The notes beneath the pieces are model-generated. The model saw nothing but the letters and a program-made list of their open reading frames with translations, did no database searches and was not told the origin of the DNA. A DNA stretch of 64,000 bases from the human T2T-CHM13v2.0 reference genome, Homo sapiens. This document shows, piece by piece, positions 1 to 64,000 of this stretch. Where the stretch lies: NCBI RefSeq assembly GCF_009914755.1, contig NC_060947.1. One strand, given 5' to 3'. Every line of letters starts with the position of its first letter. Positions within the stretch are counted from its first letter, which is position 1. The translations under genes were made by a program, and so were the position numbers.

Positions 1-385
1 GTTGTATTTAATTTAGTACTGACTCACGGGATCCCATTGCTAAACAGAGCCATCATTGAAAACTCAATCATATAAACGTAAAATTACGTAAATTATGTTA
101 AAAACAAAGGCAGTGAAAATACTAAAAACTCATCACTTTTATTATTTACCATGTTTTATTGTTACTTTACTTTTGAGGTTATTTATACATCTATTGTATC
201 TTTGTGGAGGAGATACTATACTATGGTGCTCTACTGTGCGTCTCTTCCCATCTCTGGGTTCAGTAGTTTCACAATTCAGTAATGTCATGCTCACGATGAA
301 TGAATACGCAATGGAAATTGGCTACACTACAAATCAGCCCTTGCCTAAAGCCGACTGTTAAGCATTTCACCAGCACGCCGCTAAA
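1..385. mobile_element. hAT-type DNA transposon relic (MER63-like)
   Basis: Ends in ttaagcatttcaccagcacgccgct, resembling the MER63 terminus ccagcacaccactg. Confidence 0.45.
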
Positions 386-442
386 TTTTAGATGACTCTG
401 GGAAGGTGGAATGTGCAATGTGATAATTATGTATTTTCCTGC

Positions 443-520
443 AGAGCAGACTGCTCTTATAGACTTTTATAAGAGCAGACTGCTCTTATAGACTTTTATA
501 AGAGCAGACTGCTCTTATAG
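443..520. repeat. 29-bp tandem repeat, about 2.7 copies, with a palindromic unit
   Basis: agagcagactgctcttatagacttttata at 443-471 and 472-500, partial copy at 501-520. Confidence 0.95.
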
Positions 521-1874
521 GTTGATCAGGTATTTGCACCTAGGAAATTGTTGTGAGAAATTTTGAGGTTAAGATGAGTTTCAATTGTTATCACAGTGAT
601 GATCACATAATAACTGTGATCATTGATTTTGTGGGCTCATAAACGAAGCTATTGGCTGACTTTTGTCTGTCATAGTGCTTAGCAGTGTTTGACCAATGAC
701 TGACCAAATATCTCGCATTTAATCTACCTTCCCCCCTACTCCCTTTTTTAGGGACTAGATCTGTCATTCAGGCTACAGCACAGTGGCACAATCATAGCTC
801 ACTGCAGCCCCAGTGGAGCCACCTGTTGATCTAAGGGGCTTGGTCAAATTACGTTAAAACTGTAATGTTTTGTTGTTACATTAGAAAAATAAATTATTTA
901 ACTACTTGAGAGGCCATGGAGTACCCAGGTACTCAGACATCCATATTTTGTTCTGCTAAATGGGCGTCTGTGATGTATCCTGAATGAATTCTTGAATTAT
1001 ATTTTGTGTATGGTTTAAGGTAGAGGTTGAGAGTAGTTTTTTTTGAAACACAAATATATAGTAGTTCTAACATCATTTGTTGTTTCCTTCATTGAGTTAC
1101 CTTGGTGCTAAGTTATTAAAAATCAAATGACTATATGTGTGGATCTATTTCTGGATTCTGGATTCTCTTCCATTGCTATATTTGGGTATCCTTGGGTCAG
1201 TTTGACAGTGTTGAATGTCATTGCTTTATAAGCCTTGAAATTAAGATAGTTGTATATTATACTGTAGCTTTATAATGAGCCTTGAAATTCCTTGAACCCT
1301 CCTCTTTCCCTTGCCCGCCTCCGCCCCCAGGATTATTGTGGCAGTTTGTATTTTCCTGATTGCAGCAATATTTTCCATTCCTTATGGTCTTTTTCCTAGT
1401 GACTTTGACACTCCTCCCACCCAGGGGTGGGATCTATATTCCCTCTTCATGAATCTGGATGGGAGTTTGTGACTGACTGCCTGTTCCTACAGAATGCAGT
1501 GGAAGTTAACACTGCATTTGCTCTCTCCCTTTCTTGGGACTTTCACCTCCTGAACTCAGCTCCTATGCTGTAAGGAAGCCTAGACTGACTCACATAGAGT
1601 AGCAGCCTATCTATCTGTGTGAGTGTAGAGTCTTCAGACCCAGCCTGTAAGTCTTCTGGCTAAAGCCTCAGACATGAAACAAAGACAAACCACAGTGCTG
1701 TGGCTGAATTCCTGATCCACAAAATCTGAGAGCATAATATATGATTGTTTTGCTTCATGAAGTTTTGGAGTAATTTGTAGTACAGCCGAAGTAACTGGAA
1801 CACTGCTGGGTTTTTTTGTATCTTCATATGAATTTTAGAACCAGTTTGTCAATTACATAAAAACCTACTTTTTT

Positions 1875-2186
1875 GCCGGGCGTGGTGGCTCACTCCTGTA
1901 ATCCCAGCACTTTGGGAGGCTGAGGCAGGCGGATCACCTGAGGTCGGGAGTTTGAGATCAGCCTGACCAACATGGAGAAACCCCGTCTCTACTAAAAATA
2001 CAAAAAATTAGCCAGGCGTGGTGGTGCATGCCTGTAATCCCAGCTACTTGGGAGGCTGAGGCAGGAGAATCACTTGAACCTGGGAGGAGGAGGTTGTGGT
2101 GAGCCGAGATTGTCATTGCACTCCAGCCTGGGCAAAAAGAGCAAAACTCTATCTCAAAAAAAAAAAAAAAAAGAAAAAAGAAAAAA
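1875..2186 (+). mobile_element. AluS with target-site duplication
   Basis: gccgggcgtggtggctcac...poly(A); aaaaacctactttt on both flanks. Confidence 0.93.
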
Positions 2187-2652
2187 CCTACTTTTTAATT
2201 GAGATTGTATTGAATATATAGATCAATATATGGAGAGAATGAACATCTTAAAAATATTGAGTCTTGCAAAACATAAACAGTATATCACTGTTATTTTAGG
2301 TCATCTTCAATTTCTTGGCAGTGTTTTGTAGTTTGCAGTGTTTTCTAGTTTACAGTGAACAGGTCTTGTGCATCTTTCATTGAATTTACTACAACATAAT
2401 TTTTGCAATTAAAATTATTTTGTTTTCCAATTCATCATTTCTAATACACAAAAATTCAAATGACTTTTTAATATTGGTCTTATAATGTGTGACCTTGCTT
2501 CTGGTACCTTTTTGTAGATTTTTCTGGGTTTTCTATATACACCGTTATATTATCTGCCAATGAAGACAGAATTATTGTTGTACCTCCTTTCTAATCTCTT
2601 TGACTTTTATTTCTTTTCTTTTGTTGCACTGGCTAGGAACTCCAGTACAGTG

Positions 2653-2973
<321 letters not shown>

Positions 2974-2977
2974 TTAG

Positions 2978-5549
<2,572 letters not shown>

Positions 5550-5805
5550 TTTTTTGTTATTTTTAAATTTGAGAGGACAAACTAGAGGACTAATTTGAGA
5601 TTTTCTAGGTTTTTCCCTGTAATATAGACATTAGTATTTGCTGATTTTAGTCTGATTTTCCAAAATTGCAACTTAGAATAAATTTACTATTTAAAATAGA
5701 ATATTTGGAGGTTTCTTATTACATTTATGTCTGTTTCTTTAAATATCTCAATCTAGTTAGGTATAAAAGTAAATATTTTCTTATTTAACGTATTACTTCT
5801 TGTAG

Positions 5806-5956
5806 GAAACTTTGAGGGAAATTTTGAGTCACTGGACCTTGCGGAATTTGCTAAGAAGCAGCCATGGTGGCGTAAGCTGTTCGGGCAGGAATCTGGACCT
5901 TCAGCAGAAAAGTATAGCGTGGCAACCCAGCTGTTCATTGGAGGTGTCACTGGATG
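5806..5956 (+). CDS. FUNDC2: FUNDC2 coding exon 2 (exon 1 lies upstream of the window)
   Basis: tgtag|GA AAC TTT GAG ... GGA TG|gtaagt; translates (G)[49 protein letters not shown](W), matching FUN14-domain protein FUNDC2. Confidence 0.96.
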
Positions 5957-8900
5957 GTAAGTGATGTGAAAGATGTCCACTGTCTTTTGTGCATGATTTA
6001 GTATTGCAGTTATAGGTACCATCATCTCCTTTAACCAGTGAAAACACATTGGCTTCTGTGAAATTGGTCACTTAATGTGGAGCATGTATCTAAACATCAT
6101 CTTAAAGTACCATTTAATGGTTACACATAATGATTGTTTCCTATATGCCAGGTTCTGTTTGAAGTATTTACATAGATATCTCATTTCCTTCTCACAACTC
6201 TGGAATTAGTACTGTTATTTTCTATCCTCATTTTATAGAAACTGAGGCTCAGAAAGGTTAGTTTGCCCAAGGCCACATAGCTGGTAACTGGTAGAATAAG
6301 GAGCTAACTACTTATTAGCTATGTCAGATGATAACTTAATGTGACACAGCTTATGGTTTCATTTGTAATAAATTCAAAAAGTAATAGCAAATTTCATAGG
6401 TGAATATTGAATCCATTAATCTCATAGACTCTTTACATTTGAAAAATTTTATAGCACCATATAGCAAATATAGAACAGCACATTTAACAGGTGTACATTT
6501 TAGCAAATACTTGGAGTGAACACCTATGTAACAACTGCTAAGGTTAAAAAAAACGTGGCTAGCGCCCTAGAAACTCGAGAGGTTATTAAGCAGTTATTTC
6601 ATTGCTTTTCTTTGTAGTTTTAACACCAGTTATGTCACTAAATAACATACTGTGGTTTACCTGCTTTCCACCTTAAAGTAAATGCAATCAGTATGTATTC
6701 TTTTGAGTCTTGCTTTTTTCGCTCAACCTGATGTTTCATATATTCAACTACATTGTGTATAGTTGTAGTTTCTTCACTTTCACTTGTATTTTGAGTTCCA
6801 TTATGTGAATATACCACAGTATATCCAGTTGATGACTGATATTGGAGTTGTTTCCATTTTTGGCTAATACTATGCTTATATGAGTATTAGATTTCCCAGT
6901 GTATATGTGCATACATTTCTGTAGGGTCTGTACCTAGAAATTGCTAGGTAATGGGTATAGGTATCTTCAGCTTCACTAAATAATGTCAAACCACCTTCCA
7001 AAACTGTTTTTAACAGTTTACAGTCCCAGCAAGGACCAAATGAACCTGTTGTTCTACATGGTGGCACTTGATTTTGCCAGGCTATTAAATTTTTAAAAAA
7101 TTAGTTAATTTTTCCTTAGCGAGGTAATCAAGTTAAATCCAGACTATAAAAATTTTACCAGTCTGGTAGTTAGGTAGTAGTATTTCATGGTGGCTTCATT
7201 TACATTTCCCTGAGTAGGAGTGACATTGATCGACTTTTACGTATGTTTGTTGACCATTTGGATCTCCTCTTTCAGTTCCACTCTAGTTTTTTTCCTCTGA
7301 AGTTGTCATTCTTTCCCTTGTTAAGCTGTAAGAGTTCTTTATATATTCTGAATATTCTCAGTCCTTTGTTAGTTGTGTGTATTATAGATATTTTCACTCA
7401 TTCTGTGGTTATCTTTTCGTTTTATGGTATCTTTTGATGAACTGAAGATCTTATTTTTAATATAGTCAATTTTATCAATCTTAACCTTAATGGTTAGTGA
7501 TTTTTGTGGCTTATTTAAGTAATCTTTGCCTACCCCATGTTTCAGAACTTTTATTATTTGACCTTTCACATTTAGATTTATTATCCACCTGGAATTGTTA
7601 TTGTGCTCAGTATGTGGTAGATTCCTTCTTTTCTTCCCCATGTGGAATACCCATTTGTCCCAACTTAATTTATTGTGAAAGCTATCCCTTTCCCCGCTGC
7701 TTTATGTGAGTGTGTGTGCGCATGCATATGTGTGTGTCTGCTATCTTGTTCTTTAGGAACATCTTGGCTATTTTCTTTATCTCTTAGTTTTTAAATTTAA
7801 TAAATAGGTATATTATAAGTTGCACATATTTAAAGTATAAAATTTGATACATTTTTACATATGTACATGCCCATAAAACCATCACCACAGTCAAGATAAT
7901 GAACATACCTATCACTTCAAAAGCTGCTTTGTACCTCTTTGTAATTCCACGCTCTTTCCTTCATGCCATCCTCCCGCCACTGATCTGCTTTCTATTACTA
8001 TAGATTATGTTTTCTAGATTCTTTTTAGAAGTGGAATTACATAGTATATATTCTTTTTTGTCTGGCTTCTCTTATTCACCATAATAATATATTTTTTTGT
8101 TTTGAGACGGAGTCTTGCTCTGTTGCCCAGACTGGAGTGCAGTGGCACGATCTTGGCTCACCGCCTCCTGGGTTCAAGCAGTTCTCCTGCATCAGCCTTC
8201 ACCATAATAATTTTGAGATAATCTGTGCTTTTCTGTTTATCAACAGTTCATTCCTTTTTATTGCTAAGTAGTACTCCATTGTATGGATGTACCACAATCT
8301 GTTTCTCCATCCACCTTTGATGGACATTTGAGTTTTTTTTTCACTTTTTAGCTGTTACAGATAAAACTTCAAGTTTGTATACAAGTGTACAAGTCTTTGT
8401 ATGAACATATGCTTTCATTTCTTTTGGGTAAATATCTAGGAATAGTATGGCTGAGTCACGTAGTAAGTGAATGTTCTAAATTTACAAGTACCTGCCAGTT
8501 TTTAAAGTGCCTGTACCATCTTACATCTCCACCAGCAATGTGTGAGGGTTCCAGTTCCTCTGCATCCTTACTAACACTTGGTATTATCTTTTTGATTACG
8601 AACATCTTAGTGGGTATGAAGTTGTATCTCATTGTGGTTTGAATTTGCGTTTCTCTAATGACTAATGATGTTGAGCATTTTCACGGGCTTATTTTTTGCC
8701 ATTCATATATCTTTGATGACTTATTTGTTCAAATCTTTTTCCACATATTTTTATTGGGTTGTTGGTTTTCTTTCACTGCTGAATCGTGAGAGTTCTTTAA
8801 ATATTCTGGATAGAAGTCTTAGATATGTGATTTGCAAATATATTACTTCTCTGTAGCTTTTCATTATCTGAACTGTACCTTTCAAAGAGCAGAAGTTCTT

Positions 8901-9812
8901 AATCTTGAAGTGCAGCTCTTTTGTAGCTCCAGCTTTTGGTGTCATGTCTGAGAATATTTGCCTAATCCAGGGTCACCAAGATTTTCTCTCGCTTTTTCTA
9001 GATTGTATATAGGTTCGGATTTTATATTTAGTTCTGTGATCCATTTTGATTTACTTTTTGTATATAGTATAAGGTAGGAATCCAAGTTTTTTTTGCGTAT
9101 GGGTATCTAGTTGTCCCCACATTTGTAAAAAAAAGACTGTCTTTTTCTCCACTGAATTGTCTTTACACCTATGTTGAAAATCAGTTGACTATATGTTTTT
9201 GAGCTCTTTGTACTGCCAAATTGATCTAGGTGCCATTATCATGCTGTTTTGATTACTGTAACTTAGGTAATGCAAGTCTTGAAATTTTGTTTTTCATCAA
9301 AGCTATTTTGAGTATTCTAGGTATTTAGCATTTCCATCTGAATTTTATCTTGTTTTTATACACTCCTCCATATGAATTTTAGAATTAGGTTGCTGCCAGT
9401 TTCTGCCAGACACCCGATGAGATTTTGACTGGGATTGCATTGATCCATAAACATTGGTGTATCTCTCCAATTTGTTTAGGTTTTCTTTAATTTCTCTCAG
9501 CAATGCTTTGTAGATCTTACACATCTTATATCAGATTTATTCCTAAGTATTTCATATTTTTGATACCATTATAAATGGTATTACTTTCAAAATTTCAAGT
9601 TGCCATTGTTCATTGCTTGTATAGTATATAGAAATGCAATAGTTTTCTTTGTATATTGATCTTGTATATTGTAGTCTTGCTAAAAGCCACTTACTAGTTG
9701 CAGAGTTCAGGGGTCCCCAAGACCACTGTCATGTTTGATAGTTCTCTAGGAGAATTCACAGAACTCAGAGCTGTTCCACTCAGGGTTATTTTTTTATTTT
9801 TTATTTTTTTAA

Positions 9813-10668
<856 letters not shown>

Positions 10669-13600
10669 TTATTTGTGGCGTACATGATGTTTTGATATAT
10701 GTATACATTCTGGAATGGCTAAATCAAGCTATTTAACATGTATTACCTCACATACTTACCATGTTTTTGTGGTGAGAACACTTAAAACCTACTCTTATAG
10801 CAATTTTCAAATATATAATATGTTGTTATTAACTGTAGTCACCATGATATACAGTAGATATCCTAAACTTCTTCCTCCTAACTGGAATTTTTGTGTCCTT
10901 GACCAACATTTCCCCAACCGCCCCACCCCACAACCTTTGGTCACCACCATTCTCTGTTTCTATGAATTTGACTTTTTTTAGATTCCACATATAAGTGAGA
11001 CCATTTGGTATTTGTCTTTCTGTGCCTGACTTATTTTACATAGCATAATGTCCTACAGGTTAATCCATGTTGTCACAAATATCAAGATTTCCTTTTTAAG
11101 GGTTGAACAGTATTCCATTATGTAATATACCACATTTTCATTATCCATCTGTTGATGGACACTTAAGTTGTCTCTATCTTGGATATTGTGAATAGTTGCA
11201 GTGAACACGGGAATGCAGATACCTCTTTAATGTACTGACTTCATATCCTTTGGCTGTATACCCAGTAGTGTGATTGCTGAATCATATGTTATTAGTTCTA
11301 CTATTTTTAATTTATTGAGGAGTCTCCATACAGTTTTCCATAATGGCTCTACTAATTTACATTCCTACCAACAGTGTACAAAGATTTCCTTTTCTCTACA
11401 TCCTCACCAACACTTGTTATCTCTTGTCTTTTTGATGATAGCCATCCTAACAGGTGTGAGGTGATAGCTCATTGTGGTTTGCATTTTCCTCATGATTAGT
11501 GATGTTGAGCATTTTTTTCATATACCTTATTTATTGGCCATTTGTATGTTTGTATGTCTTCTTTTGAGAAATGTCTATTCAGGTCCTTTGCCCATTTTTA
11601 AATCAGGTTGTATTTTTACAATTGAGTTGTTTAATCCCTTGTATATCTTTTATATTAATCTCTTATCAGATATATGCTTTGCAAATATTTTCTCCCATTC
11701 TTTAGGTTGTCTCTTCACTCTGTTGATTCCTTTGCTGTACAGAAGCTTTTTAGTTTGATGTAATCCCATTTGTCTATTTTTGCCTTTTGTTGCCTCTGCT
11801 TTTCGGGTCATATCCAAAAAATATTTGTGCAGACCAGTGTCATGGAGCTTTCTCCCTGTTTTCTTCTAACAGTTTTACAGTTTCAGGTCTTATATTTAAG
11901 TATTTAATCTGTTTCCAGTTGATTTTTGCAATGGTTTGAGATGAGGGTCTCTTTTGCATGTGGATAAACAGTTTGCTTAGGACCATTTTTTGAAGAGACT
12001 ATCCTTTCCCTGTTGTGTGTTCTTGGCATCTTTGTCAAAAATCAGTTGACTGTAAATACGTGGATTTATTTCTGGGCTCTCTATTCTGATCCGTTGGTCT
12101 ATGTGTTTGTTTTTAATGCCAGGACCATGTTGTTTTGGTTACTATAGCTTTGTAGTATATTTTGAGATCAGGTAGTATGATGATGCCTCCAACTTTGTTC
12201 TTTTTGCTGAAGATTGCTTTGGCTATTAGGGGTCTTTTGTACTTCCATGTGAATTTTAGGATTTTTTTTCCTCTTTCTGTGAAAAATGTCATTGGAATTT
12301 TGATGTGGATTGCATTGAATCTGTAGATTGCTTTGGGAGGTATGGAGATTTTAGCAATTTTAATTCTTCCCATTCATGAACATGGAATATCTTTCTGTTT
12401 ATTTGTGTTGTCTTCAATTTCTTTCATCAGCCTTCTGTAGTTTTCAGTGTATGGACCTTTTGCCTTCTTGGCTAGATTTATTCATAAGTGTATATTTTTT
12501 GTAAGTGGGACGTTTGTTTTTGTTATTACTGGGTTCAAAATTACCATCTTGGTATTTAATCGTACATATATAACATATATACTGAGGTGAAATTCACATA
12601 ACATAAAACTAACCATTTTAAAGTGAATAGTACAACTTAGTACATTCACAATATTGTACAACCACTATCTCTATATGGTTTTAAAATCCTTTTATCACCT
12701 CCAAATAAAACTGAGTACCCACTGAGCAGTTACTCCTAATTCTTCCTTCCTACAACTCCTGGCAACCACAGTCTGCTTTCTGTCCTTATGGATTGACCTA
12801 TTCTGAATATTTCATATATATTGAATCATGCAATGGCTGAACTTTCGTGTTTGGCTTCTTTCACTTAGCATAATGCTTTTGAGGTTCATGCATGTTATAG
12901 TGTATATATATTGCTACTTCATTCCTTTTTATAGCTCAATAGGATTCCACTGTATGTATATGCCACAGTTTGTTCATCCAGACATCTGTTGGTGGACATC
13001 TGGGGTATTTCCACCTTTTAACTGTTGTGAATAATGCTGCTATGAACATTGGGTATAAGTATTTTTTCAATACCTATTTTTAGGTCTTCTATTTTTTTGT
13101 ATATACCCAGGAGTGGAATTGTTGGATCATATGATAATTCTATGTTTACTTTTTTGAGGACCCACCTAACTTTTGAGCATCTTTTCATGTACTTCCTGGC
13201 CATTTGTATATCTTCTCCAGATAAATGTCAACTCAAGTCCTTTGCCCATTTTTTAATTGGGTTTATCTTTTTGTTATTGAGTTGTAAGAGTTCTTTATAT
13301 GTTCTGGATTCTAGACCCTTACCAGACACGATTTGCAAATATTTTGTCCTGTTCTCTAACTTGTCTTTTTCACTGTTTTGATAATGTTCTTTGATACAAG
13401 AAAGTTTTTAATTTTGATGAAGTCCAATTTATTTTTAATTTTGATGAGGTCCAATTTATTTTTTTTGTTGCTTAGATCAAATATTTTCAATTCCATTTTC
13501 ATAATTCTATTTTTATGGATATTTTCATAATTATGTCCTTTGTTGGCTTATTAGCTATAACTGTTTGTTGTGTAATTTTAGTGGTTGCTTTAGGGTTTAT

Positions 13601-14189
13601 AGGAGACATCTTCTACTCGTAGTCTGCCTTCAAGAAATCTAACGCTTCATATATGATATAACAGTATGCTTCCATTTTCCCCTTCCCCCTTTGTTTTCAT
13701 TGCTATAAATTTTACTTTTAAAATTATGTAAATTCATAATACATTCTTATTATTTTTGCATTAAATGTTGAATTTTTATAGTTTTTAATAACAAGAAGGA
13801 AGCCTTTCACATTTTACTCCATAGTTTCTATTTCTTGTGCTCTTCATGCCTTTGTGTGGATCCTGATTTCTATATGATATCATTTTCCCCTGCCTGAAAG
13901 ACTTCCTTTAACATTTCTTATATTGCTGGTCTGCTGGGGATATTTTTTTTTTCAGGTTTTGTATCTGTGAAAAAGGTCTTTATTTCATTTCTGTTTTTGC
14001 AAGATCACTTAGTGTAGAATTCTAGATTGACAGGGTTGTTGCTTTTTTTTCAGTACATTAAAAATGTTATTTCATTGTCTTTTGGCTTTGTATTATTTTC
14101 TGTGAGAAATGTGTTCACTTCAGACTTTATTCCTCTGTACCTAATGCCTCTTTTTTCCCCCCTTCAGGCTCCTTTTAAGATTTCCTCTA

Positions 14190-14919
<730 letters not shown>

Positions 14920-15351
14920 TGAGCTTTTTGGATCTGTGGGTTTATAGTTTTCACGAAGCTTGGAATATTTTCTGTTGTCCTTCAAATATTTTTTTCTGTC
15001 CTCCTTCAGTGATTCCAATTACACATTTATTAGGGTGTGTGAAGTTTTTCCACAGTTCATTAATACTGTTTACTTTTTAGAAACTTTATTTTGAGATAAT
15101 TGTACATTCACATGCAGTTAGAAATAATCCATAGAGGTCTTATACCCATTCCCCAGTTCCCCCTATGGTAGCATCTTGTCTAACTATAGTTCAGTATCAT
15201 AACCATTTTCATTTTTTTGTCTCTTTTCTGTTTCATTTTTGATAGTTTTTATTGCTATTTCATGAAGTTTATTAATCTTCTACAGTGTCTAAACTGCTAT
15301 ATTTTTCGTCTCGGACATTGTAGTTTTTATTTCTATAAGTTTGATTTGCAT

Positions 15352-15644
<293 letters not shown>

Positions 15645-16319
15645 AAGATTTGCATGTTTTTAAAAGAGCTTCCTTGCCTCTACTTATTATGTGCAATCTT
15701 TTCTCTAGCTTCTTGAACATATGGAATATAATTGTAATAACTTTTAATGCTTTTGTCTACTAATTTTTTCATCAGTATCATTTCTGGGTTTCTTTTAGTT
15801 TATTTTTTTTTGATCGTGGTATTTTTCTGCCTTGCAAGCCTGGTAGTTTTTAATTAGATGGCAGATATTATGAATTTTACTTCATTGGGTGCTAGATATT
15901 TTTTATTCTTATAAATGTGCTTGATTCTTGTTCTTGGATGCAGTTACTTAGAAATCACTTGATCTTTTTGGGTCTTGCTTTGTTATTAGGCTTTATTTAA
16001 AATGTGTGTTTTGTTTTAAAAAGAGAAAAAGCCAGGTGTTGTAAACAGTGCAACAATTTTTGTAACAGCAAAAATCTGTAACCATTCTAAATATGTCAGT
16101 TACTCTGATTATACTTTAGTAAGTCTGAACAGTGGAATGCTCTTAAAATGGACCCTTATCATTTATTTACTGGTCCTACCACCCTTCCAATTTCAGAGTC
16201 GCTTCAGAAATATACTGCCTGACATCTAACTTTTGTTTAAAAAAGATTAAAAGTCTTATGAGGTTCTCCATGCATTGTTGTATTTGTAATTCTTTCTCTT
16301 ACTGAGCTGAAATGTAATA

Positions 16320-18260
16320 AGGGGAGAACAGTAGACAATGAGGGTAGTGAGGTAATGGGAGACAAGATGTTAAGTGTAAGGCTTTAACTTTCTCTCTTAG
16401 TGAGGAGGGAAGCTACTGGAAGGTTATGAGCAGAAGTGTACCTTGATCTTACATTTTAGAGCAGGGGTCAGCAAAGTTTTTCTGTAAAGAGCCCATATGG
16501 TAAATATTGTAGGCTTTATGGATCACACAATCTCTGTTGCAACTTGATTTACAAAGAGACATCTGGCAGGATTTGGCTCCCAGGCTGCGGTTTGTCGACC
16601 CCTGTTTTAGGACTGTATGAGCTGCTATATTGAGAATAGATTCTAGGGGGTGAAAGTGGAGGTAAGAAGTCCAGATGAGGAGCTGTAACAGTAACCTACA
16701 TCAGAGATCATGGTATAGACCCAGCAGATAGAAAGTGAATACACAGAGCAAAGAGGTTCTAGGACTGAGCCTCAGAACAACCTAACATTCAGAAGTCAGA
16801 AAGAGGAGGACTCAGCAAAATTGTCTGATAAGGAATGGCCAGTGATATATGAGGAAAACCAAGAGAGAATGGTATTCCAGAGCAAAAAGATGTCAAGAAG
16901 GAGAGAGTACAATAGCAGAACAACAAATAACCTGATTTAAAAAATGGGGAAAAGACGTGAACAGACATTTCCCCAAAGAAGGCATAGAAATGGCCACCAG
17001 AGGTATATGAAAAGATGCTTAGCATCATCAATTATCAGGGAAATGCAAATTAAAAGCACAATGAGATATCAACTGGCACTTGTTAGAATGGCTGTTATCA
17101 AAAAGACAAGAGATAATTGTTGATGAGGGTGTGGAGAAAAAGGAACCCTAGTACACTGTTGGCGGGAATGTAGATTGTTACAACCATTATGGAAAACAGT
17201 ATGGAGGTTCCTAAAGAAATTAAAATTAGAACTACCATGCGACCCAGCAATTCCTCTTCTGAGTATATACCCCAAGGAAATGAAATCACCACCTCATAAA
17301 GATATCTGCCCTCTCATGTTCAGTGCAGCATTAATTTATAGTAGCCAAGATATGGAAACATCCTAAGTGTCCATCAATGGATGAATGGATAGAGAAAATG
17401 TGTCTACAATGGGATACTATTTAGCCTTAAAAAAGGAGATTGTGCTGTTTGCCATAGCATAGATTTTGGAGGACATTATGCTAAGTGAAGTAAGCCAGAC
17501 ATAGAAAGACAAAATACTGCATGATCTCATATGTGTGGGGAAAAAGTCATATATACAGTTGTATAATATAATAAATATAAAGAAATAAAACTGGTTACCA
17601 GGGATAGGATGGGAGGAAATGGGAAGATGTGGGTCAAAGGATACAAAGTAGCAAATATGTAAGAGGAGCAAGTCGAGAGATCCAATGTACAGCATGAGGA
17701 CTGCAGCTAATGCAATTGTATTGCCTTAGGGATTTCTGTGAATTAAGTGGATTTTAGCTGCTCTTATCACAAAAAAGTAACTATGTGAGATGATAGATAT
17801 ATTAATCTGATTCATTATAGTAACCACTTTACTTGTCTATATGTATCCCATAACATCATGTTGTAAACCTCAAATATACACAATAAAATACCTTTTTTAA
17901 AAAAAGGAGAGAGTAATCAACTGTGTCAAAAGCTGCTGTAGGTCAGATGAGATTAAAGCTGAGAAGTGAACACTAGCATTTGGTAAGGTCAAGATCAGTG
18001 GTAACCTTGATAGGAATGGTTTCATTGAAGTCATGGGACAAAAGCCTGAATGGTGTAGGTGTGAGAGAATATGGACACAGGACAAAAGAGACGGCCTCAA
18101 AGTAGTTTTGCTGTAAAGGAGAGCACAGAAAAGGGAAGGGGGCTGGAGAATTGGAGTCTAGGGAGGATTTTTTCAACAATGGTTAATGATTACAGCTGAT
18201 AGGTGTTCAGCAATGAAACAACAAAATCTCTGCCTTCATGAAGCTTACATTTTAGTATCG
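16320..18260 (+). mobile_element. L2 fragments with a nested MER58-like element (about 16461-16605) and an L1MA 3' end (about 16920-17895)
   Basis: Purine-rich L2 signatures; caggggtcagcaaa...gacccctg TIRs; [31 protein letters not shown] is the L1 ORF2 C-terminus. Confidence 0.75.
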
Positions 18261-18913
18261 GGTGGGGGCAGGAAGATAGACAGTAATAAAGAAACACATA
18301 ATTATATTAAACTGGCTACAAGATGTTGCCACTCAGATATCATATGGACATTTTGCATTCAACATATTCAAAATGACATTATCTCCTCCCCTCCCTTCCC
18401 CCACCTTTTCCTCTATTCCTCTTCCTTGTTTTTATATTGTAAAAAATGCCACATTCAGGACAGAATCTTGTGCCTTATCCCTTGCAACCATCCTGTCCTC
18501 AAACTCAGGAGTGTTTTTTTTTTTCTTCACAAACAGTTCCTCAGGTCTGCTCCCTCCTTGCCATCTCTACCTCGGCCCATTGGCATTCACTTCTCTTCTG
18601 GATCGCTACCTCACCGTCTTAACTAGAGTCTCTGCCTTCGTCCTCCCCCTTTAATCTCTTCTCCACAATGTAGCCAGAGTCATCTTTTAAAAATATAACC
18701 TGAGAGTTTTAAGGGACTTACTCAAGACCACAAGATTCATAGAGCCAAGATTTGATTTCCTTATGTCATGCTCCTCTTGGGGCTGGCTTTATGTAGGGGG
18801 TAGGAAGGAGCTAGGTCATCTTAAGCTAAGTAAGATATGAACATTGCCAGAAATGCATGTTTGTATGTAACTGACAGCTCATCAATTTGTCTGATGTTGG
18901 TTTGTTTTTGTAG

Positions 18914-18989
18914 GTGCACAGGTTTCATATTCCAGAAGGTTGGAAAGTTGGCTGCAACAGCTGTGGGAGGTGGATTTTTTCTCCTTCAG
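18914..18989 (+). CDS. FUNDC2: FUNDC2 coding exon 3
   Basis: ttgtag|G TGC ACA ... CTT CAG|gtctgt; [25 protein letters not shown]; phase matches exon 2. Confidence 0.96.
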
Positions 18990-19914
18990 GTCTGTATGTG
19001 AAATGTTCTCAGATGTTTGGAAATTCCACCTGCCCATTAAGGAATGTGGTGTGGGGAGTTGTAATACAGTCCTGGCTATGTCACACTAGACTAGCCTTAG
19101 CACTTGTTTTCATGTACTATTTTAAATGCTAGTGACCGTTTGAGTCAAATTTTATTCATTATACTAGTAAATGTTATTTGCCAGTCCCATTTTATTTCCT
19201 CATGTGGCGACAGAAGTGCAAATTCCTTATCATAGCTCCCTTAAAAGAGTTTTTAAGACCAGCTGAATTATTAAGCGGATGTGATTTCAAAAATACAAGT
19301 GTGCTGTGATGATTTAGTGTCATATGCTAATATTATAGCTAGCTTTCACAGAGGGGATGTTGAGCATGTGATGAGAAATGGGAGCTAAGTGACAGTACAG
19401 TCAGATGTCGTCTGCTGTCTCCTTGACCCATAGTTTCAGAACCAGTGGTTGCCAGTTCTCTGAGACTGCTTAGGAGAGACTAACAAGCAAGACTTGAAAA
19501 AGGGAGCAGTTTCTCCAAAAACAAAAGAAAACTGACATTTGATTGTATTAGGCATACATTTCTTAGCTCTGTGGCATTGGTATTCAAATTTGGCTCCACA
19601 TTGGAATCACCTAGGAGTTTTTAAAAGAGCCAACGTGTGCCACTCCTGACCCACAGTCTGATTTCATTGGAAAACTTAAAACTCCTGAGGTGATTCTGCT
19701 GTGCTGTGGGAGCCATAACTTGCTGAATCATGCCAGAGTCTCTGAATTCACAGCCGTTTGTCTCTTCCCACAGTTGGCAACCCTCACTTTTGCAAGGTAA
19801 GTTCTGCATTAGCACCATGATTGGAGTGAGTTTTGCAGATAGGTCAGGTGAAAATCAAATGTATCGAAGAGGGAAGCTGGTAACTGGCTGTAGCTGGGTT
19901 GAGTGTGGTATTGC

Positions 19915-20190
19915 TGCATGACAAATTCCCCCAAACCTAATGGCTTCAAATAATGATCACTTTATTCTCTCTCATGGTTACAGGAGTTTGGGGAGGGTTA
20001 AGGTAGGTGCTTGTGGATCAGAGTCTCATGTGGTTACAGGCCAGATGATCAGAGGGTTAGGGTAGGTCTGGACTTGTGGGGCCTCTTTGTGTCTCTGTCT
20101 CTGTTTGTCTTCCCTCCTCCTCTCCTTATTTCCCCCCTGTCCATAGTCTCAGTGCTCTTCCATGTGGTCCCTGTGCCAGTATAGGCTTCC
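19915..20190. mobile_element. MaLR LTR fragment (MLT1-like)
   Basis: tattgctgcatgacaaattcccccaaacctaatggcttcaaa ... ctcttccatgtgg ... ggcttcctcaca. Confidence 0.55.
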
Positions 20191-20759
20191 TCACACTACC
20201 ATGACCTCAGGACTCCCAAGCACAGTTCTGCAGAAACATGGTGCAAGTTGCATCTCCTTTGTTGCCCAAGCCTCACTTTTGTTGGCTGCTTCCCTGTGGG
20301 CTTGTTACGTGCTGGCTCTGTTGCTAGACAGGTCAGACTCCCTGCAAGGTGGGGCCCCTCCTCACACCTCTCTCTCCTTCCCCTTGACCCTTCAGGTGGA
20401 AGTGCAGTAACATCTCTATCCCTGTGGTTTCCCTTATATGCTGCCCCAAACTTCATAAACATTTTAATATTGCTTTGAAATGTCTTAATTTGAGTGTGTC
20501 CTCTGTTTCGTTTTGGGGCCCTGACAGAAATAATTGGTATTGAAAATGTCTCCAGAAAGGCACCTCAAAATGAGATTTTGGGGTTGGATAATTCCAATAT
20601 TCAAGGGGTACAGGGACACTGCTTTGCTGCAGAGGTGAGACATGGAGAATCTGTGGCAGGCACTCATGTTATCTGTCACCAGGGGAGTGAGAGCAGGAGG
20701 CAAGCATAATGTTGGGAGATCAGTTATATCACAAGTTATAGTTTGACATAGGGATCCAG

Positions 20760-23260
20760 TTTCCTTTTTTCCATACTGATAATTGAGCAGAATTTAGTGA
20801 ATAATTCTTCCCTTTCCCAACATTTGCAGCATTGTCTCTTTCATATATCAGAACCCATGTATGTGTGGCTGTGACTCTGGTTTCTGTGTTCTGTTCCACT
20901 GGTCAACTTTCGATCTTTATGACAGTACTAAAGCTTAATATTTGGTAATGCAAATTCCTCCACCTTATTCTTCAGGAGTGTTGCAGCTACTTTTGTGTTT
21001 CTGCTCATTCATCTAAATTTTAGATCAGACTTGTCAGTTATTTTCAAAAATCCTGTTGAAATTTTTATCGGAATTGCATTGGAACCATGTAGATATCTCT
21101 TATGATATTGAGTATTCTATCTGTGAACACGGGCTTTCTCTCCAATTATTTAGGTCTTCTTTAATGCCTTTGAATAGACTTTTTATTATTTTTCCGTATA
21201 GATCTTGTACATCTGTGATTCAGTTTTATTCCTGGATACCTTATAACTTTAGTTGCTCTTGTGGATGATACGATTTTTAAAACTACACATTCTGATTCAT
21301 GCTAGTGTGTTGAAATACAGTTGATATTTTATGTTGCTCTTTCAGCCAGCCACCTTGTTAAAAAAGTCTTGTCTGGGATTCTTTTGGGTTTTGTCTATAA
21401 AATCTTTTTATGCCATCTGTGAACAGTGAAATTTTTCCTTCACGTCTTTATGAATGTAGTTGCTTTTTCTTACCAAGCTGTAGATCATTTCCAGCACTTT
21501 TTGCAGCTTTCAGAGCCCAGCAGCAACGCTTGCCAGTTTTCAGTTTATTCGGCTCCCTCTACTTGTTGTGCTGCAATGGAAGTAGGATGTTGAGCTTTGT
21601 CAGTAGAGGGCGCTGGAGGGACCTTGCAGCGGGAGAGGCTGCTTTTCCCAGTTCTGGTGTTGCTTTGCCCCTGCAGTGCAGTCCCCCAGTAATGCCAAGG
21701 AGAGCAGGAAGTCACCTCGCAATCCTGGCCTGGGCCACCCAGGGGACTTCACCACCACCATTACTACTTTTGCCCCCTTGTGAAAAATCAGTTTGTTGTA
21801 GTTGTCCACGTCCGTTTCTGTACTTTTTATTCTGTTCTGTTGGTCTGTGTGTCTATCTCTTCTTCAGTATGACACACTGTCTTGACTACTGTAGCATTAT
21901 AGTAAATCTTAAATCAGGTAGTGTGATTTCCCCAACTCTGTTCTTTTTCAGATTCATTTTGGTGATTCCAGTTCCTTTGCCTTTCCATATAAATCTTAGA
22001 ACCGGCTTATTTATGTATCTATAAGAAATCCTACTGGGATTTGTGATTTGGGATTGCAGTAAATCTATGGATAATTTGGAGAGAACTGGGCATCATTTCT
22101 GTGTTGAGTATTCCATTCCATGTACATGATGTGTCTCTCCATTTATTTAGGTTGTCTTTGAGTTCTTTCTTCAGCATTTTGTAGTTCTCAGTATACAGAT
22201 CCTGTATGTTTTATTTGATTTGTACCTAATATTTAATTATTTTTTGCACCCATTGTTGTAAATCATTTAAACATTTTTCATTTCCAGTTCAAATTGCTAG
22301 CATATAGAAATTCAGTTGGTTTTGTGTGAATTTGTGTCCTGTGACCCTGCTAAACTCACTTTTTTAGTCTAGGAGTTTTTGTTTTTTGTTGAAGTCTATG
22401 AAATTTTCTATGTAGACAAAGATGTCTATGATTGGAGACAGTTTGACCTCTTCCTTGTGAATCAGGATGCCTCCTAATTCTTTTTCTTGCCTTGTTGTGC
22501 TGACTCTGAATTCACTTCTGGTACGATATTTAATAGGAGTGGAGACGGCGGACAGCTTTGCCTTGTTCCCTGCATTCGTTCTTTCACCATTCTGTACAGT
22601 GTTAGCTGCAGGGTTTTTTATGTAGATGTTCTTTATCAAGTTGAGGAAGTTCCCCTCTATTGCTCTTTCTCTGAGAGTTTTATCATGAATTTGCGTTGAA
22701 TTTTGTCAGATGTTTCTTGAGTCCTGCCTTGAGGTTAGGCCAGGCGATACTGCAGGAAAAGCAGGAAACACGCCACCAGTTTGGTGGTGCTTTGAATTCT
22801 GGTCTTCTCCAATCTGCACGTCGCTGTTTTTATGTAAGAGCCTTCAAATAGCTAGTCCATGTATTCTCTCAGTTTAATAGCAGGATTTTGTGGGATAAAC
22901 AGGGTGGAGTAAATGAACCAGAGCCTTCTTTTAGATACAAATGTTGATACTCAACTATGTGGTTGCTGTAAGTAATTTGTTCTTTTTAGTACTAAGTAAT
23001 ATTCTATTGTGTAAATATGATACAATTTGTTTATCCATTCATGTGTTGATAGACTTTTGTGTATTTCCAGTTATAGACTCATAAATAAAGGTACTATGGC
23101 TTGATTACTTGTGAAGTTGAACTTTTTCCTTTTTGTGGACACTTTCCTCTGAATTGCCCTTACCCATTTTTAAAGTGAACTTTCTTACTGATCTCTATAA
23201 GAAGTTCACTTTTTTGAGTATCAATGTTTTGTTTATGATACACATCACAAGTATTTTCTC
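20760..23260 (-). mobile_element. Old L1M fragments with an inserted LTR33-like piece (about 21560-21760)
   Basis: T-rich antisense L1 ORF2 signatures; cagtagagggcgctggagggac is LTR33-like. Confidence 0.65.
21599..21616 (+). promoter_or_regulatory. CTCF-like motif in an LTR fragment
   Basis: GTCAGTAGAGGGCGCTGG. Confidence 0.45.
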
Positions 23261-24074
23261 TAGTCTGTTTGGGTGACTGGTGGTGCCATTAGCTAAAATA
23301 GGGCCTAGAGGAAGAGCAACAATGCAGGAGGAGACTCTAGCAAGGTGAAGACTTTTAGTTTCAGATATTTTGAGATTGCCAAAAATTTGGTAGAGAGAAG
23401 TGATATTGATAGGGCATTGATTGATTGGCTACAGTCATTCTCTTCATTCCTAGGATGATATTAATCCATCATCAAAATCTACATGCTTGAATCAGATTTA
23501 CACTGAGTTTTAGTGTTTGTGCCTGCTGTTTTTATCAAGGGAAATAGGTATATGCTGTAGGTGTCTTTGGATGTGGTTCTCTTAATATCCGTTTATATGA
23601 ACTTGCTCATGAGAAATCTCTGTGGGGCCAGATGCTAGATTTCTTCCTGTTAAGCAACAGTAATAACTGCCTGAATGCTTTGCTCTGTTCACATTGTCAG
23701 GAAACTGACACTCATGGGCACATTGTCAGAGTCATTCTCTGGAAACATTTGTATTGGCTGTAAGGTCCATCTCTTCACCCTACATCTTGACCCCCCACCT
23801 TGATTTTCATCTTATGTAACTCTTTGTAAAAGGGTTGTAAGAGTATAAATAATTTAAAAGAATTGCCAGTAGTTATTTCTAGTGCCAGGCATATGGCTTC
23901 GCATATAGGGGGGATGCTGAGTAGATGTCATCATGATACAAAGAATCAAATGGCAGATGTCTCCAAAAATGGAAAGTCAGAGGGTTTCGAGAGTCTACTT
24001 CAGGATTTATCCTGACTAAAAGAAATAACAAATCTGTTTCTCATTTCTTGTTGTCATTATTGTTGATACTGTAG

Positions 24075-24206
24075 CTTGCAAACCATACTGGGTACATCAA
24101 AGTTGACTGGCAACGAGTGGAGAAGGACATGAAGAAAGCCAAAGAGCAGCTGAAGATCCGTAAGAGCAATCAGATACCTACTGAGGTCAGGAGCAAAGCT
24201 GAGGAG
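24075..24206 (+). CDS. FUNDC2: FUNDC2 coding exon 4
   Basis: ctgtag|CTT GCA AAC ... GAG GAG|gtgaga; [44 protein letters not shown]. Confidence 0.96.
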
Positions 24207-25289
24207 GTGAGACTTGCATTGTTCACGTGTAGTGTGTGAACAGTGCAGACAAAAACAGGGCTTAACCCTATTGTACCATATCTCAGTGATGGACAGGGCT
24301 TAAGCATTACAAAGAACTTAGAGTAATGAGACAAAACTAACTTGGATTATCATCACTTCAGAACATTTTTAAAAGCTGGATAATTGTTTGGTGACCTTTG
24401 TCTGTGCACATTTGTGGAGTGATTATCCCTTTAACCAGTTCTTGTAGGAATGTGGGGCAGCATAGTAGGTGGGAAGGATATATGGCCAGTATAATTATTT
24501 TGAGTCCCATTTTGTCGCTATACACGCATATCTCTGAAACATTCATACTCTGCTTGTTCTGCATATAACTAGTGGAAATGTCACAAGTATTCAACTCCAC
24601 TGTATATCATCAAAATAGCCATAGATGATATGTTAAATAAGTGGATGTGGCTGTGTTGCAATAAAACTTTATTTAAAAACAGGTTCAGATTGGATTTGGC
24701 CCATGGGCTGTAGTTTGCTAACCCCTGATCTTGTTCATTAAAGCCAAGTTAGATTATGACCTGGCACTGCAGGGACAGGAGAAGTCCTTCCTTTTTAAAA
24801 GGATATTTTTTGCTGCTGCTTTATTACCTTTAGAAATATGTCAGATGTTGCAAATAAATAAGTACACTGAACTGGGGAGAAATAAACAAGGATCAGGGTG
24901 TCAAGAAGATAGCTGGTACTTTCTGTAGCCTGGAGTGATGAGAGATTCTCCCATTAGCTCACTCTAGCCTCACAGGGAAAACAGACAGATTGAGTGCAGG
25001 GGAGGAGAAATACCCTGTGTGCGCCTCAGGCTTCTCATGTTGTGAGTGGCTCTTCGTGCTGGTGATTGGCAAGTGGCTGGTCAAAGCTGGTGCCTTTACC
25101 CAGAGTGGGAAGGTGGCAGAGATGGGTATCTACAGGAGCCCAGAGCCCAGATAGTTTCTCTTTCCTTTCTTCCTTCTGTCTCTCCTCAAAGTTAGGAAAG
25201 TTACATTTTTTATTTCATGAAAACTTTATTATTCAAATGTTTATAAAAATAATGCATGGCTGGGCACAGTGACTCACCACAGTGAGTAA

Positions 25290-25570
25290 AAAAAAATTTT
25301 GTAAGAGAGGTCTCACTCTGTTGCCCAGGCTGGAGTGCAGTGGCACAGTCATGGCTCACTGTTGCCTCAACCAAGCGATCCTCTGACCTCAGCCTTCTGA
25401 GTAGCTGGGTCTATAGGTGTGTACCACCACACCCGGTGAAGTTTTAAATTTTTTGGAGAGACAGGGTCTCCCTGTGTTGTCCTGGCTGGTCTCAAACTTC
25501 TGGGCTCAAGCAGTATTCCCACCTCGGCCTCCCAAAGTGCTGGCATTACAGGTGTGAGCCATGGCACCTT
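25290..25570 (-). mobile_element. AluJ-like element
   Basis: Antisense Alu consensus match. Confidence 0.85.
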
Positions 25571-26999
25571 GCTGAAAACTTTAAAAATAATACTGGAAGT
25601 GTATATAATAAAAAGCATAAAGTTAATATTTGATTAGAACCAACTGTTGACTCACAGAGGGAGTTTGTTATAAAGTAACCAGATAATTTGGAATTGAGTT
25701 CACTGTCACAGGCCCTGGGGATGTAGTGGCTGGTTTTCCTACTCATAGAGCCGGTGGTCTGATTTGAGAAACAGGATGAAGATTTAGTTCAGTATTTACC
25801 AACAAGATGACTTCAGTGAGAACAGTTTGGTGGGGTGGTGGAGTTGAAAGCCAAATTAGCAAGTTGAAGAAAGAGTAGTAAAAATAATAAACGAAACCAA
25901 TTTTCTCAGGAAGTTGTATGATTTTTTTTCTTCACCCCAATGGCAGATGACAAAAGTGCTTCATTTAAGGAAATGTAGAGGTCCAGGAGAGATGGAGGAG
26001 GAGTGGAAATGAGGCAGGAAGACATAGGCATCGTTGGAGTAAGGGCTTACTGGAGGGTTAGAAGACAGTGGTCCTAGGAGGATGGGGTTGGTAGTGTGAA
26101 AAATGTTAGGGGAATGTCAGGGTGTGAGTAGCTTAGGTGGTTTGGGGATGGAAGTCACCGTACTTGAGTTCAAGAAATGATCAGGCCAGGATGTTGGATG
26201 TCTTGTTCATATGAACACTTTCTAAGGTGGTGATCACACTTAGGAGAAAGAGGAAGTCTGAGCCACTTATCAAAATTGTCTCTGAAATTGGAAGGGTGGG
26301 GAGTGGTCAGGAGATTGGTAGAGCACAGACTAAGGAGCCATAAAGAGTGTCTGAATGTATGCACTGAGTCTCAGATGACCGGGAGCTATTCCAGGAGGGT
26401 AGAGGGGAGGTGGGAAGCTTTGGGAACTTAAGGAAATAAGAACGTCACCTGTTAATCATCTTAGATGTGGTGAAGTGTGAGAATGAGAATTTATAGCATC
26501 TACCTGGGAGCAGGTTTCAGGGGGGAATGCATGGATGGAGAGATTTAGGGGAGAGACTTCAGGAAATGAGAAGCCTCTATTGGAGGGTAGATGCCAAAGA
26601 GGATGGAAGGAGCAAAATTGGAAACAGAATTGCCTCTGTAACCAGTTTATTTAGTGCAGCTTTACTCTTTCGCCATAACTGTCCCCATGAACTCTCCTTC
26701 TTTGTCCTTGATTCAAAGAGCCATTGTCTCTACCTCCTGATGTGCATCCTCCTTCCCATCAGGCTCCCTCTAGTCTTATTCTCCCCACACCAGCCAGTAG
26801 TCATTTTCATATGTAAGTCTATTTAATTATTATTAAATAGACTATTAGTGTAAGTCCATTGCCCTTTGGGTAAAGTGCAAATTACGTAACCGATGAGGGG
26901 ATTGACATTGTTAAGACTGGCATAGGTATAATAGAGATGATTCTTAATATTATTAACATCCTTAGCAAAACAACCCATTGTACTATCTTCTGTTTTCAG

Positions 27000-27077
27000 G
27001 TGGTGTCATTTGTGAAGAAGAATGTTCTAGTAACTGGGGGATTTTTCGGAGGCTTTCTGCTTGGCATGGCATCCTAA
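27000..27077 (+). CDS. FUNDC2: FUNDC2 last coding exon (to TAA), followed by 3' UTR
   Basis: ttttcag|GTG GTG TCA ... GCA TCC TAA; [25 protein letters not shown]. Confidence 0.96.
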
Positions 27078-27956
27078 GGAAGATGACCTCATGTTCATTG
27101 TTCCTGGTTTTTTCCAGCCAGCAGCCTCTACACTCCATCATAGGACATCGAGTCCCTCCTCCTCTTCTCCCATGCCTTCTTCCCTGCCATGGCAAATCTG
27201 AGTGGCTTCTCTAAGCATCTGCTGGTACAAGTCAATGTGGCACCATGAGCTTCATGGTGGCAGAAGAGACAATAGTCCTTAGCTCTCCTCCCAGTACACC
27301 CCCTACTTGGCCAGTCTGTAGGCCAACAAGAAGGTTCCTTTACCCCCATGCAAGACACTTATGAGAACACATTACAAGATGGCTGACCGTGGAGGATGAG
27401 TGGATCCTGAAAGGTTGTCCCAAACTGTTGATTTGGAAAAGAAATAAGCACATAGATAACCTTATTGTGTGCTGCATGGAAAGGAACTGAATACATTTGC
27501 CTTTAAGCATGAAAGATTTTGGTATCTTGGTGTCTACTTTCTTTTTTAGTTGGTTTTACATTACAGAAAGCTATTTAAATGTGTTATAATTATGCCGACA
27601 AAATTGGCAGCATAATTACTGTAATTGAAAAATCTGATATTGTCCAGGAATGCTTTCTACCGTACAGGATAATGTATCTCATGGCTGTTTCCAAAGGGTT
27701 TATTTATTGTAAAACAAGTGATTTAGGTGGGAAAGGGAAGATTTTGGATTTTTATTTTGTAGAAAAGGTTTTAAGCTTTGAAATGTGAATGAAATATCCT
27801 TATCAAAACATTAGGGGTGGCCATAACTCCTCTGTGCCACTTCTACTATTTTTTTTTTTAATCTAGTTAGTATGAAATACAACATTTAAACCGGAATTTT
27901 AAAGAAGTAGCTTTCCAGGGATTCAGAATTAAGAAAGATAGTGATAGGACATGAGA

Positions 27957-27962
27957 AATAAA
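27957..27962 (+). terminator. Candidate proximal polyadenylation signal for FUNDC2
   Basis: AATAAA about 0.9 kb after the stop codon. Confidence 0.4.
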
Positions 27963-28029
27963 TTTCCATCAAGTGTAATCTACCGTCTCATGATGACCAC
28001 AACCCTGAGAATTATTCTTTAAAAGCTTA

Positions 28030-28064
28030 CACACACACACACACACGGGCACACACGCACACAC
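28030..28064. repeat. (CA)n microsatellite, interrupted
   Basis: acacacacacacacacacgggcacacacgcacacaca. Confidence 0.9.
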
Positions 28065-29809
28065 AGAATCTTACCACATTTTGCTGTAGTGGCATGTTAC
28101 CATGTCTACAGTCCCTACTAGAATATCAGTCAGCTTTCAGAGGGCAAGACTTCTGTCTTCACCATTATACTCACAGGGCCTAGCACTTAATAGGTGCTGA
28201 GTATTTGAATAATGACTTTATAGAAAGAAAACTCACTATTAAAGGTTAGTTTTACTCAGAATTGTTAATCTTGGAGATGATCTCTTGTGAAATATGAGTG
28301 TGTTTCTAAGGCCATACATTTAAAAATGTTTGCATTTTAACCCGTCTTGAGAATGATGTATTGAATTTGAAAATCAAAACTACCAGTGGATGTGTGGAAC
28401 TTTACAGAAACCACCTATTTGCGTTTTTCTCCTTACATTTAAGGAAACATAAGCCATTTTGCTTGCAATATGTATGAATCATCTCAAAACCATAATGGTA
28501 TGAGCCTCTTTGCTGCATATTTTGCTATAAGAACTTATTTTTTTTCACTTTTTATTATGGACGCTTTCAGGAATATATAAAAGTAGAGAATATAGTACAA
28601 TAATCCCCCTGTGTATCTATCACTCACTCACAACAATCATCAAATTATAGCTCTGCTGGTTTTTACCAGTTATTGTGAAACAAATATCAAAATGTCATTT
28701 TATCATATTTCAGTATGTATCTCTAAAAGGTAAGAATTATTTCTAAAAATCATAAATACCTCATCATATCAGACATTAACAGTAATTACATAATATCCAA
28801 AATCTGATCAGTGTTCAAAATTTCCTCAAGTGTTTTATATTTAGTTTGTTTGAATCAAAATTCATGCAAGGTTCACATCGTATTTGCATGATTTGGATAA
28901 GTCTCTTAACCTTATAGATCCTCCTCTATTTTTTTTTTTTTGCTTGCTATATATTTATATCTCTATATATATTGATATAGACATATGTAGTGACACTGAG
29001 TCATCTGTTTCCTGCTTCCCCACACTCTGCCTCTCCTGACATCTGGGTCTCTGGGTTATGCCATATATGGTGATAGTGGCTGCAGCCACTTTACCTGTGT
29101 GACTTACCCACAGCAATGGGATGGTAACAGCAAAGCTAACCAAAGTGCTCTGTGCCCCTTTGGGTTGCATGTGGGGAGACTGGCCACCCAATGCCTCTCC
29201 AGTGGGGTAGGGGTTGTCTTTTGGTGCATCTGTTTTTCCTGTGATTATTGGTGAGGGCAGCAAAGATTAGCAGGTGGTTGTAAACTACCTTGAGTAGGTT
29301 GTAATAAATAGTCTGGCCTCAGACTGTATTCTGATTGTCTGAATTAAGATCTGTAGGTAGGTCCCTCCTGAAGTTTTTTCCCAGCTGGCTGCCTCTACGA
29401 CTGTGAGGGTCATGGTTGAGGTCAGTATTGCAGGTTGGCCTCATCCTGCTAGTATGAGAACGGCTGTGAGTTCTGCCCACGGTGTGAGGCCACTGTGACC
29501 ACTTGGGATTGTGCAGAGCTGGCATGGAGGTTGAACACGCACAGCTGCACACCTTGTTTTCAGTTTAGCTGAACCATCGGTGAAGGAGGCTCAGGCATTT
29601 GGGGTTACCTGTGAATCAAGGCCCTATTGTGCCAGCAGTTTTGTTTCAGGTGGTGAAGTGGGAGTTAAGGTTTCCCCCAAAAGAACAGCTGCCACTCCTC
29701 CATGCAAAACCGAGATGATTCAAGGACCAGGCAGCTCCACCTTTCAGTGCACTACTTTCATTTGACTGGAGAGGCCTGCTTAGCTAGGCACGTATTTTCT
29801 CCAGTAGCA

Positions 29810-30010
29810 GAGTCCAATGACGCTCTGGACTTCCTAATTAGTGGTGGTGGGGCGGAAGTTTTTCCTTGGGAAGAGCGTTGTCGCTGTATATGGTCCGCAG
29901 AAACTTGACTTGGAATGTGTTCGGGGTTTCATCGCCCCCTTGTGGCGGCGACGTGGTAACACCGCACTCAAGGCTTCCAACTTGTCAACCAATAGGATGG
30001 CATCTACGTA
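29810..30010. promoter_or_regulatory. Promoter/insulator-like motif cluster
   Basis: CCAAT 29815-29819 (+TGACG), GGGGCGGAAGT 29849-29859, CTCF-like CCACAAGGGGGCG (- strand, about 29932-29949), CCAAT 29989-29993; local CpG enrichment. Confidence 0.6.
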
Positions 30011-32137
30011 GTGAAGGCTTCCCTTCCCTTGTCCTGCAGCGTGCTGGACAGTGTCCCGGCTCAGGGACCCCTTCTGTCCCCTTCCTGGCTACTATGGGTC
30101 GGCCCTGCGTCCTCACCACTTTGAGCCACCCTTTGACCCAGCGTCTCTCCCGCAATGGGACCTGGTGGGATGGGGACTTGGAGCATGCTACAGGAGAGGT
30201 AGAACTTTTGAGTCTCTTCTTCCCAAGGTTCTCCCCAGAGTCGGAGAGCAGAGACGGATCCAGGGGCACTTTCTGGCCGCTGCCTGCTCGGGCTCAACAG
30301 ATGGAGTCCAATGTTTCAGTCTCCCCCAAGAATGTGTATCCTCATTGCTGACACGGGAGCTGGGTGCGGGGAGAGATGTGGTGGTGGGGACCCTTGCCTG
30401 AGCAGCCCATTGTCATGAGTGTTATTGCCATTGTGATAATATGTTAGCATGACTCTCCTCCCAAATGGCCGCTTGTTTGTTGCAATCTCCCGCCACTCAG
30501 CCTCCAGACATTCATTAACAGGACAGTGGGGTTCTTGACTCCCCTACCACTGGGGTGACAGTCCTTGCTACTGGATCTGGGCAGTTACTGTCTCATGGAT
30601 GCTGGCAGAAGACGATTCAAGTTGGCGGACTAGATTCTACAAGGAATGATCTCTTGCATAATTCTAGCCAACATGCTCTTGGGGTGGGTGCTTCTGGTTT
30701 TGGAAAGCAAAGTTACTGTGTAGTTAACAACTATTGTGGTAAGAATAGTCTCTCCATCATTCTTTTGTTTCACGGTTGTCAGAAAGATGGGCATAACTAA
30801 TGGTTGGGCTCTTATTTGGAACCTCTACTTTTGTACAGTTTGGGAATCTCTGCTTGAAAAGATGGTATACTGATGGATTTGAAATTTCTGAGTATCATCA
30901 ATGTTTCATGATGATCTCAATTTCTTCTCAGAGGGAAGCTCACAGCCAGTTTTGGACCCCAGAGAAAAATGTGGCTGCTGCCCTCTACTCCCTCTACCAA
31001 ATTATCAGCTTCATTTCTTTGTCATGAAATCTAGTATGATTTCTCAGAAATCAGGCCCAGAACTAAAATACATTTTCTGCCCAATTTTCTAAGAGGTCAC
31101 ACTAACATCTGAGTAATTGGGCAGAAAACCTATTTTAGTTCTGAGCCTGATTTTTCTAGAAGTCATATGGTATAGCTTATATTTCCGATGCTTGCATTCT
31201 TTTTAAGGGGTCATGAATCTTAATACTTTTTTTTTTAAAAGAAAAGTGTCGCACTTTTTCACATTTTTATAAAGCTTTAAAGTCAGTTTACTGACTTTTC
31301 AAAAGTGTCTACCTTTTTAAATTTTAAAATGGTAAGAAATGACATTCCTGAGAGCAGTGGCTTTCATCCTTGCTTGCACTTGGGAATCACCTGTGAAATT
31401 TTAAAAACTACTAATGCCTGGCTCTCATCCTAGAGATTCTGATTTCACTGGTCTGGAGTGCTGTTCAGGCATCCTGAGGTTTTAAAGTGTCTTAGCTTTT
31501 TCTAATGAGCAGCAGAGACTGAGAACCACTGAAGTACACAGTTGGAAGCTGGTGCTGAAAAAATTAAGAGTTTTGCTGTTAACTCCTTAAGAGGGCTTTA
31601 AAGCCTTTTATATTAAGTGCCATACAACTTCAGATGCCTTCTGAATACTGAACACAAGTGTAATATTATAGTTCATTAAATGTCTTAGGAATCGTGTGGA
31701 GTGAATGCAAGGAAAGGAGTGACAAGATATCACCCCACAAATGACTTACCCATTACGAAGGGAAAACTACCTTTCTAGCTAAAAGGTCTGTCAGTCACTA
31801 ACCAAGTGATTAAACTTAGCATCACTAATAGCCAACTTAACAAAGTTTTTTTTTTTTTTTGGTTTCTAAAATGGGAGATCATAGTTTTCACCTTCCTAGA
31901 GTTCTTTGCTTAAGACTGAGATTCAGTGTTACTCTTGGTCCCTAACAATAAGAAGCACTCAGTAAATGTTAAGCCTTCTATGATGGCTATTTTATTTTTT
32001 TGTATGTCATAATAATACCTAAGAATAAGAAGAGTTAAATTAATGTCTTCAAATGGATTTGTTGACTTAAACTGACACAATCCTTTAAAAGAAGGAACTG
32101 ATTTGAACCTTTCAAAACTGAAAGAAAGTCGTATACT

Positions 32138-32505
32138 GATACAGTTTGGAGCCACCGAATGTCATGTTGAACCGTATTCCCTAATGGAGGTGGATCCTGG
32201 TGAGAGGTGATTGGATCGTGGGGGCCATCCCCTCTTGGTACTTCACTCATGATAGTGAGTTCTCATGAGATCTGGCACTTCACCCCTCACTCTCTCTTGC
32301 TCCTGCTTTGGCCATGTGGAGTGCTCACTCCCCTTTTGCTTTCTGCCATGGCTGTAAGTTTCCTGAGGCGTCCCCAGAAGCCCATCAGATACCAGTGCCA
32401 TGCTTCCTGTACAGCCCATGGAACTGTGAGCCAACTAAACCTCTTTTATTTATAAATTACCGAGTCTCAGGCACTTTTTATAGCAATGCAACAATGGACT
32501 AATAC
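32138..32505. mobile_element. MST-type MaLR solo LTR
   Basis: tgatacagtttgg ... gaactgtgagccaactaaacctctt ... atggactaataca. Confidence 0.85.
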
Positions 32506-32576
32506 ATATACTTTAGCATAAAAACATTTAAAAGAGTCTGAAACTGGAGTAGTTAACTCAGTAAAAATAACTTGGC

Positions 32577-32725
32577 AATAAAACACAGAAAAACAATCTA
32601 TTTGATCATGTAGTGATTCCTAATGTAAATCCTAGTACAACTGTCAACTGATAATTTTAAATGTAATTTAGATTTGTAGATGGTGTAACATTAAAGTTGT
32701 ATGATGTTTTATTGTGTTATTATTA
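32577..32725 (+). terminator. Candidate distal FUNDC2 polyadenylation region
   Basis: AATAAA 32577-32582 and ATTAAA 32690-32695, followed by a GT/T-rich downstream tract. Confidence 0.45.
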
Positions 32726-33580
32726 ACACAAGACGTCATTTAAATTTCATGGGGATTTAGCTCTGTCACTCTGGTTTGTGGACCAAACGTCTCTAAGGCA
32801 GCATTTCTTTAAGTCGCTCTGGAGAGCATTCACACACAGAGATGCTGTCTGCAAAACAGGTTCACTTAGGTTTTTTGAAAGCTCTGAAGTCTGACAGGAA
32901 ATTAACCTGTGTACTTGTATGCAACCTAGCATTCCCCAAACTTACCTGACCAGAGAAGCCTTTTTTTTTTCTTCCGGTTACAGCAATTCCTAGAAACACT
33001 TTGAGTAATGCTGCTTTAAAGAAAACAGTTGGTCTCAAATAATCATGGTATTTTAACATCAGGGACCTAGCAGAAATTGTTCCTGCTTTTAGTCATCTTT
33101 TTCTTTTTTAGAGGACAGCCTTTGGTGGTTCAAGCATCCATTTGAGGAAAGCAAATGGCCTGTTGCATGCTGCCTCCTCCTACTTCATAAAGTGACTGAC
33201 AGCTGTCAACAGGCTTCATTCAGCAGCTTTGTATTAATGTTGTCTGGATCCTCTGTAACAGGTTTTTATTATCAGGATATAAAGAATAGATAAACCAACT
33301 AAGTTTGAATTATCTTGCTGCCTACCTGACTTCCAATGAAAATTTTTTCTTCAGTTCCTTCATGATAAATTAAGGATCATTAAGCATTACAAGAATCATT
33401 TCTATGCCTTTCCTACCTGGTTAGTCGCTGCAGTGGGGATGCAAAAGCAGAAAGAAATGCTCTTACTGGCATCTGGAAAGACACTTTTTGCTCTGCATTT
33501 TTGGAAGTACAAAAGGTAATGAGTTAGTTTAAAGGAAACTTTGAATTAGTTTAGCATGTAATCTATAAAAGGTATCAAAA

Positions 33581-33922
<342 letters not shown>

Positions 33923-34046
33923 TCATATGACTTAAATTTGATGAATGGCACTAGTGGCTTGAACTTCAAGAGAATTCATTAATACCCTATATCTAATAGT
34001 CTTAAAATACATTTAGTACAAAACCCAAATTTTTCTCTTAAACAGG

Positions 34047-34052
34047 TTTATT
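34047..34052 (-). terminator. CMC4 polyadenylation signal
   Basis: tttatt on + strand (AATAAA on -), about 200 nt after the CMC4 stop. Confidence 0.65.
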
Positions 34053-34250
34053 TTAGCAGCTCAGTATATTACATTCTACATATTTGTCTTTTAATGTGTT
34101 TATATTTCTGCCTGTTCTGCATAGATGGCATATTCATTAACTTTTGTAGCTGACTTTTTCATTTGCTATTTGCTGCTACCTGGCCTGAAGAGTCAGGAGG
34201 ATAAAAAAAATTCATTTGGTGGAAACATGGAGCAGCACTTCAGAAGAACT

Positions 34251-34399
34251 TTACTTTGATGCAGACTTCCGTGTTAGGTTTTCTTCCTCTTCTTTTTCAA
34301 ATCCTGAACAGACGACAGATCTTCCCTTGGGATACTGAGCACAACACTTACGCAGTTCTTGGATGACAGCCTGACACTTTGATTCCATGTAGCTGTTGG
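34251..34399 (-). CDS. CMC4: CMC4 (p8 MTCP1, Cx9C motif protein 4) last coding exon
   Basis: Reverse complement tttttcag|CC AAC AGC TAC ATG ... TCA AAG TAA; (A)NSYMESKCQAVIQELRKCCAQYPKGRSVVCSGFEKEEEENLTRKSASK*. Confidence 0.96.
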
Positions 34400-36373
34400 C
34401 TGAAAAACATACAGGCAGACTCTAGTCATGATCTCATAGGACTAAGGTACAGGGAGGTTTAGATCAGTGCTTCCCACCCCTTTTCACTTTCAGTACCTAT
34501 GGAACTGGAAGAAAGAAGATATACCAAAGTCCACTGAATTCTTTCTAATTTAGAGACCTGTCGACAGGTTCGTTAGGGAAAGTATGATTTACAAAGTGGT
34601 TGAAAGCTATTTTAATATATAATTTCCTTTAAGGTTAATAGCATGTATGCACCTTTTTCTAGGACATTGGTTTTTAACATCATTTTTATTACTGGTCACT
34701 AATTTGATGAATTAGGAAAATGCACATACACCACACATTATTTTGCATACAGTTTAAGCTGATTGTTGGACCTCCCCTACTAAGGCTGTGCATCAGGAAT
34801 TGGCAAACTGCAGCCTTAGGGTCAAATTCAGCCGGTTTTTACAGCTGGGAGCTAAAAATGGATTTTAATTTTTAAAGGGTTGTAAACACACAACACATAC
34901 ACAATATATACAACAAAGGCCTTTGGCCTCCAAAGCCTAAAATATTACTTGTTTGGCCTTTTTCATAAAACATTTGCAGATCCCTACTATACATAAACAC
35001 TAAGTTAAGGAGGACCTGACCTAAAGACTCTAGGTCAGCTGCAGTTAATGAGTCCCCCAGTACTAAAATGGAGTACATGGTAGTTAGCTCAGGATAGGAA
35101 AGACAATTCTGATTAGAAAGGCAGTATAGCAAGGTGGGTAACAGTCCAGATTTGGAGCTAGACCAAGGGCGGGGTTGGCGGGGGGTGTTCAAATTCCCAC
35201 CATACCTCTTACTAGCTATGTGACCCTAGTCAAATTACATAACTTGTGTGTCTGTTTTCCCCTTTATGAAATGGGGGTCATAGTAGCATCTACCTCATGG
35301 ATGAAAGGCTTAATACGTATAAAGTCCTTATAACGGTGCTTGTCATCTTTTAGTCTTTCCAGTTCTTAATCCTCCCACACTGCCAAGGGGGTGTCACCAG
35401 CTCTTTTTAACTTATTTTTTTCCCTTAGCTATGGGTTATTTCAAACAAGGTAAGGTTTTATTTGGGAGAAGGAATTAAATGCAAAAAACTTTTTCCTTTT
35501 CCTTAAAGTTGGAGGGAAGAAGTTTGACTAAAATGGCATTATTATACATCCAGATTTTAATCTAAAAGATTTTATAAAATATTGCTAACATCAAAAAATG
35601 AAAAGTCCAAGAATGAAAGCTAAAAGTCCAAGGAGATACACAAACAAAGGATTTCTTTGGTGGTGAATCTTTGGGGGAACTCTGAACATTTTTCCTTCAT
35701 ACCTTTCTATATTTTCATGACCTTCCATCTCCATCTATTACTTTACTAGTGAGGAAAACTTATTAAAATTTTTTCAAATTCAGATAGCCTTATAGCTTTT
35801 TCTATTTGCTCTTCTGGCAACAGTCATTCACTGATTAGAAAACTAAAATCCTCTAACATTTGGTCAAACTTAGCAGCTGGACAAATGGACAAATCACCTC
35901 AAATATGCTTTAGTCGAGATTCACTTCTGCCTTTAAGAGTTAGTTGATGACTTTGGCAGCCTGAATTCCAATTGTTATTTCAACCGCACCTCTTCCAGAT
36001 TGCTTTTAAAAAGTGAATTGTCAGCTGCAGTGAAGTATAACCAACCAATTTAAAACTAGCCTTTTAGTAAAAACAAACAACAACAACAAAAAACCCTTTT
36101 TTTCCTAGCCCTAGCCCTAGGAAGTCTGAATTGTTCTAGGTAAGTGTTTAAAGATCTCCAGGTGATGCTAATCACCTGGAGTGAAAACCCCTAGCTTTGA
36201 TCACATTACTTTTTATTTTCTGCATCTTTGATGATACAATGAAGAGAATCTTCAGGATAATTACATATACGTTACATTCTTAAAAAAGAGTTAATACAGA
36301 TAAAAGAATAATTGGTCTCTTATAGTTAGTTCACAGTGGAAAAATATTTTTAAAGCATTTTACAATATACTAC

Positions 36374-36431
36374 CTTGTAAACATTTCTGTATCTCACAGG
36401 CTTGCTTCTGGCACGGATCCTTCTGCGGCAT
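36374..36431 (-). CDS. CMC4: CMC4 first coding exon (exon begins at 36441)
   Basis: ttttag|TTTTCTGGAT ATG CCG CAG AAG ... CAA G|gtagta; MPQKDPCQKQACEIQKCLQ; 58+149 nt = 68 aa + stop; Cx9C motifs. Confidence 0.96.
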
Positions 36432-37897
36432 ATCCAGAAAACTAAAACAAGAAAAATGATTTTTATTTTTCTTTTTTCCATAAAGACTTTAAAGCCCCTC
36501 TACGTGGAATTTTCTTCTGAGACAAGCAGTATATGCCCTTACAATTGCTGGAAAATAATTACACTAAAAATACTCTTCCCAAACATAGGATGAATCAACT
36601 GTATTTTTATAATATCCATTTCATTAGGCTTGGAAGATATAAATAGCTTTACATGGAAAAAAAACCTTGAATTCAATCAACTCTTTTTGAATACTGTAAA
36701 CCAACGTTAGGCTAGAGGAGCCGACGGCGCAGCCTGGCTCTATCATTCGCAGAAGAAACCCTTGATAAATGATTAAACTCCTTGAGCTTTTTTTATTACT
36801 CATATATAAAATGGGAATCATACCTACCTCAAAGCATTGACAGGAGGATTAAATGTGATAAAGTATATAAAGTACATACAATAGTGCCTGGAAAGGACTC
36901 CAATACATGGTAGCTATTATTCCCAAGACTTTTTTTTTTAAAGTAAAACCTTACTTTTAATGTATATAAACTGTTATAACTACTTTAACTCAGGAAATTC
37001 TTTACAAGTAGTAAATGTTTTCCTAGGAATCAGCAATATTTGGTGTTATTACTTCCTGAGAAAGGTGCCAGTTAAGCAGCTAAAATGGTTTTTCTTGAAG
37101 TTCTTATAGAAACCAGCTTATTTAAAATATCTGTAATCAGAGAATGAATTCAAGAGCCCACAATTTTGATCAGCAACTTCCAGTAATTTGAAGACACGAT
37201 TTCAGATAGAAAAAAAGGCCCACAAGCCTTTGTAGCTAATTTCATCAATGCATATCTCTTTTCAGAGCCCTCTAAATACTCAGCAGATCCAAATTAGGTC
37301 AGTACTGGGATGGGAAACACTGGAGCAAAACCTAGGATATTTACAGGATGGGAGAAGGAAAGGCAGGTGAATTGCTGCAGGGCAAATAAGCGACAAATAG
37401 ATGTTGATGCTGCTAGGAGCTGCTCTCTTCTCTCTAAATCAGTACCAAGTCCTTGGTGATCAGGGCATCTGTTCTGTAGAAGGTGCTGACTTTTGTGGGA
37501 TTCATCAGATCCCAGGTCCAGCCGATGATGTCCATTAAGGGTTCTATGGCAATTTCCAAAGGAGTCAATTTCAAGTTACGGATCCTGACTAAGTGCTTTT
37601 GTTGACTTGCTTTCTGCCTACGTAACCTCTCTCTGCAGTTTCACTTGCAGTATTCTTCATGACCCTTGCTAAACTTCTGTTTCTTGAGCAGTTTTTCAAC
37701 CCACTCCCTCCCCCCAGGCCCAAGGGTGGGTGCACTGCAGTAGTGGATGAAGTGATTGCCAAATACTGAACAGAACAAAGGAGCATATCTTCGTAGAATC
37801 CCAGCACCTGGAAAAAAAAATCATTAAAATCACCACAACTGAATAGAGCCAAAACAAAGAGGGGGAGGACAGAGGAGAAATAGAAATACATACCAGG

Positions 37898-37945
37898 TTA
37901 GTCATCAGGCAAAAGCTTAAGCAACAGCTCCTGTACTCCCCTGAC
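37898..37945 (-). CDS. MTCP1: MTCP1 p13 last coding exon
   Basis: ctgacag|GTC AGG GGA ... GAT GAC TAA; VRGVQELLLKLLPDD*. Confidence 0.95.
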   Translation of the reverse strand, partial: VRGVQELLLKLLPDD

Positions 37946-38026
37946 CTGTCAGAAAAAGAAAAGTTTATGGAGTACTCTGTTACGAGAGTCCCAGTACAAT
38001 GGAAAATAATTAAGCAACATGTGTAC

Positions 38027-38197
38027 CATTAAATGATGCTGTATCTGCCACAAGCGAGAGTTGTTATCCATGTAGCGCTCCTCCGGGTAGAGTTGCCACA
38101 TGAGAGGTAGCTGGGAGGTAAGAAGGTGACTTGGCCTAGCTGCGTCACCTAAGGGAACCTGAATTTGCTGGACTCGTGCCCTTAGGAAACTCGTCTC
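38027..38197 (-). CDS. MTCP1: MTCP1 p13 middle coding exon
   Basis: ccattag|GAG ACG AGT ... TTA ATG|gtacac; ETSFLRARVQQIQVPLGDAARPSHLLTSQLPLMWQLYPEERYMDNNSRLWQIQHHLM (TCL1-family LPxMWQLYP motif). Confidence 0.96.
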
Positions 38198-38313
38198 CTA
38201 ATGGAAAGGAATGATCAAAAATAAAACCAAAGACTTCAGAATATTGAGACTGGAATAGAAACCAAGTTACTTGAAAGCAAAATCAAAGAAATAAGCAAAA
38301 TGTAAACAGTTAC

Positions 38314-38418
38314 CTCTTCCACGACGGCCACCCACGTGCGCTGGTATTCGTCGCGGTAGATACCCTCTTGGTGAACCCAGAGGTGATCGGGTGGAGCCCC
38401 CACATCCTCTCCTGCCAT
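38314..38418 (-). CDS. MTCP1: MTCP1 p13 first coding exon (acceptor probably at 38465)
   Basis: ORF track MAGEDVGAPPDHLWVHQEGIYRDEYQRTWVAVVEE then |gtaact donor; three exons total 107 aa. Confidence 0.96.
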
Positions 38419-41400
38419 TCTGGGCTTTGGGTTCCAATTCTAGCCCTGCTTTTCTCCACCTAAGCCTGCAGCACCCGCGCACAGGACACAGGTGTGACTT
38501 TTTGGGTTTGAATGAACTCACCAGTAAGCAAGGTGATCTGGTACTAGCAACCACTAACCAGAACCAAACCTCATATGTCTATTTGCACAACCTAAATAGA
38601 ACCAAGGACATCTGAAGCTTTCTGCAAGACAACTAAAGTGACACTCAGGCAGAGCCTCAGGTAGTGCTGCTGACTGCAAAGCGCTCAAGAATTTGGCTAG
38701 GTGAGGAGTTCTGTGGAAATGTAGGACTAGCACTACAGGAAGCTGGGCAGTGGTCTCACACATACTGCATTCACAAGCAGTGTCTGGCAAAATGTAGTTA
38801 GCAATAGAATATGCAAAGAGCGTGCCTAAAGACACACTTATTTTGGCAGGAAGGCAGTATAACAGACACATGCATGTCATATTCCCCAGGTAAAAGCCAC
38901 TTCCAAGCAGTTTCCATTTTAAAAGGTAAGATTCTGAAGGACATATATGCATGTCTTTCAGAGTTGAAATTAAAAGTTTGTTTTAAGGGCAAATGATCTA
39001 TTTATCAGTTTACTAAGAAAGTTTACAAATAGCGGATGGGCATTTCTAGAAGGGGATTTTCTTGTTAGGAAAAGTAAGCTAGCTTCATGGAATTTCTGAG
39101 CTGCAAGAGACTTTGGGGATCATGCTGATTTGGAGCTGAGTGAGTGCAAATGAAAGTTATCCATCTAGGTCCTTGTTTTATTTTAATAATTCTGCAGGAT
39201 GTTACAGGAGCCCATTTTTCCATAGAGGACTAGGTTTAAATTTTGACTTCCTAAGCCAGAAGACCAGAAGCACATTTGAGAGGTGTAAAGGAAGCATACC
39301 TCCCAAAGCATTTGAGTGGTAGGGCAAACTCTATAACGATCCTCTGCCCAAGCCCCAGATATCATTTCAGGACCTCACAATAACTTGATGTGCATTTTGC
39401 ATGAGTCAATCTTCTAGACCTTACTCAGAGCATTATAGCGCAGTTGTACTGTATTTCTACCTTTGGCCAGAGTATAGATACGGCACTGGGGAGCTGCCCC
39501 TCAAAACAAAGACCTGCTATTCTCATTAGGTGGGAAAAGAAATGCAGCGTGGGAGGGTGGTTGTTAGAGTCCTCAAAGTGAGACTGTCGAGAGCAACCAG
39601 ATGCTTCACCCATTATACCCTGAGTGCATCTGACTCTGAGCCTGGTGTAAGCTCCTGTCTTAGTTTTCATACATATGTGCTCTCTCATTTCAAACTCGTC
39701 TAAACTTTCTCTTTAACCAAATCCTGATTTCTCTCAATGGCAACACCACCATTCCTGATCCTGCAGACTCAAAACTTATGAATTATCTTGGATTTCTTCC
39801 TCTTATTCAGTTGCTACATCCTATATGTCACCAATTCCAGCAGGCACTACAACTACCACTGCAGTTGAGACCAACTTTCCCCAAATACCAGGCTCATTTC
39901 TAGCTCCATACCCTTGCTCTTGTTTTCCACTTGCCTAAAATGCCTCCCTGGGCCTCTCTGCCTATCTTAGTGCTATTATAGCAGAGTCCAGGTGCCTGCC
40001 TCCTCTATGAAAACTTTAGAAAATTCTTGCCTCTTTTGACTACTGTAGCATTTATATTTAAACAAAGTCACCTTACACATTTGCTTTGCTTATTTCACAA
40101 GTCCTGTCTTCCCTAAAGCACAGTATTGTATTCTGCTCAATAGCAGGAATGATACAGTTCTGGGCACCCCAAGTCTCAGGTACTGGTCAAGCAATGTTTC
40201 AGTGAACAGGTGTATATGTATGGTGGGTAGGGAAGGGAAACAAAGGAACGCCACAGTGGTTGTCATGATTGGCTATGTATACGTGGGTAGAGATTGATTC
40301 TCTAGGCATAAGCCTCTGGCTATATATAATTTTTTTCCAAAGCCCCCCTTTTTTCCCATTTGCAGATACAGTTGTTTTGCCTCTCTTCCTTCCCAGAGCT
40401 TTGGAAAAGAGAAATACAAATAAAAACCTGGTAAATACTAATGTCAAAATAAAATATATTAAATTCGGATTTCAAGCACAGAAGACTTAAGTGTGGCCAA
40501 TAACTGTTTTAAAAAAGTGGAAACCATGTGTTAAGGGTTTCAGGACCATCTCAATTTCATAGATAGGTCCTAGCAACAACCAACATGTTGACATTTAAAT
40601 TTGTTTTGAATGGAAAACAAAATTGCATTGGTTATATTGACATTAAAAGGAAATAATGCCAGTGGAATAGAGGGCAAAGAGTTTGGAGATGATGGTCTGA
40701 GTTACTGAGTCACTACAAAGAGGCCTATGAGTCACTACAAAATATTCTCAGAAGAAAGGCAGTGTGATGTGCTGCTGTGACCCAAAGGTCAACATGCTGG
40801 GCATCAGCGGGATGAGCTTGGGAACCACCTCTCAGCACAGTATCCTGGAATTGTGTGTGCTAGCATTCAGAGGGCATGCAGGCCCAGAGAAAGACAACTG
40901 CAGTGATCAAGGGACAGAGAAGTCACCATATGAGCATGAACAAAGTCCTCAGCAGAGAAATGCAAAGGCTGAGGGAGAGGGATTCAGATCAAAGCCTATA
41001 CAATCACAGGTTTTATGAGTGGAAAAATGTGATTCTTAGAAAACTTGCTCCCAACATTTTCCTTGGTCAAATAAGTTTGGGAATCTTGGAGAGTCATAAA
41101 GCACATTAGTGTAGTAACTGTTCTGGCAAGTTATGCAGTAAAGAAACTTTATGTTAACATTTCCCAAATTTATTTGACTAGAGAACATTTTATTTGCACA
41201 TGATACTTGTTTACAAAATTCAGGACTTCTCGAACTAAGACGAATCTTTTAAAACCTCAACATAGACTTAGGTACAAGGTGCAATACAATACATGGAATA
41301 TAAACTTGTGCAACTCAACTCAAGGAATACTGCCAGCTACAAATACAAATGAATTCCAAAAATGTTTAGATAACTGCATAACTTTATCATCCACTAGAAG

Positions 41401-41739
41401 AGATTGTCCCCATGAGGGTCACCTTGATTTCGGGGCCAGAGAGCACACTGGCCAAGACAGACAATTTCTTAGTAAGGCATTTTGTAAATTAGGTTTTAAA
41501 TGGATGACATATAAGATAGAAGGGCTTCCTTAGGTAGTAATCTAAGTAAAACTATCATTTTTCCTTTACAGAATAAATTCTTTTGTGTCTTTTTTAAAAA
41601 AGTATAGTTTGCTTTAATTGCCAGGTTGATGAACAGTTTTTAAACATTGATCAGTTGAATACACTTATTTTATTAGAAGTCAATTAATAAACTCGTCCAA
41701 TTACAATGAGTGAAATTACCAAGAACACAGGCCCAGGCC

Positions 41740-42110
41740 TGTGTATGAGTCCTGAGTCTGTCACTTACTAGCTTTGTGACCTTGGACAAGTTAACGTCTC
41801 TCCACCTCAGTTTCCTGAGGTGTAAAATGAGAATTAAAGAACATATTAATCATGATAGTCTTTATTTAGCATTTCCTATATGTTTACATATATTGACTCA
41901 TTTAATTTTCACAATCTTCATAGGGCGCTATGAGGTGGGCAGAATTATTATCATCCCCACTTAAAGGTGAGGAAAAGAAAGGCACAGAGAAGTTAGGTAA
42001 CTTGCTCAAGGTCACACAGTGGGGAAGTTGTTGAGCTTGACTCCAAATGGGGCAGTTTACATGTACCAGGCATATAAATGCTTAGTATCTAGCATATAAT
42101 AAGCTTGCCA
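41740..42110. mobile_element. MIR elements
   Basis: gtgaccttggacaagttaac..ctcagtttcct..tgtaaaatg and the opposite-strand core gcacagagaagttaggtaacttgctcaaggtcacacag. Confidence 0.75.
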
Positions 42111-43101
42111 TAAATGTTAATAATTTTGTTCTACTCCAGTTAAATGCCTGGAGCTGTAAAAGGCAGCCATGAGCATTAGAAAAGTTAGTGAACCTCATTC
42201 TGGAATATGAGATTGACTACCGCCGATAACAAACAAAAGGTATTTTTCTTCTTGAAAGTGCCTAAAGGCACTATATCCCATCACCAAATGTTAATGTCAT
42301 AATAATAAGAACAGCCGTTCCTGCTCCATGAGGACGGGGCATACTAGCCACAAACAGTAACTGAAAATAACATATGATATAAAATTGAAACAAGAGAAAA
42401 TTTAGACAGGTCCAATGTAACTGCACACGAAAATTTTCCAACCTTCATCATGATCAAATTAATTATAGAAAGATGTGCCATGTGATCCTTACAGATCGTT
42501 AGGTAAAAACGGAGGCTGCTGGCGTGCACATTACAGATCGTTGCACTGGATGGGGACCCTATGTGTGGGGAGACTTGGGTTGGAACTGACTTGGGAGAAA
42601 AGAGCAAAGCATCAACACTTCAAGTAGCACCTTGGGAATGTTCCCTTTCCAGTACTGCCATACCTGCCTGGCTTCAAAACTACACAAAGTAGAAAACCAA
42701 ATCAAAGACACGAACACGGACGGGCTGTGGAGGCGGCACGGCATATATTGTGCTTTGATTTAGAATCGCTTTCAAAATCCACGTGTGATTCCTAGACTTG
42801 TGAGTTGGAAGATCTGTACTTTTATCCTTGGCACGTTTGACATACCTCGAAATAAAAATTACTTTTACATATATTTTTACTGTCTGATATCATCGAGACA
42901 AGGAGACCCGAGGAAACTTGCATTCTGGATACCTAATGTGATACATCCGAACTTGAATAAAAACTGAAGTTCTCCATTTCCCCTTCCCTGTATCCAACAA
43001 ATAGCTACCTAAAAGCCTTTGTAGAAAGTAGCAGCAGCCAAGCTTAAGAGTGATACTTTTTCAGATACAGTATAACACTGTTTCTGCAAAAGGTTACTCA
43101 C

Positions 43102-43540
43102 ATGAATATAATGTTTCTTGGGCTAATTAATCCGCCTTGAGAACAGCTAGGCTAAAACTTCCAGGTCTCCCACCCTGGGCCACTCAAGCCAGGATCGCGA
43201 CGTGAGCCCGGGGTGAGCCGAGGGGCATCCCGGGCCGAGGTCACTCGAACCGAAGTTATGAGGCGCGGGCCGGCAACCGGAAGTGGTCCAGGGAGAGTTG
43301 TACGAGATTCGGGGGCTGTGACTTGGAAATAAAACAAAATAAAATAAAACCTTAACTGTTTTGGGACTGACTTTCAAAAGAGCGTCCCCCTGGCTCAAGA
43401 GGCCGGCGTTCGCGGAGATGTCGTCTTAAAGGGCTGTCCCCCAAGCGTGTAGGCCGCGCACGGGTCTCCTTAGCGGGCGGGCAAAATGGGCGCCGGTACT
43501 CGGGAGGCGCCTGCCCAGGCGCCCGGGCGCCGCTCACAGA
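43102..43540 (-). other. Probable shared non-coding exon 1 of MTCP1/CMC4 (5' end approximate)
   Basis: Strong minus-strand donor CAT|gtgagtaa at 43102/43101 at the edge of the CpG island; a shared first exon is established knowledge for this locus. Confidence 0.6.
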
Positions 43541-44460
43541 GTACGTCCGCCTGCGGCCCCAGAGCGCCGCCTCCCTGCCGCCCCCGCCGCCCGGCCTGAC
43601 GCCCGGACCGCGGCCGGCCACCGCCCTCCGCCCCGACGGCCACGCCTGCCCCAAACCGCGCGGGCGTTTCCCAGGTGCTGCTGGGCGGGCCCCGCCCCCG
43701 TGCCCCAAGGCCCGCCCCCGCGCGCCAGCCGCGCGCCCGCTGCCCCCTCCTCGCCCCCACAGCCCCGCCCCCACAGCCCCGCCCGCTCCCTAAGCCCCGC
43801 CCCCTAGGAACCCGCGCGCCGAAGGCCAGGCCTGGGCGGAGCGCACAGCGCTGGGCGCTGGGGAGGCTGCGCCGCAGCACCCGGTTGGTCAGGACCAAGT
43901 GGGCCCGAGGCGGACGTGAGAAGGGTCGGGCCAAGATGGCGGTGCAGGTGGTGCAGGCGGTGCAGGCGGTTCATCTCGAGTCTGACGCTTTCCTCGTTTG
44001 TCTCAACCACGCTCTGAGCACAGAGAAGGAGGAAGTAATGGGGCTGTGCATAGGGGAGGTGAGTAGGTCTGTTAGCCTGGATGGAACCCTGCTGAGCAGT
44101 CCCAGTGTGTCCCCGGGGTGGGTGCCGGCAGCTCCCAGGGCTGCGGAGGCCACAGGCATCCTCGATTTAGGTCCTTGGACACCCTTTACATAGCTCTGTC
44201 GCGGGGAGCCCCGTTTCTTCTGGCCGCCTGACACTTGTTTAGTCTCCTGCGAGCCCCCGGCGGTCTGTACAGGCCCCGGGAGCCTTGCCCTTTCTCCTGT
44301 AGCCTGGGGCTTCTCTTTAGATCTGCGCTTTTCGCCCGGTTGACCAAAACTGCAAGGCAGGTCAGAAAGACACTGGAGTATAATGAGGATGTCCGGGTAT
44401 TACGACGCAGCAGCTGACCACAGTTAGAGCCCCTTGCCTCGCCTCGAGTCTTCTGTCTAG
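43180..44460. promoter_or_regulatory. CpG island / bidirectional promoter MTCP1-CMC4 <> BRCC3
   Basis: Very high GC and CpG density; many GC boxes (CCCCGCCCC); ETS ACCGGAAGTG at 43276-43285; YY1-like CAAGATGGCGG over the BRCC3 ATG; head-to-head genes. Confidence 0.92.
43936..44058 (+). CDS. BRCC3: BRCC3 (BRCC36, JAMM/MPN+ K63 deubiquitinase) coding exon 1
   Basis: aagATGG Kozak; MAVQVVQAVQAVHLESDAFLVCLNHALSTEKEEVMGLCIGE|gtgagt. Confidence 0.97.
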
Positions 44461-44730
44461 GGAGCAGAGATATCAACCAAAGCATTTGAAGGGTATCGAA
44501 GAGCCTAACAGAAGGTGCGGGGCTTGAAGGAAGCAAAAGTTTCCGCTGCATTGTGTTGAGGAGGGGCCGAAGAGGATGAGGAAATACAGTTTAGCTGTTT
44601 ACAGTCTAAAGTAATTCTCCAGTCTTTCATACCATGTGCGTGAACACATGACCTAATTGTCATATAATCTGCATCCATATATGTCAAACGTAATGTGATC
44701 AATAATGTTTTTTGCTTTTTCCCACTCTAG

Positions 44731-44747
44731 TTGAACGATGATACAAG
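44731..44747 (+). CDS. BRCC3: BRCC3 exon 2 (17-nt microexon)
   Basis: cccactctag|TTG AAC GAT GAT ACA AG|gtaaga; LNDDT(R). Confidence 0.9.
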
Positions 44748-44852
44748 GTAAGACTGTATTTGTTTACTCATATCTTATAATCTCTAAGTCATTGTTAACC
44801 TAAAATTATGGCGACTTTGGCAGTATTGTGTCCGGATCGTGTCTTAAATTAA

Positions 44853-45262
<410 letters not shown>

Positions 45263-45780
45263 TGCTCAGTGTATTTCATGTTCTGTCTCCCCTTAAATGC
45301 CAGTGAGATATCAGTAATTTTCTTAGTGACAGAGAGCATATACGTTTAGAGGCATTTCCCCATTGATCCATTCCTTCACGTAAATTGACAGTGACATTGC
45401 CTTTCCTCCTGATGGACCTCAGTGATCTCAGAGATCCCCAGTAGCTTCAATACTTGACGTGGTGAAACCTTTCGGTAACATTTTAATTTAAACTTCAAAT
45501 CATACCATAGTATACTTCTCAAGCCCACCTCCTTAGTTCCCAGGATTCCAGGAATTTAGCTTTGTCCATTATAACTTTATACACTCAGCCACTTGTGCAT
45601 GTGTCCCAGATTGCTTCTAACAGATAGAGTGCAGCTCTAGCCTCAATTCAGTTTCCCTCCTCTTCTTTGGTCTCTGCTAAGATTTCATTGCAAAAACAGT
45701 TAATCCTGTTATTTTGCTTTAATTCCTTTTTATATTCCAAACCCCACTTCCTTTTTTTTTTTCTAATTTATTCCCAGTAG

Positions 45781-45835
45781 GAGTGACTCCAAATTTGCAT
45801 ATACTGGAACTGAAATGCGCACAGTTGCTGAAAAG
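45781..45835 (+). CDS. BRCC3: BRCC3 exon 3 (NAGNAG acceptor; alternative start 45778)
   Basis: cccagtag|G AGT GAC ... GAA AAG|gtatgt; SDSKFAYTGTEMRTVAEK. Confidence 0.92.
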
Positions 45836-48494
45836 GTATGTGTGCTAAAATTTTGCATGATGGAAACTTGCAGTTGGGGAAAGATTTCTGTAATCCAGTG
45901 ATCTCAGCCAGAGTATGCGGTTTCTGGCTGGATGAGATATTCTTTCTAGTAAAATCAGATGAAGAATCTACTCACTAGGAATGGGACCTAATTTTCTGTT
46001 CTTTGTAGCAAATTGTCTCTACTTGATCAAGATTAATAATCACTGTCAGTACCACCCTCTTGCTGCTCTCCTTGCTGTCACTGCCTGTTTTCTGGCCCTT
46101 CTCCCACTTTCCTTGATACTTTGGCATCCTTGATACTTTCACATCACTATTACCTCTTTATCTCGAATTCCAACATCTACTCATGCAGCCCTCTCTTCTT
46201 AAACAGGCAAACTGACCATAGCATCATAGTTCTTAGTCTGCCTTGACTTTTTTCCTATCTGCACTCCTACACCATCTTTTGTGGCATGCTCTAGCCTTGA
46301 TGGTCTAGTGTAATGCTTCTCACCTAATCGTGGTATCGGACCAGTTAACGTTTCCCCCAGTCTGTCACAGACCGATGCTTTTGTAAAATACAAAAAAAAT
46401 GAATTACTTCCCCTCCTCCCACCAAGTTATCAGGCCACACCTTCATCTACTTATTACTACTAGTTACAAACTTCTCCACCTTAATCACTTTGCATCTCTT
46501 CCCATATCAAAGAAATAAGTCCTCTTCCTATCCAAAGCTGCAGCTTCTTCAGAGACCTTGTTTATCAAATGTTCTGTCTCTTTTCTGGGTCTTCTCCCTG
46601 TCACCTGGTTCTTTTAGGATAAACATATGCTTAAATTACTCTCATTTTCAGAAAGGAAAGCTACTTCTTAATCCCGTATCTTCCTGTAGTCAGTACTCTT
46701 ATATCCTTCCTTTAATAGCCAGACTTCTTAAAAGAATGGGCTACAATTACTACTCCTTCACCTTCCCCAGTCAAACCCACTGAGGTCTGGTTTCTAATTC
46801 TACCTTCGGTGGATTATTTCCTGGTGCTTATCTTCATCTTTCTCCTTGAATCTCTAAACTCTCATGAGTTTTTGTTGGTTTTGTTGTATTGCCTTTATTC
46901 CTGTTTCCCCCTTCCCACAATCCTTTGTGGACTCCTCTTCCTCCTCTGTCTATGCATTAAATATTACTCATTCCTCTTAGGCACTGAAATCTCTGACTAA
47001 AGCAAGAAAGAGAGAAAGAAACAATTCACCCTGGGCATCAGTTACTAAGATACATTCCAATCTTAATAATGTAATTTTATTATTCAAGATTTCATGCCCT
47101 CGTCTTGAGTTTTATGTCAGTTTGTACTGTCTAAATTAGATATTAAACTTTATTAGTTAAGCTGCCTTTTTAGTGTTGCATAGTGTATTTTTTATCCTTT
47201 TATTTTTAGCCTTTCTGTATACTAATATTTAAAATGTGTCTCTTGTGTCTCTTATTAGTGGTAAATACTTTTTAAAAAATCCAGTGTGATAATCTTTTTA
47301 AGTGGAGTATTCAGTTGAAAAACAAAACAAAAATAAACCACAAAAAAAGAAATATCATGTGAGCCACGAATGTGATCCATATACATAATTTTAAATTTTT
47401 TAGTAATCACAGTAAAAAGGAATAAATGAAATTAATTTGAAGGGTGTATTTTAGTTAACCTAAGTATCTGAAGGATTATTATTTTAATATGTAGTGAATA
47501 TTAAGAAATGTTGAGATATTTTACATTCCTTTTTTCTCTTTTGTGTTGTCTTTGAATTCCATGTGTATTTCATACTTGCTGCATATCTGAAATCAGACCT
47601 GTTGCACAGTGAAAATCTATAGCTTGTTTCAAAAGCCTTCTCTCAGATTTCACCCTTGTCCCTTCAACATCTGATAATGCTAAGCCCACTCTTTCCCCTG
47701 GCCCTTCTTGTTCTTCCCCACACTAAATGTGGCCACTCCCCTTGATTCAGGCCAAGACCTCTGCTCCCTTTCTCCACACCTTTTTTGTCCACTCATAAAT
47801 GCTTTATTGATTCCTGCATTGATGCTGTTTGAGTCTAAGCTATAATCCCACTTGCCTGCTAAAAATTGCCATATTGTATATCTCTCATCCCAGATTATCT
47901 CATCTGAAAACAAGCTCATCTTCTTTCCTTCCTGACCCTTTCTAAACTTAGATCTGCCTCACACGTTCTACCTAGTTTCAACCTTGAAACTTTAGAGTCC
48001 TCTTTGACCGTTTCCTGTCCACCATCACCCATGGTCCATAAGCTACCAAATCTTGTAGATTCATTCTTTTTAATGGGTCTCAAATCTGTTTCTTCCATCT
48101 CTGCCATCTGCTTAGCCCAGTACTTCATTGTTACTTCATGTACAGTTTATCTGAAATAATTTTTTTTCCTTCGAGTTCATCCTGCAAATTATGGCTTGGC
48201 ATTTGAGGTCTTGTACATTCTCACTCCAACTTTCTTAGCTTTGCCATCTGCCATTTCACCTCAAGCTCTGTATCTAAATCAGTTGGGTAAGTTGTCTCCC
48301 AGACACCTCATTCACACTTTACTACTTCCATTCGGCACCTGTAGAAAATCTGTTCCCCCCACTTCCCACAATAATCAAGGAATGGATACACTTGTCTGCC
48401 TTTTCTATGAAGATTTTTTTCTTTTTTAGATTCATATTCTGCTTATGTAAAAGATTACTTTTCTAATATAAGTGAGTTCTTTCCTCTGAGCTCC

Positions 48495-49160
<666 letters not shown>

Positions 49161-49573
49161 CTCCTATGGCATTGACTTACTACATTATCTTAGTGGAGTT
49201 TCATGAATGACAACTTGCCACTCAACCATGTCGTTAGCACATTGAACCCTTTGTCAGTGCTCTGATTTATATTCCTTTGTGCAATACAGTGTTTTGTACA
49301 TAGTTGTAAGTCAAATAATTACTAGTTGATCATCCTAAAAGTCCTTCCTTGATTTAAATATTAGCATATATATTTTATATTTTTGTGTCTGAAATGTATA
49401 TATTGAGGTTGGGTGTCTTTTATTTGAAACATTTCATTATTCGTGAGAAAAGTGTCAGTTTTCTAAAATGGAATATTTTATCTGATATTATAATAAAATG
49501 CAATTCTATAGTTGAAGGGGGATGTGTTATTGGAGAGAGCTGTAAGTAACCATTTCTGTGGATTTTCCTTTAG

Positions 49574-49693
49574 GTTGATGCCGTCAGAATTGTTCACATT
49601 CATTCTGTCATCATCTTACGACGTTCTGATAAGAGGAAGGACCGAGTAGAAATTTCTCCAGAGCAGCTGTCTGCAGCTTCAACAGAGGCAGAG
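49574..49693 (+). CDS. BRCC3: BRCC3 exon 4 (followed by U12 donor ATATCCTT)
   Basis: ctttag|GTT GAT GCC ... GCA GAG|atatcctt; VDAVRIVHIHSVIILRRSDKRKDRVEISPEQLSAASTEAE. Confidence 0.95.
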
Positions 49694-51019
49694 ATATCCT
49701 TACTGGTCAATAGAAGCTTTTATGTGCTCTGGGGTTCCTGGGCCGCATTGCTGCTTGCTGCAGTCATCCTGCTTTAGGTGGTTTCACAAGTTTTCTTCCC
49801 TTAGATCCAATTGTTTGGTTTTTAGAATTTCTCTCTATTTCTCCTTTTGAGTGGCTTTTATTGGAAGAATTAGAAATTTTCTGACATTCCTGCTCCTAAA
49901 TGCCAAAAGATCTCAGGGTCAAACACTGCGACAATGAACTCTGTGTGGAGTCCCCTCCATCTTCCTCCCTAGTCTTCTCTCCATTCCTCCCTGCCCCTCC
50001 TTCCAGTTTTCCTAGTATCATTTAATTTCTAGGCCATTTACTATCTTGGTCTCTATCCTCTTGAGAGATTCTCTTTTGTGACTTCCTCTCAAAAAATGCA
50101 ATGCTGGGAACTGAATGCAGTGTTTCATGTTACATATAACCCCAAAATGATCAAATGGGGCATTTGTTTCCTGTGATTTGTTTCAGTATGATTCCGAGTG
50201 TCCTGGCCGGCGCCTCGTAAGTGAATATGAAGCTGATCCCCATCCCACTTTTGTTTTCTTCAGGGATCCTTTCCCTGGCCTCTCGTAGTTTCCTCACATG
50301 CTTCCGCTCATCAGTGATCTGCTGAATGCTCAAGTGGGACCCTCAAGTGCAGATATGCAGGCTATCTCTCTGCAGCTCTCCTCTCTGGTCCTCTGCCCTG
50401 CAAACTTCAGCTGCAATTACTATTTGTTAAGCACTTACTAGGTGTTTGCCAGGCACTATGCTAAACACCGTGTGTGGATTATTGCACTTACTCTTCACTG
50501 CTCTGAAACATTATTCCCCTGCCTCAGTCTGCAGCTGAAGAAATGGGCTAAGAGAAGTTAAGTAGTTTCTCTTGGCATTTGAAAACTTGAAAATATATCT
50601 TAGAAATATTGTTTCTCAGACTTAGTTGTATAAAAAGGATTATTATATTTTAATATAAATAATTTGCAGGAAAACTAATGAGCATTTTACAGGATAACAG
50701 CAGCAGTCTTGAAAGTGACAACTTCTGAAGATTTAGAAAAGCTTTTCAGATAGCACAGTGGTAAGGATTCGAGTGATGAAACATCAGCTAAATTAAACTT
50801 GAGGATGTAAGTATATATGGCATTGGAAACCATGTGGATTCTAGTTTAGAAATTTTGGCTTTAAATGGGCATTATGGGAAACTCAGCATTAATCTTATTT
50901 CATTCTTTTGTTGCCATTAAATTGTAATAAGCTTATTTTAAACTTCAGGGTGCTTTCTGAGCCCTTATTAGCATCATAAATTTTGTTCCCACATTTTTAA
51001 AGTACCTTGACAGACACAC
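49694..51019 (+). other. AT-AC minor-spliceosome (U12-type) intron, BRCC3 intron 4
   Basis: 5' ATATCCTT; branch-like TACCTTGAC 51003-51011; ends AC at 51018-51019; this junction keeps the frame (EAE|RLAE). Confidence 0.9.
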
Positions 51020-51107
51020 AGGTTGGCTGAACTGACAGGCCGCCCCATGAGAGTTGTGGGCTGGTATCATTCCCATCCTCATATAACTGTTTGGCCTTCA
51101 CATGTTG
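51020..51107 (+). CDS. BRCC3: BRCC3 exon 5 (JAMM motif)
   Basis: RLAELTGRPMRVVGWYHSHPHITVWPSHV(D)|gtaagt; HxHx7SxxD JAMM motif. Confidence 0.96.
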
Positions 51108-53451
51108 GTAAGTATCATGGGGTTGCAATGTTTATTGTTTTCAGAAATTAATATCATGTTTCCTTTTCCATTACATAGGGTATGGTTATTTTAAACCAAA
51201 ATTTGACTGTCCTTTAGCAGATGTCATTATTTTGATTTATTTTATTATGTATTAAAAGTAATGATTTATGTCATATTGATTGTTTTTAATAAGTCTGTCA
51301 GTTGATATAAAAAAATTAAACTGTTAACTGAAAATTGCTGATTGCTGAATATCATTACTGTCCAGGACACTCCCATTCTGCAGACTTAAAGATATTAAAG
51401 GGTAAAATTTGCAAAATTGATTTTTACAGTTGCTGTTTACGTATAGTCCATTGGGGCTCTCAATATACATCTTTACCCTTCTAATCAGTGTAATGTAACT
51501 AAATTGCTTTCTTTCTACCTTTACCCCTTTTTGAGAATCATGGTGGGTTTTTTTGTCCGTATCTGCGTCTCCAGAAAGAAGGAGAATAACTTGGGGAGAG
51601 TGAACTAATATTCATGAGCACTTAACTATGTGCTAATGGTTTACAGATGTTTTCTTCTCTAATCCTTGTGGCAACCTGTGAGTTAGAGATCTTACCCCCA
51701 TTGTACAGAAGGGTAAACAAAGACTCACATGAATTAAGTAAGTTGCAGAGCTGAGGTTAGAACCCAGGTCTGACTCCCAAGTCTGCTCTTCCCACTGTGC
51801 TACTACTAGTCATATGGGTTTGAGTTGATAGCAAGTTATATATTCATCTACACTGTGATACGAATGGCAAAAAGTCATCAGTGGTACAGTCCCAGACTTT
51901 AATGAAACACGAGTGGTCCTAAGAAATACAGTATTAGTTCTCAGTCTTGGGTGGGTGAGGATGTTTCTCAGAATCACCTGAGAAAGCTTTCATAAAATGT
52001 GCCTGCCCCAAATTAATCTTTCCTAGACCCTAACTCAAACCTACTGTAACAACCTCTGGGAGTAGGTGTTAGGTGGGGATATTGTTGAACGCCCCTAGTT
52101 AAATACTGATTTAGAATAAGGGAGATGACAGATCTACCTTCTCCCAGATTTGCCAAACTTTAACATTTGGCAACACTTGCTGTATCATTCTCTTATACAT
52201 ATATGTATATACGTGTGTGTGTCTGAAGATAATTTTTTCCTGAAGTATTAGATTAAGTTGCAGACATGGTACCTTTTACCCCTACTCTTCACTATGAATT
52301 TCCTAAACACAAAGAAATTCTCTTACATAACCATGATACATTTATAAAAATTGGGAAATTACCATTCATATAATAGTATTATTTAAATTACAGACCTTAT
52401 TCAGATTCTTTAATTGGTTCACTGATGTCCCAATAAAGTTGTTTTTATAACTATTAATATATTCCTGTAAAGCCTTAATGTCACTGAAAAAATTCAGTGG
52501 CTGATTTGTTTTCCTGTCATTGTCAACACTGAAATCAGATTGGCCTAAAATTTTTCCCATGGTAGTGCCATCAGCCACTAATGAAGAAAAGTTTGACACA
52601 TATATTACTGAACAATTATTTTCACTATAGTAATAAGTTACAATGGGAAATAAATACATAAAATTTGGTGGTAAAAAGAAATTCCCTACGAATTTAAGGA
52701 AAAATACCTTATAAGTATCTGAAGCAGAGCACCCAGAAAATTTCAGAGTTCAGAGAATAATTGAATTCTCTCAGGGGAGAAGATCTGAGCCATTAAACAA
52801 GAACCCAGGTAGGAGTTTGTAATGCAGCAGTAACAGTAGTGGGAACATTTCAATCTTTATAGCAGTCAGAAAAAAAAAAAGGGATACTGCAGAAAGTAAC
52901 TGAAAAAAATCAACTCTAAATTATGAAATGATTAAGAAGCCATGTGCAAATAATTCAAGACAAAATAGATTTGGAGTCCAGAGTATAGATATCCTACCTG
53001 AACAAGAATTAGAATATGCAATAAGGGCTATGTGTAAAGAAAGTTTAGAGAGTTACCATAGCATGAGGGTTGGGAATACCAGCTTTGATTTAGTTGGAGA
53101 CTAGGTCTGTGTTAGCATCTTGTTTCAGTCACTTACTAGTTGAGAAAATATTTTAACTTGTCTATGCCTCTGTAGTTTCCTCTCTGTCAGAAAAGAACAT
53201 AGTCTCAGAGTTAAGAGTAGTATATGAAAATCATGTATACAACACCTTGTCCCACACTTACCATGGTAGCTGTTCACCTATAAAATGAGCAACAAAAGAA
53301 AGACACCAAAGCATTTATTTGTAAAACTCTCAAGGACATGGAGAGAGTATATGAAATATCTATATTGAAGGGCAGACAATATTCAAAGGATTAACAATGA
53401 GGACACATCAGGTCTCTCATTTGAGATCCTGAGATCTCAAAAATATTTACA

Positions 53452-53752
53452 GGCCGGGCATAGTGGCTCACGCCTGTAATCCCAGCACTTTGGCAGGATG
53501 AGGTAGGCAGATCACTTGAGGTCAGGAGTTGGAGACCCACCTGGCCAACAAGGTGAAACCCTGTTTCTATTAAAAATGTAAAAATTAGACAGGCATGGTG
53601 GCGGGTGCCTGTAATCCAAGTTACTGGGGAGGCTAAGGCAGGAGAATTCACTTGAACCTGGGAGATGGAGGTTGCAGTGAGCTGAGATTGTACCACTGCA
53701 CTCCAGCCAGGGTGACAGAGCGAGATTCTGTCTCAAAAAAAAAAAAAAAAAA
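53452..53752 (+). mobile_element. AluS
   Basis: Full Alu with poly(A). Confidence 0.92.
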
Positions 53753-56700
53753 GTACAGTAATGAAACTATGGGTACAACTAAAGAAAAATAATTGCCCAA
53801 CTGAGCTGGCATTCACACTCATCTCCAAACAGCCTTTTAAGAAGTAGTACCTTATAAATGTATGCAATTATGATTTGTCAATTAAAACTAGTATTTAAGA
53901 AAGTAAATAAATGGGAAAAAAAGAATTGAGTCTAACAGAGGCACTGTATTGCATTACAAACCTCAGAAAAAGTGAGCAATGAATAAAAACTAACTACCTT
54001 TAACAGGAAAAGAATTCCAAGCTGTGGTAAAGAGTGACAAGTGAGAAAGTGAAATCTTTTTTTCTGTTAAAGGAAAGGTATAATTTTAGTTGGTGAGGGA
54101 GAGTGACGTGACCATTTCAGTGCTTTTTATGATAAGGTAATTAGTGCAATTAGGTTAAGTTCCAGTGGGCTAGGTAACACTGTTTTGAACATAATTTAAA
54201 GGGATCATTCCATAAAACGATTCTTCAGGAAATTTACTGGATACCTGTATGGAATAATAAGGTCATGGCTCCTGCTGTCCTGGACCTTAATGATTTTGTT
54301 GGGGGGAAAACAGAGTACTAAAGGGAAAACAATGAGTAACATGATAAAGAAGAAATGAGATGTAGTCCATATAGAACATTTGTACTTGTAAATATAAACA
54401 GGGGAAGCATCTATAAAAATAAAAGCCTTGGGATTAGGAAAAAGGAAGAATAAGATGTTACTAAGACAAGCTGCAAACCTAAAGACTTGAACAAAAACTA
54501 ACAAACTAGGTTAAGCTGTATGGGGAAAATAAAGAGCAGCCATCATCAGCTAAAGGGTAAGTGAGAGAAGATAGGTCATTTATTCTATAACAAAAGGCAT
54601 AGTAACTAAGGAAACTCTAATGAGGCTGAATTATGTGCCCTACCGTAGCAACATACATGTACACAGGATAAAGTTTTACATGTAAGGAATGGAAACTAGT
54701 TGAGATAGAAGAACTTGATAACCCACTTTCAAAATTTATTCATTCCTTCAAAAGAACATAAAGTGAGTTGGCCTTCGGTTGAGGTTGGCAGTGGAGCGTG
54801 GAGGGGACAGTGAACAAAAGCAAGGGTGAGGTAGGACAAGCACACACACAAAGACTTTAAAATTTCATCTTAAAAGAATTTTATTCTTACAGAAAAATTT
54901 CAAGAATAGTATGAAGAACCAGATGCAACAATTGTTAACCTTTGGTCGCATTTGCTTTATCATATTCTCCCTCCCTCTCCAACATACACACATGCACATG
55001 TGCACACATGCTATTTGAGAGTGAGTTGCAGACATGATGCTCCTTTACCTTTAAATACTTCATTGTGTATTTCTCAAGATCAAGGGTATTTATTTACATA
55101 ACCACAGTGCAATTGTCAAAATAAGCACATTTAATAAATACGATCATATTGTGCAAACTACACAGAACTTATTCACATTTTGCCAGTTAACTCAATATTG
55201 TCCTTTATGGCAGTTTTTTCTTTCCAATACAGGATCCAATCTCAGATCATGCATGGCATTTAGCCTTCATGTCACTTTAGTCTCCTTTCCTCTGGACCAG
55301 CTCCTTAGACTTTTTTTCCTCTTTCGTGACATAGACATTTTAGGAGATGGAATGTTGCTCCATTTGACTTTGTCTGCTATTTGCTTATGACTAGATTCAG
55401 GTTATGCACTTTTGGCATGTGGTGCTAGGCCTTTGTCAGCGTCTCCCATCTGGACGTGCGTGATTTCTCTGCCTCAAACTAACATTTTCATGCCACTGAT
55501 GAGGCAGAATTAACAAATGTGAGTCAAATGGGAAGAGGTGATAACAAGCCTCTTCTCAGCCTGTCCATTTGTTGAACAGATACCGAGGACTTGGCCATGC
55601 CAATTTGTAATAATATCTGCAAAGCCAATTCCAAAATTGGGAAGCTGTGCATGTTCCATGATATCTCTGATCAGTATGCTCCTACTTTTTGCAAAGGCAA
55701 ACCCTTTCATTTTCAAACCTCTGAATTCCCCGTTTCTGCCTTCATGTTCAGCAATGTTATCTAACATTGCTTCCCACTTTAATAGAGAAAACAGGAACCA
55801 TTAGAAAGGAATTTCATCTGTTTCTCTTGATTCACCTACTTGTCACTGTGCCTCTCTTCCCCTTTTCCCTCCTATTTTATCTTTGCCTCCTACATTCTCA
55901 AGAACCTTACTCTGTTTTTTATGCCCCTCTTTTTTACACATCTACATACTTTGCCACTATACTGGATTCTTCCCATTATTATTTCTTTCAACAAATTTGA
56001 GTGTCTACCATGTGTCAAAGTGCTGAAGATAATGAATGAGAGAAACACGGTCCCTGCCTTCATGGAGCTTTCAAATATGTTCATACTTCACATTGAGGAA
56101 AACAACAAAAACACTCTAGTTTGGCTTCTATTAAAGTGGATCTTGCTAGAGTCATCAATGGTATCCATGTTGAAAATCTAGTGACCATTTTAAAATCCCA
56201 TCTTATAAAACATTGACACTGTCAGGTACTCTCTACTTATTGAAATACTTCCCAGCTAATCACGAGGAGTGTGTGGCTTTTGGGGGAAGAAACTAAGCTG
56301 AGGGTCAGAGCTGAAATACCCAGTCCAAAACCAGATGGCTAGTAAGCAGCAGACCCAGTATCTGAATTGAGTTTATATGAGTCTAGAGCCTAGGATTTCT
56401 ACAGCATCTCACTTTGATTGAACAAGTGGGAATCCTATTCATGGAAGTAGGAAGTGGAGGAGGAAACATAGGTTTGGTGATGGGGAAAGAGATATAGTTC
56501 AGTTACATCATACACACACTTAACGTACCTGAATTTTACCTATACAGTACACGTTTGCAAAAGAAAAATAAGTGATTTAAATGCTGCAGACTATTTCATA
56601 AATCTCCCAAGACTTGGTACTGTTTGTAGAAGTTATTCTTTTATATTCATTTTATTTTACTTGTAAATGCTTATCCAAGGAGACATGTACCTGTAGTTAT

Positions 56701-56756
56701 GTTCCTCATTTTAAGATCTGCTCAATTTTTTTTTCTAGCACTACGGTGAGTTCTAA

Positions 56757-57375
<619 letters not shown>

Positions 57376-58744
57376 AAATTTTTTTTTAAAAAGTAGGATA
57401 TGAGAAATAGTCAATTATTTTCAGATATATAAGAACATTTCCAATGGCCTCCACATGTAATTTTGGAAAGATAGGCTGGATTCAGAGCAGGTCTGCCACT
57501 TCACAGGAACATTTTCACCACGTAGCTCCTAAAAGGAAATGAGAAGGCCTATTTCTGAAATGTTTCCATGTCCCCTTGGGGGGAAAACAGTTTCAGTTCA
57601 TTCCTCCACTGACATTAAAAGAGAATGTCTATTTCAGGCAAGAATAATAAAATGGGCTTTTAATACTACATATGGTTATTTCATCATATTTCTTAGGAAT
57701 GGTGCTGTGTAATATCACTGTGCACAAAATCACAGATTCTTCAAGAAAACTGTTTCTTAAATACCTGTGTAATTGCCCACAAAGGGGCCCAGTGCATGTG
57801 ACATTCAGTCTAACAGCTTAACCAGCTCTCTGCCGTACTTGCCATACAGAAAAGCTGAAACTGCTGGTTTCCAGGTCAGTTTATGTGGTCCAATCCGTAA
57901 CCTGCTTTCTTCCTGAAAGACCCAACCAGAGGAAACTGACCAAAAGAGCATCTCTCGTGTACCAGGCCTGAGTTCAACAGAAAACAGATAAGCGACCTCC
58001 AACTTTTTATCCCTGGGTCTGAAGTCACATCCTGAAGAGTTTGGTTACACCAGTAATGAAACATACATGGTTTCCTGTTGCTTTCCTTTCTTAATTTCCG
58101 GTGAGGATAATGTCACCAGAAAGTTCCATCTCCCTCTCTCAGTAACAGGGAGAAGTGGAACAGGCAATTGGATCTCAAGCAGGGTCTTGGCTTGAGCCTT
58201 GGGGCGGTTTACAGAGTTTCTGTCTTGACCACGGAGATCTTTACCAATTTGCTGGGTAGGTCCATGGCTGCCTGGTTCCCCCAGGACTGCTTTGCCATGA
58301 CAGCTACCTGAATGACTCCGAGGAACTGCTCTTTGGTGATTTCAGGAGGTTCTTTCCCTTTAAGGGTTCTTCAGACAAAATGTCTGAAGCGCTCTCGATA
58401 TGAGTTTTGGTAGCGGCCAGCCTGGGTCTGGGAGCAGAGTGATAGGACGTACCCTGCCTGGTCATGCCCAAGGGATTCTGATTATTCATCTGCAACACAC
58501 CTTGGAAATCATGAACGTCCCGTCTGTGGTCACAGCTGTCTGTCCAGTGCTGGCTGACGTCCAAGCTAACAGCCGCCCCATTGGGAAACTTCATGCTGAT
58601 CACAGTGGCATCTGCATCCTTTAAGGAGGCCATATCTGGTCAGAAGGCATGTCCGAGAGAAAGCACAGTGTCCAGAGTGGCTTTTAACAGCAACATGCAT
58701 GCGATGTCCACATTGTGCACCCAGTCTTGTAGAGAACCCCACCT

Positions 58745-59030
58745 GCCCGCCTGCCCTCGCTTCCTCCCTCCGTCCCTCCCTCCCTTCCTTGCCCAGGCTG
58801 GAGTGCGATGGCGCGCCCTCTCAGGTAACTGCAACCGCCGTCTCCTGGGCTCAAGCGATTCTCCTGTCTTAGCTTCCCGAGTAGCTGGGATCACAGGCAC
58901 GCGCCACCACGCCTGGCTAATTTTTTTTTTTTTGCATTTTGAGTAGAGAGGGAGTTTCACCACATTGGCCAGGCTGGTCTCAAACTCATGACCTCAGGTG
59001 GTCTGCCCGCCTTGGCCTCCCAAAGCGCTG
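58745..59030 (-). mobile_element. 5'-truncated Alu inserted in the oxidoreductase pseudogene, with a CT-rich simple-repeat tail
   Basis: gcccaggctggagtgc...cctcccaaagcgctg; lacks the first ~30 Alu nt. Confidence 0.88.
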
Positions 59031-59034
59031 CTCA

Positions 59035-59050
59035 CAGCGCCATCTGGTGG
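59035..59050 (-). promoter_or_regulatory. Near-consensus CTCF motif
   Basis: Reverse complement CCACCAGATGGCGCTG. Confidence 0.65.
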
Positions 59051-59849
59051 ATCCTTTTGTAAGCTTCCTCAAAGCAGGACTGGGCAGTGGCCTATTCAAA
59101 GCACGCAGCCTCGTGCAAAGCACCCCCATCCCTGTTCTCGAATTACCCTAGTGTTGGCCAAATAATCGGCTCTGAAGGTTCACTCCACTTTATATAGCTG
59201 ATCGTCAAAAACATACAGCAAGCAGCAGCCGTTCTTATCCATTATATCCCAAAGATGGCCAGGCTAATGCTCCGATGTCATTAAAGCATCTCATACCTCT
59301 GTTGGAGGCTTCTGAAATGTCTTTGGCTGTTCTGAGGGCACCAATGGGCTTTTCACTCAGAGAGAAGGAAAGGCTGAGAGGTGGCCAGCAGAGGTAGATA
59401 GCGTTGTGTTTGGACGGAAGCAGAATGCCTGAGAGAATTTCTGAGTGGATGCTGAGGGGCAAGGGCGAGAGGTGCAGGGTCCGAGCCTGCTGAGATGAGA
59501 ATAAGTGTCCATAGGATGACAGCTCCTCGCGGGCAGCGGTGGCTGGAGTGGGTCCCTCAGCGCTCAGGTGGTCTCCCAAGGGGTAGACAATGCTCAGAGG
59601 GGGTACATCCATTAGGACGGGATGCCAGAACGATCCCACCCGGAGAAGCTTCGCCGGCGAGAAGAATACGCCTTCCCACAGGGGAAGATGGGGGTACGAG
59701 GGACTCCCCCGGAGGGGTGACCGAGGCCAGTCTGAGCCTCTGGGGGCCCAAGGTTGGGAACTCTTGGTAGCCAGTGGACGGGCAGGGTCGGCTCGCTTTG
59801 GCAGGCGCCAGGGTGGAGGTACTGAGCTTACGTGAGACATACTCTCAGG

Positions 59850-60240
59850 AGCATTGTTTTAAGACAACCAAGTTGAACTGTCAGACGGCAACTTAGATCT
59901 ATGGTTCTGGAGTTCTGGGACTAGAGTTTGTTGGGCAAGAGTTGGGAGTGGCTGGTGTAGATTTGAAGCCACAAAACTAGATAAAATCCCCCAAAGGGTA
60001 AGGGTAGAGAGATAAAAGGACTGAACACTGAGCCTGGGCCACACCAATATTTGGAGAGTGGGAAGATGAGAAGGATCCAGCAACAGAGACAGGAAGTTAG
60101 AGACGAGTAGGAAGAGTGGGAACGTGAGGCAAAGTGAAGATAGTGTTTCAAGAAGGGAGTGATCAGCTGAGATCAGGTAAATTGAAGACCAAGAATAAAT
60201 CATTGGTGACCTTGACAAAAAGCAGTTTGGGTAACATGAT
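59850..60240. mobile_element. L2 fragment
   Basis: agatctatggttctggagttctgggac ... tcattggtgaccttgacaaaaagcagttt. Confidence 0.65.
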
Positions 60241-60747
60241 GGGCACAGTAGTTGTTACCAGTGGTTGTAGATAAAATTGAATGGAAGTAATGCTTATGAA
60301 GTACCTTTGATGTGTGTTAAAAATTTTGCAATTTAAAAATTACAAAAACCCTATGAGAGAAGCGATGATGTTTATTCTCATTTAACTGATAAGGAAATAG
60401 GCTTAACAGTACCAAGAATTTTACTTTTAGCAATTTACTTTAATTCTCTGTACTGCTATAGACCGTTTTACAATGCTATGTTCTTTTAGCAATATTTTCA
60501 GCCAATTTCCTTTGTACTCATTGCTGGGTACTGTTTGGTCTCAGTCTTTACTTAGGAGGACATTGGGGAGAAGTCAAAATCTAGATCAAAAAGGTATACA
60601 CACAAAGAATGTTGAAGAACAGATTGCCAAAATAAGTGAATGTAAGCCATTGGGCAAAACTGTAATCTGCAGTGTTTCATTGTGACACCTGATCTTTTGT
60701 ATCCTTTATAAACAATGGTCTGAAGACTAAATTTAGCCTCTGTTTAG

Positions 60748-61055
<308 letters not shown>

Positions 61056-61665
61056 GTTTTTGGCATTTAATATTTTAATCCTTTCTAATGTTGTTATTTG
61101 GTGCCTGTTTATTATCTCTTTTCAAAAGTTCAGTAACCATATCAAGCAGAATTAAGAAAAAAATCAAGTAACCATATAGGAGGGGTTTCTACTCTCTGGA
61201 ATGTTGAATTTATATCACAACCACTTCCATACAATGGCTTCCTGTAAGATTTTCCTCTGTAATTGTTCCACACTTCTATTCTTTAGTAGCAAGCCTAATA
61301 AATATGTTCACTTTCCTAGAAGCTGTCCATCAAAAGGCTTTTTCTAGGAAATACTTTCTCTCCTTTTTAATTTCTCTTTCTATTACCACATTCCATAGCA
61401 GAGCTACTCTTGGGCTAGGCAGGCTAGAGTTATTAATAAGTTTTATTATTTAATGGCAGACTTTCGATAGTATTACCCTAACCTAGCAAAACATTTTTAC
61501 TTTGATATTGTCCTTAGGATATATTCCTGTTTTGCCTGTACAATCTGAATCCTAGGAAGATTATATGTTGCTGTTATCTTTAAATCTTTAAGTCAATCTT
61601 TAAATCAATAAGCTGTGAGACACAGCTTATTGACAGAAGATTTTTAAATTTTCATTTATTTTCAG

Positions 61666-61754
61666 ATGTTCGCACACAAGCCATGTACCAGATGATGGAT
61701 CAAGGCTTTGTAGGACTTATTTTTTCCTGTTTCATAGAAGATAAGAACACAAAG
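61666..61754 (+). CDS. BRCC3: BRCC3 exon 6
   Basis: ttttcag|AT GTT CGC ... ACA AAG|gtattg; VRTQAMYQMMDQGFVGLIFSCFIEDKNTK. Confidence 0.96.
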
Positions 61755-61758
61755 GTAT

Positions 61759-61812
61759 TGTGTGTGCATGTGTGTGTGTGTGTGTGTGTGTGTAGGGTCT
61801 GTGTGTGTGTCT
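61759..61812. repeat. (TG)n microsatellite directly after the BRCC3 exon 6 donor
   Basis: tgtgtgtgcatgtgtgtgtgtgtgtgtgtgtgtg. Confidence 0.92.
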
Positions 61813-63186
61813 ACACACAGAGTAGAGAAAAATCTCTTTGCGATTTTAATAGGATGGTCAGGAAAGGTTTCAAGGAAAAGGGTCATTGAGTCAGGACCTG
61901 AAGAAGGTGAGGGAACAAGTCTTGTGGATTTCTTGGGGAAAGAACGTTCCAGGCAGAGGAAATAGCCAGTCCAAAGACCCTAAGGTGAGTGTGGCATGTT
62001 CAGGAAACATCAAGGAAGTTGGTGTGGCTGCAGCAGAGTGAGGAAGACCATGACCATACATGCCAGTTTGCCTCTGTCAGTCCCAGTTTTACCCTATTAT
62101 CCTAGTGACCTTCCCTCTTGGAAGTGTCCCAGTTTGAATGATAACTCATTTAGTTGTCCTAAACAAGGTCCAGATCTTGTAAGGCCTTGGATTTGACTCT
62201 GAGTTGGGAAGTCACTGGAGGATGACTTTATGTTTTAATGGGATCTCTCTGGCTTCTGTGTAGACTGAACAGTGGGCAGAGGGTGTGGGTGGAATCCGTG
62301 GCATCAGTGAAACCTGTTAGGAAGATATTGCTGTAATCTAGACAAGAGATGATGGAGGTTTGGTCATGGAGGTAAGAGTGAAGATAATGAGAAGTGGTTG
62401 GATGCTGAATATAGTTTGATGGCTACTAATAGTAACAACTACCATTTATCACCTATTGTATGGCATGTACTTATTAGGTGCTTTACGTAAATATGCTGTA
62501 ACCCTGACAAAAACCCAGAAGGAGTATTATTCCCATTTTATGAATGAACAAACTGAAGCTCACAGAGGTTAAACAGTTTGATCAGTGGCCAGTCTTGCCA
62601 TTCTTTATTTGGATTCTGTTTGAATTTTATGTTCATGTCAAGAGGTTATAATATGTGTCAGTTCAAACAAAAAGAAAATTACTACTTAACATTGTAGGTA
62701 TGAATTCTGCTAAGAATACCAATAGTGTCTTATTTAGTGCATTAGTTATATTCTCAGAATCTGTGTTAATAATGAATATTTTCCATAAAATCAGTTTTCC
62801 AGAAACACTAAAGTTCAGTACCTTGAACTTTATACATCATTTGAAATGCTTTCAACCTTGTCATCATGCGTTTATTTATTTATTGTCATCATAAGTAGTT
62901 GTTGAATAAGTTTGTCAGCTTTCAGGATGGCAGTTTGAATGTTCAGGTTCTTAGGTTCCTGGTTCTTGTGTTTGTTAACAATTCCCTGCTGTTACATGAG
63001 CAGATGTTTGGTTGTGACCATCTTATGTTGACTGAGCATATGATCCTTTTTATAGAAATTAATTTATGGCATATTCCATCTTTGGTATCTCTTTTAACAT
63101 TCTGCTTCTAGAGGGACCTTTGGGGTCTTTTTCAATATTAATCTTTCTTTGTGTGATATTTCTTTCTTTCTTTTTTCCTTTGATAG

Positions 63187-63242
63187 ACTGGCCGGGTACT
63201 CTACACTTGCTTCCAATCCATACAGGCCCAAAAGAGTTCAGA
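63187..63242 (+). CDS. BRCC3: BRCC3 exon 7 (gene continues past the window)
   Basis: tttgatag|ACT GGC CGG ... TCA GA|gtaagt; TGRVLYTCFQSIQAQKSS(E). Confidence 0.94.
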
Positions 63243-63679
63243 GTAAGTATGAGAGAGACTTATGTGTGTATTGGAGGGCTAATCTCCAATTCAGAGAATT
63301 TATTGTTTTGTTTCATTTTATTCCTTTCACTGGTAAGACACTAAGACACTGCATTTTTATTTATACTCATTTACAGCTCTACGATGAGTTAGAATCTCTT
63401 TAGCAGCTTGGATACTGGGGACCTAGGAAGCTAGGGTCATATGAGCAGTCTCTTCACTGTAATTACATCACCACAGTCCTGCCTGACATTTCCTTTTGTA
63501 CACTTATCCTAACTGAGCTGCTATTTTTCCTTTCTCTGGTAAATCATAAATCAAAGACTGAACATGCAGAGTACTAGATTTGTATAGATTCTTGTCTTTG
63601 CTGTGTCATAAACTTGATTTAAATGTTTGCATAGATCCATTTCCTTATTGAAATCCAATTCAATCTAAATTAGCAAATC

Positions 63680-63974
63680 TTTTTTTTTTTTTGAGACAGA
63701 GTCTCACTGTGTCACCCAGGCTGGAGTGCAGTGGTGTAATCTTGGCTCAGTGTAACCTCCACCTCCCGGGTTCATGCATTTCTCCTGCCTCAGCCTCCTG
63801 AATAGCTGGGACTACAGGCATGTACCACCACGCGCAGCTAATTTTTGTATTTTTAATAGAGATGGGGTTTCACCATGTTGGCCAGGATGGTCTCAAACTC
63901 CTGACCTCAGGTGATCCGCCTGCCTCGGCCTCCTAAAATACTGGGATTACAGGTGTCAGCCACTGCACCCGGCC
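63680..63974 (-). mobile_element. AluS with TSD
   Basis: tagcaaatctt on both flanks. Confidence 0.92.
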
Positions 63975-64000
63975 ACTAGCAAATCTTAATTGAGTACCTA

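What the first reader, a model, noticed from the sequence alone, without database searches (positions are those of the whole stretch)
58209..59270. Fossil myo-inositol dehydrogenase-like (Gfo/Idh/MocA) gene nested antisense in BRCC3 intron 5; candidate unitary pseudogene
Seen: minus-strand translation gives family motifs in the correct order. These are a Rossmann beta1-like ISLAIFGI (59268-59245), a beta2-like LLYVFDD, GVLCTRL (59126-59106; cf. GKHVLCEKP), VHNVD (cf. catalytic HDxD), DADATVISMKFPNGAAVSLDVS..CDHRRDVHDFQG (cf. DxDxaxxxlxFxnGa...yDqrxEvxGxkG), and a C-terminal RYQNSYRERFRHFV..LKGKEPPEITKEQFLGVIQVAVMAKQSW, ending at TAA 58209-58211. Lesions: TGA at 59180-59182, 58640-58642 and 58371-58373; frameshifts near 59245, 59090 and 58447; internal deletions; and an Alu at 58745-59030. 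Established: the human Gfo/Idh/MocA-type proteins I know (BLVRA, DHDH, GFOD1/2) are not IolG-like. Inference: this is a lost vertebrate inositol/sugar dehydrogenase-like gene, not a retrocopy of a living human gene, which would mark a lineage-specific metabolic gene loss. I cannot confirm whether it is already annotated.
Basis: partly seen in the sequence, partly recalled or inferred. Interest (0 to 1): 0.9.

Follow-up and report, generated by a model that had tools for sequence, protein, structure and literature searches.

The report
Dead retrocopy of a lost dehydrogenase gene
The sequence really is the wreck of an inositol-dehydrogenase-like gene, but it is an intron-less retrocopy of a gene whose true, also broken, remains lie on chromosome 1 beside TP73, apparently the well-studied TP73-AS1 locus.

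Summary
Observation confirmed. The minus strand at 58209-59270 carries a decayed IolG-like Gfo/Idh/MocA coding sequence. It is 52-69% identical to vertebrate "myo-inositol 2-dehydrogenase-like" proteins (tblastn E 9e-30 and 1.5e-21).

No intact human copy turned up, but this is not the ancestral locus. The human genome holds three relics:
- a multi-exon relic on chr1 (T2T 3,249,969-3,258,343, minus), tail-to-tail with TP73, by inference TP73-AS1;
- this chrX copy;
- an older intron-less copy on chr7.

The chrX copy spans about 56726-59826. It carries the chr1 gene's 5'UTR, its coding exons and about 1.5 kb of 3'UTR, and ends in a short A-run. Five of six parental introns can be assessed and all five are missing, four at exactly the chr1 splice sites. 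It is therefore a processed pseudogene that landed antisense in BRCC3 intron 5. A tree dates this probably to an early primate. K2P distance to chr1 is about 0.25.

The copy itself is ordinary. The by-product is more interesting: a lncRNA locus described as "recently evolved" looks like the fossil of an ancient vertebrate gene.

The parts
56726..59826 (-). Whole processed pseudogene (retrocopy) of the chr1 IolG-like gene, including three later Alu insertions. Antisense in BRCC3 intron 5 (51108-61665).
   Evidence: Colinear blastn matches to chr1 exons and UTRs. Ends read.
56726..56734 (-). Residual A-run (A9, up to 3 of them possibly templated) exactly where homology to chr1 stops.
   Evidence: sequence comparison. 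No further chr1 match below 56732.
56735..58208 (-). 3'UTR-derived part. Matches chr1 3248736-3249968 at 72-82% identity. Interrupted by two Alus.
   Evidence: K2P 0.245-0.253.
56774..57072 (.). Alu inserted after retroposition. Absent at the matching chr1 site. 5.7% non-CpG divergence from the window's Alu consensus.
57090..57378 (.). Older Alu inserted after retroposition. 24.8% non-CpG divergence, the most diverged of the 22 copies measured.
58209..58357 (-). Exon G-derived coding end, with terminal TAA at 58209-58211.
   Evidence: F/G junction TTAAAG|GGAAAG exact. tblastn.
58358..58516 (-). Exon F-derived. Holds a 3-base insertion that gives TGA at 58371-58373, and a frameshift near 58447-58472.
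   Evidence: 84% identity to chr1 3250659-3250805.
58517..58635 (-). Exon E-derived (the DADATVISMKFPNGAAVSLDVSQH... stretch). The roughly 1-kb chr1 intron E/F with its 36-bp tandem array is absent.
58636..58744 (-). Exon D-derived (VHNVD...). TGA at 58640-58642.
   Evidence: D/E junction CCAG|ATATGG exact..
58745..58762 (-). Last bases of exon C, joined to exon D without the 141-nt chr1 intron, with an 8-nt near-duplicate at the join.
58763..59030 (-). 5'-truncated Alu with a degenerate purine-rich tail, inserted into exon C. 12.7% non-CpG divergence.
59031..59131 (-). Exon C-derived remnant (GVLCTRL...CFEEA...RIH) with a frameshift near 59090 and internal deletions. The deletion covering residues 268-299 of the colugo ortholog removes the B/C junction.
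59132..59494 (-). Exon B-derived: Ser/Pro-rich linker, Rossmann beta1 (ISLAIFGI) and beta2 (LLYVFDD). TGA at 59180-59182, two further stops and a frameshift near 59245.
59495..59510 (-). Last 16 nt of exon A, spliced exactly onto exon B (ATTCTCAT|CTCAGC). About 375 nt of exon A, including the ATG and about 66 codons, are deleted.
59513..59826 (-). 5'UTR-derived part. 77.6% identical to chr1 3258523-3258827, upstream of the chr1 ATG.

Best explanation
Window 56726-59826 (minus strand) is a processed pseudogene.

Shown: it is an intron-less copy of the full mRNA (5'UTR, coding sequence, 3'UTR) of a vertebrate IolG-like Gfo/Idh/MocA oxidoreductase gene. The intron-bearing locus of that gene lies on chr1p36 beside TP73.

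Inferred: a spliced, polyadenylated transcript was reverse-transcribed and inserted, by the usual LINE-1 route, antisense into BRCC3 intron 5. This most likely happened on the early primate lineage.

The copy has since decayed without function. It now has at least 5 in-frame stops and at least 4 frameshifts. The start codon and three internal stretches are deleted, and it has three Alu insertions.

The chr1 parent later died too. It survives only as a transcribed relic, by inference the lncRNA gene TP73-AS1. Humans therefore have no intact member of this gene family.
For: (1) Three human loci match the colugo ortholog P0137:
- chr1 3249969-3258343 (minus), in 7 separated exon pieces;
- chrX, this window, contiguous;
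- chr7 82905344-82906696, contiguous (extent).

(2) The chrX copy is colinear at the DNA level with the chr1 exons and both UTRs, at 72-90% identity.

(3) Intron loss was checked at 5 of 6 junctions.
- A/B, D/E, E/F and F/G join exactly where the chr1 exon ends lie. chr1 shows a GT donor at all four, and an AG acceptor at A/B, D/E and F/G.
- The 141-nt C/D intron is absent, with an 8-nt near-duplicate at the join.
- B/C lies in a deletion.

(4) Homology ends in an A9 run.

(5) The P53 DNA-binding-domain exons of TP73 lie at chr1 3233539-3238761 (plus), about 10 kb from the relic's 3' end and tail-to-tail with it.
- Passages of PMC4924754 place TP73-AS1 antisense to the TP73 3'UTR.
- A 36-bp x 27 array (976 bp) in chr1 intron E/F fits the 1-kb tandem-repeat "sponge region" described in PMC5913670.

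(6) In the tree, the chrX copy groups with human chr1 plus P0003 at 96/94 support. With the chr7 copy and P0002 left out, support is 93/95. This group sits inside a placental clade at 99/99.

(7) The chr1 lesions that can be compared are not shared.
- chr1 has TAA where chrX has GAA in exon G.
- The chrX TGA at 58371 comes from its own 3-base insertion.

(8) The intact orthologs are IolG-like: TIGR04380 at 177-192 bits, and best PDB hits are inositol dehydrogenases.
Against: - No target-site duplication can be shown. The best flank match is 8 bases, and 356 of 1000 shuffles reach it.
- The A-run is short, and up to 3 of its 9 A's could be templated.
- No canonical AATAAA is evident by eye upstream of the end.
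- The AU test does not firmly reject a position of the chrX copy outside the colugo-Tupaia-primate group (p 0.057), so the dating is soft.
- Equating the chr1 relic with the annotated TP73-AS1 exons rests on position, literature passages and bird proteins labelled "T73AS protein". I did not see an annotation of chr1.
- Synteny of the intact orthologs with TP73 in other vertebrates could not be tested. No vertebrate genomes are held.
Confidence: 0.93

Rival explanations
1. One reading: a unitary pseudogene. An ancestral vertebrate gene nested antisense in BRCC3 intron 5 died in place.
For: No intact human paralog was found. The family is old and widespread in vertebrates.
Against: All 5 of 5 assessable parental introns are missing. 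The parent's UTRs and a terminal A-run are present. An intron-bearing relic exists on chr1. The copy branches inside placentals next to the human chr1 sequence, not at the base of the family.
Confidence: 0.02
2. A retrogene that worked for a time. The chrX copy was expressed and selected after insertion, and decayed only later.
For: It was copied from the canonical coding splice form and lacks the chr1 lesions.
Against: - In conserved columns of residues 385-557, the chrX lineage changed at 22 and the chr1 lineage at 12. For residues 225-270 the counts are 7 and 1.
- Differences from chr1 are nearly even over codon positions: 0.232, 0.183 and 0.232 in 164 codons.
- The start codon region is deleted.
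- It lies antisense inside an intron, and I looked for no promoter.
Confidence: 0.05
3. A variant of the main reading: the parent was already a non-coding transcript when it was copied, so the chrX copy is a retrocopy of a lncRNA rather than of an mRNA.
For: The near-uniform spread of differences over codon positions shows little constraint on either copy since the split.
Against: - None of the chr1 lesions that can be compared is present in chrX.
- The chr1 lineage changed about half as often as chrX at conserved residues.
- The copy includes exon F, whose acceptor in present-day human chr1 is not AG.
- The copy lacks the retained tandem-repeat intron that passages of PMC5913670 describe for the main TP73-AS1 isoform.
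Confidence: 0.2

Closest known systems
Processed pseudogenes whose parent gene was later lost ("orphan" retrocopies; the term is recalled, not taken from a call)
   Same: Intron-less. Carries the parent's UTRs and a 3' A-run. Lies on another chromosome, antisense in a host intron. Riddled with stops, frameshifts and Alus.
   Different: The parent is not a living human gene. It is itself a broken, transcribed relic, so pseudogene pipelines that start from human proteins would not find it. The RefSeq table supplied with the finding lists nothing here.
Bacterial IolG, myo-inositol 2-dehydrogenase (TIGR04380; PDB 3euw, 4hkt, 3ezy)
   Same: The best-matching family, both for the relic and for its intact vertebrate orthologs, whose match runs end to end over model positions 3-329 of 330 in two of the three scanned.
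   Different: - Orthologs score 177-192 bits against an equivalog cut-off of 355.
- They carry an extra N-terminal region of about 210 residues with a C-x2-C...H-x5-H motif.
- In the colugo protein, the Lys of the EKP motif reads Arg, and the Asp four residues before the active-site His reads Asn (alignment). The roles of these residues are recalled from B. subtilis IolG.
TP73-AS1 (KIAA0495, PDAM), a human lncRNA gene at 1p36
   Same: By position (tail-to-tail with TP73), by its tandem-repeat region (against the passages), and by the label "T73AS protein" on bird orthologs, the chr1 parent relic appears to be this gene.
   Different: Passages of PMC5913670 describe TP73-AS1 as recently evolved, with sequence orthologs only in apes and monkeys. 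Here its exons encode 63-84% identity to a colugo protein from a family that reaches back to sharks.
Human Gfo/Idh/MocA genes DHDH, GFOD1/2 and BLVRA
   Same: Same superfamily fold (names recalled).
   Different: They are not the source. The genome search at E<=1e-3 returned only the three relic loci. A dihydrodiol dehydrogenase structure matches the colugo ortholog at only E 2e-7, against 1.6e-31 for an inositol dehydrogenase.

Membership tests
Processed pseudogene (retrocopy) | Parental introns are absent, with exon-exon joins at the parent's splice sites. | tested here: met
   5 of 6 junctions could be assessed and all 5 lack the intron. Four joins are exact; C/D has 8 extra bases. B/C is lost in a deletion.
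Processed pseudogene (retrocopy) | Contains the parent mRNA's untranslated regions. | tested here: met
   5'UTR at 59513-59820 and 3'UTR at 56732-58208 match chr1.
Processed pseudogene (retrocopy) | Poly(A) tract at the 3' end of homology. | tested here: met
   An A9 run at 56726-56734 where homology ends. It is short and partly could be templated.
Processed pseudogene (retrocopy) | Target-site duplications flank the insert. | tested here: inconclusive
   The best match is 8 bases, reached by 356 of 1000 shuffles.
Processed pseudogene (retrocopy) | An intron-bearing source locus exists elsewhere in the genome. | tested here: met
   chr1 3249969-3258343, 7 exon pieces with GT/AG flanks.
Unitary pseudogene at the ancestral locus | Retains the exon-intron structure of the functional orthologs at the syntenic position. 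| tested here: not met
   The chrX copy is intron-less. Synteny in other species is not testable with these tools.
Gfo/Idh/MocA oxidoreductase superfamily | C-terminal alpha/beta domain (PF02894, PF22725). | tested here: met
   The relic alone scores 22.1 bits on PF22725, under the 27-bit cut-off. It is 52-69% identical to proteins that pass with 58-70 bits.
Gfo/Idh/MocA oxidoreductase superfamily | N-terminal NAD-binding Rossmann domain (PF01408). | tested here: inconclusive
   The relic's N-terminal piece gives no Pfam or NCBIfam hit. It matches orthologs at E 6e-7. Of the seven different orthologs scanned, PF01408 passes its 24-bit cut-off in P0006, P0137 and P0168 (28.6-45.3 bits), falls short in P0002, P0005 and P0184 (19.5-20.6 bits), and does not hit P0008.
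IolG, inositol 2-dehydrogenase (TIGR04380 equivalog) | Scores over the curated equivalog cut-off of 355 bits. | tested here: not met
   The relic pieces score 24.3 and 16.6 bits. Intact orthologs score 177-192 bits. IolG-like, but not an equivalog.
IolG, inositol 2-dehydrogenase (TIGR04380 equivalog) | NAD-dependent oxidation of myo-inositol. | not testable with these tools
   In these searches I found no biochemical work on any vertebrate member. The names in the databases are automatic.

The most novel reading that the evidence does not exclude
TP73-AS1 is a much-studied cancer lncRNA that passages of PMC5913670 describe as recently evolved. This reading makes it the transcribed corpse of an ancient vertebrate gene.

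- The gene is an IolG-like oxidoreductase with an N-terminal zinc-finger-like region. It is found from sharks to monotremes, marsupials and a few placentals.
- The chrX retrocopy would then be a snapshot of that gene's canonical coding mRNA from an early primate. It was taken before the chr1 stops and frameshifts arose.
- That gives a way to date when the gene became a lncRNA.

The probability given is for the biology being true. Whether it is already in print elsewhere is less sure. My searches found no such statement.
Probability: 0.8. Interest if true: 0.55.

Novelty: new member of a known kind. Interest (0 to 1): 0.4.

Why it matters
The chrX sequence itself is an ordinary dead retrocopy with no sign of function. 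It matters in three ways.

- **The human gene loss is real.** Humans lack a conserved vertebrate IolG-like gene. Among the 120 rows listed in each, only three placental species (colugo, a Hipposideros bat, Tupaia) show a long open prediction.
- **The true remains are at 1p36.** There they appear to be the lncRNA gene TP73-AS1. This changes how the "young" age and sequence conservation of that RNA should be read.
- **The retrocopy is a dated outgroup.** It helps reconstruct what the parent mRNA looked like before it decayed.

Tried and rejected
- **Fragments alone against Pfam and NCBIfam:** 6 of 7 gave nothing in each library.
- **Word-indexed protein search** with a 67-aa piece, looking for longer proteins: no hit.
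- **Target-site duplication:** not supported.
- **Weak tblastn hit** of the kiwi protein P0008 (residues 47-213) to window 43440-43976, at E 3.7e-4 with low-complexity filtering off. I dismissed it as Ser/Pro/Ala-rich linker matching the GC-rich BRCC3/MTCP1 promoter region.
- **The 207-codon stop-free frame at 59235-59858 (minus):** it is not the frame that matches the orthologs. I took it as chance.
- **Codon-position analysis of exon B:** the linker aligns poorly (58% nucleotide identity when anchored on the protein), so I did not use it.
- **Atlas structure search** of the 111-aa ORF: the model is poor (pLDDT 0.35) and no match is usable. The feature search pointed to GFO_IDH_MocA_C only as a lead.
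- **Bacterial origin or contamination:** rejected, because vertebrate relatives are 52-69% identical while bacterial-type hits are about 30% or less.
- **Literature:**
  - No paper held both "unitary pseudogene" and "inositol dehydrogenase", the BRCC3/MTCP1/pseudogene/intron set, the Gfo Idh MocA/pseudogene/vertebrates set, or "T73AS".
  - TP73-AS1 with "unitary pseudogene" or with "pseudogeniz" (listing only) gave only generic mentions.
  - Two papers on lncRNAs derived from lost genes (PMC5577775, PMC10195156) name neither TP73 nor KIAA0495 in the main text or in the supplements held.
Full report
**1. What is in the sequence**

The minus strand of 58209-59270 reads as the first-stage reader said.
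- The listed peptides are present.
- TGA stops lie at 59180-59182, 58640-58642 and 58371-58373, and a terminal TAA at 58209-58211.
- Frame changes lie near 58447-58472 and 59090. The one near 59245 I read from the sequence and ORF frames.
- An Alu body at 58786-59030 matches 21 other copies in the window.

Taken alone, the fragments are weak evidence.
- Only 1 of 7 hit Pfam (PF22725, E 0.1), and 1 of 7 hit NCBIfam (TIGR04380 IolG, E 0.0026).
- Read through the TGAs as X, two colinear pieces hit the IolG model at positions 174-258 (E 1.3e-5) and 277-326 (E 2.8e-3). The N-terminal piece hit nothing.
- The nearest solved structures are myo-inositol dehydrogenases.

**2. The family**

An exhaustive search of 1.84 billion proteins gave 65 hits at E<=1e-3. 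Among them are full-length proteins 52-58% identical, fragments up to 69%, and shorter ones higher still. These match the window at E 9e-30, 1.5e-21 and 6e-7.

Searches with the catshark and colugo members returned 235 and 180 relatives, of which 120 were listed each time.
- They come from sharks, rays, ray-finned fishes, lungfish, amphibians, turtles, crocodiles, birds, monotremes and marsupials.
- Among placentals only colugo, a Hipposideros bat and Tupaia appear.
- The names are automatic: "myo-inositol 2-dehydrogenase-like", "StrI-like", "uncharacterized". Many bird entries are called "T73AS protein".

The intact proteins are about 560 residues long.
- A region of about 210 residues comes first, with a C-x2-C...H-x5-H motif. 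It shows only sub-threshold similarity to AKAP95 and ZNF280-type zinc fingers.
- A Gfo/Idh/MocA domain follows. It matches IolG end to end at 177-192 bits, under the 355-bit equivalog cut-off.

So "IolG-like" is right, and "IolG" is not shown.

**3. Where the human copies are**

A six-frame search of the window's own genome with the colugo protein found three loci and nothing else at E<=1e-3. All 27 candidates of the first look were scored.
- **chr1 3249969-3258343 (minus):** seven separate pieces covering residues 1-557 in order, at 40-85% identity. It has frameshifts in exons B and C, four stops in exon C and two in exon G.
- **chrX:** the window copy, contiguous.
- **chr7 82905344-82906696 (plus):** contiguous, 31-38% identical, with many stops.

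**4. Why the window copy is a retrocopy**

At the DNA level the window matches chr1 colinearly:
- 5'UTR: 59513-59820, 77.6% identity;
- exon B: 59131-59241 and 59299-59406;
- exon D: 58633-58745;
- exon E: 58527-58646, 85%;
- exon F: 58357-58505, 84%;
- exon G plus 3'UTR: 57793-58359, then 57401-57759 and 56732-56783.

The exons are joined with the chr1 introns removed.
- A/B, D/E, E/F and F/G join exactly at the chr1 exon ends. chr1 shows a GT donor at all four, and an AG acceptor at A/B, D/E and F/G.
- The 141-nt C/D intron is also missing, with 8 extra bases at the join.
- The sixth junction, B/C, lies in a deletion of the chrX copy.

Homology stops at an A9 run at 56726-56734. No target-site duplication can be shown.

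Two Alus in the 3'UTR part and one in exon C are absent from the matching chr1 positions, so they came later. About 375 bases of exon A, including the ATG, are deleted.

**5. The parent locus**

The P53-domain exons of TP73 lie at chr1 3233539-3238761 on the plus strand. That is about 10 kb from the relic's 3' end, and the two are tail-to-tail.

Passages of PMC4924754 place TP73-AS1 antisense to the TP73 3'UTR at 1p36. Passages of PMC5913670 describe a 1-kb tandem-repeat region in TP73-AS1. They also say its sequence orthologs are found in apes and monkeys but not in mouse, rat, cow or chicken.

In chr1 intron E/F there is a 36-bp x 27.2 array of 976 bp. Together with the bird label "T73AS protein", this makes it likely that the chr1 relic is TP73-AS1. 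I saw no annotation of chr1, so this step is inference.

**6. When it happened**

- A protein tree of 22 rows over the 284 columns that the chrX copy fills puts it with human chr1 plus an unnamed fragment (P0003), at support 96/94. This group lies inside a placental clade at 99/99.
- Without the chr7 copy and P0002, support is 93/95. The AU test gives p 0.057 against a tree that places the copy outside the colugo-Tupaia-primate group. A primate-lineage origin is therefore favoured but not proven.
- K2P distance between chrX and chr1 is 0.245-0.261 in the UTRs and 0.155-0.299 in the coding exons.
- With recalled neutral rates of 1-2.2e-9 per site per year, this gives very roughly 55-120 million years. 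With the tree, the lower part of that range is more likely.
- The Alus in the copy show 5.7%, 12.7% and 24.8% non-CpG divergence from the window's Alu consensus, which fits an old insert.

**7. State of the parent at that time**

- The chr1 lesions that can be compared are not in the chrX copy, and the chrX lesions are not in chr1.
- In conserved columns of residues 385-557 there are 10 states derived in both copies, 22 changes on chrX only and 12 on chr1 only.
- Differences are almost even over codon positions: 0.232, 0.183 and 0.232 in 164 codons.

I read this as follows. The copy was made from an intact, canonical coding mRNA. The parent lost constraint not very long afterwards. The alternative, that the parent was already non-coding, keeps about 0.2.

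**8. Verdict**

The more interesting result lies outside the window. The human remains of this ancient gene appear to be the TP73-AS1 locus. I found no statement of that in the papers searched.

Three things could not be checked here: the chrX site in other species, the synteny of intact orthologs, and GENCODE annotation.

Noticed in passing
L011/L012 (T2T chr1:3,248,736-3,258,827, minus strand): Intron-bearing, broken relic of the same IolG-like gene, tail-to-tail with TP73, by inference the lncRNA gene TP73-AS1. It has frameshifts in exons B and C, 4 stops in exon C, 2 stops in exon G, a 9-residue in-frame deletion that removes the last His of the N-terminal Cys/His motif, and no AG in front of exon F.
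   Followed up: partly
L013 (T2T chr7:82,905,344-82,906,696, plus strand; 3'UTR-like match to 82,907,908): A second intron-less copy of the same gene, much more decayed (31-38% identity to colugo, at least 17 stops). It has its own Alu and a stretch matching the 3'UTR-derived part of the chrX copy. It sits unresolved inside the placental clade on a very long branch.
   Followed up: partly
L011 7815-8790 (chr1:3,250,815-3,251,790) and L011 8843-8915: A 36-bp x 27.2 tandem array in the intron between exons E and F, which fits the published 1-kb miR-941 "sponge region". Separately, a 36-bp x 2 duplication inside exon E repeats the peptide DVSQHCTDSCDQ. The chrX copy has one unit and no array.
   Followed up: partly
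proteins P0137, P0168, P0184 and the lists: Among the 120 rows listed in each search, only three placental species (colugo, a Hipposideros bat, Tupaia) show long open predictions. Monotremes, marsupials, birds, reptiles, amphibians and fishes are well represented. This suggests repeated loss within placentals.
   Followed up: no
proteins P0137 and P0006 (alignment; sequences): The vertebrate family departs from IolG at residues I recall as catalytic. EKP reads ERP in colugo. The Asp four residues before the His reads Asn in colugo and in two unnamed homologs (P0002, P0005) but Asp in catshark. The first glycine-rich loop is degenerate (FGVGxxS). It may be an altered enzyme or a non-enzyme.
   Followed up: no
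window 59235-59858, minus strand: A stop-free frame of 207 codons across the 5'UTR-derived and exon B-derived part of the retrocopy. It is in a different frame from the one that matches the orthologs, and I took it as chance.
   Followed up: partly
protein P0001 (109 aa) and the Atlas record: Public protein collections hold a predicted peptide identical to the relic's 58304-58639 ORF over at least 65 residues. So an automatic gene prediction has called this dead ORF somewhere. That is no evidence the peptide is made.
   Followed up: no
window 58868-58919, minus strand: A sub-threshold Rfam match to mir-1268 (47.7 bits against 83) inside the Alu. It is a feature of the Alu, not a separate gene.
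   Followed up: no
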